Of a stretch of DNA of 64,000 nucleotides, positions 1 through 64,000 are shown piece after piece. The stretch's first letter is position 1; the number at the start of each line of letters is the position of its first letter. The stretch comes from an archaeon (GTDB lineage Archaea; Asgardarchaeota; Thorarchaeia; Thorarchaeales; Thorarchaeaceae): NCBI GenBank assembly GCA_024276825.1, contig JAJRWI010000053.1, positions 12,404 to 76,403 on the forward strand, in the 5' to 3' direction. The position numbers and the translations under genes are program-made. The notes beneath the pieces are model-generated. The model was not told the DNA's origin and made no database searches. It saw nothing but the letters and a program-made list of their open reading frames with translations.

Positions 1-206
1 GCTGAATCAGTAGATGAGTCATCGACAACAAAGATGACATCCACATCACTGATGTTCTCTTCAAAATCGCCCTGAAGACAACTACCAAAGAGAATCACAC
101 TGATTATCTTCAAATTCAGATTCTTGGCCTGTAATAACACCTTAGTGGTACATTGTTCCACTTTGTTTGAGATGTGATGTGCTCGGCAAGACTGAGATGT
201 TAACAT
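1..206 (-). CDS. Pol-beta-superfamily (minimal) nucleotidyltransferase, N-terminal part; runs off the window edge
   Basis: Not in ORF track. Manual translation from ATG at 206 gives ...KIISVILFGSCLQGDFEENISDVDVIFVVDD..., the hhFGS-x-DhD motif. Confidence 0.75.
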   Translation of the reverse strand, partial: MLTSQSCRAHHISNKVEQCTTKVLLQAKNLNLKIISVILFGSCLQGDFEENISDVDVIFVVDDSSTDS

Positions 207-280
207 TATTTATAATGTATATCTGTGGCTTGTCAATATTTCGATGATTTTGGAATATGACTTGAAGTTTGCAAAAATGA

Positions 281-355
281 TGGTGCGCCTGCCGGGATTC
301 GAACCCGGGTCACGACCTTGGAAGGGTCGGATCATAGCCCCTAGACTACAGGCGC
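281..355 (-). tRNA. tRNA-Gly(TCC), CCA encoded
   Basis: Reverse complement folds as a cloverleaf: acceptor GCGCCTG/CAGGCGC, anticodon arm CGACC-CT-TCC-AA-GGTCG, T-loop TTCGAAT. Confidence 0.97.
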
Positions 356-407
356 AGTTTGCGATTTTGAGAGAATGTGGTGTCGATTTAAAGTCACCGA
401 TAATATC

Positions 408-1124
408 TCATTGGGAAGAGAGTCTCTTATTGATAATATTGGTTCTTAGTGAATAAGCCCATAAGACCTCAGCACATACGTGCCAAGCCATCATGATTTC
501 CGAATCGAGGGCAAGATGAATGTCAAAGAGCTGTGTTGTTTCTTGAGAGAAGTCACCATGAGGAAATGCACCAACACCAACTATCACAGGAGTATCTATG
601 TCTTCAGGAAGTAGAGAGATGAGTTGATTGATGTCTGTCTTTTTGCCAGTTTCAATTGCCAATATTGTTGGTGAGTGGGGATGGCTGGATTTTATCTCAT
701 TGATTAGATTTTGAAGGGCCATATTTTGAATATTGAGTAGTGAGTCGCCAGAGAGAGGCACTCGTCCGTTAATCATCAACTGTTCCATGAGACCCACAAA
801 GCGGGAATAATTACGTGGAAGTCTTACTGTCGGGTCAATAACGATGATTCGACCATCTTGCAGATGAATATATGATTGTAAGAAACCACTCTTACAAAGT
901 GGGGTTTCCATCAGGGTCATGAGTGATAGATGGACAATGTCTGGGCGCCCGCGGCGTTCATGATCATCCAGCCTGAGCATTGCTTTTCCATGAACCGCTT
1001 GGTCAAGAAGTAATTCTTGAGGCTTCTTACCCCTACGGCTGGCACTCCGCTGTACCTGTTTGAGGGCATACATTTCAGGAGGGATGAGTTCTATTGGGCT
1101 CTCTAAGAGAATCAGATGAAGCAT
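408..1124 (-). CDS. nep1: Nep1/Emg1 SSU rRNA pseudouridine N1-methyltransferase (SPOUT)
   Basis: RGRPDIVHLSL, RLPRNYSRFVGLMEQL and VGAFPHGDF motifs; start taken at MLHLILLE. Confidence 0.93.
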   Translation of the reverse strand: MLHLILLESPIELIPPEMYALKQVQRSASRRGKKPQELLLDQAVHGKAMLRLDDHERRGRPDIVHLSLMTLMETPLCKSGFLQSYIHLQDGRIIVIDPTVRLPRNYSRFVGLMEQLMINGRVPLSGDSLLNIQNMALQNLINEIKSSHPHSPTILAIETGKKTDINQLISLLPEDIDTPVIVGVGAFPHGDFSQETTQLFDIHLALDSEIMMAWHVCAEVLWAYSLRTNIINKRLSSQ

Positions 1125-1188
1125 GTTAATGACCAATGCGAATACTATTTCAATCAATTTAAGCAGTTTGTAAGTGTGGAATCAACTG

Positions 1189-1509
1189 ATGCCAAGAAGA
1201 AGACCAAGAGGGACCAGTGTAAGACGGATGGCACGAGCCAGAGTTGATAGATTATGGGAAATGGCATGTGAGTGTGAAGACCCCACACTTGCAAAGAGAT
1301 ACATCAGTATTGCAAGAAGAGTCGCTCAAAAGGCACGGATAAAGATTCCAAGAGATATCAAAAGAAGGATATGCAAGAAGTGCAATTCTGTCCTCATTCC
1401 TGGCAAAAACTGTAGGGTCAGGATGAGAACAAACAGGTCAAGTCATATCACTGTCACTTGTTTCACCTGTGGGGCAATTCGAAGATATTATGTCAGAAGG
1501 CAATGTTAA
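1189..1509 (+). CDS. rnp4: RNase P protein component 4 (Rpp21)
   Basis: Basic helices, CKKC...CFTC zinc ribbon, LIPGKNCRVR; conserved position before yhbY-S19e. Confidence 0.93.
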   Translation: MPRRRPRGTSVRRMARARVDRLWEMACECEDPTLAKRYISIARRVAQKARIKIPRDIKRRICKKCNSVLIPGKNCRVRMRTNRSSHITVTCFTCGAIRRYYVRRQC

Positions 1510-1542
1510 TTTGTGTATTGTTTAAAAATAGTGTGAATATAA

Positions 1543-1818
1543 ATGCCAGAGCTGAAGGTTGATCAGACTAGAATTAAACTTGCATGGAACGAGCCCGTCT
1601 TATTGCAGATTGGAAAGAGTGGAATAACTGACGGAACCATCAAAGAGGCGAAGAGGCTTCTAAAGACTCATAAATACATCAAGGTCAGGTTATTACGAAG
1701 CACAGGAGATGACAGGCATACAAAGAAGGCAGTGTTCGAAGAACTCTGCAGGCTAACTGGAGCAGAACTTGCTGGAGTACGAGGCTTCACTGCAGTGATA
1801 TACAAACTTCGCAATTAG
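1543..1818 (+). CDS. YhbY/CRM RNA-binding protein
   Basis: LQIGKSGIT...HKYIKVRLL...RGFTAVIY; gene context. Confidence 0.9.
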   Translation: MPELKVDQTRIKLAWNEPVLLQIGKSGITDGTIKEAKRLLKTHKYIKVRLLRSTGDDRHTKKAVFEELCRLTGAELAGVRGFTAVIYKLRN

Positions 1819-1881
1819 TCATGCCTTAGTCTTCGTCTGGCATTCAGATGTAGATGCTCCTCAGAAGAAGGCGGTCTGATG

Positions 1882-1896
1882 AAAATCCTTTTATGT
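1882..1896 (+). promoter_or_regulatory. Putative BRE-TATA promoter of the S19e operon
   Basis: AAAATCCTTTTATG about 90 nt before rps19e; the same 12-mer lies upstream of rpl11. Confidence 0.5.
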
Positions 1897-1984
1897 GGAC
1901 TTTTGTCGGTTTTGCCAGCCTTCTGAGGTAGGTAATCGACCGAGTCTAAATACGATATACCTCAAATAGTATGGTGACAGACAA

Positions 1985-2437
1985 ATGCCCACAGTCTATG
2001 ATATTCCCGCCAATGTCTTGATTAAAAGACTCGCACAGGACTTGAAAACTCGAAAAGAGATCAGCCCCCCAGAGTGGGCCCTGTATGTTAAGACAGGTGC
2101 CCATAAGGAACGCGCACCTGATGACCCCGACTGGTGGTATATCAGATGTGCTAGCATTCTGAGAAAGATCTATCTATATGGTCCAATAGGCACACAAAAG
2201 CTCAGGATTCAATATGGTGGGAGAAAGAGAAGAGGGGTCAAACCCAACAAGTTCCACAAAGGAAGTGGGTCCGTTGTCAGGACTGCTTTACAGCAGCTCG
2301 AGAGAGCTGGTTTCATCAGGAAACAGGGAAGCAAGGGCAGGGTACTCACAGATGTTGGGCGGTCGTATATGGATAAGGTGTCTGCAAAATTAAAGGTTGA
2401 ACTAGCAAAAGCAATACCAGGACTTGAGAGGTACTAG
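1985..2437 (+). CDS. rps19e: 30S ribosomal protein S19e
   Basis: PEWALYVKTG, WWYIRCASILRKIY, LQQLERAG motifs. Confidence 0.98.
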   Translation: MPTVYDIPANVLIKRLAQDLKTRKEISPPEWALYVKTGAHKERAPDDPDWWYIRCASILRKIYLYGPIGTQKLRIQYGGRKRRGVKPNKFHKGSGSVVRTALQQLERAGFIRKQGSKGRVLTDVGRSYMDKVSAKLKVELAKAIPGLERY

Positions 2438-2452
2438 AGTATAGTAGTTAAG

Positions 2453-2791
2453 GTGACAATGATGAGTGAGGATGAGCTCGAGGAGATCAGAAGGAGAAAG
2501 CTTGCCGCTATTCGTGAGCAGGCTCTTCGTGAACAGGTCCAAGAGCATCAGAGAGCTGAGTTGGAGGCCCAGAAGGAGGCCATTCTAAGACAGATTCTCA
2601 CTCCAGAGGCCAGAGCAAGATTGATGAATATCAAGATGGTAAAACCAGAGCTTGCAGAGCAGATAGAGCTTCAGCTCATTCAACTGGCAGGCAGTGGTAG
2701 ACTCAGAGGCCGGGTGACCGATGAACAACTCAAGTCATTGTTGCTACAGATTCAAGGGAGAGAGAGAGAGAGAAAAATCTCATTCCGATAG
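2453..2791 (+). CDS. PDCD5/TFAR19-family DNA-binding protein
   Basis: [30 protein letters not shown]; context after S19e. Confidence 0.93.
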
Positions 2792-2812
2792 ATAGGCTGC
2801 AAGGTGATAGTA

Positions 2813-2968
2813 ATGGCAAGAAACAAGCCGCTTGGAAAGAAGCTTCGAATGGCTCAGAGAATGAAGTCAAACTCGTCCGTCCCAACATGGGCGGTCATGC
2901 GGACTGCAGGAAAAGTGAGAACAACACCAAAGCAGCGCAATTGGCGCCGTAGCAAGCTTAAGCCATAG
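2813..2968 (+). CDS. rpl39e: 50S ribosomal protein L39e (51 aa)
   Basis: Not in ORF track. Manual translation [51 protein letters not shown]; SD AGGTGA upstream. Confidence 0.96.
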
Positions 2969-2981
2969 GAGGATGAAATGA

Positions 2982-3377
2982 ATGACTCCAGATGAGGAAG
3001 TAATAGAGGAGGAGCTCGTTGAAGAGAAAGAAGATGAGATTGAAACAGAAGAGATAGAGGAAGAAAGAGAAGAAGAGCATGTAGAAGCGGCGCCTGAAGA
3101 AGAGGAGGAAGAAGAAGAGATCATCGATGAGCGTATATACACTGTACCTCTTCGTAAAGCATATTGGACTGGCAGCAGGCTTCGTAGGGCCAACAGGGCA
3201 GTGCGAATCCTGAGAGAGTTCGTACAGAGACACATGAAACCAGAGGAGATTGTCATCCAGAAGGAGGTCAATGAGAGAATCTGGAGCAGGGGCATTCAGA
3301 AACCTCCTCGTAGGGTGAGAATCAGAGTGACAAAAAATGAGGACAATCTTGTACGAGTATACCTTGCGGAGGGATAA
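2982..3377 (+). CDS. rpl31e: 50S ribosomal protein L31e with acidic N-terminal extension
   Basis: ERIYTVPLR...RANRAVRILREFVQRHM...WSRGIQKPPRRVRIRV core. Confidence 0.95.
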   Translation: MTPDEEVIEEELVEEKEDEIETEEIEEEREEEHVEAAPEEEEEEEEIIDERIYTVPLRKAYWTGSRLRRANRAVRILREFVQRHMKPEEIVIQKEVNERIWSRGIQKPPRRVRIRVTKNEDNLVRVYLAEG

Positions 3378-3383
3378 TTCAGG

Positions 3384-4049
3384 TTGATCGCCCGAACAGA
3401 CTTCGAGGGCGATCCAAATGTGGGAGCCTTTGCAGTTGTCACCGATAGGTTTGTGCTCACATCACCGAACATGAGTGAGAAATCACTTGATACCCTCGAA
3501 CGAGTCTTCAATATTCCTTTTGTCCAGTCCACAGTGGCAACTATGGATGCAGTTGGACTGGTCACTGCAGCGAACTCGAATGGGATAGTCTTACCATACA
3601 CTATTGAAGACGAGGAACTGGAAACGATCAAGAGAGAGTCAGAGGTCAGAGTTGACTGGATAGACAGTAAGATGACTGCAATGGGAAATATCATACTTGT
3701 AAATGATAATGGCGCAATTTGCCATCCTGACTTTGATAGTATCGCAATTAGGAAGATTGAGGACACTCTTGATGTGGAAACTATAAAGGGGACAGTGGCA
3801 CGACTAGTAACGGTTGGGGCTAGCACCATTGCAACTAACCGAGGGGCCATTGCCCATCCACTTGCAGCCGATGAGGAGATTGAAGTCATAGCGGATGTCT
3901 TAAAGGTTCATGTGGAAGTAGGAACAGTCAATAGAGGAAGTCCATATACAAGTCTAGGAGTATTAGCAAATAGTGATGGGATGATCGCAGGTTCGGAAAC
4001 AACTGGGGTAGAACTTGCACACATCTCTCAAGTACTTGGATTCGTATAA
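3384..4049 (+). CDS. eif6: Translation initiation factor aIF-6
   Basis: GDPNVGAF, GNIILVNDNGA, GTVNRG repeats; TTG start. Confidence 0.96.
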   Translation: MIARTDFEGDPNVGAFAVVTDRFVLTSPNMSEKSLDTLERVFNIPFVQSTVATMDAVGLVTAANSNGIVLPYTIEDEELETIKRESEVRVDWIDSKMTAMGNIILVNDNGAICHPDFDSIAIRKIEDTLDVETIKGTVARLVTVGASTIATNRGAIAHPLAADEEIEVIADVLKVHVEVGTVNRGSPYTSLGVLANSDGMIAGSETTGVELAHISQVLGFV

Positions 4050-4067
4050 TGGTGAGGTGTCAACAAG

Positions 4068-4310
4068 ATGAGTAAGAAAGTCTGGCGAGCAACTGGAGAA
4101 TATATGAAGGCAAAGAGAAAGATGTACTTCTCAAGAGAGATGATTGCCCAGAAGGAGGCACATGTGAGAGAGAGGGTTCTCTCAGAGTTGGGAAGTCGTC
4201 ACAGAGTCAAGAGAAGAGACATTGTCTTTAAGGAGATTAAAGAGATTGATCCAAAAGAGGCCCAGAGCCTTGAAATTCGAAGAGCATTGGGAATCGAGAG
4301 TGAGTTCTGA
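4068..4310 (+). CDS. rpl18a: 50S ribosomal protein LX/L18Ae (eL20)
   Basis: SELGSRHRVKRRDI motif; context between aIF6 and prefoldin. Confidence 0.92.
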   Translation: MSKKVWRATGEYMKAKRKMYFSREMIAQKEAHVRERVLSELGSRHRVKRRDIVFKEIKEIDPKEAQSLEIRRALGIESEF

Positions 4311-4747
4311 TGACAGAGGAGCAACAAAAGCTTCTCGAGAAGCTCTACATGGAGCAGAGGTTGCTGGAGTCAAACATCAGCCTCTTACAACAAAGATTGG
4401 AGATATTGCAGGCATATTTGAATAATTACAAGTCGGGTCTCTCAGTCCTTAGGGAGCTTGAGAATAGAAAAGAGAATGAAGAGATGCTGATGAATGTTGG
4501 AGGAAATATCTTAATTCGGGCCAAGCTTGTCAATCCCAATATTGTCACTCGTGGTATAGGCAGCAATATCAGGATAGAGCAGAGCCTCACTGAGGCCATC
4601 AAGAGCCTTGAGCAGTCTGTTGTGACCCTTGAGAAGGAATATGAAGAGACCTCTCAACAATATCAGAAGATGGCCATAACACTTCAAGCAGCAAGCGCCC
4701 AATTGCAACAACTTGCAGCCCAGATGCAGAAACCTCAACAGCAGTAA
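4310..4747 (+). CDS. pfdA: Prefoldin alpha subunit
   Basis: Coiled-coil / beta-hairpins (VGGNILIRAK, GIGSNIRIE) / coiled-coil; context. Confidence 0.9.
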   Translation: MTEEQQKLLEKLYMEQRLLESNISLLQQRLEILQAYLNNYKSGLSVLRELENRKENEEMLMNVGGNILIRAKLVNPNIVTRGIGSNIRIEQSLTEAIKSLEQSVVTLEKEYEETSQQYQKMAITLQAASAQLQQLAAQMQKPQQQ

Positions 4748-4762
4748 GAGAGGACATCAATC

Positions 4763-5674
4763 ATGTTTGAAAAACTGCGTGGAGCACTAGACACAGCAGT
4801 GACCAAGGCGACTACAAAGGAGCTTAACGAGAAGAATCTTGCTGATGCAGTATGGGAGCTTCAACTGGTACTTATCCAGAATGATGTTGCAGTTGAAGTT
4901 GCGGAGCATATATGTAATCTCACTAAGAAGAAACTACTTGGTAAGAGAACAGGGCGTCTTGAAAATGTGAAGAAATTGTTCAAGACTGCTCTTTTCGAGT
5001 CTATAATAGAAGTGTTGACACCCACCCACCATCTTGATCTTGTTCAGGCTGTACAAGAGAAGAAAGAGGAAGGTGAACCCTTATCAATCATGTTCCTTGG
5101 AGTTAATGGTACGGGAAAGACAACAACTCTTGCAAAAATAGCGCACATGTATAAAGAGAATGGATATTCGATTGTCATTGCAGCATGTGACACCTTTAGA
5201 GCAGGAAGCATTGAGCAGCTTTCAAGACATGCAGAAAGACTGGGCATCAAGGTCATCAGGCAGGATTATGGTCATGATGCAGCAGCAATAGCCTATGATG
5301 CTATCAACCATGCAAGAGCCAGACATATCGATGTTGTGTTGATAGACACTGCGGGCAGAATGCAGACTAACAAGAATCTTCTTGAGGAGATGAAAAAGAT
5401 CGTTCGAGTTGCTAAACCGGATGTCAAACTGTTTATTGGTGATGCACTCGCAGGAAATGATGCATTATCACAGGCAAAAGAGTTCAATGATGCGGTCAGC
5501 ATAGACGGCGCAATCCTGACAAAAGTGGATGCTGACCCATCAGGAGGTACAGCATTGTCTGTGACCTATGTCACTGGTGCACCAGTGATATATGTTGGAG
5601 TGGGTCAGGGATACACAGACATCCAAAAGTTCGACCCAGAATGGTTTGCGCATCGGATTATAGGTGAGATTTGA
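4763..5674 (+). CDS. ftsY: SRP receptor FtsY (NG domain)
   Basis: GVNGTGKTTT, DTFRAG, DTAGR, TKVD, GVGQ. Confidence 0.96.
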   Translation: MFEKLRGALDTAVTKATTKELNEKNLADAVWELQLVLIQNDVAVEVAEHICNLTKKKLLGKRTGRLENVKKLFKTALFESIIEVLTPTHHLDLVQAVQEKKEEGEPLSIMFLGVNGTGKTTTLAKIAHMYKENGYSIVIAACDTFRAGSIEQLSRHAERLGIKVIRQDYGHDAAAIAYDAINHARARHIDVVLIDTAGRMQTNKNLLEEMKKIVRVAKPDVKLFIGDALAGNDALSQAKEFNDAVSIDGAILTKVDADPSGGTALSVTYVTGAPVIYVGVGQGYTDIQKFDPEWFAHRIIGEI

Positions 5675-5743
5675 TTAATAGGTCAATTTTAATAATGATT
5701 CAATCGCAAGCCAAGTCAGTCTAAAGACAGACAGGTGTTTAAC

Positions 5744-6670
5744 ATGAGTCTGAAGGGAAAGCACTTCATTGATTTGGCAGATTTTAAACGACATGAGCTG
5801 AGATATATTTTGGACACTGCTCATGATCTCAAGCGCAAGCAGAAACGTGGCGAGCCTCATGAACTTTTGAAGGGAAAGTCATTAGCCATGATTTTTATGA
5901 AGTCCTCAACAAGAACAAGGGTTTCATTTGAAGTTGGTATGACACAGTTAGGGGGACATGCACTGTACCTCCAGCCCAGTGGCACACAGCTTGGTCGTGG
6001 TGAAACCATTGCGGACACTGCACAGGTTCTCAGTAGATATTGTGATGTGATAATGGCCAGGGTATATGCACATAGTGATGTTACAGAGCTTGCAAAGTAT
6101 AGTAAGGTTCCAGTGATTAATGGGCTTTCAGACTTTCTGCATCCATGCCAAATCATGGCAGACATGCAGACAATTGAGGAGAGGAAGGGAAGTCTGGAAG
6201 GTCTCAAAATTATATACTCTGGAGACTCCAACAATGTCAGTAATTCAATCATGCAGGGATGTACAATAATGGGAATGGATGTCACAATAGCATCACCAAA
6301 AGGGTATGCACCTTCAGAAGAGATAATGAAGCGAGTAGATAGACTCAGTAAACTCTATGGTACAACAGTGGAAGTAATTCATGATCCTATAGAGGCAGTG
6401 AAAGGCGCAGATGTGATATACACTGATACCTTCTTCAGCATGGGACAGGAACGATCAAAGGAGAAAGAAGAAGCACTGATGCCATTTCAGGTAAACAGAA
6501 ATCTTGTTGATCAGGCAAAGAATGATGTAATTGTCATGCATTGCCTTCCAGCTCATAGGGATGAGGAACTAACAAGTGATATAATGGACGACCCGAAATA
6601 TAGTGTTGTGTTTGATCAAGCTGAGAACAGGCTACATGCACAGAAGGCAATTCTCGCATTAATAGTATAA
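5744..6670 (+). CDS. argF: Ornithine carbamoyltransferase
   Basis: STRTRVSF, HPCQ, HCLPAHR, QAENRLH. Confidence 0.95.
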   Translation: MSLKGKHFIDLADFKRHELRYILDTAHDLKRKQKRGEPHELLKGKSLAMIFMKSSTRTRVSFEVGMTQLGGHALYLQPSGTQLGRGETIADTAQVLSRYCDVIMARVYAHSDVTELAKYSKVPVINGLSDFLHPCQIMADMQTIEERKGSLEGLKIIYSGDSNNVSNSIMQGCTIMGMDVTIASPKGYAPSEEIMKRVDRLSKLYGTTVEVIHDPIEAVKGADVIYTDTFFSMGQERSKEKEEALMPFQVNRNLVDQAKNDVIVMHCLPAHRDEELTSDIMDDPKYSVVFDQAENRLHAQKAILALIV

Positions 6671-6681
6671 GAGGCGGTCAA

Positions 6682-7650
6682 TTGTCGGTTGAGATTGTTG
6701 CCATAGGACGAGCAAACATGGATATTGAGATTCATGTTGATAGGATTCCTAAAGAAGATCAACATGTAATATCTAAAAGAACAACAATCTCTTGTGGGGG
6801 TTCCGCTGCAAACTTCGCATCGCAAGTAGCACTCTTAGGCCCAAAGATTGGGCTTGTTGCATGTATTGGTAGTGATTATAATGGCAAAGTTATGATTGAA
6901 CGTCTGTCGGACATTGGAGTTGATGTATCAAGAGTCCAGATTCTGCAGAATCAGCCTACAGGACTGTTCATTGCGGTCAATGATTCAAAGGGCGGAAAGA
7001 CAATTATTGCTGATCATGGTGCCAACAAGTTCCTTGATCGACTGGACAAAAGAATTTTCGATGATAGCTATCTCCTCAAAACTAGGACCGTGCATGTTGC
7101 TGGGGGATTTCCAAACATGATTGATACTGTAATCGAGATTGCTACAACTGATGGCCTGATTTTCTCATTTGACCCTGGCAGGACCTCTGACAATGTGGAC
7201 TTTCAAAAAGTGCTTAGAAGTACTGATTTGCTATTTGTTAATCAGGATGAATTGAAGAGATACTGTAAGGTTTCAGCAACTGAGAGAGATCTCCGAATGT
7301 TTGCAAAGAGCTTTCCTGGAATAATTGTTTTGAAACAGGGATCCAAAGGGGCAATTGCAACTGATGGGTTCGAGTATTATCACTCAGATGTTTTTGATGT
7401 TCCTGTGGTTGACACCCTTGGGGCTGGAGATGCATTTGCAGCAGGATTTGTGACAGCATGGACTCGTAGTGAAAATATCGAACAAGCATTGAATTTTGCA
7501 AATGCGGTCGCTGCATTGACTGTTACTAGAAGGGGGGCACAAGAGGGACAGCCGACCTTGGACGAGGTCAGCAAACTGTTGAGAAAATATGGTGTATCAA
7601 TTGAACCGATTCTAAAGACGTTTCGCGAGAGAAGGTCATCTCGTCGATAA
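6682..7650 (+). CDS. PfkB/ribokinase-family sugar or nucleoside kinase
   Basis: GGSAAN and DTLGAGDAF signatures. Confidence 0.92.
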   Translation: MSVEIVAIGRANMDIEIHVDRIPKEDQHVISKRTTISCGGSAANFASQVALLGPKIGLVACIGSDYNGKVMIERLSDIGVDVSRVQILQNQPTGLFIAVNDSKGGKTIIADHGANKFLDRLDKRIFDDSYLLKTRTVHVAGGFPNMIDTVIEIATTDGLIFSFDPGRTSDNVDFQKVLRSTDLLFVNQDELKRYCKVSATERDLRMFAKSFPGIIVLKQGSKGAIATDGFEYYHSDVFDVPVVDTLGAGDAFAAGFVTAWTRSENIEQALNFANAVAALTVTRRGAQEGQPTLDEVSKLLRKYGVSIEPILKTFRERRSSRR

Positions 7651-7732
7651 CATGCGAGTAATACCCAGACAATATTCTGGTTTTTCTTATTATAAACTCA
7701 CAATAGAAGATGAATAATAGAAGGTGTAAGAT

Positions 7733-8863
7733 ATGCATCCGCTCCTAGAAGAAGTCCTGAGAAACCCAACTGAAGCAAAGAGTGAAGATATGACAGGTAG
7801 ATCAAGAACAACAAAAAAGTCGGCGACATCTGAGGAGGAGTTGCGTGAGATTGTCGAGTCCATCACTGCCAGAATTTTAGTGGTGGGCGTTGGTGGTGCA
7901 GGAAATAATGCGATAACACGACTTATGGAGGTCGGAATTGAGGGGGCTGAAACCCTAGCTATGAACACTGATGCTCAGGACCTTTATGTGTGTGAGGCGG
8001 ATCACAAGTTACTTCTTGGAAGGGACATATGCAAAGGACTCGGAGCTGGAAATGATCCAGACATTGGTGAGAAGGCGGCTCTGGAAACATATGAGATTCT
8101 GAAGGATGTTGTTACTGGAGACCTTGTGTTCATAACTGCAGGAATGGGTGGAGGAACAGGCACAGGTGCAGCTCCGTATGTGGCCAAGGCTGCACGCGAG
8201 AATGGTGCTTTGACTGTTGCAATTGTGTGTCTGCCCTTTGAGGTGGAGGGTATCACCAGAAAGAACAATGCGGCAAGAGGTCTCAAGGCCCTAATGGACA
8301 ATGTAGACACCCTTATTGCAATTCCAAATGAGAAGCTACTGGAGATCGCTCCAGATTTGACACTATCAGATGCCTTCAGAGTTGCGGATGAGGTGCTAGT
8401 ACGCGCAGTAAAAGGAATCGCAGAGTTGATATCAAGACCTGGTCTTGTTAATCTCGACTTTGCGGATGTGAGGACTACCATGAAGAATGGAGGGGTGTCC
8501 ATAATTGCACTAGGCGAAGGTCAGGGAGAAGACAGGGCAGAGGAGGCAGTGTATAATGCACTTCGTAACCCATTAATCGATGTTTCAATTGAGAACGCCC
8601 GGAACGTGTTGATCAATGTGAGTGGTAGTACTGATTTACAACTGATAGAGGCAAAGCGTGTTGTGGAACTTGTAACCAAGCAGGTGAATCCAAGTGCAGA
8701 AGTGATATATGGTGCCCTCATCATTCCAGAACTTGAAGATAGGCTCAGAGTCACCATTATTGCCTCTGGAGTGAGTTCCCCATATGTACTCTCACCCGAG
8801 TCAGAGCCTGTCGCCCCACTTGCAGAGGACTTGGAGGCAGACCTTGAGATTAAGAGATTATAG
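7733..8863 (+). CDS. ftsZ: Cell division protein FtsZ (FtsZ1-type locus)
   Basis: GVGGAGNN, NTDAQ, GMGGGTGTG, NLDFADV; precedes secE-spt5-L11. Confidence 0.97.
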   Translation: MHPLLEEVLRNPTEAKSEDMTGRSRTTKKSATSEEELREIVESITARILVVGVGGAGNNAITRLMEVGIEGAETLAMNTDAQDLYVCEADHKLLLGRDICKGLGAGNDPDIGEKAALETYEILKDVVTGDLVFITAGMGGGTGTGAAPYVAKAARENGALTVAIVCLPFEVEGITRKNNAARGLKALMDNVDTLIAIPNEKLLEIAPDLTLSDAFRVADEVLVRAVKGIAELISRPGLVNLDFADVRTTMKNGGVSIIALGEGQGEDRAEEAVYNALRNPLIDVSIENARNVLINVSGSTDLQLIEAKRVVELVTKQVNPSAEVIYGALIIPELEDRLRVTIIASGVSSPYVLSPESEPVAPLAEDLEADLEIKRL

Positions 8864-8966
8864 GAGAAGGTGGCCTTATTAGTCATGCAGCAAGTATTAA
8901 AAGCAAAGTTAATACGATTGCTTTCGATATAATCAGTATTGAGTCATTTCACAAGGATGTGCAATT

Positions 8967-9146
8967 ATGGGAATTTCAGAGTTCATAAAGGATAGCAAAA
9001 GAATACTGAAACTAGCTACCAAGCCATCTCGTAAAGAACTATGGATGAGCACAAAGGTCAGCATTCTTGCCATGTTCCTTGTTGGAATGCTCAGTTTTGT
9101 CATTCAGTATATGATGACCGTCTTGACCAGTCAGTGGGGCGGTTAG
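8967..9146 (+). CDS. secE: Protein translocase subunit SecE/Sec61-gamma (59 aa)
   Basis: Not in ORF track. MGISEFIKDSKRILKLATKPSRKELWMSTKVSILAMFLVGMLSFVI..., KP-x-x-x-E motif plus TM helix; between ftsZ and spt5. Confidence 0.93.
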   Translation: MGISEFIKDSKRILKLATKPSRKELWMSTKVSILAMFLVGMLSFVIQYMMTVLTSQWGG

Positions 9147-9180
9147 GCTATCAAATGTTCTAAATCAAGGGGATTTCCGT

Positions 9181-9876
9181 ATGGCACCAAAGACCAGCAT
9201 TTATGCAATCAGAACCACCATTAGTCAAGAGAGATCAGTGGCAGACCTCGTCACCACTGCAGTCGTTGGTGAAACGGACATCTGGGAGTGCCCAAATTGT
9301 GGTGAGCAGTTCTCATCCAAGGATGCAACACTCAAACATATGAAAAAAGAGGCCAAGAAAGACGAGACACATGGACAGAGTGATCCAAAGCTCGTGTCTA
9401 AAAACCAGTTGCTTGGGAGGGTTAAAGCAATCCTGGTTCCTGAAACCCTGAGAGGCTATGTGTTTATTGAAACCTTAGAGTTCAGGGATGTGGAGCTTGC
9501 AATTTCAGGGGTGCCCCATGTAAGAGGAAGGGTTGGCGGTAAAGTTAGTTTTGAGGAAATCGATAGATTTCTCATTCCAAAGCCAGTTGCTGAGGGACTT
9601 GAAGAGGGAGATGTTGTAGAGGTCATCTCAGGACCCTTCAAGGGAGAGCGGGCTAGAGTTGCAAGAGTCGAGGTTGCAAAAGAGGAACTTATCCTTGAGT
9701 TGCTAGATAGTCCTCATGCAATTCCAATCCGTGTACATGCGGACTTCTGCAAGTTGGTCGAGAAGGGCGAACGTGAGAGGGTGCAAGAATATGAGGATAT
9801 GGGAGAGGGTGAGGAAGAAGAGGACGAGTTTGATGATGAGTCATTTTGGGCGAGGGATGACGATTTCGAGGACTGA
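9181..9876 (+). CDS. spt5: Transcription elongation factor Spt5 (NGN+KOW) with inserted zinc finger and acidic tail
   Basis: YAIRTT..QER, LRGYVFIE, KOW GDVVEVISGPFKG. Confidence 0.95.
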   Translation: MAPKTSIYAIRTTISQERSVADLVTTAVVGETDIWECPNCGEQFSSKDATLKHMKKEAKKDETHGQSDPKLVSKNQLLGRVKAILVPETLRGYVFIETLEFRDVELAISGVPHVRGRVGGKVSFEEIDRFLIPKPVAEGLEEGDVVEVISGPFKGERARVARVEVAKEELILELLDSPHAIPIRVHADFCKLVEKGERERVQEYEDMGEGEEEEDEFDDESFWARDDDFED

Positions 9877-9935
9877 TATAGATAGTCCCCACGTGCCATC
9901 ATGCCATTGTTGGTGATGTGCATAGAGTTCATTCC

Positions 9936-9950
9936 AAAATCCTTTTAACA
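9936..9950 (+). promoter_or_regulatory. Putative BRE-TATA promoter of the L11-L1-P0-P1 operon
   Basis: AAAATCCTTTTAAC; first 12 nt identical to 1882-1893. Confidence 0.45.
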
Positions 9951-10031
9951 TAATTTCAGAGGGGAAGTTTAACCTCTTAATGTGACAGCCACGCATAGAC
10001 GTGATGTCAGGGGTGAGAAAAGTGAGAAAGA

Positions 10032-10120
10032 ATGCAGTAGACCATATAGGATGTCGCACTTGTTCTGTCCTAGAGGTCGAACCCACCGATGTAACTGCGA
10101 GTTCATCGGGCAAACTGCAT
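10032..10120 (+). promoter_or_regulatory. Candidate structured 5' leader (three-way junction) of rpl11
   Basis: Closing stem ATGCAGT/ACTGCAT; arms GACC..TAGGA/TCCTA..GGTC and CCGATG-AAC/GTT-CATCGG; ends just before SD AGGAG. Confidence 0.5.
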
Positions 10121-10137
10121 CAGGAGTTGATTAAGAG

Positions 10138-10643
10138 ATGAGTTCACAGAAAATCACAGTTGAGGCTCTAGTCGAAGGTGGAAAAGCCTCAGGTGGACCC
10201 CCTATTGGGCCTGCACTTGGACCAACAGGAGTAAACATATTCCAAGTTGTTCAGAAGATCAATGAGGTCACACAACCATTTGCAGGTCTCAAGGTCCCAG
10301 TCAAGATAATTGTTGACCAAGAAACAAAGGAGTTTGAGGTGGAAGTTGGTACACCACCAACAAGCGCACTAATATTGAAAGAAATTGGTCAGGCAAAGGG
10401 ATCGGGCGAGCCAAATACCAAAATTATAGGCAATCTGACGATTGAGCAGATCAAATCAATTGCCAAGGGTAGGCTAGCGACCTTTCTGCAATCGATATGA
10501 AGGGAGCAGTGCTGACCATTGCTGGTACTTGTGTTTCAATGGGAGTAAATATTGAGGGAGTTTCAGCCAAGGAGTTTCAGCAGCAGGTCCGTGAAGGAAA
10601 ATGGGACAGCGAGCTCGAAGAACCACTGCGGGAGGAGAAATAA
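10138..10643 (+). CDS. rpl11: 50S ribosomal protein L11 (uL11), 1-nt frameshift near 10471-10499
   Basis: N-part GKASGGPPIGPALGP...VGTPPTS. After a -1 shift it continues ASDLSAIDMKGAVLTIAGTCVSMGVNIEG...EEK to TAA abutting the rpl1 ATG; span is 506 nt, one short of a codon multiple. Confidence 0.93.
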
Positions 10644-11300
10644 ATGTCATACCGTATTGATACAATCGAGGCAGCTGTTGCAGAAGCAAGAGCCAAGGGT
10701 ACCGAGAGAGGGATTAAGTTCGAACAGAGCTTTGATTGCGCTGTCAACTTTAGAAAGAAGGAAGTTGATGTTTCGAAACCGGAGAACAGGCTCAATCAGG
10801 AGATTGTTCTCCCACATCCCTTGTATCCTCCTGCAAAGATCTGTGCATTTGGGGATGGAGAGTTTGCTGAGAATGCGAGGGCTGCAGGAATAGATACTGT
10901 CATCTCTAGGGAGGACATCCCAAAGATTGGTGGAGAGAAAAAAGAGAGAAAGGCACTTGCCAAGAAATATGACTTTTTCATCGCCTCCATCGATGCAATG
11001 CCCTTGGTAGGTAGGTATCTTGGACAGGCCCTTGGACCAAGAGGTAAGATGCCAAAGCCATTTCCACCACAGGCAGATCTGAAGGCAATTGTCAATCAGT
11101 ATCAAAGAACTGTGCGCATCAGAATGCGAAACACCCCTACATTCCATGTCAAAGTAGGCCATATGAGAATGACTGACAGAGAGATAGCTGATAATCTAAT
11201 GGCAGTGATCAACTTTGTTGATCAGAAAGGCCTACTGGACAAGGTGCATCATGTTTGTGTGAAGACAACAATGGGGCCATGCATTACAATACAGAGGTGA
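10644..11300 (+). CDS. rpl1: 50S ribosomal protein L1
   Basis: FEQSFD, LGQALGPRGKMP, VKTTMGP. Confidence 0.97.
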   Translation: MSYRIDTIEAAVAEARAKGTERGIKFEQSFDCAVNFRKKEVDVSKPENRLNQEIVLPHPLYPPAKICAFGDGEFAENARAAGIDTVISREDIPKIGGEKKERKALAKKYDFFIASIDAMPLVGRYLGQALGPRGKMPKPFPPQADLKAIVNQYQRTVRIRMRNTPTFHVKVGHMRMTDREIADNLMAVINFVDQKGLLDKVHHVCVKTTMGPCITIQR

Positions 11301-11306
11301 CATTAG

Positions 11307-12320
11307 ATGTCATTGTATGAAAAGAAAATCCCACAATGGAAGGTTGATACAGTCAATAAACTCGCTGAGATGATTAAGAAGAGCGAGATGATTGGACTCA
11401 TTAATGTTGAGGGAGTAGGTGCAAAGCAGCTTCACGGCATTCGAGAGAGTTTAAGAGGTTCTGCCACAATTAAGATGGCAAGAAACACACTGATGATAAG
11501 AGCTCTCGAGAAGGTCAAGAAGAAGGGGATAAAGGAGCTTGCAAATTATGTCAAGGGGCCTGTTGCATTCATTTTCAGCGATCAGGACCCATTCAAACTC
11601 AGCAAGTTTCTCAGCGAGAACAAGACTGCTGCTCCAGCCAAGGGTGGCCAGATAGCTCCAAAGGACATCATTGTCCCAGAGATGAACACTGGTGTGGCCC
11701 CTGGACCATTCATCAGCGAGCTTGCAGCATTAAAGATTCCCTCCCGTGTGAGAGGAGGAGTGATTCACATCACAGAAGACACTGTGGTTGTGAAGGAAGG
11801 TGAAGTGATTTCCAATGCTATGGCACAAATGCTAACGCGGCTTGGAATAGAACCAATGGAACTTCAACTTAAGATGATTGCAGCTTATGCCGATGGGATG
11901 ATCATAACTGCAGATGCTCTGGACATTGATTTAGACCAGCTCTTGGACCAGGTTATAGCAGGACATCAATATGCTGTGAACCTGTCCATCAACATTGGAT
12001 ATCCAACCTCTGAAACAATCACATTGTTGATTGCAAAGGCGGATATGGAGGCCAGGAGCCTAGCGCTCGATATTGGATTCTTCACGCCAGATATGGTGGA
12101 AGAGTTTCTTGCAAAGGCAAATGTGGAGGCATTTGCTCTTGCAGCAGTGCTTTCAGAGAAGGATCCTAATGTAATACCCTCAGAAGTCTTGAGTCAGGTG
12201 AAGGCAGTCAGTGCAGCTGCGACAGCTGCCCCTGAGCCAGAGCCTGTAAAAGATGAGCCTCCAGAGGAGGAGGATGAGGAGGAAGAATCAGTTGCAGGTC
12301 TATCAGGCCTGTTCGGATAA
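11307..12320 (+). CDS. rpl10: 50S ribosomal protein L10/P0
   Basis: PQWKVD, ARNTLM, NTGVAPGP; acidic hinge and GLSGLFG C-terminus. Confidence 0.97.
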   Translation: MSLYEKKIPQWKVDTVNKLAEMIKKSEMIGLINVEGVGAKQLHGIRESLRGSATIKMARNTLMIRALEKVKKKGIKELANYVKGPVAFIFSDQDPFKLSKFLSENKTAAPAKGGQIAPKDIIVPEMNTGVAPGPFISELAALKIPSRVRGGVIHITEDTVVVKEGEVISNAMAQMLTRLGIEPMELQLKMIAAYADGMIITADALDIDLDQLLDQVIAGHQYAVNLSINIGYPTSETITLLIAKADMEARSLALDIGFFTPDMVEEFLAKANVEAFALAAVLSEKDPNVIPSEVLSQVKAVSAAATAAPEPEPVKDEPPEEEDEEEESVAGLSGLFG

Positions 12321-12335
12321 AGTGAGGTAATAAAA

Positions 12336-12644
12336 ATGGAGTATGTATATGCAGCACTTCTGCTTCATAAGGCGGGACAAACTATTGATGCAAAGTCAAT
12401 GGAGGCCGTACTAACAGCCGCAGGAGTCAAACCTGACAAGGGCAGAGTCAAAGCGTTGATCGCAGCACTTGAGGGAGTCGACATTGATGAGGCCCTGAAG
12501 AGTGCAGCAATGCCAATGGCTGTTGCCGCCCCAGCAGGTGAGACCGCCGCAGCTGGTGAGCCCGCTGCTGAAGAGAAGAAAGAAGAAGAGAAAGAAGAGG
12601 AAGAAGAGGAGTTCACCGCAGGCTTAGGCAGTCTATTTGGGTGA
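12336..12644 (+). CDS. rpl12: Ribosomal stalk protein L12/P1
   Basis: [11 protein letters not shown] ... EEEEE..GLGSLFG. Confidence 0.98.
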
Positions 12645-12673
12645 TTGTGGTCACTGACCATCTCCTCATTAGT

Positions 12674-12718
12674 AGGGCGACAGGAAACCCCTGTCTGCCC
12701 TTCAATTCTTGTTTTTTA
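12674..12718 (+). terminator. Hairpin plus T-tract after the ribosomal stalk operon
   Basis: AGGGC-GACAGG / CCTGTC-T-GCCCT stem followed by TTCTTGTTTTTT. Confidence 0.55.
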
Positions 12719-12764
12719 TAAATCAATCAGCAGACAAATATGCTTGTTTGTGATAGACACTTTT

Positions 12765-13565
12765 GTGAAAATCGTCACCCATGAATTAATGAGAAGGAGT
12801 TATGACAATACTCCCGCTGGAGCACCTGGCAGACTGGACACATCTTTTGAGGTTCTGGGCAAAGATTCCAACTATAAATTCATTGATGCAAAACCTGCTA
12901 CTGAAGAACAGATCTTACGTGCTCATACACAGCATGTCATTGATCAAGTAAGGCACGAGAGCGAAGTCTGGCATCACCAATTGTATGACATGGCACTTCT
13001 AGCAGCTGGAGGAGCAATCCAGACAGCAATGATTGGAGCCAGAGGGGAGCCTGCTTTTGGCCTGATAAGGCCACCAGGACATCATGCGTCAAGGGACAGC
13101 TTTTGGGGCTTTTGCTATTTCAACAATATAGCGGTTTCGTTGCTTGAACTTCGTGTCCACGGTCTGAAAAACCCTGAATTTCCCCAGATATCCTCCGCAT
13201 TCATTCTAGACTTTGATCTTCATGAGGGAGATGGAAACATCGATATTCTCAGCCCAGATCGAAGATTTATCATTTACAATCCGCGTGGACATGGCGATGA
13301 GGAATACCTCAAGGATGTGAAATTGGCCTTAGATATCAGCATTGATGTGGACATAATTGTAGCATCTGCTGGATTTGACCAATATAAGCATGATTGGGGT
13401 AGTAACCTATCAACAGAAGCATTCTACGAAATAGGACACCTGATGTATGAGTTTGCGATGGAACGTTGTGATGGCCGCAGATACGCACTTCTTGAGGGAG
13501 GATATAATCACGATGACCTTGGCAAGAATGTTCACGCCTTTTGTGAGGGCCTGCGAGGTGTATGA
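12765..13565 (+). CDS. Histone deacetylase / acetylpolyamine amidohydrolase family protein
   Basis: RPPGHHA, GFCYFNN, DFDLHEGDG, SAGFD, LEGGY; start estimated at GTG 12765. Confidence 0.93.
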   Translation: MKIVTHELMRRSYDNTPAGAPGRLDTSFEVLGKDSNYKFIDAKPATEEQILRAHTQHVIDQVRHESEVWHHQLYDMALLAAGGAIQTAMIGARGEPAFGLIRPPGHHASRDSFWGFCYFNNIAVSLLELRVHGLKNPEFPQISSAFILDFDLHEGDGNIDILSPDRRFIIYNPRGHGDEEYLKDVKLALDISIDVDIIVASAGFDQYKHDWGSNLSTEAFYEIGHLMYEFAMERCDGRRYALLEGGYNHDDLGKNVHAFCEGLRGV

Positions 13566-13575
13566 TGTCCCACGC

Positions 13576-13590
13576 GGAAAGCTTTATGAC
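13576..13590 (+). promoter_or_regulatory. BRE-TATA upstream of tRNA-Arg
   Basis: GGAAAGCTTTATGAC about 30 nt before the tRNA. Confidence 0.5.
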
Positions 13591-13615
13591 TGAAATCATC
13601 GGCGTTCAAATTGCA

Positions 13616-13693
13616 GGGCCCGTTGCCTAGCCAGGATAGGGCGCCAGCCTTCTAAGTTGGAGTTCGCCGGTTCAAATCCGGCCGGGCCCGCCA
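13616..13693 (+). tRNA. tRNA-Arg(TCT), CCA encoded
   Basis: GGGCCCG/CGGGCCC acceptor; CCAGC-CT-TCT-AA-GTTGG; TTCAAAT. Confidence 0.96.
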
Positions 13694-13705
13694 TTAGATT
13701 TTGAG

Positions 13706-15442
13706 TCATTCCTCGAAGACAAGTGCATGTTTCAGCCATTCTGGTAATTGCATGTCAAGCAGTGACTCTATCTCAGCAATAGATGAGATGGGGGTTCCTT
13801 TTAGTCGTGCGGCTCGCTTTCCACCAATTGAGGGAATGCTCTTCCATTGAAGCAGTGATGCATATTTGGGGTTAAAGGGATAGGGCAATGCTGAGAGAGA
13901 CCTCGGACCATGACCAACAACAAACACGTCAGTTTTGTCTTTAAACTTCGCATCGGGAATATAACATAGGGGAGGATATGTACCAAGAGGCCTTGCGAGA
14001 GAGTAGTTCCCATCAAGACGTTCAAAGAAGACGTTTCGTAAGACTGTCCCCAGAGGAGCAACCCTTCTCATCATCTCTGTATCGATTGTTTCTCGAATGA
14101 TCTTCTTATGACGGAAGAACTCGTTTCGTTTTATCTTCCGTGATGATCTTCCACCCATGCGGGTCCCGGAGAATCCAATGACCTGACGGATATTAATACG
14201 GCGAACCATCAGACCCTCATCAAGGATGCCCTGTAAGAACATGAGATTGTGTTCGAGAGTTCGCCTACTCTCACCCAATAGGCCATAGAGCAGATTGATT
14301 CCAGGGAGAAGGTGGGGAAGGCCCCAAGATGGACGAGTTCCGCCAATTCTATTGAGAAGGCGGATGGCTGAGATGACTTCACTCTCATTCGCCTTTAGAT
14401 TATTCCTCTTAATCACTTCCGGGTCCACTGACTCCACACCAAATGCCGCAACATCACCAGGGGTATGATACTTGATTATTGCTTTAGCAACCTCAGCACT
14501 CTCTTCAGGATGATGGGCAAGTGTGCCAGGGTTGACATTGTCAATATGCAGGACCTCCACATCAGGGGCAACATGTCTGATTTTTGAGAACAGTTCATCG
14601 ATTCTTTCTGGAGCGGGGATTGGAAATTCTTCTTCACCCATTTCTCGAGAACCATAAGTGAATAAATCGGCCTGGTTACCAATTCTAAATGCTCTGGCCC
14701 CATGCTTGTACAAAGACTCAATCTCATTGACAATGTCGCGTATTGACCTCTGACTGGGAGGACCATACAATGGTTCGGTACAAAACGAACATCCACCCGA
14801 AATAAAACGGGGGCACCCAGTATAGGTCTCAATCTCACAGATTAGATATCCGCGGGAGAATCCAGGGTGCTGCGTAATGATTCTTGCACCACGAGGCGTG
14901 AATCTCTCAATCTCATTATAGCCGGTTCTTACCCTAGACAAGTCCACTGCTTCAACAGACCCTCTCTCCATAATGTCGAATATGACAACTTCGGGATTTC
15001 CAATTACTATGTGATCAAATGGGGGAGTCAGTACATCAGATCCTAGTGCAAGACGTCCGCCTTCGAGGCCGCATCCAAATCGCGCCCATGGTCCGACTAA
15101 GAGTTTTGGAATGTGCTGCAGACGTGTGTCATTGAAAATGCGTTGGGCCTCATTGACAGAGATTGGTGTGCCCCCAACATATTTTCCTGGCACAATCATT
15201 CCTGCAATGAGTATGATCATGTCTGCATGAGTCCATTTGGATTGTGGATCATTCAAGGAGCGTATTTCGTCAATGGTCTGATATAGTATCTCTGTATGGG
15301 GAGATGCTGTCCATATCGCACCTGCTATGTATCTAGGGTAGGGGCTGATGTAAGGTGGAACACCCAGACAGGTTGGTTCGTCAACATAGCCATCAACAAT
15401 GACTACTCTCTTCAGATCAGCCCCACTCCCTGAAGTTGTCAT
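13706..15442 (-). CDS. Radical SAM protein with C-terminal helix-hairpin-helix (COG1031-like)
   Basis: DGYVDEP..LGVPPY, CPRFISGGCSFC (CX7CX2C), IPSIGGKRA HhH. Confidence 0.85.
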   Translation of the reverse strand: MTTSGSGADLKRVVIVDGYVDEPTCLGVPPYISPYPRYIAGAIWTASPHTEILYQTIDEIRSLNDPQSKWTHADMIILIAGMIVPGKYVGGTPISVNEAQRIFNDTRLQHIPKLLVGPWARFGCGLEGGRLALGSDVLTPPFDHIVIGNPEVVIFDIMERGSVEAVDLSRVRTGYNEIERFTPRGARIITQHPGFSRGYLICEIETYTGCPRFISGGCSFCTEPLYGPPSQRSIRDIVNEIESLYKHGARAFRIGNQADLFTYGSREMGEEEFPIPAPERIDELFSKIRHVAPDVEVLHIDNVNPGTLAHHPEESAEVAKAIIKYHTPGDVAAFGVESVDPEVIKRNNLKANESEVISAIRLLNRIGGTRPSWGLPHLLPGINLLYGLLGESRRTLEHNLMFLQGILDEGLMVRRINIRQVIGFSGTRMGGRSSRKIKRNEFFRHKKIIRETIDTEMMRRVAPLGTVLRNVFFERLDGNYSLARPLGTYPPLCYIPDAKFKDKTDVFVVGHGPRSLSALPYPFNPKYASLLQWKSIPSIGGKRAARLKGTPISSIAEIESLLDMQLPEWLKHALVFEE

Positions 15443-16409
15443 ACCCAGTCGCTTGGATCTTAACCTCTCCTGATGGGCTATTGAATATCACGCCTGAACC
15501 TTCATTCACTGTGCCTATTTTCATAAGCGTCATCTTTTGACTCTGGGCAATCCCGAGTGCCTTGTTCCATTGGCCTTCCGGGATTGTCAACACAAGAGTG
15601 AACTCCTCACCTCCATTCATGACTAAAGATGTCAGGTCAAGATCATGGCTCTTGGCAAATGATTCAACGCCAGCCGCAGTAGGCAATCTTGTAATGGTGA
15701 GTTGTTTCATGCTGTGATTTGCCATAGTGTTAAGGGTGATTCCAAGACCATCACTACTGTCCATTGATGATGTGATGGCCCCTGCATTAGCGAGCGCAGA
15801 TACAAGACTCAGACTGATTGATGGCTTGTATGCTGCAAGAAGGGCTCGTTGTCTAAGGGTAGGATCAACACTAAGGTCCTTGAGTAGAATATGAAAGGCA
15901 ACAGAAGTAAGCCCAAATGAACTGGTAACAGCGATGATATCGCCCACCTGCGCTCCACCCCTTGTCACAATTCTCTGAGGCTCTGCAGAACCAATTGCGA
16001 CACCGGTAAGAATCACGTCATTGGTTGTACCCATATCTCCACCAATGAATATTACTCCAGACTTGAGGCAGTACTGTGAGAAGCCCCGAATCAATTCGTA
16101 GGCAGACTGGGTGTCATAGTCTGGGGGAACACATAGTGAGAGCATTGTGGCAATTGGAGTTGCGCCCTTTGCAGCAATATCGCTGAGGGCCATGACTGCA
16201 GTCTTGCGGCCCACCTGTGCTTCAGACATTCCTGGAAGCCAGTCGGTAGAGCCAACAAAAGTATCAATGTTTATCACTACATTTGTGGACTCAGAGATTG
16301 GGATGTCTGATGCGTCTTCATCAAAGCCAAGCACTGCACCATCAATCTCGTTGACCAGTTCACGAATGCTTTCAAGGAAGGCGCGTTCGCCCAAGTCTCG
16401 TGTCTTCAA
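15417..16409 (-). CDS. thiL: Thiamine-monophosphate kinase
   Basis: LGERAFL, SDIAAKG, GGD, DSSDGL, GGEEF. Confidence 0.92.
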   Translation of the reverse strand: MKTRDLGERAFLESIRELVNEIDGAVLGFDEDASDIPISESTNVVINIDTFVGSTDWLPGMSEAQVGRKTAVMALSDIAAKGATPIATMLSLCVPPDYDTQSAYELIRGFSQYCLKSGVIFIGGDMGTTNDVILTGVAIGSAEPQRIVTRGGAQVGDIIAVTSSFGLTSVAFHILLKDLSVDPTLRQRALLAAYKPSISLSLVSALANAGAITSSMDSSDGLGITLNTMANHSMKQLTITRLPTAAGVESFAKSHDLDLTSLVMNGGEEFTLVLTIPEGQWNKALGIAQSQKMTLMKIGTVNEGSGVIFNSPSGEVKIQATGYDNFREWG

Positions 16410-16443
16410 TGTGAAGCCTCAGTTCTGTAGTGTGAGTATCCAT

Positions 16444-16458
16444 GATAAGTTTTATAGC
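16444..16458 (+). promoter_or_regulatory. BRE-TATA upstream of tRNA-Thr
   Basis: GATAAGTTTTATAGC about 30 nt before the tRNA. Confidence 0.5.
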
Positions 16459-16486
16459 ATGAGCATATCGACGGCAAACAGAATAA

Positions 16487-16562
16487 GCCTCGGTGGCTAA
16501 GTGGTCAAGGCGTCTGCCTCGTAAGCAGAAGATCGCGGGTTCAAATCCCGCCCGGGGCTCCA
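16487..16562 (+). tRNA. tRNA-Thr(CGT), CCA encoded
   Basis: GCCTCGG/CCGGGGC acceptor; TCTGC-CT-CGT-AA-GCAGA. Confidence 0.96.
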
Positions 16563-16642
16563 TTTTTGCCTAGTCTCTTGTGCACCTTTAATATAGTTTA
16601 TACAGGAATTTGGTTCAATGGTATATTACAGAGGTGAAAAAT

Positions 16643-16726
16643 ATGAAAAAGAACAAGAATAAAAATACAAAAAGAGGAAATCCCAAGCCCGCCTTCTTTG
16701 AGTGGCTTGCAGGTACAACTCGTTGA
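16643..16726 (+). CDS. Possible 27-aa basic micro-protein (MKKNKNKNTKRGNPKPAFFEWLAGTTR)
   Basis: Strong SD GAGGTGA just upstream; no recognisable family. Confidence 0.25.
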   Translation: MKKNKNKNTKRGNPKPAFFEWLAGTTR

Positions 16727-17076
16727 TCACTAATTTTGAATTGAGGAGTTTTAATTAATGGGGCTTGTTCCCCAACTCCAAAAACATCCCCCATGGGTGC
16801 TTTTCTCATATCAATTGGCCCATTTTAATGGTTTTTACAGAATCTTACGCCTTACTGGTTTTTTATGATGATACTTGAAACATTTAGAAGATAGAGTTAC
16901 ATCTTTTAACTGAATGCCATGATGTTAAATTATCTTTGCACAATGAATAGAGTGATGATTGAAGCGTAATCATCATCACGCAAAGCAATTTAACCGTTAT
17001 TTCAGGCACAATAACGATAATCTTAATAAAAGAACAGGAACTTTTTCCATTCACGTCCTTGGCGACGCATATGTTT

Positions 17077-17193
17077 GCGGAGGTTGCCAAGCCTGGCCAA
17101 AGGCGCTAGGTTGAGGGCCTAGACTTTATGGCCTCGGTCATAAACGGGCACTCTCGTAGGAGTTCGCGAGTTCAAATCTCGCCCTCCGCACCA
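17077..17193 (+). tRNA. tRNA-Leu(GAG) with 29-nt intron (17123-17151) at position 43/44, CCA encoded
   Basis: GCGGAGG/CCTCCGC acceptor; CTAGG-TT-GAG-GG-CCTAG. Removing 17123-17151 restores the Leu variable arm T-CTC-GTAG-GAG-TT; BHB junctions present. Confidence 0.92.
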
Positions 17194-17254
17194 CATGGAC
17201 TCGTTCTATCGACTCTTAAGACATCAGTGAGAACTGGGGATTTGCAGGTCAATA

Positions 17255-17415
17255 AAAGTAGGTGACCCGTTTCCTAAAGCCGTTCGTGGAAACGGGTCGG
17301 TGGGGGAGGGCATGTAAAGAGGAAAGGTCCTCTCTAAATGATAGACGTTGGAAATGAGAGGGGGAACTCATAATGAGAGGACCAGAGGAAGTCTTCATTT
17401 CGTCCGCTTCGGTGG
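17255..17415 (-). ncRNA. Candidate structured non-coding RNA (strand inferred)
   Basis: Perfect 11-bp and 9-bp stems, CU-rich linkers on the minus strand, TTATATA upstream, T-rich end; no credible ORF. Confidence 0.5.
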
Positions 17416-17578
17416 TATGTTGGCTATTGTTGTATATAAGAACCACATGAGTTGTTCTTGCAAACTAAGGGCAATGGATTGTAAAAAATGGGATTCTGTG
17501 GAGTGGCCAGAGTTCGAATGATTACGGAACCTATAAAGGCACAATGGATGAAATTGAATGTGTGTCTGGGTGAAACTT

Positions 17579-18574
17579 ATGGCAGCACCGAGAATTGGAA
17601 TAATTGGGATTGGCAACATGGGAAGGATCCATGCACGAATACTTCACAGTATGCGATCTCTTGCTGCGATCGCTGACATGAATTATGCTCTTGCTAAAGG
17701 TGAGGGTGAGAAGTATGGTGTGGAGGCCTTTGACAGTTATGAGAAGATGCTAAACTCGGTTGATATTGATGGAGTCATCGTTGCCACGCCCACACCGACC
17801 CATGCGGAGATTGTAGAGTCCGTCCTTAAGAGTTCTGACAATCTGAAAGGCATTCTAATTGAGAAGCCACTTGCAAGTAGACTTGAAGATGGAGAGAGAG
17901 TTGCAGCGCTCTTGAAGAAGAAGAGAGTCATAGCACTTGTGTCACATTCAGAGATTTATAATCCAGTCCTAGGGAGGGCATTGTCATTAATCCAGAGTGG
18001 TGCTATTGGAACACCAAAGATGGTGATTCACGACAGGCGCGGTTTTGTCCAGCCCAAAAGAATTCCCTCACTGGGAGATGTCTTTGAAGATATTGGGGTT
18101 CATGATTTTGACATTATGACCAGAATCAGTCAGGGTCCTGCAAAAGTATATGCCCAATGCAATTCAGAAGGAGGTATAATGAACTCTGGAGTTGTCATAA
18201 TCAATTTTGAAAACGGGGCCAAGCATTTGTTTTTGTTATCTCGTGAATATGCAGGAAGAAAGCGAAGTTTAGACATCTCGGGAACAAAGGGCACACTTAA
18301 TCTAGACTATTTCGCGCAAATCATCCGTGTTCAGGACCTTGATCAGGAGCCCAAGGCCGATAGCAGAGCAATCAACCTCCCCGAGAGAGGAGCCACCATT
18401 AAAGTATATGGAGAGCCACTGGCAGAAGTACTGATTGATTTTATCAGCTGCATAGAGTCTGGGAATGAACCAAGAGTGGGGATTGAAGACGGACTTAGAG
18501 CACTTCGAGTTGTTGATGCTGCAAGAAAGAGTATAGAAACAAAAGGCATAATCGATATAGACATTACAAGATAG
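17579..18574 (+). CDS. Gfo/Idh/MocA-family oxidoreductase
   Basis: IGIIGIGNMG, VATPTPTH, EKP, DIGVHDFD. Confidence 0.92.
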   Translation: MAAPRIGIIGIGNMGRIHARILHSMRSLAAIADMNYALAKGEGEKYGVEAFDSYEKMLNSVDIDGVIVATPTPTHAEIVESVLKSSDNLKGILIEKPLASRLEDGERVAALLKKKRVIALVSHSEIYNPVLGRALSLIQSGAIGTPKMVIHDRRGFVQPKRIPSLGDVFEDIGVHDFDIMTRISQGPAKVYAQCNSEGGIMNSGVVIINFENGAKHLFLLSREYAGRKRSLDISGTKGTLNLDYFAQIIRVQDLDQEPKADSRAINLPERGATIKVYGEPLAEVLIDFISCIESGNEPRVGIEDGLRALRVVDAARKSIETKGIIDIDITR

Positions 18575-19853
18575 CGCGTCCTGTAATGTGAGTTGGACCT
18601 GCAGAGATTATTGAAACCTTGATCCACTTGCCAATAGACACATCATCATGGATTATCACTGGTTTGTATGTGCATGTTCTAGCCAAGAAACCTCCCTTCG
18701 GAGCCTTGTCTGTCACTATTGCTGGTACCTCTTGGCCAATCCATGAGGCATTGTGTTCAGCAGATATTTCATGTACCAGCTTTGAAAGACTTCGACTGCG
18801 TTCTTTCTTGGTATGAGTGTCTATTTTTTCAGTAGAGCAAGAAGCTGCTGTCTTTGGCCGATCACCATATTTTGAGATGTTGACTATTTGAGGGCGTGTG
18901 CGTCTGATGATTTCGATTGTCTGCTGGAAGTCATCATCAGACTCTCCCGGAAACCCGACTATGATATCAGTTGAGATTGTAGCATCAGGGAATCGATTGC
19001 GAATCACATTGATTATGGAGAGCCATACATCAGTTGTGTATCGCCGTCGCATTAGCCTCAATATCCTGTCACTGCCCGATTGAAGAGGGGCATGAAAGAA
19101 CTTGAAGAAATGCTTCGAGTCCATCACATCTAACAAGTCATCAATAATACCAAGAACAAGGTCGGGATTGAACATGCCTAATCGAAATATATGCTCGCCC
19201 TCGATGGAGTCGAGATCTTTTAGTAGCTCGATGAGAGAACTCCCAGTATCTGCGCCATAAACGCCTGCGTCTTGAGAGGTGAGTCGGATTTCACGATAAC
19301 CCAGGTGAGTGCATCGTTTCACCACACTCTTGATTTCAGAGATGGAATAGCTTCTGACCTTACCTCTTGCAAACTTCACTGCACAATAGGCACAGTTTCC
19401 AAGACAGCCCTCGCATATTGGAACCGTGCATATTACACTATCAGGGGGACCTTCAAAATACCTTAGTTTAGACAATGAGTCAGAGTCAAGATGGACAATA
19501 TTGCGTTCACCGGCCAATACGCGTTCAGCAACAGAGCCCAGTGTATCAATAGCCTGAGGGCCCAAGATTGCAGAGAATCCTGGAGCAGCAGAAACAATCC
19601 TATCAAAGGATATCTTTGGAAGACAGCCTGTAATAATTAATGGGACATTATGAGAAGAGAGCTCAGTAAGTCTGTGAATTACACGATCCTCAGTGGGTTC
19701 CTTCACACCGCACGTGTTCACGACTATCAAATCAGCAGAGTCGGGAGAGGAAACTCTGTGATAGCCAAGTTTTATCAAGCGTGAGGTAATCATATCAGAG
19801 TCTGCCATGTTTAGGGAGCATCCAAAGGTTTCAAGATAGAAGTCAATTGGCAC
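18564..19853 (-). CDS. tRNA methylthiotransferase, archaeal/eukaryotic MtaB (CDKAL1)-type
   Basis: ETFGCSLN, NTCGVK, GCL, CLGNCAYC, QSGSD, DIIVGFPGE and a TRAM domain. Confidence 0.9.
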   Translation of the reverse strand: MPIDFYLETFGCSLNMADSDMITSRLIKLGYHRVSSPDSADLIVVNTCGVKEPTEDRVIHRLTELSSHNVPLIITGCLPKISFDRIVSAAPGFSAILGPQAIDTLGSVAERVLAGERNIVHLDSDSLSKLRYFEGPPDSVICTVPICEGCLGNCAYCAVKFARGKVRSYSISEIKSVVKRCTHLGYREIRLTSQDAGVYGADTGSSLIELLKDLDSIEGEHIFRLGMFNPDLVLGIIDDLLDVMDSKHFFKFFHAPLQSGSDRILRLMRRRYTTDVWLSIINVIRNRFPDATISTDIIVGFPGESDDDFQQTIEIIRRTRPQIVNISKYGDRPKTAASCSTEKIDTHTKKERSRSLSKLVHEISAEHNASWIGQEVPAIVTDKAPKGGFLARTCTYKPVIIHDDVSIGKWIKVSIISAGPTHITGRAIL

Positions 19854-19864
19854 GGGATAATCAC

Positions 19865-20149
19865 CTAGCCACCTTGCACATGTGGGAGAATAGCCACCTC
19901 ATCATTCTCAGAAATAGGGGTGTCAAGTCCTTCAGGCAAGAGATCAACATCCTTCTTGTTGAGCATCACAATCAGATTGCCACTTATACGGCCATTCTCA
20001 TAGATAATGTGCTCGACTTCAGGGTTGCCAATCTTCACAACTCTCCGAATCACTTGCTCCACAGTGGCACCCTCTGGAAGGTCAAGTTCTAGTTTAGCCT
20101 TACCCAGTATTCGCTTAATCGGCCCGAAGGACTTGAAGACCACTCTCAA
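19865..20149 (-). CDS. MoaD/ThiS/SAMP ubiquitin-like sulfur carrier
   Basis: Beta-grasp pattern, VMLNKKDV...GLDTPISENDEVAILPHVQGG with C-terminal GG; TTG start estimated. Confidence 0.9.
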   Translation of the reverse strand: MRVVFKSFGPIKRILGKAKLELDLPEGATVEQVIRRVVKIGNPEVEHIIYENGRISGNLIVMLNKKDVDLLPEGLDTPISENDEVAILPHVQGG

Positions 20150-20153
20150 GATG

Positions 20154-20531
20154 TCATTCCTCCCTTGATGGTTGAAGTTGTGATACCATATCATCGATCA
20201 TCGAGTTTACTGTAGTGATCACTTCATCAATCTGTTCATGTGTAGCATCATTGATGTGAACACCTGCAATTACCACCACTGATTTATTCAGAGTAGACGC
20301 TAGTTTCTCAGCAGTAGACTGAGCCAGTATGTAGTCTTTATGCCCGGGGAAAGACAGTATGCTGACACTTGTTGTCAGATCATCTCTATAGCGACTCTTA
20401 GTGACATATGCGATAGCAGCTCCACCAACATGAGGGGAGTCCCCGCCATATATAATAACTACAAGGTCTTCACCAATGTTCTTGCTCTCAAGGGAAACCG
20501 AACCTCTTGCGAGGGGCCTTTTCATCTTCAT
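20154..20531 (-). CDS. LpdD / proteasome-assembly-chaperone (PAC4)-like small protein
   Basis: GEDLVVIIYGG..PHVG, PGHKD, VVVIAGVHINDAT..QI pattern; start estimated. Confidence 0.65.
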   Translation of the reverse strand: MKMKRPLARGSVSLESKNIGEDLVVIIYGGDSPHVGGAAIAYVTKSRYRDDLTTSVSILSFPGHKDYILAQSTAEKLASTLNKSVVVIAGVHINDATHEQIDEVITTVNSMIDDMVSQLQPSREE

Positions 20532-20593
20532 TGCAAGAAATAATACTCTTGCAATTGGCTGTAATCTTTTTGGTTGGGCATACAGCAGGAGTT

Positions 20594-22159
20594 TCACTCT
20601 GACTTTTCCATCATCTTCTTGTGCATTCTCCAAGTCAATGTAAGGGTTTTTGGATGTGCTGCTCTGTACTCATCAAGCAGTCGGATGGCTGCGGAGTGTG
20701 GGGCATTCTTGACGATTTCTGGGTTTGAGTATGCCTCTTTAGAGATCTTCTGAAGCGCGTTTATAAAGTGGTCAAGGTCTTCCTTGGTTTCACTCTCAGT
20801 CGGTTCTATCATCAATGCCTCATCAACGATGAGCGGGAAGTATATTGTGGGGGCATGAATTCCAAAGTCTAGTAAACGCTTTGCCACATTCATGGCAGAA
20901 ACCCCTGTTTCCTTTTCAAGTTCTTTTGCTGATATCACACACTCATGCATCCGTGGGGCATTCTTCGAATATGGAAGAGTAAACCCACGAATCTTACAAA
21001 CATTCTGAGCCACATAGTTCGCGTTTAGCACCGCAATCTCAGAGGCTCGCTTTAGGCCTCTTCCCCCTAAGGCATAGATGTATGCATAAGCTCTCACGAG
21101 AACCCCAAAGTTCCCATAGAAGCCATGTATCTTCCCTATTGACTTGGGCAGGTCATAGTCCAAGTCAAAAGTACCATCATCATTTCTTATTATTCGCGGT
21201 ATGGGGAGGAAATCTTTCAGTTTTTCTTTGACACCAACTGGACCTGCACCAGGTCCACCTCCACCATGAGGGGTTGAGAAGGTCTTATGCAAGTTGAGGT
21301 GGACAACATCAAAGCCCATGTCACCAGGTCGAGTCACACCCATAATGGCATTGAAATTGGCACCATCATAGTACAGCAGACCACCAGCATCATGAACAAT
21401 ACCTGCAATTTCCTCTATGTGTTTTTCAAACACACCAATTGTATTTGGATTGGTCAACATGAGACCTGCGGTATGAGGGCCTGCAGCTTCCTTCAGTGCA
21501 TCAACATCAACAAGGCCATCGGGATTTGAGGGGACAACTACTACCTTGTAGCCTGCCATTGCAGCTGAAGCGGGATTTGTGCCATGTGCAGAGTCTGGTA
21601 TTAACATCTCATTACGTTTTTCGCCCTCACCTGAAATATGTTGATGAAATGCTCGAATCATCAATACTCCTGTGAATTCTCCCTGTGCACCAGCTGAGGG
21701 CTGTAAGGTCACTGCGTCCATTCCTGTGATCTCTGAGAGCCATTTTTCCAGCTCCCACATCAGTTCAAGAGCACCCTGAGTTTGACGTACATCTTGATAG
21801 GGATGAATCCAAGAGAATCCGGGTAGTGACGCCATCATTTCATTGATTGCCGGGTTGTACTTCATAGTACAGCTGCCCAGAGGATATGTTCCAGTAGACA
21901 CTGAATAGTTCATCTGGGACAGCCGTGTATAATGCCTAGTCACTTGTGACTCTGTGAGAGAGGGAATCTCAGGAGGGGATTTCCTGATCATTTTGGCAGG
22001 GAGGATCTTATCAATTGGACCAACAGTTGCAATAATTGAGTCCTCAACCTCGGGCACTTGATGCCCAATGACGCCCTCATTATGCATTTCAAATATGAGA
22101 GGTTCTGGCCAGCGCGCTTGCCTGAAGTCAGGCCTGTGATAGCCTTCAAACTCCTTCAT
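20594..22159 (-). CDS. gcvPB: Glycine dehydrogenase (decarboxylating) subunit 2
   Basis: PLGSCTMKYNP, SAHGTNPAS, HLNLHKTFSTPHGGGGPG. Confidence 0.97.
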   Translation of the reverse strand: MKEFEGYHRPDFRQARWPEPLIFEMHNEGVIGHQVPEVEDSIIATVGPIDKILPAKMIRKSPPEIPSLTESQVTRHYTRLSQMNYSVSTGTYPLGSCTMKYNPAINEMMASLPGFSWIHPYQDVRQTQGALELMWELEKWLSEITGMDAVTLQPSAGAQGEFTGVLMIRAFHQHISGEGEKRNEMLIPDSAHGTNPASAAMAGYKVVVVPSNPDGLVDVDALKEAAGPHTAGLMLTNPNTIGVFEKHIEEIAGIVHDAGGLLYYDGANFNAIMGVTRPGDMGFDVVHLNLHKTFSTPHGGGGPGAGPVGVKEKLKDFLPIPRIIRNDDGTFDLDYDLPKSIGKIHGFYGNFGVLVRAYAYIYALGGRGLKRASEIAVLNANYVAQNVCKIRGFTLPYSKNAPRMHECVISAKELEKETGVSAMNVAKRLLDFGIHAPTIYFPLIVDEALMIEPTESETKEDLDHFINALQKISKEAYSNPEIVKNAPHSAAIRLLDEYRAAHPKTLTLTWRMHKKMMEKSE

Positions 22160-23559
22160 TAGTCATTGCCCTCCTTGATTATAGCTGAAACAGTGTTAAC
22201 CATTTTTTCTATTGCCTTCACAGAGTGAATCTCAGTGACGCCGAATAATAAGGACTCACCAAGACCTGGAAACTCGCTCTTGAGCGAATGACCACCATGA
22301 ATTCCATGCTTCAGTAATTGTTCATTAATCGAGTCTGCAGAGATATTGGTTTCAAACTGAACGGCAAAGTCTTTCCAGATTGTTTTGCCTATTGCAGGGG
22401 CTCTTACATTATCGATCTCATTCAATAGTTTCGCAGCATGGTTTGATTTGTAAGCAATGACTTCAGCAATCTTCTTTATGCCATTTGATCCCATTAATGC
22501 AACATAAATTGCCGCGGTCACTGCAATAAGCGCCTGATTTGAACAGATATTGCTAGTTGCTTTCTCCCTTCGTATGTGTTGTTCTCGTGGACTGAGTGTT
22601 AATACAAACCCGCGTTCATACGGTTCATTCTGAGTGCGAGTAAGACCAACCAGTCTACCCGGCAATTGGCGGATCAACTTCATGTCATTCCTGCATCCAA
22701 AGACACCAAGAAGGGGACCACCATAACTCACCGGAGTTCCAAGAGGCTGACCTTCACCTATGACTATGTCTGCACCATAATCGCCAGGTGGCCTTAAAAT
22801 GCCTAGAGAGAGAATGTCTACACCTGCAACTAGTAGTGCATCAGCGTCATGAACAATCTGATTTATCTCATCCACTTGTGTTTCAATGAATCCCAAGTAA
22901 CTAGGGTTTTCTATATAAACGCCTGCAACCGAAGAGTCAATCTTTGACTCGAGGTCACTGATAGAAATTAGACCCGTATCGAAATCGAAATTGACTTGCT
23001 CTATCTGTATTCCGGCGGGTTCACAATAGGTTGTTAGTGTCATTAAGTTTGCAGGACTGATTGTCCTTGGAACCAAGAACTTCTTACGTTTCCTCTTGAC
23101 TCTGACTGTCATAAGTGCGGCTTCACCAAGGGCAGTAGCTCTGTCATACATACTGCTGTTTACTACTTCGATTTCAAGTAGTTCTGCCAGTAGGCTCTGA
23201 TATTCAAAAAGGGTCTGTAGCATTCCTTGTGAGATTTCTGCCTGATAACTGGTGTAGGCAGTGACAAATTCTGATCTTGAAGAAAGAGCTTGAACCGCAG
23301 CAGGAATGTAATGAAGACCCAATCCAGCACCAAGAAAGATCTTACCAGAGTCGGCAGGAGTGTTCTTACTGGCCAGTTCACGCAGACGCAGGAACACTTC
23401 ATGTTCGCTGTGAGACTCGGGAAGATTCAATTCATGCTTAATCTTGAATTTCTCAGGTATATCACTGAATAGACTGTCAAGCGAGCTCTTATTGATTGAT
23501 TTGAGCATCTCATATTCTAATATGTCAGTCATTGGTATGTATGGATGTTTAAAATCCAT
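22159..23559 (-). CDS. gcvPA: Glycine dehydrogenase (decarboxylating) subunit 1
   Basis: FLGAG, AYTSYQAEISQG, REQHIRREKATSNICSNQ. Confidence 0.97.
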   Translation of the reverse strand: MDFKHPYIPMTDILEYEMLKSINKSSLDSLFSDIPEKFKIKHELNLPESHSEHEVFLRLRELASKNTPADSGKIFLGAGLGLHYIPAAVQALSSRSEFVTAYTSYQAEISQGMLQTLFEYQSLLAELLEIEVVNSSMYDRATALGEAALMTVRVKRKRKKFLVPRTISPANLMTLTTYCEPAGIQIEQVNFDFDTGLISISDLESKIDSSVAGVYIENPSYLGFIETQVDEINQIVHDADALLVAGVDILSLGILRPPGDYGADIVIGEGQPLGTPVSYGGPLLGVFGCRNDMKLIRQLPGRLVGLTRTQNEPYERGFVLTLSPREQHIRREKATSNICSNQALIAVTAAIYVALMGSNGIKKIAEVIAYKSNHAAKLLNEIDNVRAPAIGKTIWKDFAVQFETNISADSINEQLLKHGIHGGHSLKSEFPGLGESLLFGVTEIHSVKAIEKMVNTVSAIIKEGND

Positions 23560-23691
23560 TAGTATCACCATATGTCAAGGGGATTTGTATGTAATGGCGG
23601 CACCAAGACTGCATTAAGCCTTTTTGCATGCACCATGAGGAATCATTTTTAAATTTGCAATTCAAGGAAGAACTGCTTGAGGACTGTGAAT

Positions 23692-24003
23692 ATGAAACGA
23701 TGGCTCTTGGAATATCTTGTCTGTCCAAATGATGGATGCAGAGGAGAGCTCGAGATGGAGATATTTGCATCCCATTATATCGAAACAGATAATGAAAGAG
23801 TCGAAGAGATTGATGAGGCCCTACTAATATGCACAAAATGTGGACGTTGGTATCCGGTCATCGATAGAATCACGTGTATATTGCCTGATGAGAAACGTTT
23901 GGATCCGAGTCAACTCACAAAGGAAAAGGCTTTTCTTGAAAAGTGGCGCGAACGGGTACCAAGAAAAATACTCCACGAAGGGAAACCCTTTGGACTAGAA
24001 TAG
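23692..24003 (+). CDS. Trm112-family methyltransferase activator
   Basis: LLEYLVCP...C...EIDEALLICTKCGRWYPVIDRI pattern. Confidence 0.88.
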   Translation: MKRWLLEYLVCPNDGCRGELEMEIFASHYIETDNERVEEIDEALLICTKCGRWYPVIDRITCILPDEKRLDPSQLTKEKAFLEKWRERVPRKILHEGKPFGLE

Positions 24004-24077
24004 CCCCGTGGTGTAGCGGTCCAGCATAGCGGGTTTTGGCCCCGCTGACGCAGGTTCGAGTCCTGCCGGGGCTACCA
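24002..24077 (+). tRNA. tRNA-Gln(TTG), CCA encoded
   Basis: AGCCCCG/CGGGGCT acceptor (A1-U72); GCGGG-TT-TTG-GC-CCCGC. Confidence 0.96.
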
Positions 24078-24102
24078 ATGTCTAATAGGTTCTGATTTTG
24101 AG

Positions 24103-24963
24103 TCACTTTTCCTCATTACTCATCATACTGAATGGGAAGTCTTCTTTGGATATTATATCAAGATGTAGTCGTCGGATATGTGAGAGTTGGAGGTAATCAC
24201 CGTTCACATAGACATCAACCATTGTGTAGTTTCGAAGGCCTGAAGTGGAGAGTTTCTTCATTAGTACTGCTTCAACCTGGAACACACCTGCGGGATTGTC
24301 CATAGAAACCGTGATGCGCAGAGCTTTTTCATTACCACGACTCAGAGTCACATTGTTGATTGCCATGGCACTTATCGAGTGAATATCCACTTTCCCCTGA
24401 CTGAAAGGTACTGTAGTCCTGCCTTTAGTCATATCGCAGCCATCGCCAATTTTGACACAACCTGCTTCCAAGGTCAGGCATTGAGTATCATCATCATGGG
24501 CATATATCCCATGCAAAATTGATGAGAGAATATCAGTTGCGACACCCATATCAGAATACAATTGGGTGATCTTTTTCTCGAGTATTGGGCGGGCAAGCTG
24601 CACTGATGATTGGGAGTGTTCTTTACGATGAATTACCATCCCGATATCATGAAGATATGTGGCTGCCAGAATTGCCATTCGGGTATCATCCTTATCGCCA
24701 ATAGCCTCGGCCTCGATATTTGACTTAAATGTAATGTCTAGTATCTCGTATGCTTTCAATGCATTCCATGCTGCAACCATTGCATGAGTGGGACCATGAT
24801 CGGTATAGCCCAGTCGTGAAACCGCCATTCTATTTGCACTGCGAAGATAGGACTGCACGATTGGGGAGTTGTAAAGATAATCAAACATCTCATATGCTTT
24901 AGTACCGGGCTCGAGGATGTCATATAGACTAATGCGATTCCTGTCTAGTTGTTCTTGCACCAT
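24103..24963 (-). CDS. HD-superfamily phosphohydrolase (COG3294-like)
   Basis: RLGYTDHGPTH, YLHDIG, YAHD, GDGCDMTKGR, DIHSISA. Confidence 0.87.
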   Translation of the reverse strand: MVQEQLDRNRISLYDILEPGTKAYEMFDYLYNSPIVQSYLRSANRMAVSRLGYTDHGPTHAMVAAWNALKAYEILDITFKSNIEAEAIGDKDDTRMAILAATYLHDIGMVIHRKEHSQSSVQLARPILEKKITQLYSDMGVATDILSSILHGIYAHDDDTQCLTLEAGCVKIGDGCDMTKGRTTVPFSQGKVDIHSISAMAINNVTLSRGNEKALRITVSMDNPAGVFQVEAVLMKKLSTSGLRNYTMVDVYVNGDYLQLSHIRRLHLDIISKEDFPFSMMSNEEK

Positions 24964-25036
24964 TATAAAAGCCCCCAAAGGGACTGGAATGTGTTGCAAA
25001 TACTAAGATAAGATTTACTAAGTAGAAGCTTTGGGA

Positions 25037-27976
25037 CTATATATCGCCAGCTTCTTCCTGAAGTGATAGTAGAATCTTATCAATCTCAGTTGTTGCACGC
25101 TTGATTGTCTTAAGAAAGTCCTCTCGGGTGCGTTCGAATGCCACACGACTAATCTTCTGCTTTTTCTTCCTGATAAGCAGTTGGCGAAGACCAGCTTTGG
25201 CACCTTCGATGCGCTCCTCCTGAAGCTCAAGATGGGCTATCATATCGCGGTACCGTGATCCATAGCGCATCAATTCGTCCTTAAGAGAGGGTAGCTTTGA
25301 TTCAATCTCTTGAAGTTGCCTCTTGATGTCTTTTTCACGAATCATATACTCACGTTTTTTGATCTTGCCCCGTCGGCGAGAGGTGTCAAGTTTCTCGAGG
25401 TCCATGTTCAATGCTACCTTCTTAGAGTAGAGAGTTGCAAACTCTTTCAACAGACTTGGAGGGGCAGACACTCTCTTTGCAGGAGTTGAAGCATCACTAA
25501 CTGGAGTTGTTATTGTAGCTTCTTCAATCTCGACCTTTCGAATTGAAACGTAAGCAGCGGCTATCAGACCGATAATCACTGCAAACGCCATGGGTCGTGC
25601 AACAATTCCAGATGCGAGTGAGTATGTCAGTAATATTTCAGCAGGGTTCATCGAAGTAGTGTTATAGACAATGTATTGGAAAGTGTTGTCAAACACACCA
25701 TAGAGTAAACGATAGTTGTCAGATATCTGATTCACACTGACAGAGATTGGTACGACGATGTCAATGGTGTGTTTCTGAACGAGAAGGTTGTCCATAGTAC
25801 TTTGTGGAAACTTAATTGTATTGCCAGTCTGATAATGGTCTATCTGTAAGTCGAATTCAATAAAGAATGTGTATTTGTAATGAGGGTATAGTCCATCATC
25901 ACCAAAACGGTCCGACTTTAGATTTATGATGAGATTTGCGGTTTCATTGAAGAGTCGTTCCGATGATGGCATTGAACGTGCGAGTATTCCAACCTGATCG
26001 TAAACAACAATGTTAGTTGTGTACGCGGGGATGTCATACTTCATTGTGAGTTCTTTTGCTGGGCCTATATTGTTCAGTGAAACTTCTTCATAATAGTGAA
26101 TCCAGCCCCAAGGGTCAATAGTAATTCTTGTGAGCTTGTTTGCAACAATCAAGGGCGTGAAAGACTCCATTGTTGTGGAGAACTCTTCCACTGTCATTGG
26201 TGCAACATTTTCTTTCTGTACTTCTGGAAGGGATCCTGTCATCCTGTCGCCGCTTCTGAATTCCATTCCAAAACTGAATGAGTGGATAGTGTATGGAAGA
26301 ACTGGATACTTCAGAAAACGGATCTCGTACCCCTCGTTTTCAAAATCAATCAGTTGATGTAATGAGTGCATGTAGAAATGGGTAGTGAATGAGTATCTTG
26401 CTTGAAATCCTACAGGCTCTGCGAAATAAACCCGCCAATGCATGAAGTCATTGTAGTCTGGAAGTCTTTCAATTTGCAGTTCAACATCATCGTCATCAAT
26501 CGCCGTAAGCGATAAGAAATACGATGACCATTTCATTGGCAGAAATACATCAATTGCATTAATTGGAACAGACCCATTATTACGGATTGTGAACATATCA
26601 CGGACATCAGTAGAGTGATAGGTCTGCGTATGTATCTCGCGCTTAATCGTCAGCTTCATCCCATTTAATGGTTGGAACGGGTAATCTATGGTCACATTCA
26701 CAAAAGTGACAGAGGTGCGATTGGAGGGGTCTGTTGCATTGAACCAAATTGTATGAGGGCCGGTTTCATAACTTGAAAGGTCTAAGCTCTCTACCCACAG
26801 ATCACTCTTGAAATCATAAAATATTTCTGTCCAGTCCTCATCATCGAACTTGTACCATACCCTTCTCACTAATGTGTTATCAGTAGCATTGAGTTTCAAT
26901 GTGGTGACAATGCCAATGGTTGAGTCTTGTTCAGGACTTTCAACAATTAGTGTTGGGGGTGCATTGGGGACAAGTTGCATCATAAGGGGAGTCGACCAGG
27001 GAGTGTGATGAACAGGCAGTTCATTGAATGCATCATTTTGGCCGAATAGTAGAATCATTGGATACTGGAGAGTTGTCGAGTTTGTGAGAGCAATGTCTTG
27101 AAGGTCTGTGCTGTTCAGTCTGATAATATATTCAATTTGGGTTGTAAGACCGTCATCAGTTGCATTTGCCTCCACCACGCGAGTCTGATTGGTATCGTCA
27201 ATGTAAGTGAATGTACCTGTTCCAAAGCCTTCGCGGTATTCAATTCTGCTTGCATCTGCAGGGTTGTCATGATTGCCGTTAATTCGGAGTAGCGTAATCT
27301 CATATTCAAGATCATAGCCATAGAAGGGATGGTCCTTGGAGTTGTAAGCATATTCAGCGGGGATTATAAAATGACGGACTTCTCCTACTCGCATTCCAAT
27401 TATTGCCTCTTTGAACTTCTCGAGAAGCTTCTCGTCATTGAGAGGGGTGGTTGATGTGATGTCAGGGATGTTTCCCTCTTCAATAACTGTTCCATTTCTG
27501 AGAGAGAGAACATAGTGCACTGTGACTGCCTCTTCTCCCGTGACCCTTTCGATTGTGGTGTGTGGAGTGCCAGGAGCAAATCCATAGATGATATCACTCT
27601 GGTTTAAACCCGAGTCAGTAAAAACACCTGTCGAGTTCTTCCAGCTGAGAGCAATCCATCCTGACGTGGGTGCTGACAGGCCCACGTACAACATTGTTGA
27701 ATTATGTTCCATATACACGGTGATACCAGTGATTGGGTCTGTATAATTATAGGCATATTCCCAAGGGTCGATTATACCATCAGCAAAGCCATAATGCTTG
27801 TCTACGTATGGAATGGATAGATTCAAGGATGACTCAGACAAAGACTGTATAGGCTTTGCAGCATCAGGTGTGGTTTGTGCATTAAACGTTGTTTCGGGGG
27901 TTGTCACCATCACACCACTAACCAAGAGTAGTGTCAGTAATGTGAGGGTTGTCATTCGTCTCTGTAACAGACTCAA
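25037..27976 (-). CDS. Multidomain membrane protein: signal peptide, DOMON-like domain with inserted FKBP-type PPIase, Ig-like domain, ribophorin I-like domain, TM helix, cytoplasmic coiled coil
   Basis: LYVGLSAPTSGWIAL..SDII (DOMON-like); VTVHY...AIIGMRVGEVRHFIIPAEYAY..HPFYGYDLEYEITL (FKBP); PLIVANKLTRITIDPWGWIHYYEEVSL..IPAYTTNIVVYDQVG (ribophorin I-like); many NxS/T sequons. Confidence 0.75.
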   Translation of the reverse strand: MSLLQRRMTTLTLLTLLLVSGVMVTTPETTFNAQTTPDAAKPIQSLSESSLNLSIPYVDKHYGFADGIIDPWEYAYNYTDPITGITVYMEHNSTMLYVGLSAPTSGWIALSWKNSTGVFTDSGLNQSDIIYGFAPGTPHTTIERVTGEEAVTVHYVLSLRNGTVIEEGNIPDITSTTPLNDEKLLEKFKEAIIGMRVGEVRHFIIPAEYAYNSKDHPFYGYDLEYEITLLRINGNHDNPADASRIEYREGFGTGTFTYIDDTNQTRVVEANATDDGLTTQIEYIIRLNSTDLQDIALTNSTTLQYPMILLFGQNDAFNELPVHHTPWSTPLMMQLVPNAPPTLIVESPEQDSTIGIVTTLKLNATDNTLVRRVWYKFDDEDWTEIFYDFKSDLWVESLDLSSYETGPHTIWFNATDPSNRTSVTFVNVTIDYPFQPLNGMKLTIKREIHTQTYHSTDVRDMFTIRNNGSVPINAIDVFLPMKWSSYFLSLTAIDDDDVELQIERLPDYNDFMHWRVYFAEPVGFQARYSFTTHFYMHSLHQLIDFENEGYEIRFLKYPVLPYTIHSFSFGMEFRSGDRMTGSLPEVQKENVAPMTVEEFSTTMESFTPLIVANKLTRITIDPWGWIHYYEEVSLNNIGPAKELTMKYDIPAYTTNIVVYDQVGILARSMPSSERLFNETANLIINLKSDRFGDDGLYPHYKYTFFIEFDLQIDHYQTGNTIKFPQSTMDNLLVQKHTIDIVVPISVSVNQISDNYRLLYGVFDNTFQYIVYNTTSMNPAEILLTYSLASGIVARPMAFAVIIGLIAAAYVSIRKVEIEEATITTPVSDASTPAKRVSAPPSLLKEFATLYSKKVALNMDLEKLDTSRRRGKIKKREYMIREKDIKRQLQEIESKLPSLKDELMRYGSRYRDMIAHLELQEERIEGAKAGLRQLLIRKKKQKISRVAFERTREDFLKTIKRATTEIDKILLSLQEEAGDI

Positions 27977-28169
27977 TATGAATCACCAGTGCTCTACGGA
28001 TTTCGCGTCAACTATGGAACTGTGTGCTCCGCGAACGTTCCGCTTCAACATCTAGACTGTTAAAATAGTTTCTGTCGTACAACGCACGCACCAACATGTA
28101 GAAAACGAGATTTGTCCATCGAAAAGTGTAAAATGGAGTGAAAATGCATACAGGTCAGGTGAGTATACA

Positions 28170-29189
28170 TTGATCCAGATCATTCTTGCCCTCATAATCT
28201 CTTTCATTGCGGTGTTTTCTATATTGCCCGCAGCAATCAGAATGCTTAAGGCCAGAGGAATTTGTGGGGTCGATGTCCATAAGCCCAACAAGCCCTCAAT
28301 TCCAAAGGGAGGAGGGTTTGTCCTACTGTTCGCAATAGTCACAACTCTTCTGGTAATAATTGGAGCGACCACATTCATTGAACATGGACAGGTGAATATT
28401 GGGCTGCTTGCATCTCTGGTTTCAATCTTGATGGCAGGAATGATTGGGCTGCTTGATGACAATCTTGACTTTAGTAATCGAATAAAGATCATAATGCCCA
28501 TGCTCGCATCAATTCCAATGATGGCACTGAATGTGGGAACCACAACAATGTCAATACCATTAATTGGGACTTTTGACTTGGGAATCATTTATCCCTTGAT
28601 AGTCATCCCATTGATGATGACATTCATCATTGACTCTACAAACATGTACGGGGGAATGAACGGACTAGAAGCGGGTTTGGTGTGCATAAACTCATCTGCG
28701 ATCATCATCTATCTGGTGGCTAAGCCCCTTCTGAATATAGACACAATTGCTCAAAATGAGATGGATGCTGCGATAGTGGCTGCTGCCCTACTTGGTGCTT
28801 CACTTGCATTTTTGTGGTTCAACAAGTATCCAGCCAAGGTCTTGCCAGGTGATGTAGGAAGACTACCGATGGGGGCCACCATAGCAGCATCGCTCATTCT
28901 TGGAAACATGGACCGCATGGCAATTATCATGTACATACCCTTCTTGATTAACTTCATCATGTATTTGCTATACAGAATTTATGTCAAGAAGAAAGGCATC
29001 GAGTATGTCAAATTCGCCACTCCGAGGGATGATGGTACATTGGAAGTTGTCGGACCATTCACCATGTATTGGCTATTCCCATATCTCTCAAAGAAGATTA
29101 CCGAGAAAAAGAACGTGATTATTCTGATACTGATTCAGGCGATTATTGCCTATACTGCGGTTGCATATCTTCTACTGTTCATGAAGTGA
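28170..29189 (+). CDS. UDP-GlcNAc:dolichyl-phosphate GlcNAc-1-P transferase (AglH/Alg7/DPAGT1, MraY-GT4 family)
   Basis: GVDVHK, GLLDD, NMYGGMNGLE, FNKYPAKVLPGDVG; multi-pass hydrophobic. Confidence 0.88.
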   Translation: MIQIILALIISFIAVFSILPAAIRMLKARGICGVDVHKPNKPSIPKGGGFVLLFAIVTTLLVIIGATTFIEHGQVNIGLLASLVSILMAGMIGLLDDNLDFSNRIKIIMPMLASIPMMALNVGTTTMSIPLIGTFDLGIIYPLIVIPLMMTFIIDSTNMYGGMNGLEAGLVCINSSAIIIYLVAKPLLNIDTIAQNEMDAAIVAAALLGASLAFLWFNKYPAKVLPGDVGRLPMGATIAASLILGNMDRMAIIMYIPFLINFIMYLLYRIYVKKKGIEYVKFATPRDDGTLEVVGPFTMYWLFPYLSKKITEKKNVIILILIQAIIAYTAVAYLLLFMK

Positions 29190-29190
29190 T

Positions 29191-30240
29191 TCAGGGCAGT
29201 TTGTCAGCAAGGTATGTGTCCACAACATAGTCAATTCCGTATCTACTAAATGCCTGTTGTTCAGCCTTCATTCGAATGTCCTTGAATGCATTAATATGAT
29301 GTAACCATTCAGAACTATTGTAGCGGACATCATTTTTTAGCTCGTCAAGACGTTTGAGGTCTGCATTTGTCATTGGTTCTGAAGGTAGTGAGTATGAAAC
29401 AATATCGTCAGCAGTGACTCCCATCCATTTGGCAGTTGGAACCGTCAGCTCGCGTATATGTGCAGAGTTTGCGCTGCCTGACATGATTACTCGTGCAATA
29501 TGCATTCCCCAGGGGTCACCATCAGTAAAGATGTACACTGGAAGGTCCAGAGTCTTGTGAAGTCTTCGTATCAACCTACGAGTCGCACGCGGTGGTTGGC
29601 CGCCCAATTGAACTAGGACCGCATTGAATCGTTCCCATGCACGAGTTTCTATTAGTCTGGAGAACATGCCACCAGATTCAACTGCTAGGATTAACTCGGC
29701 CTTACAGTCAAGTGGTTCTGCAGTCATTAAGGCGGGACCAATAGGAAGACCGTCAGGGCTGATTGTCAGGTCCACAGTCTTCCCCTCATAGCCCTTTACT
29801 GTGTACTGCATTGTCACACGACCAAATATGGAGGATCGTTCCTCAGGAAAAATCCCGAACTCCTCTCTTGGAAGTCCCGTCAGACACTCGAGGTCTCCCA
29901 CAATGCGGTCAGACTCGGCTTGATCTGCAAACTCAATGTCAAATGCCTCACTGGAGTAGTAGAGATCTCGTAGTGAACTGGTACGATTGTTCTTGAGAAG
30001 TTCTTTTGCAAATGATGCCACCCAGACCAATTGAGCAAAACTCTTGACATGGCGAATGTTACTTGAGTCGCGCCTTACGCTTGTCGGTCCTATGACATAC
30101 TCCTGCTCGTCAGTATCGAAGATTATGTTGCCAGTTCGTCTGTCTGGAATGTCGAATACGGGAAACCTGCCAGCCATTATTGATTCTACTATGTCTTGAC
30201 CAATACGGGTTAATGCATCAATTGATGTTCCTTTGGACAT
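29191..30240 (-). CDS. top6A: DNA topoisomerase VI subunit A
   Basis: SLRDLYY catalytic Tyr, VESGG, GGQP, TDGDPWG, KAEQQA. Confidence 0.95.
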   Translation of the reverse strand: MSKGTSIDALTRIGQDIVESIMAGRFPVFDIPDRRTGNIIFDTDEQEYVIGPTSVRRDSSNIRHVKSFAQLVWVASFAKELLKNNRTSSLRDLYYSSEAFDIEFADQAESDRIVGDLECLTGLPREEFGIFPEERSSIFGRVTMQYTVKGYEGKTVDLTISPDGLPIGPALMTAEPLDCKAELILAVESGGMFSRLIETRAWERFNAVLVQLGGQPPRATRRLIRRLHKTLDLPVYIFTDGDPWGMHIARVIMSGSANSAHIRELTVPTAKWMGVTADDIVSYSLPSEPMTNADLKRLDELKNDVRYNSSEWLHHINAFKDIRMKAEQQAFSRYGIDYVVDTYLADKLP

Positions 30241-30241
30241 A

Positions 30242-31747
30242 TCATTTCACCTCAAAGAGAGACTCTACAAGCTTGGATGTGTCAGGAGTAGTCTCAACAC
30301 TTGCTAAAAGGGCACCATATCTTGCTATTAATCTGAAGTATTTTGAGAACTCTCGCATCTTCCTCGCATTACGCTTTGACCGCCTTATGCTAGATGATTC
30401 TCTTTTTATCGCTCTTCCGAGGGTCTTGAAGAGAAGCTCTGCCTCTGACTGAATTGCAGGGATTGCTGCGATTGACTGTTTACCGGCTTCCCTGTAGGGA
30501 ATTCTTGTAGAACACAGGTTTACAAACAGTAGCACTTGAGAGTTAGTATCCACACCATATCTATTCCAGTTGATCCGTTTCATTGCCAATGTGAGAACAT
30601 CATCACTGGCATCATAAAGCAAAGGCACCTTGTTTGCAAAGCGGATTAGAGAGGGGTTTTCAGCAGGGGTCGAGTCTGTTATTACTACCGCGCCTTCAAG
30701 AATTGTAGGATGCCCATTCCACTCAAATGGACCCCGGATTTCATACTTGATGGATGCAGAGGGATATAGTCTGTTCAGAGCCTCCATAAGAGAGTCTTTG
30801 CCAATTGGACTTAAACACTGGCTCTCGGGTTTGTCAAAACCATTATAATTACGGAGGGCGTTACTGATTCGAACTATCTCATCACGAGTCAGTGATTCAG
30901 TCGTGCGATTGGGATTAAGTGAGAGAAAATGCAGAAAGCGTGTCGCTGTTTTTGTGCCACACTTTTGAAATGTGTCCACGAGAAATGCTTTGAGAGTCAT
31001 TGAGTTGTTGTTAGAGATCAAATGATGCAATAACTCGATATCGGCTGATCGGGGATGGGGTCTAGATATTCTGGGAGGAGTTGGAATCATTTTCGAATAT
31101 CTACCAAACTGGATTGGTGGATTGTCATCTATTAGGAGGGTTATTTGAGCATGAGGAGTGGACACCGATGTAAGACGAAGATATTCTGTAATCCTTAGTT
31201 TGGACCGCTTGAGGTCCCCACGTATCTTTAGGGTGACTTTGGTCCCAATTGAGTGCGATGAATTGGGACCGCTATACTCTATTATAGGAGTGTTGTTCTT
31301 TATGTCTACAAGAAGTCTGAATTCATTGGCTTCACCTTGACCATGTTTTGTGATAATTGTTGCTGGGTAATTAGTGGTCAATTGGCCATAAAGAACCGCC
31401 ATTGTCACTCCAAGACCAAAGGTGCCTCGTTTGTGGCGAAGTCCATACTTGCTACCGAATAGTACTTTCCCAAATGCTTCTGGAACAAACTGGTATGGCA
31501 TTCCAGGGCCATTGTCTGACACCTCAATTAGCAAGAGGTCGGATGACTCCCTACGAATAATGACATTGATTTCGGGCAGGATTTTGGCATCTTCACAGGC
31601 ATCAAGACTGTTTTCAACAAGTTCTCTGATTGTGGAGTACACTGCCTGAGTAGGATTTCCAAATCCCACCATTTGTCTGTTTCTGTAAAAGAACTCGGCT
31701 ACTGAGATGCTAGTGAATTCAGTGCCCACTAATGAAGCTTCGGTCAT
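30242..31747 (-). CDS. top6B: DNA topoisomerase VI subunit B
   Basis: RELVENSLDA, DNGPG, GTFGLG GHKL motifs; RFANKVPL, GKQSI. Confidence 0.95.
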   Translation of the reverse strand: MTEASLVGTEFTSISVAEFFYRNRQMVGFGNPTQAVYSTIRELVENSLDACEDAKILPEINVIIRRESSDLLLIEVSDNGPGMPYQFVPEAFGKVLFGSKYGLRHKRGTFGLGVTMAVLYGQLTTNYPATIITKHGQGEANEFRLLVDIKNNTPIIEYSGPNSSHSIGTKVTLKIRGDLKRSKLRITEYLRLTSVSTPHAQITLLIDDNPPIQFGRYSKMIPTPPRISRPHPRSADIELLHHLISNNNSMTLKAFLVDTFQKCGTKTATRFLHFLSLNPNRTTESLTRDEIVRISNALRNYNGFDKPESQCLSPIGKDSLMEALNRLYPSASIKYEIRGPFEWNGHPTILEGAVVITDSTPAENPSLIRFANKVPLLYDASDDVLTLAMKRINWNRYGVDTNSQVLLFVNLCSTRIPYREAGKQSIAAIPAIQSEAELLFKTLGRAIKRESSSIRRSKRNARKMREFSKYFRLIARYGALLASVETTPDTSKLVESLFEVK

Positions 31748-31901
31748 TCTACTCCATCTTCAGAGTAGTGCATATTACGATATTAGAGCGGGTATTACAT
31801 AAAGTTTGGATAAGATAGATTCGCTAAATTTGGTCATAATGATAACAAATGACAATGCCGAGTGTTATTGACCAAGTATAGCAAGTCATTATGCAGTCTT
31901 T

Positions 31902-32468
31902 CTAGTAGAAGTCAGATTCCCAGATCTCAGCCTTTCTTCTGTTCAGTTCGCGACGCATCCGCTCAAGCCACGAGTACACAGTACTGTGGGGGGCACCATT
32001 GATCAACATCTGAACAGCTCGTTGTGCATATTCTAATCCGGGGTCAGTGCCAATTATTGATACTGTTTTCCCATAGACTGAAACAAGAGTTTCTGTAGTC
32101 TGCTCAATCACTCTTCGGGTCCGTCCATTCATTCCGATTATGCGGCCAGCAACCCGTTTCTGTTGATTTGGTGAGTTTCCAACAATCTCTCTGAGCGAGA
32201 TCACAATAAGGCGGGCATCTTCGTCTATTAGTGTCAATGCATTCTTTGGGCTAAAGCCGCGGGCTATTGCCTTGACTATGTCCCGTGCTTTCCATGCAAG
32301 GACAGGGTCTTCTGTGTCTAGGGGGTTTGTTATTGTGACAACTCCGCTGGAGTCTATTGTCAGTATAGTGTTTGTCAGTTTTTCAATCCTTCTCTTGACT
32401 CGGCCCTTGTGTCCAACAATGACTCCAACTCTTTCTGCTGGAACCCTAATGGTTTCACGATAAAGCAT
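31902..32468 (-). CDS. KH-domain rRNA processing protein Dim2/Pno1
   Basis: IVGHKG and GRIIGMNG KH loops, AIARGFSP, GAPHSTVY. Confidence 0.93.
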   Translation of the reverse strand: MLYRETIRVPAERVGVIVGHKGRVKRRIEKLTNTILTIDSSGVVTITNPLDTEDPVLAWKARDIVKAIARGFSPKNALTLIDEDARLIVISLREIVGNSPNQQKRVAGRIIGMNGRTRRVIEQTTETLVSVYGKTVSIIGTDPGLEYAQRAVQMLINGAPHSTVYSWLERMRRELNRRKAEIWESDFY

Positions 32469-32470
32469 CT

Positions 32471-33259
32471 TTATTCACTCTCACCTACAGACAGGATATG
32501 TTCGGTGATTATTTTGGGATCTTCGGTTTCAACTCCAAGTCTTCTGAAATAGTTAGCCACATTTTTAATATCGCGAAATAGATATCGCTTTGCTTTCTCA
32601 TGTGACTTCAATACTGCCTGTGATACATCAATGAATATTGGTTCATCAAGCCAGAGTATGTTGAACTCGCTAAGGTCTGCATGGACTAACTCTGCCTTAG
32701 TATATCCAAGTTCTATCATCTCAATAATCTGGTTAAATGTTTCCACAGGGGAAGGAATTTTCACCTGACGAATCAATGGGGCGGGTAATTTACTCTCTAT
32801 GTTTCCAATGAACTCCATCACGAGAACATTTCTTTCAATAGCTAATGGTTTAGGGACCCGCACACCAACATCATAGTACCTCTTTAGATTCAGGTACTCC
32901 TTGCGTGCCCAGAGTGGAATGAGAGCTCTACTCCGCCTTTTCACTCTTCTAAATCTAGGGTCTCCTTGAATGTATTCTAGCATGAAGTCAGTTTCAGCAG
33001 TGGTCATCCGATATATCTTAACCGCAAGGGGATATCCATCTTGGTCTTCGCCGCGGTAGACATTGGCTTCTTTTCCAGTGCTAATTGCCCCAAACAGACG
33101 TGAGATTACGCCCTTGTTGAGAAGCCTGTATAATATTTTGAGTGTAGGTGGATCTATTACTCCCTCTACTACTTTGAAGTCGTCTATATCTTTGCGTCGC
33201 ATCTTTCGGCTTTCAAGCTTAGAGTCAATGAGTCTACGCTTAGTATCAACACGTTTCAT
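32471..33259 (-). CDS. rio1: Rio1 serine kinase
   Basis: STGKEANVY, YIQGDPRF, LVHADLSEFNI, IDVSQAV. Confidence 0.95.
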   Translation of the reverse strand: MKRVDTKRRLIDSKLESRKMRRKDIDDFKVVEGVIDPPTLKILYRLLNKGVISRLFGAISTGKEANVYRGEDQDGYPLAVKIYRMTTAETDFMLEYIQGDPRFRRVKRRSRALIPLWARKEYLNLKRYYDVGVRVPKPLAIERNVLVMEFIGNIESKLPAPLIRQVKIPSPVETFNQIIEMIELGYTKAELVHADLSEFNILWLDEPIFIDVSQAVLKSHEKAKRYLFRDIKNVANYFRRLGVETEDPKIITEHILSVGESE

Positions 33260-33335
33260 GGTCTAAAGATCACACTTCCCCATACACGATTACTGGAGTT
33301 TAATTAGTCTAATGTGAAGTATTAGCAGGTTACAG

Positions 33336-33680
33336 TTAAAACATTTTTAGGATTCCACGTTTCTGAAGCCAGTCGAGTTCATTACCGCGATAGCGATGAA
33401 CCACATCGCATTTTTGATCCTCTTGAAAGTCCCATGGAACAATCAGCACAGTATCACCAATCCTCATCCAGACCCGCTTCTTCATCCGCCCAGGGATACG
33501 TCCCACACGAATATTGCCATCCTCACATCTCACACGAACACGATCGTAACCTAACATTTGAATTATGATTCCGAACATCTCGCCCTCATCAGGGTTTGGA
33601 ACCCTGACTCGGACTGGTTCATCCCCTGTTTGTGGGGCCCGTTGACCTCGTCCTTTCCCTTTTCGAACCAAAATAATCAT
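33336..33680 (-). CDS. eif1a: Translation initiation factor aIF-1A
   Basis: MLGYDRVRVRCEDG, RIPGRMKKRVWMRIGD..PWDFQ. Confidence 0.96.
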   Translation of the reverse strand: MIILVRKGKGRGQRAPQTGDEPVRVRVPNPDEGEMFGIIIQMLGYDRVRVRCEDGNIRVGRIPGRMKKRVWMRIGDTVLIVPWDFQEDQKCDVVHRYRGNELDWLQKRGILKMF

Positions 33681-33766
33681 CCATTTTTAGCTAAACTCGA
33701 TAAAATCTCGAGTCTTTGAATAGAAAGAGAAAATGACTGCATTTAAGCATTAGCTATTGACTGCTG

Positions 33767-33796
33767 TGAAACTGGCTGAAACTTGCTGAATCTGAC
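33767..33796. repeat. Three imperfect 10-bp tandem repeats
   Basis: TGAAACTGGC TGAAACTTGC TGAATCTGAC in the nmd3-eif1a spacer. Confidence 0.55.
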
Positions 33797-33839
33797 TATT
33801 CTCATTTAATAACTGAGTATTTTGGATTCAATGTATTTG

Positions 33840-34916
33840 TCACCTTGATACTGGAAGGTGACCAAATTCATCAAAGAATATCACTTCAATTGTATCGCCA
33901 GCCTGATATGAGTCGTTGATTATCTCGGAGTCCATCTCAATCATCTCGAATGACTCAGAATCCATCAGTTGAACAGGCTGACCATAGGCTCGAGAGAGTA
34001 TCATGAAGCGCCTTTTGGAGGATGAAGGAGCCATGAATTGGATGGTTTGCCATTTGGAACTCTTCTGGTGAACTGTGAATTGAGAGCGGTCTTTCAGATC
34101 ATAACACGTCAGTCCGCTTTTTCCCATTGCATCAACTTGGCAAGGCCTTCCCACAACTATGATAAAGTCGCCCACGGTGTATTGGGGCAGACGTAGCATT
34201 ATTGTGACCCTGAATTTGTCCCTTCCACCCTTCTCTTGCCCCACTAGCTTGTAGTTCTCCTTGCGGCTTGCTAGAAATTGAGATTGTATCTCATCAGCAA
34301 TCTTTCTACAGAGGTGCTCTGAGCCAATCCAAAAATCAATCCCATATTTGTCACGGGATATTCCACTCACAAAGGCATGAACATCTTTAGGATGTTCTTG
34401 GATAGTCATGTGTTCAACAATCTCAGATATTTGATCCTCCTCTCGTTCTGTCACCGGACGGTTGTCAGCTCTGATTTGCAGTATTGCTTCATAGTATCCC
34501 CCACTCAATGATGAACAGCTGTTGCAAATGCCATAATTGACTCTTACCTCGACTTCATGAACTTCAGATTTCTTGGGAACCTGCACATGGGAAGACCCAT
34601 AGACATCAATTGTGACGTTTATGACCCGATCACGAGCAACTACACTTGTGTATCCAACCTCATATGTCTTAATAGTCTGACTGATTGCGCTGTCAAGGAG
34701 GATTTTGAGCTGATGTTGTCTGACATCATCTGGTTCTACAACAGTGATTGGGAGTTGTTTCCACCCGCCGGGAATCTTTACAGCACCACACCGCTTGCAT
34801 ACGGTCATTTCAAGCCTATCTGGAAGTTCCACTAGGGGATATTCCTTGCGATAGCAATCTATGCAAAGACCATCAACAACCGACTCTTTGCCGCAGAGGT
34901 AACAGGGTGCTGGCAT
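33840..34916 (-). CDS. Nmd3 large-subunit biogenesis factor
   Basis: Four CxxC pairs, GYYEAILQIR, YKLVG...RVTIMLR. Confidence 0.92.
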   Translation of the reverse strand: MPAPCYLCGKESVVDGLCIDCYRKEYPLVELPDRLEMTVCKRCGAVKIPGGWKQLPITVVEPDDVRQHQLKILLDSAISQTIKTYEVGYTSVVARDRVINVTIDVYGSSHVQVPKKSEVHEVEVRVNYGICNSCSSLSGGYYEAILQIRADNRPVTEREEDQISEIVEHMTIQEHPKDVHAFVSGISRDKYGIDFWIGSEHLCRKIADEIQSQFLASRKENYKLVGQEKGGRDKFRVTIMLRLPQYTVGDFIIVVGRPCQVDAMGKSGLTCYDLKDRSQFTVHQKSSKWQTIQFMAPSSSKRRFMILSRAYGQPVQLMDSESFEMIEMDSEIINDSYQAGDTIEVIFFDEFGHLPVSR

Positions 34917-35001
34917 CTATATCAACTGGCCATTTTTATGCATGAGTCTTTAAAACATGAATGATTAGTGAAAAAGTCCTTCCATAACTCTTTTCTTGTT
35001 A

Positions 35002-35015
35002 TGAATCCATATTCA
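35002..35015. promoter_or_regulatory. Palindrome TGAAT-N4-ATTCA just before the DUF134 gene (candidate operator)
   Basis: 5-4-5 inverted repeat ending 5 nt before the ATG. Confidence 0.4.
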
Positions 35016-35019
35016 GTTC

Positions 35020-35424
35020 ATGCCACGACGAAAAAGACACAGGATTGTTTCAAGAGAACCACCTGTGTCAATATTTAAGCCTGCAGGAATCCCAGCAAGA
35101 GAACTCAGAGAGATTCTGATCACAGTGGATGAGCTTGAGGCGATTCGTCTTGCAGATTATTTGCAGATGAGTCAGAGAAACGCAAGTGATGAGATGAAAA
35201 TAAGCCAGCCTACGTTCAATAGGGTCCTTACCTCAGCCAGACGAAAGATAGCAACAGGTCTTGTTGAGGGATGTGTGCTCAGAATTGAGGGGGGTAGATA
35301 TGTGTTGGCTGATGGTACAGGCCATCTTGAGTGTGTGAACTGTGGAGAAACTGCAGCTACAACAGAGGGCTATGAACAACCATGTCCAAGGTGTGGATCA
35401 ACGGATTTCAAATGGACCAGATAG
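35020..35424 (+). CDS. DUF134 HTH protein with C-terminal zinc ribbon
   Basis: MPRRK, FKPAG, DELEAIRLAD, ISQPTF, ARRKIA, IEGG; CVNC...CPRC. Confidence 0.92.
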   Translation: MPRRKRHRIVSREPPVSIFKPAGIPARELREILITVDELEAIRLADYLQMSQRNASDEMKISQPTFNRVLTSARRKIATGLVEGCVLRIEGGRYVLADGTGHLECVNCGETAATTEGYEQPCPRCGSTDFKWTR

Positions 35425-35440
35425 GAGTTGAAAAAATAAA

Positions 35441-35821
35441 ATGACTATAGAGAAAATTGCAATACCAATTGATAGTGATAATGGGCTAGAGAGCCCCATT
35501 AGTGGCCATTTTGGACATACACAATATTTTCTAATTGCATCGTTAGAAGATGATGAGATTGTTGATGTTCAGACAATTCCGAATGTCCCGCACAGCAGTT
35601 GTGCCGGACCTGTAAACCTGCTCGCACAGAATGGTGTGAGTGTGCTTCTCACTAGTGGAATGGGAATGAGACCATTCATGATCTGTCAGCAGTTGGGCAT
35701 CTCTGTAATAAGGACTAGTGATAATGTTGCTCACAAGGCAATAGAGAGATACATCAGAGGTGAGAGTCGAGCTCTTGGAGAGGAGGGCCTGTGTCAAGGC
35801 GGCGGTAGGCATCAACATTAG
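35441..35821 (+). CDS. NifB/NifX-family metallocluster-binding protein
   Basis: KIAIP, ISGHFG, GMG.RP motifs. Confidence 0.9.
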   Translation: MTIEKIAIPIDSDNGLESPISGHFGHTQYFLIASLEDDEIVDVQTIPNVPHSSCAGPVNLLAQNGVSVLLTSGMGMRPFMICQQLGISVIRTSDNVAHKAIERYIRGESRALGEEGLCQGGGRHQH

Positions 35822-35834
35822 TGAGATGGACTCT

Positions 35835-36230
35835 TTATAGTCGCACCCATTGAGCATGTGGATGCCCATCGATATATATCACGGCTTGTTGATGGACATA
35901 ACCCGCATCGATTGCCATCTGAACAGCATGTTTGCCAATGAGATTTACAATCGTTGCCTTTTTAAAATGAGTAAGACACTCTTCTAATCCCATCAGAGTG
36001 CCACCATAAAATTCCTCACTGATAACGAACTTTATCTCGCCCTTTGATAGAGTCTTTCCCAATAGGTTTTCATCACACAGAGCAACCATATAATGCGGCT
36101 TGTGATCATGAACCTTTACGTATACCCGATTTTGTTTTTGGCTCCCTGTAATAGTAATGACCCCACACATCTTTTTTGATAATGCCATGGAATCCAATTT
36201 AGATCGGTCTGATTGATGTTTTTGCACCAC
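35835..36230 (-). CDS. DUF424 family protein (true start probably downstream of the ORF start)
   Basis: VALCDENLLG, FYGG, IVNLIG...GHPHAQ; next to aIF-2beta. Confidence 0.85.
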   Translation of the reverse strand: MVQKHQSDRSKLDSMALSKKMCGVITITGSQKQNRVYVKVHDHKPHYMVALCDENLLGKTLSKGEIKFVISEEFYGGTLMGLEECLTHFKKATIVNLIGKHAVQMAIDAGYVHQQAVIYIDGHPHAQWVRL

Positions 36231-36612
36231 AGGCAGAACAGGATAGATAGTATACCTGTTTCTCTTTGACTATTGAAGTGTCAGGTCTGGAACAGACTGG
36301 ACATTTGACATAAGAGTTGATGTATCGATTCAGTACCTCTTCCACTACATCGGGAGTGAATTTTCCCTGAAACACTGCAGTGCTTCCCTCAAAGGTACCA
36401 GCTGTTGCTAACTGACCAGCAACAAACTTCATGACCTCTTTGCCAGGACGGTTGAGTACTGTGATTATCTCTTGAAAGTTCTGCCAAATGGTCCTGTTAC
36501 CTTGTACCATTAATTGTACCTCTGGCACCTGAAATCGTTCTCCAGAACGGCGGAATGCATCATCTGGTACTTGAGCCCGTGCCCGATCCAGGAGACTCTC
36601 GTAATCGTCCAT
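36199..36612 (-). CDS. eif2b: Translation initiation factor aIF-2 beta
   Basis: DYESLLDRA, ERFQVP, CPVC..PDT..CSACGA. Confidence 0.96.
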   Translation of the reverse strand: MDDYESLLDRARAQVPDDAFRRSGERFQVPEVQLMVQGNRTIWQNFQEIITVLNRPGKEVMKFVAGQLATAGTFEGSTAVFQGKFTPDVVEEVLNRYINSYVKCPVCSRPDTSIVKEKQVYYLSCSACGAKTSIRPI

Positions 36613-36662
36613 GATTCTTTCTCTCTCCCATATACTATTGAATCTTCTGCTCCGACTGATTA

Positions 36663-37361
36663 TTATCGAGATGATGGGACATATTTTCCTATTCCAACTT
36701 CTTCTATTTCCTCACGGTCCTGTAGATCTAAGACCTTCATCTGGATGTCATCCTTCTCAAATCCGCGCTCCATGAAAAAGTCGATTATCTCGTCTATAGA
36801 CACTCCATTGACACTGCCGTGTTGCTTGATGAACTTCAATATCTGACGAATAAGAGGGCCAGAATATTCCGAGGGTTCAGATGTGCCAAGTTCTGAAACT
36901 GCTGGTTCGGAGAGGGTCATCTGAGGCTCGCTGGCAGGAGAATAATGCACACCAGTCTGGGACAGAATTGTCTGATATCGCAATAGCAGATGGAGTGTCA
37001 TGAGATTAGGGTCTGACACCTCCCGGATTATCTCAGGGTCCACATACACATCATCATTATATTGTTTGATTCGGCCGATTAGCAATACAAGCTTGTTGTT
37101 TTCGACTGCTGACAGTAAATCGACCTTGCGTCTATCAGTACTCCAAGCCTTTGCTTGTATTGTTTCAGTACCATCATCTAGTGTGATGCTTGCAAATTCA
37201 CCAGGCTTAGAATAGGTACGAACAACAAATGCAACAAACGCGGCTCTTCTTATTTGAACCCCAAATGGAGATATCACATATGAGCTATCTGGGTCTTTAA
37301 TGAACTCACCATCAATAACGTCTGCAATTGATGCCCTGATTGCAGTCATTCTTTTCTTCAT
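36663..37361 (-). CDS. RPA32/RPA2-like ssDNA-binding subunit (OB fold plus C-terminal winged helix)
   Basis: ITLDDGTETIQAKAW, IGRIKQY, DPNLMTLHLL, linker, C-terminal wH-like segment. Confidence 0.8.
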   Translation of the reverse strand: MKKRMTAIRASIADVIDGEFIKDPDSSYVISPFGVQIRRAAFVAFVVRTYSKPGEFASITLDDGTETIQAKAWSTDRRKVDLLSAVENNKLVLLIGRIKQYNDDVYVDPEIIREVSDPNLMTLHLLLRYQTILSQTGVHYSPASEPQMTLSEPAVSELGTSEPSEYSGPLIRQILKFIKQHGSVNGVSIDEIIDFFMERGFEKDDIQMKVLDLQDREEIEEVGIGKYVPSSR

Positions 37362-37534
37362 GAAATATAACCACACTTGTTCTGAAGAGGTTGGGTCTTG
37401 ACCACCCCATTCGGATTCTCTCTTTCATATTTTATATTTGTCATTAGGTCAGTAAACCAGCATGATTTCGTCTGACAGTCATGAATCATATGTGTTATTA
37501 AACTTCTATAGAAGAATGCAGGAATGATTCAAGG

Positions 37535-38560
37535 TTAGAAGAACTCGCTGAGTGAACTCTGATACATTGACTTGTCAAAGGCATCAAGCAAACGTTGAGT
37601 CGCCCTGTTCACACGTTCTTCACCAAAATCATGTTGTGTGCAGAGAATATCAAATATAGTGTCAGGTTGTGGCTCGGGCCATTTGATGGGATCAATCTCA
37701 ATAGTTGGTGGTTCTAGGAATATTTTTCGAATCTCATTGTATGGAAAATCAAGCACTATGCCCTTTTCAACCACTATTTTCTCAATAGATCCATATTGCT
37801 TCATCAGTTTCAGAGCCGTCTTTGGTCCAATCCCCTTGATTCGTGCATTATAGTCAGTTCCAATGAGAATTGCAATGTCAACCAATTGTTCACGGGTCAA
37901 GCCCAGCCTTTTCAGATTTGTTGTCAATTCTATGAGCTCTGGATGTATTGTCTTGTATGACCTTGATCTTGCTACTCTACGACGACCAGTAATAGAAAGA
38001 TTTCGAACCATACGGGGGCAGTCATACAGCAGCGAGTCAAAGTCTTGACTTGCACTAGCCCAGACAATACCTTCCTTAGCCATCTGGGCAGCCAATGCCT
38101 CTCCTTCAGATGGGGCTTGAATCACAGGGATGCCCATGGCAGTGAGAAGTTCTTTGCTCTCCTGAATTATCTCATCAGTGAGCTTTGAGCTTGCTTGAGC
38201 AGCCCGGCGCGCATCCTCAATACGACCCTCCTCCAATGCAAGTTCCCACTTGGCCCGTGCGTCTTCACGTTTCTTGCGTCTTCTCTCAATCTCTTTGGAT
38301 TTCAATTCATGGGGTTCACCATCGAACACGTAAACCAAACGTATTCCATGTTCAATTAGGTTGGTGTTTCGATAGAACAGACCACTTAGATGGCTTGTGA
38401 GGCGACCAGACCGATCCTTCAAAGGGGTACCATCAGGCTGTCTAATGATTGCTAAGAATTGATAGAGTGTGTTGAAAGCATCAATTGCAATAGACTTGTT
38501 ATTCAGATCAGTCAATGAGATAACTTCTGATTCGATTATATCACCAAGTTGAGTTCCCAT
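37535..38560 (-). CDS. fen: Flap endonuclease 1
   Basis: AIDAFNTLYQF, TSHLSG, APSEGEA, GTDYN, PIP box QSSLSEFF. Confidence 0.97.
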   Translation of the reverse strand: MGTQLGDIIESEVISLTDLNNKSIAIDAFNTLYQFLAIIRQPDGTPLKDRSGRLTSHLSGLFYRNTNLIEHGIRLVYVFDGEPHELKSKEIERRRKKREDARAKWELALEEGRIEDARRAAQASSKLTDEIIQESKELLTAMGIPVIQAPSEGEALAAQMAKEGIVWASASQDFDSLLYDCPRMVRNLSITGRRRVARSRSYKTIHPELIELTTNLKRLGLTREQLVDIAILIGTDYNARIKGIGPKTALKLMKQYGSIEKIVVEKGIVLDFPYNEIRKIFLEPPTIEIDPIKWPEPQPDTIFDILCTQHDFGEERVNRATQRLLDAFDKSMYQSSLSEFF

Positions 38561-38723
38561 CAGCGTCACCTCTTGTCTGACAATATGATTCTAACACAAA
38601 TCGCATATAAATTGGCACGAAGAATAAGACTAGTTTCTGTTGTCCATCTACGCTTCGGTATCTTTATAATGGCTCATTAGTGGGCATGAGATGCTCCTAA
38701 TCCACTTAGATTGGTGATTATCT

Positions 38724-38897
38724 GTGACAATTAAAGCAATTAGATGTACATCATGTCATTGTTCAATCTCGCCGCAGGAGAACAGTGTGAAGTTTCAATG
38801 CCCCTCCTGTGGAGCATTTACCATCTGGCGATGTGAAAAGTGTAGACTGTTTTCTAACAAATATACATGCCAGAACTGTGGTTTCGAGGGGCCATAA
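38724..38897 (+). CDS. Small multi-CxxC zinc-finger protein (DUF1610/HVO_2753-like, 57 aa)
   Basis: Not in ORF track. MTIKAIRCTSC...FQCPSCG..IWRCEKCR..YTCQNCGFEGP; conserved position before aEF-1beta. Confidence 0.9.
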   Translation: MTIKAIRCTSCHCSISPQENSVKFQCPSCGAFTIWRCEKCRLFSNKYTCQNCGFEGP

Positions 38898-38916
38898 ATT
38901 CAAAGAGGTGTATCAG

Positions 38917-39183
38917 TTGGCCAGAGTTATAATTACACTGAGGATTATGCCAGAGGATGTCGATGTTGACCTTGAGGAGCTAATTGAAAAGATTAAAGGA
39001 GCAGTGCCCGAGGGGACTGATGTAAGGGCCAATGAGATCGTACCAATTGCATTTGGTCTGAAGGCCATTAGGATGAATGTTGCAAGAGACGAGTCACTTG
39101 GGGGCCCTAATGACATCGAGGCCGCTATCATGGCTATTGAAGGAGTGGCTCAGGTAGAAGTTGAGATGTTATCTAGAATGTGA
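38917..39183 (+). CDS. ef1b: Elongation factor aEF-1beta
   Basis: IMPEDVDVDL, PIAFGLKAI, IEGVAQVEV; TTG start after SD GAGGTG. Confidence 0.94.
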   Translation: MARVIITLRIMPEDVDVDLEELIEKIKGAVPEGTDVRANEIVPIAFGLKAIRMNVARDESLGGPNDIEAAIMAIEGVAQVEVEMLSRM

Positions 39184-39300
39184 TGACTCTTACGCGCCAA
39201 TTCTGCCCATTCTTGGACGATAATTAGATTAAAGGAAGCCTACATCACTGCAAGTCTAAAAAGTATTAAGCCATTTCGAAGACCTTAAAGACATTCATAC

Positions 39301-39319
39301 TGACAATAGTTCATTGTCA
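39301..39319. promoter_or_regulatory. Inverted repeat TGACAAT-N5-ATTGTCA upstream of cdc48
   Basis: Perfect 7-bp arms, about 30 nt after TATA-like TATTAAG. Confidence 0.4.
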
Positions 39320-39405
39320 AAGAGGTTTTGAATCTTAAAGAAAACTACCAATAAATTCAAACTCACTCATAGACCAAATGGAAACATGGAGGCTGGTTTG
39401 AGGTA

Positions 39406-41598
39406 TTGACGGAAATTATTCTTAAGGTCGCAGAGGCCGAACATAGAGACATTGGAAGGTATATAGTCAGAATTGACACCATATCAATGGAGAAGCTTGG
39501 AGTCAGAACAGGCGATATTGTACAAATCAAGGGAAAGAGAACTACTGCTGCAATCGCATGGCCAGCATATCAAGGGGATAAGGGAAAGGACATCATCAGA
39601 ATGGATGGTAGAATAAGAAGAAATGCAGGAGTCAGTCTTAGTGAGAAAGTCATAGTCACAAAAGCCAACGAGGACCCAGCAAGAAATATCACTCTGGCAC
39701 CGACCTCTGTTCCAATCAAGCCAGAACCAAGGTTTGAAGAGTTTGTAAAGAGAAAGCTGCTCAATTGCCCAGTGACCCTTCATGATACTGTCTTCATCCC
39801 CATTCTTGGCAGAGCAATTCCATTCAAGGTCACTTCTATCAAACCATCGGGAACTGTTGTTGTCCAGCATTCAACCATCCTGACTATTGCTGAGAAGGTC
39901 ACTGGGGACATTGCAGGTACATCACAGGTCACATATGAAGAAATAGGTGGATTGTCGGAACAGATTCAGAGAATACGGGAGATGGTAGAACTCCCCATGA
40001 GGCATCCCGAGCTTTTCAAGCGACTTGGAATTGATCCCCCACGTGGACTGATTCTTCATGGCCCACCCGGAACTGGGAAGACGCTCATGGCCAAAGCAGT
40101 CGCCAACGAGTCTGAGGCTCATTTTATACACATAAACGGACCGGAGATCATGTCAAAGTTCTATGGCGAGTCTGAACAAAAGTTGAGAAAGATCTTCGAA
40201 GACGCTGAGAACAACGCCCCAAGCATTCTCTTCATAGATGAGCTTGATGCTATTGCTCCCAAACGAGAGGATGTACAGGGTGAGGTTGAACGAAGAGTTG
40301 TGGCTCAACTGCTCGCAATCATGGATGGATTAAAGGGACGAGGAGAAGTAATTGTAATAGGAGCGACAAACCGAGTCAATGCCCTTGACCCAGCCCTCCG
40401 AAGGCCTGGCCGCTTTGATAGAGAGATTGAGATTGGAGTACCAGATGAGAAGGGAAGGTATGAAATCCTTCAGATTCACTCAAGAGGAATGCCTCTCACA
40501 GCGGAAGGTAGTGGAAAGGTGGACTTGCAGCACTTGGCCAAGATAACACATGGGTTTGTTGGAGCAGACTTGCATGCATTATGTCGTGAGGCTGCAATGA
40601 AAGCTCTTAGGCGGTATCTACCAGAGATCAATTTGGATGAGGAAGAGATACCTCAAGAGGTCCTCGAGAAACTAGAGGTCAACAATGATGATTTCTTAGG
40701 CGCCCTACGTGAGATACAGCCCTCGGCAATCAGAGAGGTCTTCATTGAGATTCCTGATGTTCACTGGGATGACATAGGCGGGCTTGAACAGGCAAAGCAA
40801 GAGCTCATTGAGGTTGTTGAATGGCCCCTAAGAAAACCTGAGGCATTCAAGAGAGTTGGAATCACACCCCCCAAAGGAGTTCTGATCTTCGGACCACCTG
40901 GCTGTGGAAAAACCCTGATGGCCAGGGCGGTAGCCACCGAGAGCGAGGCCAACTTTATCAGCGTCAAGGGGCCAGAGCTATTGTCAAAGTGGGTTGGGGA
41001 GAGTGAGAAGGCCATTCGCGAGGTGTTTCGAAAGGCTCGTACCGCGGCCCCTGCCATGGTGTTCTTTGATGAGATTGATGCTATTGCCCCCATAAGAGGC
41101 CGAAGTATTGGCGACAGTCATGTCACTGAGAGAGTGATAAGTCAGCTGCTGACAGAGATGGATGGGCTCGAGTCAATGAAAGACGTTGTTGTTCTTGCAG
41201 CCACAAATCGGCCAGAACTTCTTGACAGAGCATTATTGCGAAGCGGAAGGTTTGATAGATTTGTCTATATTGCCCCACCTGATGCTGCCAGCAGGAAAGA
41301 GATATTCAAGATATACACCGCAAAAATGCCGCTTGCTGATGATGTCAACATCGATGAATTAGTACAAAAGACCGAATACTACGTTGGTGGAGATATTGAG
41401 GGGCTATGCAGGGAGGCAGGCATGCTTGCTCTTAGAGAGAGTCTTGATGCGGATATGGTATATATGCGACACTTTTTAGCTGCTTTGAAGTCTATTCATC
41501 CATCAGTCACAAAAGAAGTGCTTCAACACTATGAGCGAATGAATGCCGAACTTAGACAGACCTCAGAGATAGGTTCTGAGAGACCAGGAGTGATCTAG
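39406..41598 (+). CDS. cdc48: Cdc48/VAT AAA+ ATPase
   Basis: N domain plus two AAA modules ([33 protein letters not shown]). Confidence 0.97.
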
Positions 41599-41616
41599 TC
41601 GTTAGAGGTAATAACT

Positions 41617-41877
41617 ATGGCACCATGGAATGCATTACCATTGAGAAATGTGATAGTGTCCATTATTCAGAAAAGGCATGGCGTAATTCTTGATGATGAG
41701 CTTGTTAGAATACTAAAAAAGCAGATGGGCTCTGAACCTAGTGACGCAGAGCTGAATCGGGCATTGATGCAACTGGAGATAAATGGAATTGTCCATGTGA
41801 GTCAGATCACAAAGACAAAAAGGCGTATCGAGGTAATAGAAGAGGGACTGGAATTCCTTGCAGTTGACGAGGACTGA
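41617..41877 (+). CDS. Small winged-helix-like protein downstream of cdc48
   Basis: Helix pattern ELNRALMQLEINGIVHV followed by a beta-hairpin; SD GAGGT. Confidence 0.7.
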   Translation: MAPWNALPLRNVIVSIIQKRHGVILDDELVRILKKQMGSEPSDAELNRALMQLEINGIVHVSQITKTKRRIEVIEEGLEFLAVDED

Positions 41878-41894
41878 GTAAGGGGCAGTCGGAT

Positions 41895-42356
41895 ATGCCG
41901 GGCAAAAGAGTGCTTGTAGCAGGTAAGTTTGACATTCTTCATTTAGGTCATATTGCATACCTCGAACAGGCGAGAGAGTTAGCAGGCGCAGATGGGGAGG
42001 TCATTGTGGTTATTGCAAGAGATAATACCATTTTGAAGGAGAGAGGTGCACCTCCAGTTTTCCCTGCCGAACAACGCAAGAAGATTGTAGAGTCTCTCAA
42101 GATGGTTGATAGAGCAATTGTTGGATATGACACAGATGACCAATCAAGAGTTGTGATTGATATCAAACCAGATATATTGGCATTGGGCTACGATCAAAAG
42201 GCCAACATAGAGAGGATTCAGGGCGAGTGCAAAAGGAGAGGACTGACAACTGAAATTGTCAGACTTGAGAAGAAAGATGCAGATGGTCTCTGCTCTTCAA
42301 CATTGATCAGGAAGAGGATTATTGACTTCTATCGTGAGAATGGGACTGCAAGATGA
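41895..42356 (+). CDS. ribL: Archaeal FAD synthetase (cytidylyltransferase fold)
   Basis: AGKFDILHLGH, VIARD, PDILALGYDQ, CSST. Confidence 0.85.
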   Translation: MPGKRVLVAGKFDILHLGHIAYLEQARELAGADGEVIVVIARDNTILKERGAPPVFPAEQRKKIVESLKMVDRAIVGYDTDDQSRVVIDIKPDILALGYDQKANIERIQGECKRRGLTTEIVRLEKKDADGLCSSTLIRKRIIDFYRENGTAR

Positions 42357-42362
42357 ACATTT

Positions 42363-43703
42363 TTAGAATATCAATTCACCCCGGGCTTCTGCCTCTTTGA
42401 TCAATCGCATCTTTTGTTCTCTTCGCTCAAACAGTTTTTTCCAAATGACATAGGCAATGAATACAAGCACTGCCAGAAAGCCAAATCCCAGAATTGTCAG
42501 CCAGCCATGTGGGAAGTGTATCAGAAAGTCTGGGAGTGGGCCACTGATGAAGTATGGCCAGTTGCAGACAACTCCAAAGGCGTATAGGAAGCCAATCACA
42601 GTCAGTTCTTTGAGATATCCAACTGCATGTTCATCCTTCTCAAAGAACATTATCATGGGTCCTAGCCAGAAAAGATACCAAGGCATGACCCATTGGAAAG
42701 CAAATAACATGGATGGCAATAGATAGACATACAATGGCTTCAAGAGGTTTATCTTTTCACGAAAGTTGGCAGACGTGAATTCGGCCTTCTTTGGAAAATA
42801 GAGCGGGACAGTATATAGCATAAATGCTACATATATTGCCAGAGGTATCAATGCGGGAGCCCACATATATGATGATGTGGTGGGCGATACAGGGTCTGGA
42901 GTGCCAAAGAATAATCCGGGATACAGGGGATTCACTGGGTAGGGGGAGTATTCAGTTGAGTTTACGAAATGCCCCATCAGCGAGTTAAAGCTTGCACCCA
43001 AGAATGCAAATGGGATAACTGTCAGTAGTGTGGAAACAAAGAACCAGAAAATGGAAATAGGTGCCTCAATGAATAGGAGAGGTAGGGCAACTGCAGAGTA
43101 TATCTTTGTTTGTATTGACAGTCCAAGTACAAACATGGACTTACCCATCTGGCCCTCCTTTCTCAATACAAGTGCCATCAGGAACAGGCAGTCAACAATG
43201 GGTTCTAACTTGCCACCGCCAGCGGACATGATCAACCCATATACATAGTATCCAGCAAAGAACATTCTTGCCCAGTTGGTAGTGTAAATCTTATCACGGA
43301 GTAATATGGCTATCAATGCTAGGTTTAAGTTGAACACAAGAACGAGTATGAAATTGACCCATAGATGTTGCAGCCCATGCACGCCTGGAAACAGCCCTGT
43401 AGCTATTGCAAAGAATATCAGACCAAAGACGGGATACTCATAGGTTATGTTTCCCAGATATTCTGGAAGTGTGTGATAACCATCATTCCATTCACCACCC
43501 ATTGCCTGTGCGAGGTCGTGATCAGTCCAATTATAGACATTGAACCCATAGATCCAGAATGCCTCTCCGTACATCTCATTTCGGTTTCTATCACGCTCAA
43601 TTACAAAAAAGTCGGCTATAGGGATTGCAAGCATAGATATTACTAGACTCAGCACGAAGTACTTTCGAAACTCGTATATCTTGAATGATATCGCACTGAG
43701 CAT
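42363..43703 (-). CDS. Polytopic GT-C-fold glycosyltransferase (GT87/PIG-M-like)
   Basis: About 11 TM segments, YEYP in the first external loop, GLSIQTKIY, PWYLFW. Confidence 0.6.
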   Translation of the reverse strand: MLSAISFKIYEFRKYFVLSLVISMLAIPIADFFVIERDRNRNEMYGEAFWIYGFNVYNWTDHDLAQAMGGEWNDGYHTLPEYLGNITYEYPVFGLIFFAIATGLFPGVHGLQHLWVNFILVLVFNLNLALIAILLRDKIYTTNWARMFFAGYYVYGLIMSAGGGKLEPIVDCLFLMALVLRKEGQMGKSMFVLGLSIQTKIYSAVALPLLFIEAPISIFWFFVSTLLTVIPFAFLGASFNSLMGHFVNSTEYSPYPVNPLYPGLFFGTPDPVSPTTSSYMWAPALIPLAIYVAFMLYTVPLYFPKKAEFTSANFREKINLLKPLYVYLLPSMLFAFQWVMPWYLFWLGPMIMFFEKDEHAVGYLKELTVIGFLYAFGVVCNWPYFISGPLPDFLIHFPHGWLTILGFGFLAVLVFIAYVIWKKLFERREQKMRLIKEAEARGELIF

Positions 43704-43809
43704 GTTTCTTGCATCCCATATTTTTCTCAGATTGATTGGGCTTTATTCGACTGATGTCAGTAATTAAGCTTCTGGATGAAAATGATAATCAGCTGATGTT
43801 TTTAGTGCT

Positions 43810-45777
43810 TTACTCAAGATATGTGGGGCAAGGCCAGCGGTCACACTTCAGACAACGAGTACATAACTCAGAATCCACTGCTATTTTGTTGTTATCAAGG
43901 GAGAGAGCATTCTGTGAGCACTTGGGAATACAGGAACCACATCCTTGACAGAATAGAGACCTTCTAACTGCATGTTCGATCTGTCCTGCAATCTTCTCAA
44001 TCCTAGATGGGTCCTCGCCTCGAATCACTAGAGAACCAGAACTGAAGAGGATTATTGAATACCCATTGCCCTTGACTCTTATGGCGCCAAGTTCTTCAGA
44101 CACCTTTGATTTGCCAAAGATATGCATAATATCAGCGATTCTAGTCAAGTCTAAGCCCATTGAGAATTGGCCCTCAAGACTGTAGGCAGCAGCCTTGCAT
44201 GGGGAAACTCCCTTTGCAATAGACAGTTGCAGTTGACCTTCTACACCCTGTCGTACTGGGCGAATCTCCAGTCCAAGCTGAGCTGCTAGGTTCTGTTGGC
44301 CCCCAGGCAGATGTTTCCATCTCCAAAAGCCATAGTCAATCCATTCTTGAGGGAACTCATGGGATCTTGCCCATTCGGAGAGCGTGTTTATCCATCTATT
44401 ATACAGTTCTGGATGAGTATTCTGTATGCGCTCAATCTCAGCAAGGGGAGATGAAGGACACAGATAGCAACCCATGCGTGTATAGCCGCTGTTGTATAGG
44501 GGGTTGTAAGCCTCGCCTTCTTTGAATATATACAGCCACACTTCCAGTGCATTCCAGTTTTGAATTGGGTTTGCAGAGAGCTGTCCCTGAACCCATGGAT
44601 TTCTAGTCACTCTTGGTTCTATTGAGCGTTGGAATGACTCCAGCTTTCTCTGACCCATGAATGTGAGTACTTCTCCCCCAAGAATCTCAGCGATTGATGC
44701 TGATGCAGGCCCAAGTTTGAGGACTTTGCAGCACCATCGAAAATCACGAGCAGGAGGGCCGAATTCTTGCAGGGAGTCCCAGAATTGGTCACCAGCATCA
44801 TAACCAATGATCTCAGCATCATGCTTCTCTGCAAATTCATAAACATGCTGAACGGTTTCGGGAAACTCAATGCCCGTGTTCATGAAGAATATCTTTGGAC
44901 TTTCTTCAGTTGCCTTTTCTACAAGAAGGTACACAACAAGCGAGTCCTTGCCACCGCTGAAACCAACTACAACAGGCAGATTGTATCTATTGATCAACCT
45001 CTTAATGAATCCAATGGATTCATCTTCTATCTTTTGAAGATGGTTTATATTCGCCTTTACTGCATCATCCCAACTCGCCAATCTTGGGTTTATTGACGGC
45101 GGTCTTGGGGCATCCACTTCACGTATCTTGACTGCATATCCCTTCTCTTCACGAGCCATCTCACTGCCGCTCATCCTTGCAATTCCTACGCCAAATACAG
45201 TCCCAGACGAGTCGATCAACCAGACCTCGTCATTCACCTGAATATCAGAGTCACAGCCAGCAATGCCAGGAACCATGAGGTTGACTCCCTTTTTCAAATA
45301 CGGCAGCACCTCATTGTGACAAGACACCCACTTTCGTTTACTGACTTGACTAAGTCTTCTTCCGCCCTCCAGCGAGAGAATGAACTTGTAATTTAGGGAT
45401 TTAATATCATATCGAAGCTTGCCTATGATGTGTCCGTCCACCACCACTTCAAACATAACATCTAGGGAGGACACTTTGTTGAACACTATGGTCTTATCAT
45501 GTGGTAGGATGTGTTGCCCTATCCCTTGACCAAATTGTGAGTCAATTGCATCAACCGCTTTGGAAATGTGACCATACATGGCAGGAAACGGATCGCCGGG
45601 AGGTGAGAGTTCCACCTTTCGGGACTTTGAACCGCAGACAGCACATTGAGTTTCATCAACAAGAGGAACATTGCAATGGTCACACCAGTAGAGTCGTATC
45701 CTTGCAAGATATGGAGCATGGCCTCTTCGGAACTTTCTACGACCTCTACCTTTTCGTGCCAGTTCTATCGACTCCAA
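43810..45777 (-). CDS. PUA + PAPS-reductase-family + 4Fe-4S dicluster protein
   Basis: N-terminal CDHC/CAVC, PUA (NLMVPGI), SGGKDS PP-loop, RWCCKVLK, RMGCYLCP, C-terminal ferredoxin Cys motifs. Confidence 0.88.
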   Translation of the reverse strand: MESIELARKGRGRRKFRRGHAPYLARIRLYWCDHCNVPLVDETQCAVCGSKSRKVELSPPGDPFPAMYGHISKAVDAIDSQFGQGIGQHILPHDKTIVFNKVSSLDVMFEVVVDGHIIGKLRYDIKSLNYKFILSLEGGRRLSQVSKRKWVSCHNEVLPYLKKGVNLMVPGIAGCDSDIQVNDEVWLIDSSGTVFGVGIARMSGSEMAREEKGYAVKIREVDAPRPPSINPRLASWDDAVKANINHLQKIEDESIGFIKRLINRYNLPVVVGFSGGKDSLVVYLLVEKATEESPKIFFMNTGIEFPETVQHVYEFAEKHDAEIIGYDAGDQFWDSLQEFGPPARDFRWCCKVLKLGPASASIAEILGGEVLTFMGQRKLESFQRSIEPRVTRNPWVQGQLSANPIQNWNALEVWLYIFKEGEAYNPLYNSGYTRMGCYLCPSSPLAEIERIQNTHPELYNRWINTLSEWARSHEFPQEWIDYGFWRWKHLPGGQQNLAAQLGLEIRPVRQGVEGQLQLSIAKGVSPCKAAAYSLEGQFSMGLDLTRIADIMHIFGKSKVSEELGAIRVKGNGYSIILFSSGSLVIRGEDPSRIEKIAGQIEHAVRRSLFCQGCGSCIPKCSQNALSLDNNKIAVDSELCTRCLKCDRWPCPTYLE

Positions 45778-45856
45778 TACGCTCTATGTGCCTGACTTGA
45801 AGTTGATTTAATAACTACGTCGATAGGACTGTAGGCCTTCAAGTTGTCTAGAAACA

Positions 45857-47629
45857 TCATCCGATCTCTAATTCTGATATGAGGGCCTTTGTCGGTATGC
45901 CCTTCTCGTCCCATTTGCGAAGTTGGTAATACTTCGGAAGGAGTTCATCAAGATGAACAACACGGTTTCGGGACCCGCCCTCTGGGAGGGGCTTGAAGAA
46001 ACGTTTAGGAAGCCGGTCGTCAGCTGCAGTGAGTCCTTCGCGAACATTGAACAACCGCTCCAGAGTCCATATGCGCTCACCAATCTTAAGGAATTCGTCG
46101 CCACCGATTGGGATTCCCATAGCTGCACTTATCATATCAGCATAGTCATCAATCGTCCAAGCAAAGTTTGTAAATCTACAAACGACGAGAGAGTCCATTG
46201 CAGCCGAGAGGTTTTGGTACAATATCACAAGTTCTGGTTTTCCTTCAGTCCTGTCCCTATCAAGTCGAACGGGCGAGCCCATGACCTCTGGGCCTATCAT
46301 GTAAGAGCGTAGGTGACAGCCACCACGATTTGATGTCGCATAGCCCAATGCATGCCCCTGGGCTCCACGGGGATCATAAGCTGGAATCTCGAGACCTTTG
46401 ACATGCATTGATAATTCAGGTGCGCCGTGCTTCTCCGCTAGCGATCGAGACCCTTCGGCCAGTTCTGCACCCAGGCCCCGTTTATATGCAATTGCATCAA
46501 TCATATCGAGTAATCCTTCAATTTGGCCAAAGTGAAGTTGGGACTCCATAAGCCCCTTTTCAGTTAGTTCTATTGCACAACCGATTGTGCTTCCCACCGA
46601 GATTGTATCGAGACCATAGAGGTTACACTTATGATTTGCGAGTGTGATTGTTTCGAGGTCATTGATACCGCACTGCGGACCAAAAGCCCAGACGGTTTCA
46701 TACTCAGGTCCACCAATCTCAATATCATTCACTCGTGTGATGCGACCACATCCAATGGGACACCCATGACACCGATAAGTCTTGACCAGCAGTCGTTCGA
46801 GTATTTTTTCTCCAGATACGCCCTCCGCATCGTTGAATGTGCCTTCCTGAAAATTATGTGTGGGCAACATTCCAAACTCGTTTATGAGATTGACAAGAAC
46901 CGCAGTGCCATAAACAGGCAGTGCCTTGTTTGTGACTGGATTCTTCTTAATCAAAAGGCGTGCACGCTTCACCGCTGATTCCAGACTGTCTTCGTCAGAC
47001 ACACTGGGACTCTTTGATCCTTTTACTACTACGGCCTTAAGGCCCTTTGAGCCCATGACTGCACCAACACCACCACGACCCGCGGCTCGGTGCTTGTCAT
47101 TGATTATTGCTGCAAGCTTGACCCCATTCTCGCCAGCAGGGCCTATGCAGGCCACTTGTGCTTTGGGACCTGTTTCATCTAGAAGCCGATCAGTGGTTTC
47201 GTAGGTGTCAAGACCCCACAAGTGGGTTGCGTCTTTGATCTCAACCTTATCATCATCAATCCATAGGTATGCAGGCGTTGAAGACCTTCCATGAATCACT
47301 ATTGCGACATAACCAGCCTTTCTGAGTTGAGCGCCAAAGTACCCACCACAGTGAGAATCAAATATTGTGCCTGTGAGTGGAGATTTGGTGATTACTACAA
47401 AACGTCCAGCGGTTGGAACGGATGTTGCAGTGAGAGGACCAACTGCAAATATTAGTATATTATCGGGTGATAGAGGATCAACACCACTCTTTAGTTCATC
47501 ATAGATGAGTTTGACTCCAAGCCCACGACCACCTAGAAAGCGAAACATTATCTCTGGGGACAGATGTTCGGTCAAGGTCTTATTATCTGTAAGTGAAACA
47601 CGCAGAATTTTGAAGTTGAATTCAGACAT
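45857..47629 (-). CDS. aor: Aldehyde:ferredoxin oxidoreductase (W-containing AOR family)
   Basis: FLGGRG, TKSPLTG, AGRGGVGAVMGSK, CHGCPIGC, GPEYET, GLDTIS, YDPR. Confidence 0.93.
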   Translation of the reverse strand: MSEFNFKILRVSLTDNKTLTEHLSPEIMFRFLGGRGLGVKLIYDELKSGVDPLSPDNILIFAVGPLTATSVPTAGRFVVITKSPLTGTIFDSHCGGYFGAQLRKAGYVAIVIHGRSSTPAYLWIDDDKVEIKDATHLWGLDTYETTDRLLDETGPKAQVACIGPAGENGVKLAAIINDKHRAAGRGGVGAVMGSKGLKAVVVKGSKSPSVSDEDSLESAVKRARLLIKKNPVTNKALPVYGTAVLVNLINEFGMLPTHNFQEGTFNDAEGVSGEKILERLLVKTYRCHGCPIGCGRITRVNDIEIGGPEYETVWAFGPQCGINDLETITLANHKCNLYGLDTISVGSTIGCAIELTEKGLMESQLHFGQIEGLLDMIDAIAYKRGLGAELAEGSRSLAEKHGAPELSMHVKGLEIPAYDPRGAQGHALGYATSNRGGCHLRSYMIGPEVMGSPVRLDRDRTEGKPELVILYQNLSAAMDSLVVCRFTNFAWTIDDYADMISAAMGIPIGGDEFLKIGERIWTLERLFNVREGLTAADDRLPKRFFKPLPEGGSRNRVVHLDELLPKYYQLRKWDEKGIPTKALISELEIG

Positions 47630-47641
47630 GGCATTGACCTC

Positions 47642-48463
47642 CTAATCATTAAAGATGTTCTCATCTCTATGGGGACATGTTATGCATCGTTGTTTGTACC
47701 ACAGATACACATCCTTTGGTTGCTTGTTAAGGTTGGCAGCCCTACTAGGGCATCTCCAGCATGGCTTTTCTGGCTGCATCCATGAGGTACTATATCGTGC
47801 CCATCTGTAGTCCTCAATGATAGACACTCCTGAACTCGTCCCCAGTCGATTGGCCCCTGCATCGATCATTATCAGAGCGTCCTTGAATGTTCTTATCCCA
47901 CCAGCAGCTTTCACACCCATGGTTGAACCCACGACCTCTCTCATCAATTTCACGTCATAGGGTGTGGCGCCCATTGGACCAAAACCTGTAGATGTCTTCA
48001 CAAAATGGGCACCGGCCTTCCTTGCAATCCGACATGCTTCTCGTTTCTGATCATCAATCAGCAGGCCAGTTTCAAGAATGACCTTGACATGGGCATCACC
48101 AGATGCTCGAACAACTGCCTCAATATCAGATTGCACAAGTTCAATATTGCCATCACGAAGAGCGCCAACATTCATCACCATATCAATCTCTTCCGCGCCT
48201 AGACGAACTGCCTCTTTGGCCTCAAATGCTTTTACCGAGGACAGGTTTGTACCTAGGGGGAATCCTACTACACAGCAGACCTTGACATCTGAGTTCTTCA
48301 ACAACTCTGCAGCATATTCAACATGAATAGAATTGATGCATACTGCTCCAAATTCATAGGTGAGTGCCTCTTCACATAACTGCTTGATTTTACTCCTCTT
48401 GGTATCGGCCTTGAGTGCTGTGTGATCAATCATCTTGGCAAGTTCTTCTACTGAGAGGGTCAT
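47642..48463 (-). CDS. deoC: Deoxyribose-phosphate aldolase with Cys-rich C-terminal extension
   Basis: IDHTAL, VVGFPLG, EIDMV, VKTSTGF, KAAGGIR, RLGTSS. Confidence 0.95.
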   Translation of the reverse strand: MTLSVEELAKMIDHTALKADTKRSKIKQLCEEALTYEFGAVCINSIHVEYAAELLKNSDVKVCCVVGFPLGTNLSSVKAFEAKEAVRLGAEEIDMVMNVGALRDGNIELVQSDIEAVVRASGDAHVKVILETGLLIDDQKREACRIARKAGAHFVKTSTGFGPMGATPYDVKLMREVVGSTMGVKAAGGIRTFKDALIMIDAGANRLGTSSGVSIIEDYRWARYSTSWMQPEKPCWRCPSRAANLNKQPKDVYLWYKQRCITCPHRDENIFND

Positions 48464-48497
48464 GGAAACATCTCCCTTCATAGAGAGATTAGAATAT

Positions 48498-48528
48498 CTT
48501 TCGAAGTCACTATTAATCCCTTCGAAAG
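48498..48528. promoter_or_regulatory. Inverted repeat CTTTCGAAG-N13-CTTCGAAAG flanking a TATA-like element (operator or terminator)
   Basis: Perfect 9-bp arms between the PRC-barrel stop and the deoC start. Confidence 0.55.
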
Positions 48529-48541
48529 CATACGGCCCTCA

Positions 48542-48877
48542 TTATCGATTGCCAAGATATGCACGAATGTCATCAAGGACCTCTTTCTGTAGACGGATGA
48601 CATCATGTACCTCGATTTCTTCTGCATCCTTAACAACTGTGGAGAGTTGCACAACAGTGCCAACTGCCTCAATCTTGTCAAAGTCAATTGGGAATTCCAC
48701 TTCGGCACCCTTTACTATCAGTTCTGATCTAAAAGGATGAAGAGAGATGCGAATACTTCTCACAATGCCGATTCGTCTCGCCCGGCTGTCCAGCACCTCT
48801 TTTCCAAGCAGACGTCCAGGCATGCTCAGTTCGTATAGTTCAGCTTCAATAGTGGGCATTGGTTCTACACTCGTCAT
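48542..48877 (-). CDS. PRC-barrel domain protein
   Basis: LLGKEVLDSRARRIGIV...IDFDKIEAVGTVVQL. Confidence 0.8.
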   Translation of the reverse strand: MTSVEPMPTIEAELYELSMPGRLLGKEVLDSRARRIGIVRSIRISLHPFRSELIVKGAEVEFPIDFDKIEAVGTVVQLSTVVKDAEEIEVHDVIRLQKEVLDDIRAYLGNR

Positions 48878-48979
48878 CGCTATTTACTCCTTGCATGTCA
48901 AATAGTGTAGATGATTATTATTATCAGTGTGTATTATGATGTGAAGAATAACAGTCTTTGATTAGTAAGAGGGAGCCAA

Positions 48980-51283
48980 ATGAAACAGAAATTTGTGAAT
49001 ATGCCACTGATTCGGGAGGAAAGCATTGTATACAGGGCATACCAGGTGAATCTAGCAGAGATAGCTAATGAGAAGGACACTCTGATAGTTTTGAGTACTG
49101 GCCTTGGAAAGACTGTCATAGCCGCACTTGTCGCTGCAAAACGGCTGACTGAATATCCAGACTCAAAGGTCCTTTTCTTGGCTCCCTCCAGGCCTCTTGT
49201 TGATCAGCAGGCAAGATTCCTTAGAAGGACCGTCAGTCTGAGTAAGAATGAAATCATCTGTCTAACTGGTCAGGACTCACCAGAAAAGAGAAGGGAACAA
49301 TGGAATCAAGCAAAGATTATTGTGATGACGCCGCAGGCACTTCAAAATGACCTGATTCAAGGCAGTTATGATTTGAGTGATGTGTCGTTGATTGTCTATG
49401 ATGAGGCGCATCGTGGTGTTGGGAACTATGCTTACACATTCATTGCAGAGATATATGAAAAGCAGGGGCTTCATCAACGAAGTCTTGGTTTGACCGCTTC
49501 ACCTGGTCATGATTCAGAACACATCAAAAGGGTATGTGGGAACCTGAAACTTGAAGCTGTGGAGGCAAGAACTGAGAAAAGTCCAGATGTAAAAGAGTAT
49601 ATTGTTTCAATTGACACTAATGTACAATATATCACTCTCACACCAGAGATTGAAACCCTCAGGGATCTGCTTTATTCATTATTAGAAGACTATCTCAATC
49701 CAATTCGAAAATACGGTTATTCTGTACCAAGCGGTCATCGATTAAGCAAGAGAGAGATATTGGAACTCCAAAGAAATGTAAGACGTGAGATTGGGAGTTA
49801 TACAAAACCACCCAGGCATCTTTATCTCATTATTCGGAACCTCACTGCCGCTCTTAGAATTGTACACCTCTTGGAGTTTATTGGTACACAAGGTCTCACG
49901 CCAACATTGAGGTATATTCAAGGGGTCTACGAGGAAATAAGAAACAAGAAGGGCTCAAAGGGAGTCAAAGACTTGGTATCGCGTGATGAGTTCAGGCAAT
50001 TTGAGAGGCTCTTAGAGGTACTCATCGAAAAGGGACACCGACATCCTAAGGCGGACCTGCTATTGGAGATAGTAAATGAACAGTTATCGATAGACCTAGA
50101 CTCTAGAATATTGATCTTCACAAGATTCCGTGATACTGCATCCGAGGTTGTTAGAACTTTGGAAACCCTGCCTGATGTAAGAGCCAGTCGTTTCATTGGT
50201 CAAAGTTCTAAGACTGGTGATAAGGGATTCAGTCAGAGAAAGCAAGTGAAGGTGCTTGATGGGTTCAGAAACAACGAATACAATGTTCTAGTGGCCACTC
50301 AGGTGGGAGAGGAGGGTCTCGATATTCCAGAGTGCAACCTAGTGATATTCTATGATTGTGTCCCATCGGTCGTGCCATATATTCAGCGGAGGGGGCGAAC
50401 TGGAAGACATGCACCTGGTAGAGTTGTGATTTTTGTGGCTAAGGACACACATGATGAGTTCTACCATTGGAGCGTGATTTCAAAGCTGAAAAGGATGCCC
50501 AAGGCCCTTGAGGAGGTTGGTGGAGATGAGAGAGAGCAGACTAGGCTAGATCATTTCATAGATCAAGAGGACACTCGAGAAGAGGCAGAGCTGGGTTCTG
50601 GGACAAGAGAAGAAAAGCAGGTCATGGGTAGTGAGAGCAGGATACAAATCATTGTGGATTCCAGGGAGTTGCCAACTGGTGTCCCGCGAGAGTTGGCCAA
50701 ACTGGATGTTAAAATAACTAGTGAGAGCCTTAATGTGGGAGACTATATCATTTCTGACGAGGTTGCAGTGGAGAGAAAAGAAACAGGGGATTTTGTGCAA
50801 TCATTGATTGATGGTCGCCTCTTTGGCCAATTGTCTGCCCTCAGATCAACCTATTTGCGGCCCGTGTTGATAATAGAAGGGGAGCAACTCGTAGGCCTTA
50901 GAGCCGTGAACCCTGCTTCAATCTACGGAGCTCTTGCATCTATTGCCATTCGACTCAGAATTCCGATACTGTGGACAAGAGATTCGAGGGAAACTGCAAA
51001 TGTGCTTTATCGTCTTGCACATCTTGAACAGATTAGTGAGAGAAGAATGCCACGTACAAGACCCACAGAGGGCAAGGCTACTGACGCAGAGACCTTAGAG
51101 TATATACTTGCAGGGTTTCCAGGTGTTGATACGGTCATATCGAGGGCATTATTGAATGAGTTTGGGACCTTAGGAAGAGTCTTTAATGCTTCAGTTAAAG
51201 AACTACAAAAAGTAAAAGGGGTCGGGCCGAAGATTGCTGGTCGAATCAAGAGGTTGCTAGAAACTGAGTACCGCTTAGGTTGA
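48980..51283 (+). CDS. hef: Hef (FANCM/Mph1-type helicase + XPF/ERCC4 nuclease + HhH)
   Basis: STGLGKT, DEAHR, LTASPG, QRRGRTGR; VDSRE, GDY, VERK, DGRL; KGVGPK. Confidence 0.95.
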   Translation: MKQKFVNMPLIREESIVYRAYQVNLAEIANEKDTLIVLSTGLGKTVIAALVAAKRLTEYPDSKVLFLAPSRPLVDQQARFLRRTVSLSKNEIICLTGQDSPEKRREQWNQAKIIVMTPQALQNDLIQGSYDLSDVSLIVYDEAHRGVGNYAYTFIAEIYEKQGLHQRSLGLTASPGHDSEHIKRVCGNLKLEAVEARTEKSPDVKEYIVSIDTNVQYITLTPEIETLRDLLYSLLEDYLNPIRKYGYSVPSGHRLSKREILELQRNVRREIGSYTKPPRHLYLIIRNLTAALRIVHLLEFIGTQGLTPTLRYIQGVYEEIRNKKGSKGVKDLVSRDEFRQFERLLEVLIEKGHRHPKADLLLEIVNEQLSIDLDSRILIFTRFRDTASEVVRTLETLPDVRASRFIGQSSKTGDKGFSQRKQVKVLDGFRNNEYNVLVATQVGEEGLDIPECNLVIFYDCVPSVVPYIQRRGRTGRHAPGRVVIFVAKDTHDEFYHWSVISKLKRMPKALEEVGGDEREQTRLDHFIDQEDTREEAELGSGTREEKQVMGSESRIQIIVDSRELPTGVPRELAKLDVKITSESLNVGDYIISDEVAVERKETGDFVQSLIDGRLFGQLSALRSTYLRPVLIIEGEQLVGLRAVNPASIYGALASIAIRLRIPILWTRDSRETANVLYRLAHLEQISERRMPRTRPTEGKATDAETLEYILAGFPGVDTVISRALLNEFGTLGRVFNASVKELQKVKGVGPKIAGRIKRLLETEYRLG

Positions 51284-51288
51284 TTCAG

Positions 51289-52008
51289 TTAGTAGACCTC
51301 TGGATTGGCACCACGACCTGTTTGAAAGGCCTTTCGAAAACGTTCAATTATCTCACGGTCGAGTTCTAGGTAGCGGCTATAATCTGTGTTATCAAGGGTT
51401 ATTATGCTGAGAATCTTGAGGAGAATCATGTACAGTGCGGGGTCAATCTGATCTGCCTTATTCAATATCTTCTTTGCTCGATCGCGTCCTTTTTTCAATA
51501 GATTGTCTCTTTCTACATATTGTTCAGCAAGTTTTACCATTTCTTCATAATTAGAGATCTCAAAACCTAATATTCTGAGTGTCTTCACTAGGTCAAGACT
51601 CTGCTCAATGTCCTTTGGTGGGCGTTCGGGTAGATCTTCCATGCTACCTGTTGCAATAAAGATGGACTCAGCTGTTGCACGCCATAGCTTTTGCATTATG
51701 TGCGTATCACCATTTCCAGCAGGAGCAAATCCATCTTGTCGAATTAGGCCGCTCTGTTCTAGCATCTTCAAATGATAACGCACTGTTTGAGGTTTGACCT
51801 CTTTTGATGACCCTTGACGACCTAGGAACTCACAGATCTCTGATGTTGACATTGTCCGTGCTCTGAGTGCATGTAGAATCTGTCTTCGACTTTCATCATT
51901 GAGAGCCCTCACAGCTTCTACAGCCTTTGCGCCAGTTAGTATCAACACAGCATCCACGGCGTGACCCCCTAGGTTCGACAGCCCATCATTGTCTATTCCT
52001 GCAATCAT
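51289..52008 (-). CDS. ArsR-like winged-helix transcription regulator with C-terminal helical domain
   Basis: ALNDESRRQILHAL...QTVRYHLKMLEQSGLI. Confidence 0.8.
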   Translation of the reverse strand: MIAGIDNDGLSNLGGHAVDAVLILTGAKAVEAVRALNDESRRQILHALRARTMSTSEICEFLGRQGSSKEVKPQTVRYHLKMLEQSGLIRQDGFAPAGNGDTHIMQKLWRATAESIFIATGSMEDLPERPPKDIEQSLDLVKTLRILGFEISNYEEMVKLAEQYVERDNLLKKGRDRAKKILNKADQIDPALYMILLKILSIITLDNTDYSRYLELDREIIERFRKAFQTGRGANPEVY

Positions 52009-52067
52009 GGACTTCGCCTAGTATCGTTAGATAATGTGAGAATCACTCACGAATATATCCCAAGCTA

Positions 52068-52313
52068 TTAGGCTGGGACATAGATCCATTGACGCATATC
52101 TTGCAAGCAAGGCACGCGTTTGATCAATTTCTTCTTCAGGAGCTTCCTAAGTGCATAACGGACTGTTCTAGGGGCGAAAGACACCTTGTCTAAGAGTTGC
52201 TTGGGTGTGACTCCATCTCTGCCGCTGCTGCGGAGGATGTCCAGCACAATCATCTGGCTCTTTGTTAGTTTCATGTCCTTTAGCTCTTGAGCAAGTTCCT
52301 CGTCTGACATCAT
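52068..52313 (-). CDS. Small basic winged-HTH protein (MarR/Lrs14-like)
   Basis: LTKSQMIVLDIL...RTVRYALRKL...DMRQWIY. Confidence 0.8.
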   Translation of the reverse strand: MMSDEELAQELKDMKLTKSQMIVLDILRSSGRDGVTPKQLLDKVSFAPRTVRYALRKLLKKKLIKRVPCLQDMRQWIYVPA

Positions 52314-52537
52314 TTTTTTATCACCTACTTTTTGTCATTGCGATGGCCCGAGGCAGCATCACAACATCCTGGTTTTATTTAATATTAAACTATATAAATC
52401 TATCGCAGTTCATTGTTGTTATGTCGCAGTCTTCCACCGCGCCATGTGCAAAAATGAGTAATAATGAATATTAGTGCGGATTCACAATGGAGTCAAACTC
52501 ATATTGGTCATTATCCTCTGATTACATGGGACTTATC

Positions 52538-53818
52538 ATGAAAAAAGCAGCAATATTGGCCGCAGGCGATTCAACCCGAATGTTGCCACTATCGGCATAT
52601 TACCCAAAACACCTACTCCCCGCAGGAGGGCGTCCGCTCATATTTCACACCTTATTGGGATTACAGAAGGCGGGAATAAGTGAGGTCTTGATTGTCTATG
52701 GATATCATGCTAACAAGCTCAAAGAAGCCATTGATAGTAAAGACTGGGGCAAAATGAGTATTAGTTATACCTTTCAAAAGGAGAGAAGAGGAACCGCACA
52801 TGCTGCTGGATATGCAAGGGATTTTGCTGGCGGCGACCCAATTCTGTTAGTCTATGGAGATGTTATGACTGATGGTGGTGCCATCTCAGACTTGATTGTG
52901 TTTCATAATAAAGGCTCATTTGACTTGACTATGTCAGTATATCCAGTAAGCAGTCCTTCCAATTTTGGGATCGTCAAAGTGGAAAATGATATGGCCATTG
53001 ATCTAATAGAGAAGCCCAGTCCAGATCTAAATGTTGGGAACTTGGCAAACGCGGGGATATATTGTGTCACGGATGAGTTATGGGATGCAATTGATAGAAC
53101 AGTGGTTTCCAAGAGGGGAGAATTGGAGATAACAGACTCCATAATGATGCTAATCAAGAGAGGACGTGTTGGCGCCTTCACAATTCCTACTTGGTGGGTA
53201 GATGTTGGTAGGCCATGGGACCTGCTTGAAGTGAACCGGTTAATTCTGGAGAATCAGCAGCGAAGAATAGAGGGAGAGGTTGAGGAAGGGGCCGTGATTA
53301 AGGGCAATGTGGTAGTAGAGGCAGGGGCTATTATCCGAAGTGGTGCATATATTCAGGGACCTGTATATATTGGGGAGGGCTCGGTGGTTGGTCCAAACTG
53401 CTATATCAGGCCACATACATATCTCGTCAGGGGAGTAAAAGTCGGTAATGCAGTGGAAGTGAAAAACTCCATAGTAATGGAGGAGTCCAGCATAGGGCAC
53501 CTGTCATACGTCGGTGACTCCATAATAGGCAAGAAGGTCAACTTTGGGGCAGGCACAATAACAGCAAATCTACGCCACGATAATAGATCAATACTTGTCA
53601 CTGTGAAGGGTCGAAGGGAGAATACGGGGAGACGCAAAATGGGGGCAGTCATCGGGGACAATGTGAAGACGGGAATTGGAACTCTTCTGTCGCCAGGGGT
53701 AGTGGTATATAATGACTCAAGAACGGGTGTTGGTGTGATAGTTGATCGCGATATCCCCCCTCATAGATTGGTTTTAAGTGTGCAGCAAAAGAGGACCGTC
53801 GACCTTGGCGTCGACTGA
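52538..53818 (+). CDS. glmU: Bifunctional sugar-1-phosphate nucleotidylyltransferase/acetyltransferase (archaeal GlmU-type)
   Basis: ILAAGDSTRMLPL, EKP, DVGRPWDLL, hexapeptide repeats, HLSYVGDS, ANLRHD. Confidence 0.88.
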   Translation: MKKAAILAAGDSTRMLPLSAYYPKHLLPAGGRPLIFHTLLGLQKAGISEVLIVYGYHANKLKEAIDSKDWGKMSISYTFQKERRGTAHAAGYARDFAGGDPILLVYGDVMTDGGAISDLIVFHNKGSFDLTMSVYPVSSPSNFGIVKVENDMAIDLIEKPSPDLNVGNLANAGIYCVTDELWDAIDRTVVSKRGELEITDSIMMLIKRGRVGAFTIPTWWVDVGRPWDLLEVNRLILENQQRRIEGEVEEGAVIKGNVVVEAGAIIRSGAYIQGPVYIGEGSVVGPNCYIRPHTYLVRGVKVGNAVEVKNSIVMEESSIGHLSYVGDSIIGKKVNFGAGTITANLRHDNRSILVTVKGRRENTGRRKMGAVIGDNVKTGIGTLLSPGVVVYNDSRTGVGVIVDRDIPPHRLVLSVQQKRTVDLGVD

Positions 53819-55373
53819 CCTTGGTGAGTGTAGGATCTTGTCACCAGAGTTATTGCAGGAATTGAATGCAGTGATCAAGGACATCCGTTCAGTGGATGTT
53901 CTCTTTGGTTATTGTTATCCATCGACATATAGAGCAGGCATGACGGGTCTAGCCACCCATCTTTTCTACTGCACCATTAATCAGAGAGATGACACTTCAT
54001 GTGAGAGATACTTCAGGTATGACACGGCATCCCCCATTCATTCAGTTGAGTCGGGACGAGAGTTGCGGAAGAACCACATAATTGGGTTTTCACTGACTTA
54101 TGAGGAAGACATTATTGGCGTTCTGCAGATGTTAGAAACAGGGTCAATCAAGATTAATGCCAAGGAAAGGACAGAGAATGACCCCATTGTGATCATGGGT
54201 GGGCCAGTTGTGAGTGCCAATCCCGAGCCATATGTTGATTTTATTGATGCTTTTGTCATAGGCGAAGGCGACTACGTCATTCATTCAATCATTGATTCTG
54301 TAGCGAATGCCAAATCGCGCCAACTGGCACTTGATGACATTTCTGATATCAAAGGGGTCTATGTTCCATCAAGAGAACCAGAAATCGTTGAACGTGTATA
54401 TGTGAGAGATCTGAACAGTGTGGAGCATCCAATACAGCAAATAGTTCCAGATGTGCCGGAGGGGTCGGTTCTGGAACCGGTGTTTGGAAGGTCATTTCTT
54501 GTCGAGGTTGCGAGAGGTTGTGGACACGCCTGCAAGTTTTGTCTCGTTGGGCATATATGTAGACCAAGACGAGTGAGGTCGCTGGGTAGGCTGAAAGAGA
54601 TTGTCAGAGAGGGAGTGAGGGCCACACAAGTCAATAAGATATCACTCATAGCATCATCACTTGGCGACCTTGATGGATTAGAAGAGTTTGCAGAGTGGAT
54701 TGTAAATCAGGGACTTCAGTTGTCTGTACCATCATTACGAGCAGATTCGGTCACTGAGGAACTCTTAGTAACATTAATTCAAGGCGGGCAGAGAACCCTG
54801 ACGATTGCACCTGAAACTGGGACGGATTTGCTGAGAGCAACAGTTGGGAAGGGATTAGACAATGAGGACATCCTGAGGACATCTAAGTTAGCTGTAAGAG
54901 TGGGTTACAGGTCATTGAAGTTATACTATATAATCGGACTGCCTGATGAGACAGATGAGGATGTCAGAGCAATTGCTGAACAGGTGAGGGAGATTGCCAA
55001 GGTCACAGGACTTCGTGTGATTGTAAGTGTGAATCCATTCATCCCAAAGGCCCACACTCGATACGAACGCATCGCACAGCCACCCATTGAAGAGATTAGA
55101 GAGAAGATGAAGATTGTCAGTTCAGGCCTACATAATGTGCCTCGGACACGGATTGAGAGTCTTGATCCAAGAAGGGCACGGATTCAGGCATCCCTCTCTC
55201 TAGCAGACAGACGAATAGGTCCAGTGATTGAGATTGCGGCTAAGCATGGTGGCCTTGCAGGGTGGAGGAGAGCAGAGAAGAAAACGGGGATTGCCTTCTT
55301 CTCAATAGCAAATGATCAAGACAGGTTAGAGGGAGAATTGCCATGGAAATTCATCAAAATGAACCCAAGATGA
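53778..55373 (+). CDS. B12-binding-type radical SAM protein (COG1032-like); true start probably slightly downstream
   Basis: YPSTYRAGM, GGP...NPEP, GEG, EVARGCGHACKFC, SLRAD, APETG. Confidence 0.85.
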   Translation: MCSKRGPSTLASTDLGECRILSPELLQELNAVIKDIRSVDVLFGYCYPSTYRAGMTGLATHLFYCTINQRDDTSCERYFRYDTASPIHSVESGRELRKNHIIGFSLTYEEDIIGVLQMLETGSIKINAKERTENDPIVIMGGPVVSANPEPYVDFIDAFVIGEGDYVIHSIIDSVANAKSRQLALDDISDIKGVYVPSREPEIVERVYVRDLNSVEHPIQQIVPDVPEGSVLEPVFGRSFLVEVARGCGHACKFCLVGHICRPRRVRSLGRLKEIVREGVRATQVNKISLIASSLGDLDGLEEFAEWIVNQGLQLSVPSLRADSVTEELLVTLIQGGQRTLTIAPETGTDLLRATVGKGLDNEDILRTSKLAVRVGYRSLKLYYIIGLPDETDEDVRAIAEQVREIAKVTGLRVIVSVNPFIPKAHTRYERIAQPPIEEIREKMKIVSSGLHNVPRTRIESLDPRRARIQASLSLADRRIGPVIEIAAKHGGLAGWRRAEKKTGIAFFSIANDQDRLEGELPWKFIKMNPR

Positions 55374-55457
55374 GATGAATAATCCATTACGCTTAGGATT
55401 ATAAGGCATAAATTCGAGATATGAGTGAATACGGAAATACATTGATGCCATAATCTG

Positions 55458-55805
55458 GTGATAGCAATGTCTAACCATCGAGAGTTCAGAGATCTCTTTC
55501 CGGCTCTTTCAGAGGAGCTGGAGAATGATGGCACTCAAAAACTCAAAATTGACGGTGTTCGTACTATGGAAGAAGAGTCTGAACAACCCCAAACCCATTT
55601 CGTACCCAGTGTGATTGATTATATCAGGCGTTGTGACACTGAGGAACAGGCTGTTGAAATCGTCGACTATCTTTTAAAACGGGGCGAGATCACACGAAAG
55701 GAAGCAAGGGCAATCAAGACACAATTGCGCACACAAGGCCTGAGAAGCTTTGGCAGCAAGAAGGAGAGAGATCACTATCTTCACCATGGCATCGGCAGTG
55801 ATTGA
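55458..55805 (+). CDS. DUF2095 family protein
   Basis: FPALSEELE, PSVIDYIRRCDTEEQAVEIVDYL..RGEI, GLRSFGSKK. Confidence 0.82.
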   Translation: MIAMSNHREFRDLFPALSEELENDGTQKLKIDGVRTMEEESEQPQTHFVPSVIDYIRRCDTEEQAVEIVDYLLKRGEITRKEARAIKTQLRTQGLRSFGSKKERDHYLHHGIGSD

Positions 55806-55966
55806 TCATTTCAAATTGATTGCTCCAGTGACTAATGTGGTTCTTTGTCACTTTATTATGCAATATAGCATGTTACAGGGATTATTAAGAACGGCGTTTT
55901 GTGTGCCAAATTAGGCTGATCTTGACCACTTCTGAGAATTACCGAGTCTTACAATATGAAGACCTA

Positions 55967-57367
55967 TCACTTTGGACTGTAGACTCCTCTCTCCTTTGCC
56001 CATGCAATTGTTGAAGGGTCGCATCTTTTCAATTCTCGCTCTGGAAACGCACTCAATAAGTTCCAGCCAATATCTAGGGTCTGCTCAAATGACCGGTCCT
56101 CATATTCTCCCTGATTGATGAATTCCTGTTCGAACTTATCTGCAAATTTGAGATACTTCTGGTCACGTTCGGTCAATGCTTCAGACCCAACAACAGCAAC
56201 CAAGTCACGAAGGTCTCGCCCTTCAGAGTAAGCATAGTATAATTGTGCTTGAATCTCCTTGTGGTCGAAACGGGTCATACCCTCACCAATCCCTTCTTTC
56301 ATCAGTCTGCTCAGGGATGGTCCAGGGTCAATAGGAGGATAGATACCGCGCCTATGAAGTCCTCTCGATACAATCATCTGACCTTCAGTGATATAGCCTG
56401 AGAGGTCAGGAATGGGATGGGTCATGTCATCCTGAGGCATGGACAGGATTGGCATCTGAGTGATTGTGCCCCTTCGACCCTTGATACGACCAGCCCGCTC
56501 ATAGATTAAGCTCAGGTCTGTATATAGATAGCCTTGGTAACCTCTACGGCCAGGAACCTCCGAGCGTGCGGCACTAATCTCTCGCAGTGCTTCTGCATAA
56601 TTTGTCATGTCAGTGAGAATGACCAGTACGTGCATATCTGACTCGTAAGCGAGATATTCAGCAGCAGTAAGGGCAGCCCTTGGGGTGATAATTCTCTCAA
56701 TTGCAGGGTCGTTTGCCAGATTTAGAAACAGTGCAGTGTGTTCGAGAGCACCTGTTTCCTCAAAGGAGTTCATAAAGTATTGTGCCTCAGTTGCGGTTAT
56801 GCCCATAGCACCAAACACAATTGCAAAGTCACCCTCCTCACCAGGAATCTTGGCCTGTCTGACAATCTGTGCAGCAACTCGATTATGTGGTAGGCCAGAA
56901 CCAGAAAAGATTGGGAGCTTTTGGCCTCTCACAAGAGTGTTAAGACCGTCAATTACAGAGAGACCTGTCTGAATGGGCTGGCGGGGATATTGACGAGCAT
57001 AGGGGTTGATGGGGGATCCATAGATGTCCCAGTGATCCTCAGCAGTCAATGGAGGACCTTTATCTAAGGGACGCCCAGAACCATCAAGTACTCGTCCTAG
57101 GATCTCAGTTGAAACTGGCAGTTTCAGTGTTTCACCAGTAAACCTAATAGATGTCAGGTCGGTATCAAGACCACTTGTGCCTTCAAAAACCTGAATAATA
57201 GCGCGACCGCGGCCTGTTTCTAGAACTGTTCCCGTGAGGGTATCGCCAGAGGGGGAATGAATGCGTACAACCTCGTTATATGCAACATTGTGAGTGTTTT
57301 CGATAATAAGAAGTGGGCCACGAACATCGGTTACCGTTCTATATACTATTGATGATTCTCTTGACAT
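55967..57367 (-). CDS. atpB: A/V-type ATP synthase subunit B
   Basis: [39 protein letters not shown]. Confidence 0.97.
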
Positions 57368-57457
57368 GGCAAAGACCGCCAACAACTGACCTTTTGGTCT
57401 GGTTTTGAAATTAAAGGAGGGTCTTGTTAAAAGAATTACGACCGAGTCAATTAGGAG

Positions 57458-57940
57458 CTAAATCAGTGTTGTGATGTAAAAAAAGCTCATGACAGGGAAC
57501 ATCATTAATGAACGTACAATTAGAGATTGGCCACGTGTTTTCAACTCGTTTGATGACGGCACGAAATATAATATCGCACCAGCTAATAATCCAACATACA
57601 TTAACATATCGCCGAGCAGGATTAGGGTGCCAATAAAGTCGGACTCACTCATGTTGAAGAGAGCATTCCAGATATTCATTGCACTCTCAACTGTGGGAGC
57701 AGTGGCCCCATATCGTTGTGCCAATTGACTGATTACGAATGGTCCAACAAAGTAGATGATGACGCCTATCGTGATCAGTGTTTTTGCAAACCCATCATTC
57801 AGTCCTGTCATATATATCATGAACCCTATTAGGATGAATAGCAGATAGCCTTTGATGACAAGTGCAAATAATAGACTTAACACTATACTGATGCTTTCCA
57901 ACCATGCAGTAAATGGCAGGTTGTCAAATTGCAACATCAT
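57458..57940 (-). CDS. Four-TM membrane protein with two helical-hairpin repeats resembling VirB2/TrbC/CedA pilins
   Basis: Repeats ILIGFMIYMTG..FAKTLITIGVII and LLAGAILYFVP..LKTRGQSLIVRSL. Confidence 0.45.
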   Translation of the reverse strand: MMLQFDNLPFTAWLESISIVLSLLFALVIKGYLLFILIGFMIYMTGLNDGFAKTLITIGVIIYFVGPFVISQLAQRYGATAPTVESAMNIWNALFNMSESDFIGTLILLGDMLMYVGLLAGAILYFVPSSNELKTRGQSLIVRSLMMFPVMSFFYITTLI

Positions 57941-58021
57941 CAATATTTGAATGGCATGGTGGAGCAAGATGATCACATATTTTAATTGCAAGATGCCAAT
58001 TTAACCGCCACATAAATCGAG

Positions 58022-58564
58022 TTAATTTCGCAGAACTTGAAAATCTGCCTGCATCACCTCTTTGATTCTTGGAAACCTCAAGGCAGCAGCGGGATGGTAT
58101 GTCATGAAGAAGGTAAAATCGCCGCCCTCATAGAACTTGCCATGAGCTTCTTTGACTGGCCAAGGGCCTATTATGGATGAGATTGCAACGCCACCAAGAA
58201 GAACTACGATCTTGGGTCTGATTACAGCCATCTGGGACTCAAGATATGGTAAGCAGGCCGCTATTTCGGAGTAAGAAGGAGTTCGGTTTTTAGGAGGTCT
58301 TGACTTCAATATTGAGGTGATAAAAACCTCTTCACGAGTCAGGCATATTGATTCAAGTAACTCAACCAAGATCTCACCAGACCTGCCAACGAATGGTCTG
58401 CCGAGTTCATCTTCTTTTGCGCCAGGTGCTTCCCCAATAAACATGAGAAGGGCATTTATAGGGCCTTCTCCTGGGACCGCATTCTTTCGGGTCTTATATA
58501 GGGGGCATTTTGTGCAGGTTTTTATCTCTGCTGCAATTCGTTCGAGTTGGTGTTGATCACTCAT
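58022..58564 (-). CDS. udg: Uracil-DNA glycosylase family 4
   Basis: CTKCPL, VPGEG, IGEAPG, GRPFVG, RPPKNR, YHPAA; start MSDQH. Confidence 0.93.
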   Translation of the reverse strand: MSDQHQLERIAAEIKTCTKCPLYKTRKNAVPGEGPINALLMFIGEAPGAKEDELGRPFVGRSGEILVELLESICLTREEVFITSILKSRPPKNRTPSYSEIAACLPYLESQMAVIRPKIVVLLGGVAISSIIGPWPVKEAHGKFYEGGDFTFFMTYHPAAALRFPRIKEVMQADFQVLRN

Positions 58565-58604
58565 TTGAGGTTGATTAAGCACCTTATCTGATAAACGCAA
58601 CGTA

Positions 58605-60401
58605 TCACGAGGGGGCTGTAATCTCAGGATGTTCAATCTCAGAGGACAGCGACTGAAACTCACGTTCCATCTTCTTTTCGATTGTGTCCATTGTCTTATC
58701 ATAGGAGTCCCAAGGTGCAATTTTCATTCTGGCAATGTTATCAAGCACACTGAACTCCAGAATCCTTCTGACACTCACACCCATCTGCACAGCCTTCATC
58801 ATCTTACGGGCAAAATTGATGATTATTCTCAGCATTCTGTAGGTCTTTCCAATTGGGCAGAATGTATCAATCTCATGGAGGGCACTCTGAGTGAGAAAGT
58901 CTTCCTTTATCATTCTTGCCGCTTCAAGGATTGCGCGCTCAGACTCTGGTAGTGCGTCTGGACCAACGAGCTGTACAATCTCACGCAGTTCTTGATCCTT
59001 CTGCAGTATTGCCATTGCCTCTCTTACAAGATCGGGCCAGTCAGGGCCCAGATGTTCTTTATGCCAGGCCTCCAATGTCTTATGATACAATGAATAGCTT
59101 GTCAGTGTATTGATTGCAGGGAAGAAACGTCGTGCAGCAAGGTCCTTGTCCAGAGCCCAGAACACCTTGACGATTCTTAGGGTTGCTTGAGTGACTGGTT
59201 CTGAGAAATCGCCACCTGGAGGGGATACTGCGCCACATAGGGTGATAGAACCCAGACGATCATCAGATCCTAATGCTTTCACTCGACCACCTCGTTCATA
59301 GAATTGAGCAAGGCGGGAACCAAGATATGCAGGATATCCCTCTTCAGATGGTAATTGACCCAGACGACCTGAGATCTCACGAAGTGCTTCTGCCCAGCGG
59401 GAGGTGGAGTCCGCCATAAGAGCGACATCATAGCCCTGATCGCGGAAATACTCTGCGATTGTGACAGCCACATATATTGATGCCTCACGGGCTGCGACTG
59501 GCATATTGGAAGTATTAGCAATCAGGACAGTACGCTCCATCAATGGGCGGCCAGACTTTGGGTCTTTCAAATGTGGCCATTCCTCTAATGCCTCAGTCAT
59601 CTCATTTCCACGTTCACCGCAGCCAACATATACCACGACCTGTGCATCAGCCCATTTTGCAAACTGATGGAGAGTCACAGTCTTCCCTGTGCCAAATCCA
59701 CCTGGAATTGCACCGGTGCCGCCTTTTGCTTGAGGCATGAAAGTGTCAATGACACGTTGACCAGTAATCAAGGGAGTATTGAGATGTACGCGTTCCTTGA
59801 AGGGACGACCGACACGGACAGGAGTCTTCTGCATCATTGTCACTTCATGGATGTCATCATGGGAGTCCTTTACCTTGCATATTGTTTCTATTACTGTATG
59901 CTCGCCCTTTGCAATCTCTACAATCTCACCCTCAATGCCAAGTGGAATCATAATCTTTGATGTAATGATGCCAGTTTCAGGGACTTCACCGATAATATCG
60001 CCGGGTATCACCTTGTCCCCTACTTTGACAGTTGGATGAAACTTCCATTTCTTGGTCTTGTCGAGACCCTCAACTGTTAGACCACGGGTGATAAAGTCAC
60101 CAGAGAGATCTCTCAAATCTGGAAGCGGTCTCTGAATACCATCATATATTGATCCAATAAGGCCTGGTCCAAGCTCCACAGATAGTGTGTCGCCTGTTGT
60201 AATCACAGGTTCACCAGGCGCAAGACCAGAGGTTTCTTCGTAGCACTGTACCGTACATATGTCTTCACTGACCTCAATCACTTCGCCAATCAGCTTTTCT
60301 TTTCCTACGCGGACAACCTCATACATTCTCACTGAGGGGAGACCACCACATTTCACAACAGGACCTGCGATGCTTTCGATATATCCAGTTTCTTGAGCCA
60401 T
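58605..60401 (-). CDS. atpA: A/V-type ATP synthase subunit A (no intein)
   Basis: GGFGTGKT, GCGERGNE, ANTSNMPVAARE, DSTSRWAEALRE. Confidence 0.97.
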   Translation of the reverse strand: MAQETGYIESIAGPVVKCGGLPSVRMYEVVRVGKEKLIGEVIEVSEDICTVQCYEETSGLAPGEPVITTGDTLSVELGPGLIGSIYDGIQRPLPDLRDLSGDFITRGLTVEGLDKTKKWKFHPTVKVGDKVIPGDIIGEVPETGIITSKIMIPLGIEGEIVEIAKGEHTVIETICKVKDSHDDIHEVTMMQKTPVRVGRPFKERVHLNTPLITGQRVIDTFMPQAKGGTGAIPGGFGTGKTVTLHQFAKWADAQVVVYVGCGERGNEMTEALEEWPHLKDPKSGRPLMERTVLIANTSNMPVAAREASIYVAVTIAEYFRDQGYDVALMADSTSRWAEALREISGRLGQLPSEEGYPAYLGSRLAQFYERGGRVKALGSDDRLGSITLCGAVSPPGGDFSEPVTQATLRIVKVFWALDKDLAARRFFPAINTLTSYSLYHKTLEAWHKEHLGPDWPDLVREAMAILQKDQELREIVQLVGPDALPESERAILEAARMIKEDFLTQSALHEIDTFCPIGKTYRMLRIIINFARKMMKAVQMGVSVRRILEFSVLDNIARMKIAPWDSYDKTMDTIEKKMEREFQSLSSEIEHPEITAPS

Positions 60402-60422
60402 TTGGTACAACCTCTTTCATTA

Positions 60423-60746
60423 TCATATCTTGATATCAATACCCACTGCCCGTCTGACAAGTTCTCTCAGTAGTTTCTCATAGGCCCCAGTAGTGCCCGT
60501 TCTATCAGGTACTAACAGAATGACGGGGATGGGGGCTTCAGATATCTCAAGAATTGTGTCCTCAACTTCTTTTGCCAAGGATTCTGTGATTATTATGAGC
60601 CCCACGTCAGGGTTTCTAAAGTAGTCAATCAGTGTGGAGCGGGTAACTTCTTGCGACCGAGAGACCGTGCACATTCGAACGCCGGCCATTTGGAAACCTG
60701 TTACTGTATCCCTATCACCAATAACGGCGATCTTGTCACTCGCCAT
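60423..60746 (-). CDS. atpF: A/V-type ATP synthase subunit F
   Basis: IAVIGDRDTVTGFQMAGV...RRAVGIDI. Confidence 0.94.
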   Translation of the reverse strand: MASDKIAVIGDRDTVTGFQMAGVRMCTVSRSQEVTRSTLIDYFRNPDVGLIIITESLAKEVEDTILEISEAPIPVILLVPDRTGTTGAYEKLLRELVRRAVGIDIKI

Positions 60747-60821
60747 ATAGAGTACTCCATTTCAATCGATGCTAACCTATAGTTTTGCATTCTACTAAAA
60801 AGCATTTGCAAAATGCAATTT

Positions 60822-61307
60822 TTATGAGCAGAACTGTGCAATAATGTCATCTTCATTGATCAATGTCCAACAATATTTGCATTTGAGTTGTGTCGGATGT
60901 TTTGAAACGACCTCGTACTTTGCCTGAATTGGCTCACGTTCCTTATTTGTGATACATCTCATATTAGTACATTGGATCACATCAGTGATGATGTTGGGGA
61001 GTTCAACGCGGTTCTTTTGCACAACCTCATAGTTTTCAATTAGGTTGATAGTTGCTTCTGGGGCAACTAGTGCAATTCTGTCCAATTCCTCCGCTTTGAG
61101 AATCCTGTCCTCAATCTTCACAATGTCCTTTCGTTCAATCTTGGAGGAGGAAATATTCATCGCGAGTGTGACAATGTTTCCTTCTTTACCTGTGATTCCA
61201 AGAATTCTAAGAACATCCAATGCATGGCCCGCACGAATATGATCGATAACTGTGCCATCCTTTATTTTCACAATGCGAATCTTTCCAGTGGGGTCCTTCT
61301 CGTGCAA
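60822..61307 (-). CDS. pyrI: Aspartate carbamoyltransferase regulatory chain
   Basis: IKDGTVIDHI, KDIVKIE, CTNMRC...CKYC. Confidence 0.95.
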   Translation of the reverse strand: MHEKDPTGKIRIVKIKDGTVIDHIRAGHALDVLRILGITGKEGNIVTLAMNISSSKIERKDIVKIEDRILKAEELDRIALVAPEATINLIENYEVVQKNRVELPNIITDVIQCTNMRCITNKEREPIQAKYEVVSKHPTQLKCKYCWTLINEDDIIAQFCS

Positions 61308-61446
61308 GTTGTCACCTGGGTTTTAATTAGGAAGGACTCCAGATTTAGAAGTTACTATTGGGAACTGTAAAGTTCAATAATAACGTAGGCGAAACTTGAT
61401 ATGTGAACATCTCTGAAGACATGCTGTAAAACACTGGTGATTTGAA

Positions 61447-62796
61447 TTGGTACTGGAGAGTCTTGGCCGATCCCTTCATTCTGCCTTGAAGAGGCTTATG
61501 GGCGCTAGTGTGATAGACGAAGACCTAGTCAAAGAGTTGGTTAGGGATATTCAGAGAGCGTTACTCGTGGCAGATGTTGATGTCAATCTTGTGATGGCAA
61601 TCACTGAAAGGGTGCAAAGGCAGGCCCTAGATGAAACTCTGCCAAGAGGCATATCTCGCAGGGAGCATATCGTCCGTGTTGTGTGGGACACACTTGCATA
61701 TTTTCTTGGTGAGAAGACAGTCCCCTTGACGATTCATCCTGGAAAACCCAATGTGATTATGCTGATTGGAATACAGGGATCAGGAAAGACAACTACAGTG
61801 GCCAAGCTGGCGAGATACTTCCAGAAAAGGGGTATCAAAGCAGGGGTAGTGTGTGCAGATAATTTTAGGCCAGGAGCATATGCTCAGCTCGAGCAGCTTG
61901 CCAAGAGATCTAATGTTCCTGTCTATGGTGATGAGAATGAACAGAGTGCTGTAAAGCTTGCCAAGAAAGGCGTCAAGATAATGAAGGAGAAAGGGATTGA
62001 ACTTATTCTTGTCGACACATCTGGAAGACATAGAGAGGAGTCGGCCCTGATAAAGGAGATGAAAGACATTGCAAAGGCCATCAAGCCCCAAGAGATCATA
62101 CTGGTGATTGATGGCACCTTGGGACAACAGGCTGGGGTCCAAGCACATGCATTTAATCAGGCCACAGATGTTGGTTCAATCATAGTCACCAAGCTTGATG
62201 GTAGTGCAAAGGGAGGCGGTGCCTTGTCTGCCGTTGCAGCAACTCGTGCACCAATCAAATTCATCTGTACTGGAGAGGGATTGGATGCGATTGAGCCCTT
62301 TAACCCTACAAAGTTTGTCGGTAGACTCCTTGGCATGTCAGATATCAAAGGGCTGATTGAAAAGGTCAAGGAAGCCCAGATTGAGGTTGATGAGGATGCT
62401 GCTCGCAGGATAATGAAAGGACAGTTTACTCTCACTGATATGATGGCACAGCTGAAGCAGTTTAAAAAGATGGGACCACTTGACAAGGTCTTAGAAATGT
62501 TGGGGGTCAAGTACCAGTTACCAAGTGATATTGCCGAACTGCAGGAGGAAAACCTCAAGAAATTTGAGGTAATTATGGACTCGATGACTAAAGAGGAGCT
62601 TGATAACCCTAAGCTGATTAAATCGTCGCGCATCAGGAGGATTGCTGCTGGTTCAGGGACATCCGTAAGGGATGTTAGAACACTCTTGAAGCAGTATGAA
62701 CAGATGAAGAAAATGATGAAACATGCAGGCAAGCAACGAAAGAGGGGCAGAGGGGGTATCCCGGGCTTTCCGGGAATACCAGGCATGGGAGCATAG
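61447..62796 (+). CDS. srp54: Signal recognition particle protein SRP54
   Basis: GIQGSGKTTT, DTSGRH, TKLDGSAKGGG, M domain SRIRRIAAGSG. Confidence 0.97.
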   Translation: MVLESLGRSLHSALKRLMGASVIDEDLVKELVRDIQRALLVADVDVNLVMAITERVQRQALDETLPRGISRREHIVRVVWDTLAYFLGEKTVPLTIHPGKPNVIMLIGIQGSGKTTTVAKLARYFQKRGIKAGVVCADNFRPGAYAQLEQLAKRSNVPVYGDENEQSAVKLAKKGVKIMKEKGIELILVDTSGRHREESALIKEMKDIAKAIKPQEIILVIDGTLGQQAGVQAHAFNQATDVGSIIVTKLDGSAKGGGALSAVAATRAPIKFICTGEGLDAIEPFNPTKFVGRLLGMSDIKGLIEKVKEAQIEVDEDAARRIMKGQFTLTDMMAQLKQFKKMGPLDKVLEMLGVKYQLPSDIAELQEENLKKFEVIMDSMTKEELDNPKLIKSSRIRRIAAGSGTSVRDVRTLLKQYEQMKKMMKHAGKQRKRGRGGIPGFPGIPGMGA

Positions 62797-62801
62797 GTTG
62801 C

Positions 62802-63368
62802 TTGATTGTTGTGAGTTCGCGTCATTTTGTGATTATATTGGACTCATTACCAATTGACAGGTCGAGTGTTAAATCTGGAAGGAACTCAGAGGAAACAGTC
62901 ATAGTTGCAAGATGTATAAATGTGGGACTCTTCCTTTCAAATGGCCTTAGGAGAGATGTTGTGATTGACACTGTGGTCTTAGAGAAGAATGGTTTGGTTG
63001 AAATATCATTTCAAGGTCACAAACTTCGAAGAGTATCCCCAGATGAGAGATCAATTGCGCATTTCTTATTAAAAGCAGTCGATAGCCTTGATAGTATTAG
63101 TCAGGGGCAGAGTGCAGAGATGCCTAATGGGATTCATCTATTTAGAGGAGGGTTCGAGGACCTATTATCACAATGGCAGGCTCGTGAGATTTTTATTGCA
63201 AAGGAGGGGACAAAATGGGAGAACATGGTTCCAGAGGGGATATACATCTATGATATGACCAAGGGCAGAGAAATTGAGAAACAGATACATGATTACACTG
63301 AAACCCCCCGTCCATCACATCCAGAGAGGTTTATTCTTGATGTTAATTCATATATTGATAATCTATGA
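62802..63368 (+). CDS. TrmY-like tRNA pseudouridine-54 N1-methyltransferase (SPOUT), divergent C-terminus
   Basis: RCIN.GLFLSNGLRRDV and PDERS motifs; follows srp54. Confidence 0.7.
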   Translation: MIVVSSRHFVIILDSLPIDRSSVKSGRNSEETVIVARCINVGLFLSNGLRRDVVIDTVVLEKNGLVEISFQGHKLRRVSPDERSIAHFLLKAVDSLDSISQGQSAEMPNGIHLFRGGFEDLLSQWQAREIFIAKEGTKWENMVPEGIYIYDMTKGREIEKQIHDYTETPRPSHPERFILDVNSYIDNL

Positions 63369-63453
63369 ATTATGACTGTGAGGAAATCTTCATAATGATT
63401 GTATTTGAGAGAAGAGAGAAGACCATAGACAATGAACAATGGATGTGAAGAGT

Positions 63454-64000
63454 TTGCCTACCAATGTGTCACCCGAGTTTGACAAGCAGCGGCAGATCTA
63501 TGAGGACACTGAAGACCTTGCCCAGCGGATAATAGAACTCGAGAAGTTACTATCACTTGCCCCAAGACACAAGGGCGCAGAACGCATGATTGGTGATTAT
63601 CGAAAGAAACTTGCACAACTCAAAGCCAAACTGGAGAAGCAGAAGGAACAAGAACGGGCCCGAAAGCGTGGCGGCTCGGATGAGGGTGCAATAAGAAAAG
63701 AGGGTGCTGGACAAGTCTGCCTAGTAGGTGTGACCAATAGTGGGAAGTCAACATTGATCAACTCGGTGACCAACGCTGATCTTACTGTTGCAGATTATGC
63801 ATTTGCCACTGCAAAACCCACTCCAGCAATGATGCATTTTGAGGACATCAATATTCAGCTTGTTGAATTGCCTGGGGTGTTTGATGGCAGTTATGAAACC
63901 ACAATTGGTAGGCAGTCATTGGCCTTGGCAAGAAACACTGACTGTATCGCGTTGATAATAGATCTGTCTCAAGACATCGAGTCACAAATGACTGTTATCA
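63454..64000 (+). CDS. DRG/Obg-family GTP-binding protein, N-terminal part; runs off the window edge
   Basis: Not in ORF track. MPTNVSPE...APRHKGAE...IRKEGAGQVCLVGVTNSGKST...DYAFAT...IQLVELPG. Confidence 0.88.
   Translation, partial: MPTNVSPEFDKQRQIYEDTEDLAQRIIELEKLLSLAPRHKGAERMIGDYRKKLAQLKAKLEKQKEQERARKRGGSDEGAIRKEGAGQVCLVGVTNSGKSTLINSVTNADLTVADYAFATAKPTPAMMHFEDINIQLVELPGVFDGSYETTIGRQSLALARNTDCIALIIDLSQDIESQMTVI

Follow-up and report, generated by a model that had tools for sequence, protein, structure and literature searches.

An OST1 protein with a fused surface head

The 979-aa protein encoded at this Thorarchaeales locus is, with little room for doubt, OST1 (ribophorin I) carrying an N-terminal head in which a DOMON sandwich with a nested FKBP domain is followed by an Ig-like domain. 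This head is predicted to act on nascent secreted chains as a binder/foldase tethered to the OST, a reading that we prefer with modest confidence. Ribophorin I is an accessory subunit of the protein-glycosylating machinery that Asgard archaea and eukaryotes have in common. In the window, meaning the whole 64,000-nucleotide stretch that was analyzed, the following features were located:

25037..27976 (-), Thorarchaeales OST1/ribophorin I with N-terminal DOMON(FKBP)-Ig head, whole gene, 979 aa
27887..27976 (-), signal-peptide-like hydrophobic helix, aa 1 to ~30 (hydropathy, model)
27563..27823 (-), DOMON N-half, aa 52-138, Leu124 at the heme-Met position (fold; Pfam in homologues)
27278..27550 (-), FKBP-type domain in a DOMON loop, aa 143-233, without insert-in-flap (IF) domain (Pfam, alignment, fold)
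26969..27259 (-), DOMON C-half, aa 240-336, His324 at the second heme-ligand position (fold)
26681..26965 (-), Ig-like spacer, aa 338-432 (Pfam, sequence, model)
25613..26665 (-), two ribophorin I luminal-type beta-sandwiches, aa 438-788 (Foldseek)
25538..25612 (-), single transmembrane helix, aa 789-813 (sequence and model)
25052..25468 (-), cytoplasmic four-helix bundle, aa 837-975, homologous to the MK-D1 OST1 ribosome-binding domain
27982..27987 (-), Shine-Dalgarno GGTGAT before the TTG start, conserved
28060..28075 (-), BRE/TATA-like element facing OST1, conserved among 22 aligned intergenic regions, putative promoter
28120..28133 (+), second BRE/TATA-like element, facing aglH, conserved, putative promoter
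28170..29189 (+), AglH/Alg7 (DPAGT1-like) GlcNAc-1-P transferase, 339 aa (Glycos_transf_4, E = 3e-29)

Judged by sequence and model, the product is a type I membrane protein in which ribophorin luminal domains are followed by one transmembrane helix and a cytoplasmic bundle. The open reading frame and divergent neighbor described in an earlier note on this DNA are both present, with starts 193 bp apart, and the one transmembrane helix that it had assigned was recovered at about aa 789–813. The N-terminus is signal peptide-like (hydrophobicity maximum at aa 8–26 by hydropathy; modeled helix at aa 3–21) and leads into a low-confidence linker extending to aa 51 (pLDDT of <50 at aa 16–51). The full-length model had a pTM of 0.45, so the placement of the domains relative to each other is uncertain. 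Pfam Big_7 matched aa 341–410 weakly (E = 0.017), in keeping with the Ig-like domain proposed earlier, which resembles Ig repeats in surface proteins of the same genome.

The claimed ribophorin I region was borne out by Foldseek, in which the top eight matches were all RPN1/Ost1 (E = 1e-26 to 1e-16). Pfam Ribophorin_I gave nothing above the cut-off on the 979-aa query, so its ribophorin identity rests on the fold and on a match to 8WHN; PF04597 is precomputed on some full-length homologues. The cytoplasmic segment, previously read as a coiled coil, is instead the OST1 four-helix bundle, with aa 837–972 matching 8WHN (E = 1.3e-9), the OST1 ribosome-binding domain of the Asgard archaeon MK-D1. 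The bundle is the most conserved part of the protein. Ribosome binding by this cytoplasmic domain has been shown for the MK-D1 homologue only (PMC11417166). The gene is the sole ribophorin I/OST1 copy in its genome; OST1 matches were found in 246 of the 301 genomes searched, nearly always singly, and a quick tree placed the Thorarchaeales protein in one clade among single-copy Asgard OST1s (SH-aLRT 100).

OST1 of "Ca. Prometheoarchaeum syntrophicum" MK-D1 (607 aa; PDB 8WHN; PMC11417166) and the Thorarchaeal OST1 are members of one single-copy Asgard gene family and share a signal peptide (putative in the Thorarchaeal protein), a ribophorin luminal region, one transmembrane helix, and a cytoplasmic helical bundle, but the Thorarchaeal protein is ~400 residues longer at its N-terminus (the DOMON with inserted FKBP, then the Ig domain). 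Human RPN1 (8B6L_O and 6S7O_E) and yeast Ost1 (6EZN_A) have the same fold as the C-terminal 540 residues at only 12 to 14% identity and lack a fused foldase or DOMON; human helpers such as malectin and FKBP11 are separate proteins, in contrast to the fused head of Thorarchaeales. The protein had also been called sequon rich. It does carry 17 sequons, against 7.1 ± 2.4 expected by chance, but this density is unremarkable for the genome (1.7 per 100 aa versus 1.7 to 2.9 in its large surface proteins). One sequon within the FKBP is conserved in 87 of 95 sequences, which fits an extracellular location of this domain.

Distribution and origin of the fusion

The fusion, with the same domain order, was present in 27 of 27 Thorarchaeales loci examined (16 genera, two families) and in 0 of 33 OST1 loci examined from 18 other Asgard families. 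It is thus a lineage-specific gain of Thorarchaeales and was probably not ancestral to the ER. Given its limitation to one order, convergence is the likeliest source of any ER likeness, and relevance to ER origin is limited. A chimeric join was rejected, as 130 full-length homologues from independent assemblies have the same domain order. No shorter, unfused Thorarchaeal OST1 was demonstrated, short matches lying mostly on short contigs or being marked partial. Stand-alone copies of the head, without ribophorin, occur in a few genomes. In quick trees with modest support, stand-alone DOMON(FKBP) proteins share the derived FKBP of the query's family and nest inside the fused family; they thus look derived and are not favored as the ancestor of the fusion.

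The DOMON sandwich

A model of aa 50–338 (pLDDT 93.5) aligned to DOMON folds across both halves (model range 4–288), and the FKBP match (SlyD) was confined to its middle, in agreement with the nesting that had been claimed. Structural matches included 2IVF_C (Z 16.4, rmsd 2.7, 168 aligned), another match at Z 15.9, and DBH (Z 14.1); an Atlas DOMON comparison gave TM 0.53, and Pfam called DOMON in 29 of 49 homologues. The predicted replacement of the heme-ligand Met by Leu proved general, with Leu or Ile in 95/95 sequences, Phe in the sister family, and Met in 108 of ~130 plain relatives. A heme-binding (cytochrome b) DOMON was rejected because the axial Met is lost. Heme DOMONs (ethylbenzene dehydrogenase gamma, 2IVF_C, and the CDH cytochrome) and archaeal DOMON-4Fe4S-NrfD modules share the fold (Z 16.4) and the C-terminal His, whereas the Thorarchaeal domain has Leu, Ile, or Phe for Met, a 100-residue FKBP insertion, and no redox genes nearby.

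These data bear on two other readings of the head. The DOMON may be the working part, acting as a lectin by which newly glycosylated chains are retained or inspected, in the manner of malectin on mammalian ribophorin I, with the FKBP secondary. CBM9 (1I82, Z 12.5) lies within the DOMON fold, the heme Met is gone, conservation within the ectodomain peaks in the DOMON N-half, DOMON-like sandwiches occur on STT3 as well as on OST1, and malectin works together with ribophorin I (PMC7226087). The nearest relatives by structure and sequence are, however, heme-type DOMONs, and we consider a lectin improbable. Less probable still, the head may be a passenger for which OST1 is merely a membrane anchor, or may have a redox or metal role via His324/His258 that is unrelated to glycosylation. 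Anchored stand-alone copies, the location of plain DOMON relatives beside 4Fe-4S and NrfD genes, and retention of the His324 equivalent in 86/95 sequences would suit such a role, but every Thorarchaeales locus examined has the fusion, the stand-alone copies look derived (by their nesting in quick trees), and the Met ligand is missing in 95/95.

The FKBP domain and its pocket

The claimed FKBP-type domain was recognized by Pfam FKBP_C at aa 146–230 (E = 1.9e-11) and in 49/49 homologues, and its fold matched SlyD 3CGM (Z 12.2, rmsd 1.9). Query pocket residues are Y155 (Y26), Y211 (Y82), I165/E166 (F36/D37), and Y225 (F99). Within the query's family, the Y26, Y82, I56, W59, and F99 equivalents are 97 to 100% conserved as Y, Y, L, Y, and Y; F36 is replaced by I or L and D37 by Q (77/95) or E (17/95), and the F46/F48 wall could not be aligned. 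Of the canonical set (Y26, F36, D37, V55, I56, W59, Y82, and F99), this family thus has Y26 and Y82 as invariant positions and conservative replacements at the others. The sister family keeps every canonical residue except H87 (FDTS, V-I, F, Y, F) and retains the archaeal bulge insertion. From the FDTS motif and bulge of the sister family, the Thorarchaeal FKBP appears to derive from the archaeal short-type FKBP. Short-type FKBP/SlyD shares the fold, the Y26/Y82 equivalents, and (with the sister family) FDTS, whereas the Thorarchaeal domain is extracellular, is nested in a DOMON, and, in the query's family, has altered D37/F36/F99 positions. It also lacks the insert-in-flap chaperone domain, with only 7 residues between Y211 and the YG.DL strand. 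Work on SlyD found the Y82 and F99 equivalents to be the most important, and an Ala mutant of the D37 equivalent has 78% activity (PMC5034536). When it lacks the chaperone domain, an FKBP reportedly catalyzes folding poorly (PMC11013033).

Human FKBP11 in the ribosome-SEC61-OST-A translocon (PDB 9N9J and 9YGY; PMC12804085) is likewise an FKBP on the luminal side of a secretory translocon, and both it and Thorarchaeal OST1 are anchored by one transmembrane helix with a basic cytosolic element that binds ribosomes in FKBP11 and is predicted to do so in Thorarchaeal OST1. FKBP11 is, however, a separate protein with no sign of orthology, whereas the Thorarchaeal FKBP is covalently within OST1. FKBP11 has been argued to act as an adaptor and not as an isomerase; it binds CCDC134, and its catalytic site is buried by its partner in the human structure (PMC12804085).

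This precedent bears on the idea that the Thorarchaeal FKBP is a noncatalytic adaptor or structural element whose remodeled pocket holds a fixed partner and folds nothing. The partner could, for instance, be STT3, through its DOMON-like tail, or else a TRAP-like protein or a factor for S-layer assembly, analogous to the FKBP11-CCDC134 pairing (PMC12804085). The invariant family-specific changes (D37 to Q/E, F99 to Y, and W59 to Y) suggest that the pocket has a new fixed ligand, and within Thorarchaeales STT3 also acquired a related DOMON-like tail. We nevertheless judge an adaptor unlikely, if the most plausible of the alternatives: the sister family, with the same fusion, retains the canonical archaeal site, and the Y82 and F99 positions are still aromatic, compatible with catalysis (PMC5034536).

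A proposed OST-tethered binder/foldase

The genome encodes STT3, OST3/6-like, and OST5-like subunits, with the STT3 gene on a different contig from OST1. Thorarchaeales STT3 has a C-terminal DOMON-like domain related to that of OST1 in 73 of 77 genomes, and none was found on the STT3s searched outside Thorarchaeales. A complex prediction for the OST1 ectodomain (aa 50–790) and the STT3 C-terminal domain scored 0.00, which speaks neither for nor against an interaction.

In the binder/foldase model, OST1 would assemble with STT3, OST3/6, and OST5 next to ribosome-bound SecYE. The surface head was probably acquired in the ancestor of Thorarchaeales, when an archaeal short-type FKBP, minus its IF chaperone domain, would have been inserted in a loop of a DOMON that once bound heme but no longer has the Met ligand. 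The Ig domain would act as a spacer between head and ribophorin core, and the head would keep the pocket of the FKBP on the outer side of the translocon/OST. There the pocket may bind segments of emerging secreted and surface glycoproteins that are hydrophobic or contain proline, and the FKBP would probably isomerize bound chains at a modest rate. Tethering to the OST would replace the missing chaperone domain, and the DOMON would be a chassis and possibly a glycan binder.

We count in favor of this model the sole ribophorin copy, the RPN1/Ost1 fold, the 8WHN match, the single clade, and the order-wide fusion; the better conservation of the head than of the ribophorin luminal domains (0.70 to 0.77 versus 0.56 to 0.60), the retained pocket aromatics, and the canonical sister family; and the encoded partner subunits and the eukaryotic precedent of an FKBP at the OST-A translocon (PMC12804085). 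Counted against it are replacement of F36, D37, and F99, the absent chaperone domain, the buried site of FKBP11, and the stand-alone copies, since these imply that the head can work apart from OST1. Of the prolyl isomerase or chaperone on the OST proposed earlier, the OST1 orthologue with an extracellular FKBP-in-DOMON head therefore stands, but its pocket is remodeled and it has no IF domain. A bolder version, which we regard as doubtful, is that Thorarchaeales built a covalently wired quality-control OST independently of eukaryotes, with an active isomerase on a lectin-like DOMON and a second DOMON-like domain on STT3, so that surface glycoproteins would be glycosylated, glycan held, and folded at one site.

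Folding of proteins outside archaeal cells is a poorly known field. The MK-D1 translocon study found Asgard homologues of ER chaperones without signal peptides and concluded that they are cytoplasmic (PMC11417166); in contrast, an FKBP is exported here as part of OST1 throughout an Asgard order. If the FKBP is active, folding help joined the OST/translocon at least twice in evolution, and the quality-control reading, if true, would describe a one-complex counterpart of FKBP11 plus malectin. Within the literature searched, the head would then be the first folding catalyst with a signal peptide on an archaeal OST; in line with the earlier note, no paper describing this architecture was found in that search, which covered mainly open-access papers. 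The head is small and soluble and a sister family has a canonical site, which makes the question directly accessible to in vitro tests.

Genomic surroundings

The divergent neighbor was confirmed as an Alg7/AglH transferase of the GT4 family, nearer to DPAGT1 (E = 5e-21) than to MraY (E = 2e-12), and no second copy was found in the genome. Its suggested coupling to OST1 holds as genuine linkage, but aglH lies in an 11-gene housekeeping block with what is probably a separate promoter and is also near unfused OST1 genes in five other Asgard families; the linkage thus has little bearing on the FKBP. The window does contain SRP54 and a GlmU-like gene as stated, at 23 to 32 kb from this locus, and FtsY was recognized by eye only, but SRP54, FtsY, and GlmU lie 20 to 32 kb away, surrounded by ribosomal genes and others of housekeeping function, and their co-location was rejected as evidence. 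The presumed "GT-C" open reading frame (42363–43703) had no Pfam match. A bacterial sigma-70 promoter scan was uninformative. The TTG start of OST1 is conserved across 22 aligned loci and is supported by the GGTGAT Shine-Dalgarno sequence. In databases, the Thorarchaeal fusion is annotated as "FKBP-type isomerase" or "hypothetical."

Domain architecture of OST1

Both divergent ORFs described in the earlier note were recovered, with 193 bp separating their starts:

25037-27976 (-), OST1, a 979-aa ribophorin I-like protein
28170-29189 (+), a 339-aa GT4 transferase, AglH/Alg7

The proposed ribophorin I identity was confirmed by an AlphaFold2 model of OST1 (95 homologues; mean pLDDT, 85.8; pTM, 0.45), for which human RPN1 and yeast Ost1 made up the eight top Foldseek matches, far above all others. 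The C-terminal 140 residues match PDB 8WHN (E 1.3e-9), a four-helix cytoplasmic domain that belongs to OST1 of MK-D1, an Asgard isolate, and that pulls down ribosomes (PMC11417166). In the N-terminal head, Pfam identified FKBP_C (aa 146-230, E 1.9e-11) and, weakly, Big_7 (aa 341-410). In a separate model of aa 50-338 (pLDDT, 93.5), both flanking halves aligned to DOMON structures and the middle to SlyD/FKBPs, confirming that the FKBP is nested in a DOMON. All 17 sequons lie N-terminal to the single transmembrane helix; there are more of them than in shuffled sequence, at a density that is ordinary among surface proteins of this genome.

Origin and distribution of the fusion

OST1 is already well known in Asgard archaea; of 301 genomes searched in the phylum, 246 had a match to its cytoplasmic domain, usually a single one, and OST1 is the sole ribophorin-like gene in the studied genome (98% complete). 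Full-length homologues were mostly labelled Thorarchaeota, with a few carrying other Asgard labels, and intact frames span about 985 to 1,030 aa in Thorarchaeales versus about 570 to 755 aa in the other families listed. Among 60 fetched loci, the 27 from Thorarchaeales, which cover 16 genera and a sister family, all had the order DOMON-N, FKBP, DOMON-C, Ig, ribophorin, TM, and bundle, and none of the three additions (DOMON, FKBP, and Ig) occurred in the 33 loci from 18 other families (0/33). In a quick tree of Asgard OST1s, the fused proteins grouped as a single clade. The fusion was gained once, in the Thorarchaeales ancestor, is no assembly artefact, and was not detected in the other Asgard families searched. 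A literature search with small coverage of subscription journals returned no paper on the FKBP-in-DOMON head, nor any on the DOMON of STT3 described below.

A few genomes also encode proteins with a signal peptide, DOMON(FKBP), Ig, and TM but no ribophorin. These nest inside the fused family and look like later spin-offs of the fused gene:

L093:5525-7318 and L094:5130-6887, stand-alone membrane-anchored DOMON(FKBP)-Ig proteins (loci)
P0124, P0126, and P0127, the same (proteins)

In G236, a one-contig genome from the genus of the studied organism (86% complete), OST1 gave no match, and the core of STT3 matched far away from the DOMON tail, both possibly assembly problems. OST1 of several other Asgard families is 680 to 755 aa long, about 100 to 150 aa over the usual form (L036, L040, L044-L046, L050-L052, L055, L059, and L060).

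Properties and possible role of the head

Conservation is higher in the head than in the luminal domains of ribophorin, and the head is therefore under real constraint. Usual-type heme binding by its DOMON is unlikely, since the Met ligand position, previously read as Leu, is Leu or Ile in 95/95 sequences, with His324 mostly retained. Uninterrupted DOMON relatives keep the Met at 108 of about 130 sites and the His at 30 of the 37 aligned, and in the three Asgard loci examined they adjoin 4Fe-4S genes. Met/His DOMON proteins in tandem with a 4Fe-4S protein were seen in other Asgard families (L095:2439-5973, L097:1676-5785, and L101:3601-7278), likely a heme-DOMON respiratory module with NrfD, the last confirmed in two loci.

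The sister-family FKBP retains the archaeal FDTS motif, the bulge insertion, and, H87 apart, every canonical pocket residue, which suggests that an archaeal short-type FKBP was the donor. In the family of the studied genome, Y26 and Y82 are invariant; L, Y, and Y are fixed at the I56, W59, and F99 positions; F36 is I/L and D37 is Q/E; and the F46/F48 wall has been remodelled. Isomerase activity is possible, since SlyD mutagenesis ranks the Y82 and F99 positions as mattering most and D37 as largely dispensable (PMC5034536). The insert-in-flap chaperone domain is absent from the OST1 FKBP, and FKBPs lacking a chaperone domain are poor protein folders (PMC11013033). The genome's only other FKBP (C7:34033-34812) resembles a long-type archaeal FKBP, cytoplasmic and equipped with an IF domain.

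Homology predicts that the C-terminal 540 residues join STT3 and bind ribosomes, which would place the head at the translocon's outer face. We rank as most likely, at somewhat better than even chances, that the head binds emerging secreted chains and isomerizes them modestly, tethering taking the place of the missing chaperone domain. In the main rival reading, the FKBP serves as an adaptor without catalytic activity, which has been argued for human FKBP11 at the OST-A translocon (PMC12804085). Either reading, foldase or adaptor, would be compatible with a DOMON that acts as a malectin-like lectin (PMC7226087). The fusion is real, fixed in one order, and easily tested; its function is predicted, and its bearing on eukaryote origins is limited.

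STT3 and other OST subunits

A single STT3 gene, its WWDYG and DxxK motifs intact, lies on a contig other than that of OST1; the genome also has an OST5-like ORF. The C-terminal 170 to 180 aa of STT3 share homology with the DOMON of OST1 (hhalign probability, 89.5%; E 2e-6); this tail had no Pfam match, and its atlas neighbours were EB_dh, CBM9, and DOMON clusters.

L002:3622-4167 (contig C36), DOMON/CBM9-like tail of STT3/AglB, aa 750-931
L103 (C36:41162-41674), OST3/6-like membrane protein of about 140 aa, apparently without a thioredoxin domain, 3.3 kb from STT3

Of 77 Thorarchaeales genomes, 73 have the tail; outside this order it was not found on STT3 of the families searched, which gave only weak matches in shorter non-STT3 frames, although long STT3s elsewhere could carry divergent copies that escaped detection. 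DOMON-like sandwiches were thus added to both core OST subunits within one lineage, which counts as one joint event at most rather than statistical co-evolution, because kin share such features. Across the phylum, STT3 frames range from about 680 to 1,360 aa depending on family, implying several different C-terminal extensions. A 3,994-aa frame (C18:13367-25348) that carries 73 sequons and some 30 Ig-like repeats, relatives of the OST1 Ig spacer, is a plausible client of the Thorarchaeal OST.

The aglH neighbour

The divergent gene is a single-copy GT4 enzyme nearer DPAGT1 than MraY, and the AglH/Alg7 label given earlier is therefore sound. It lies head-to-head with OST1 in all 25 Thorarchaeales loci having DNA on that side, across a spacer with two separate conserved BRE/TATA-like elements, one toward each gene. 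Topoisomerase VI, KH, Rio1, eIF1A, Nmd3, and HD genes are conserved in the block about as well as aglH. Since aglH is also found close to OST1 genes that lack the fusion (8 of 33 loci, in five other families), the linkage probably predates the fusion. As for the proposed coupled folding and N-glycosylation module, this linkage speaks for a role of OST1 in glycosylation but is uninformative on the FKBP. A 446-aa ORF (42363-43703, -), which we take to be the GT-C enzyme of the earlier note, matched no Pfam family at E 1e-5. One genus (L026:4711-6403) lacks both topoisomerase VI genes in the block and retains aglH and OST1.
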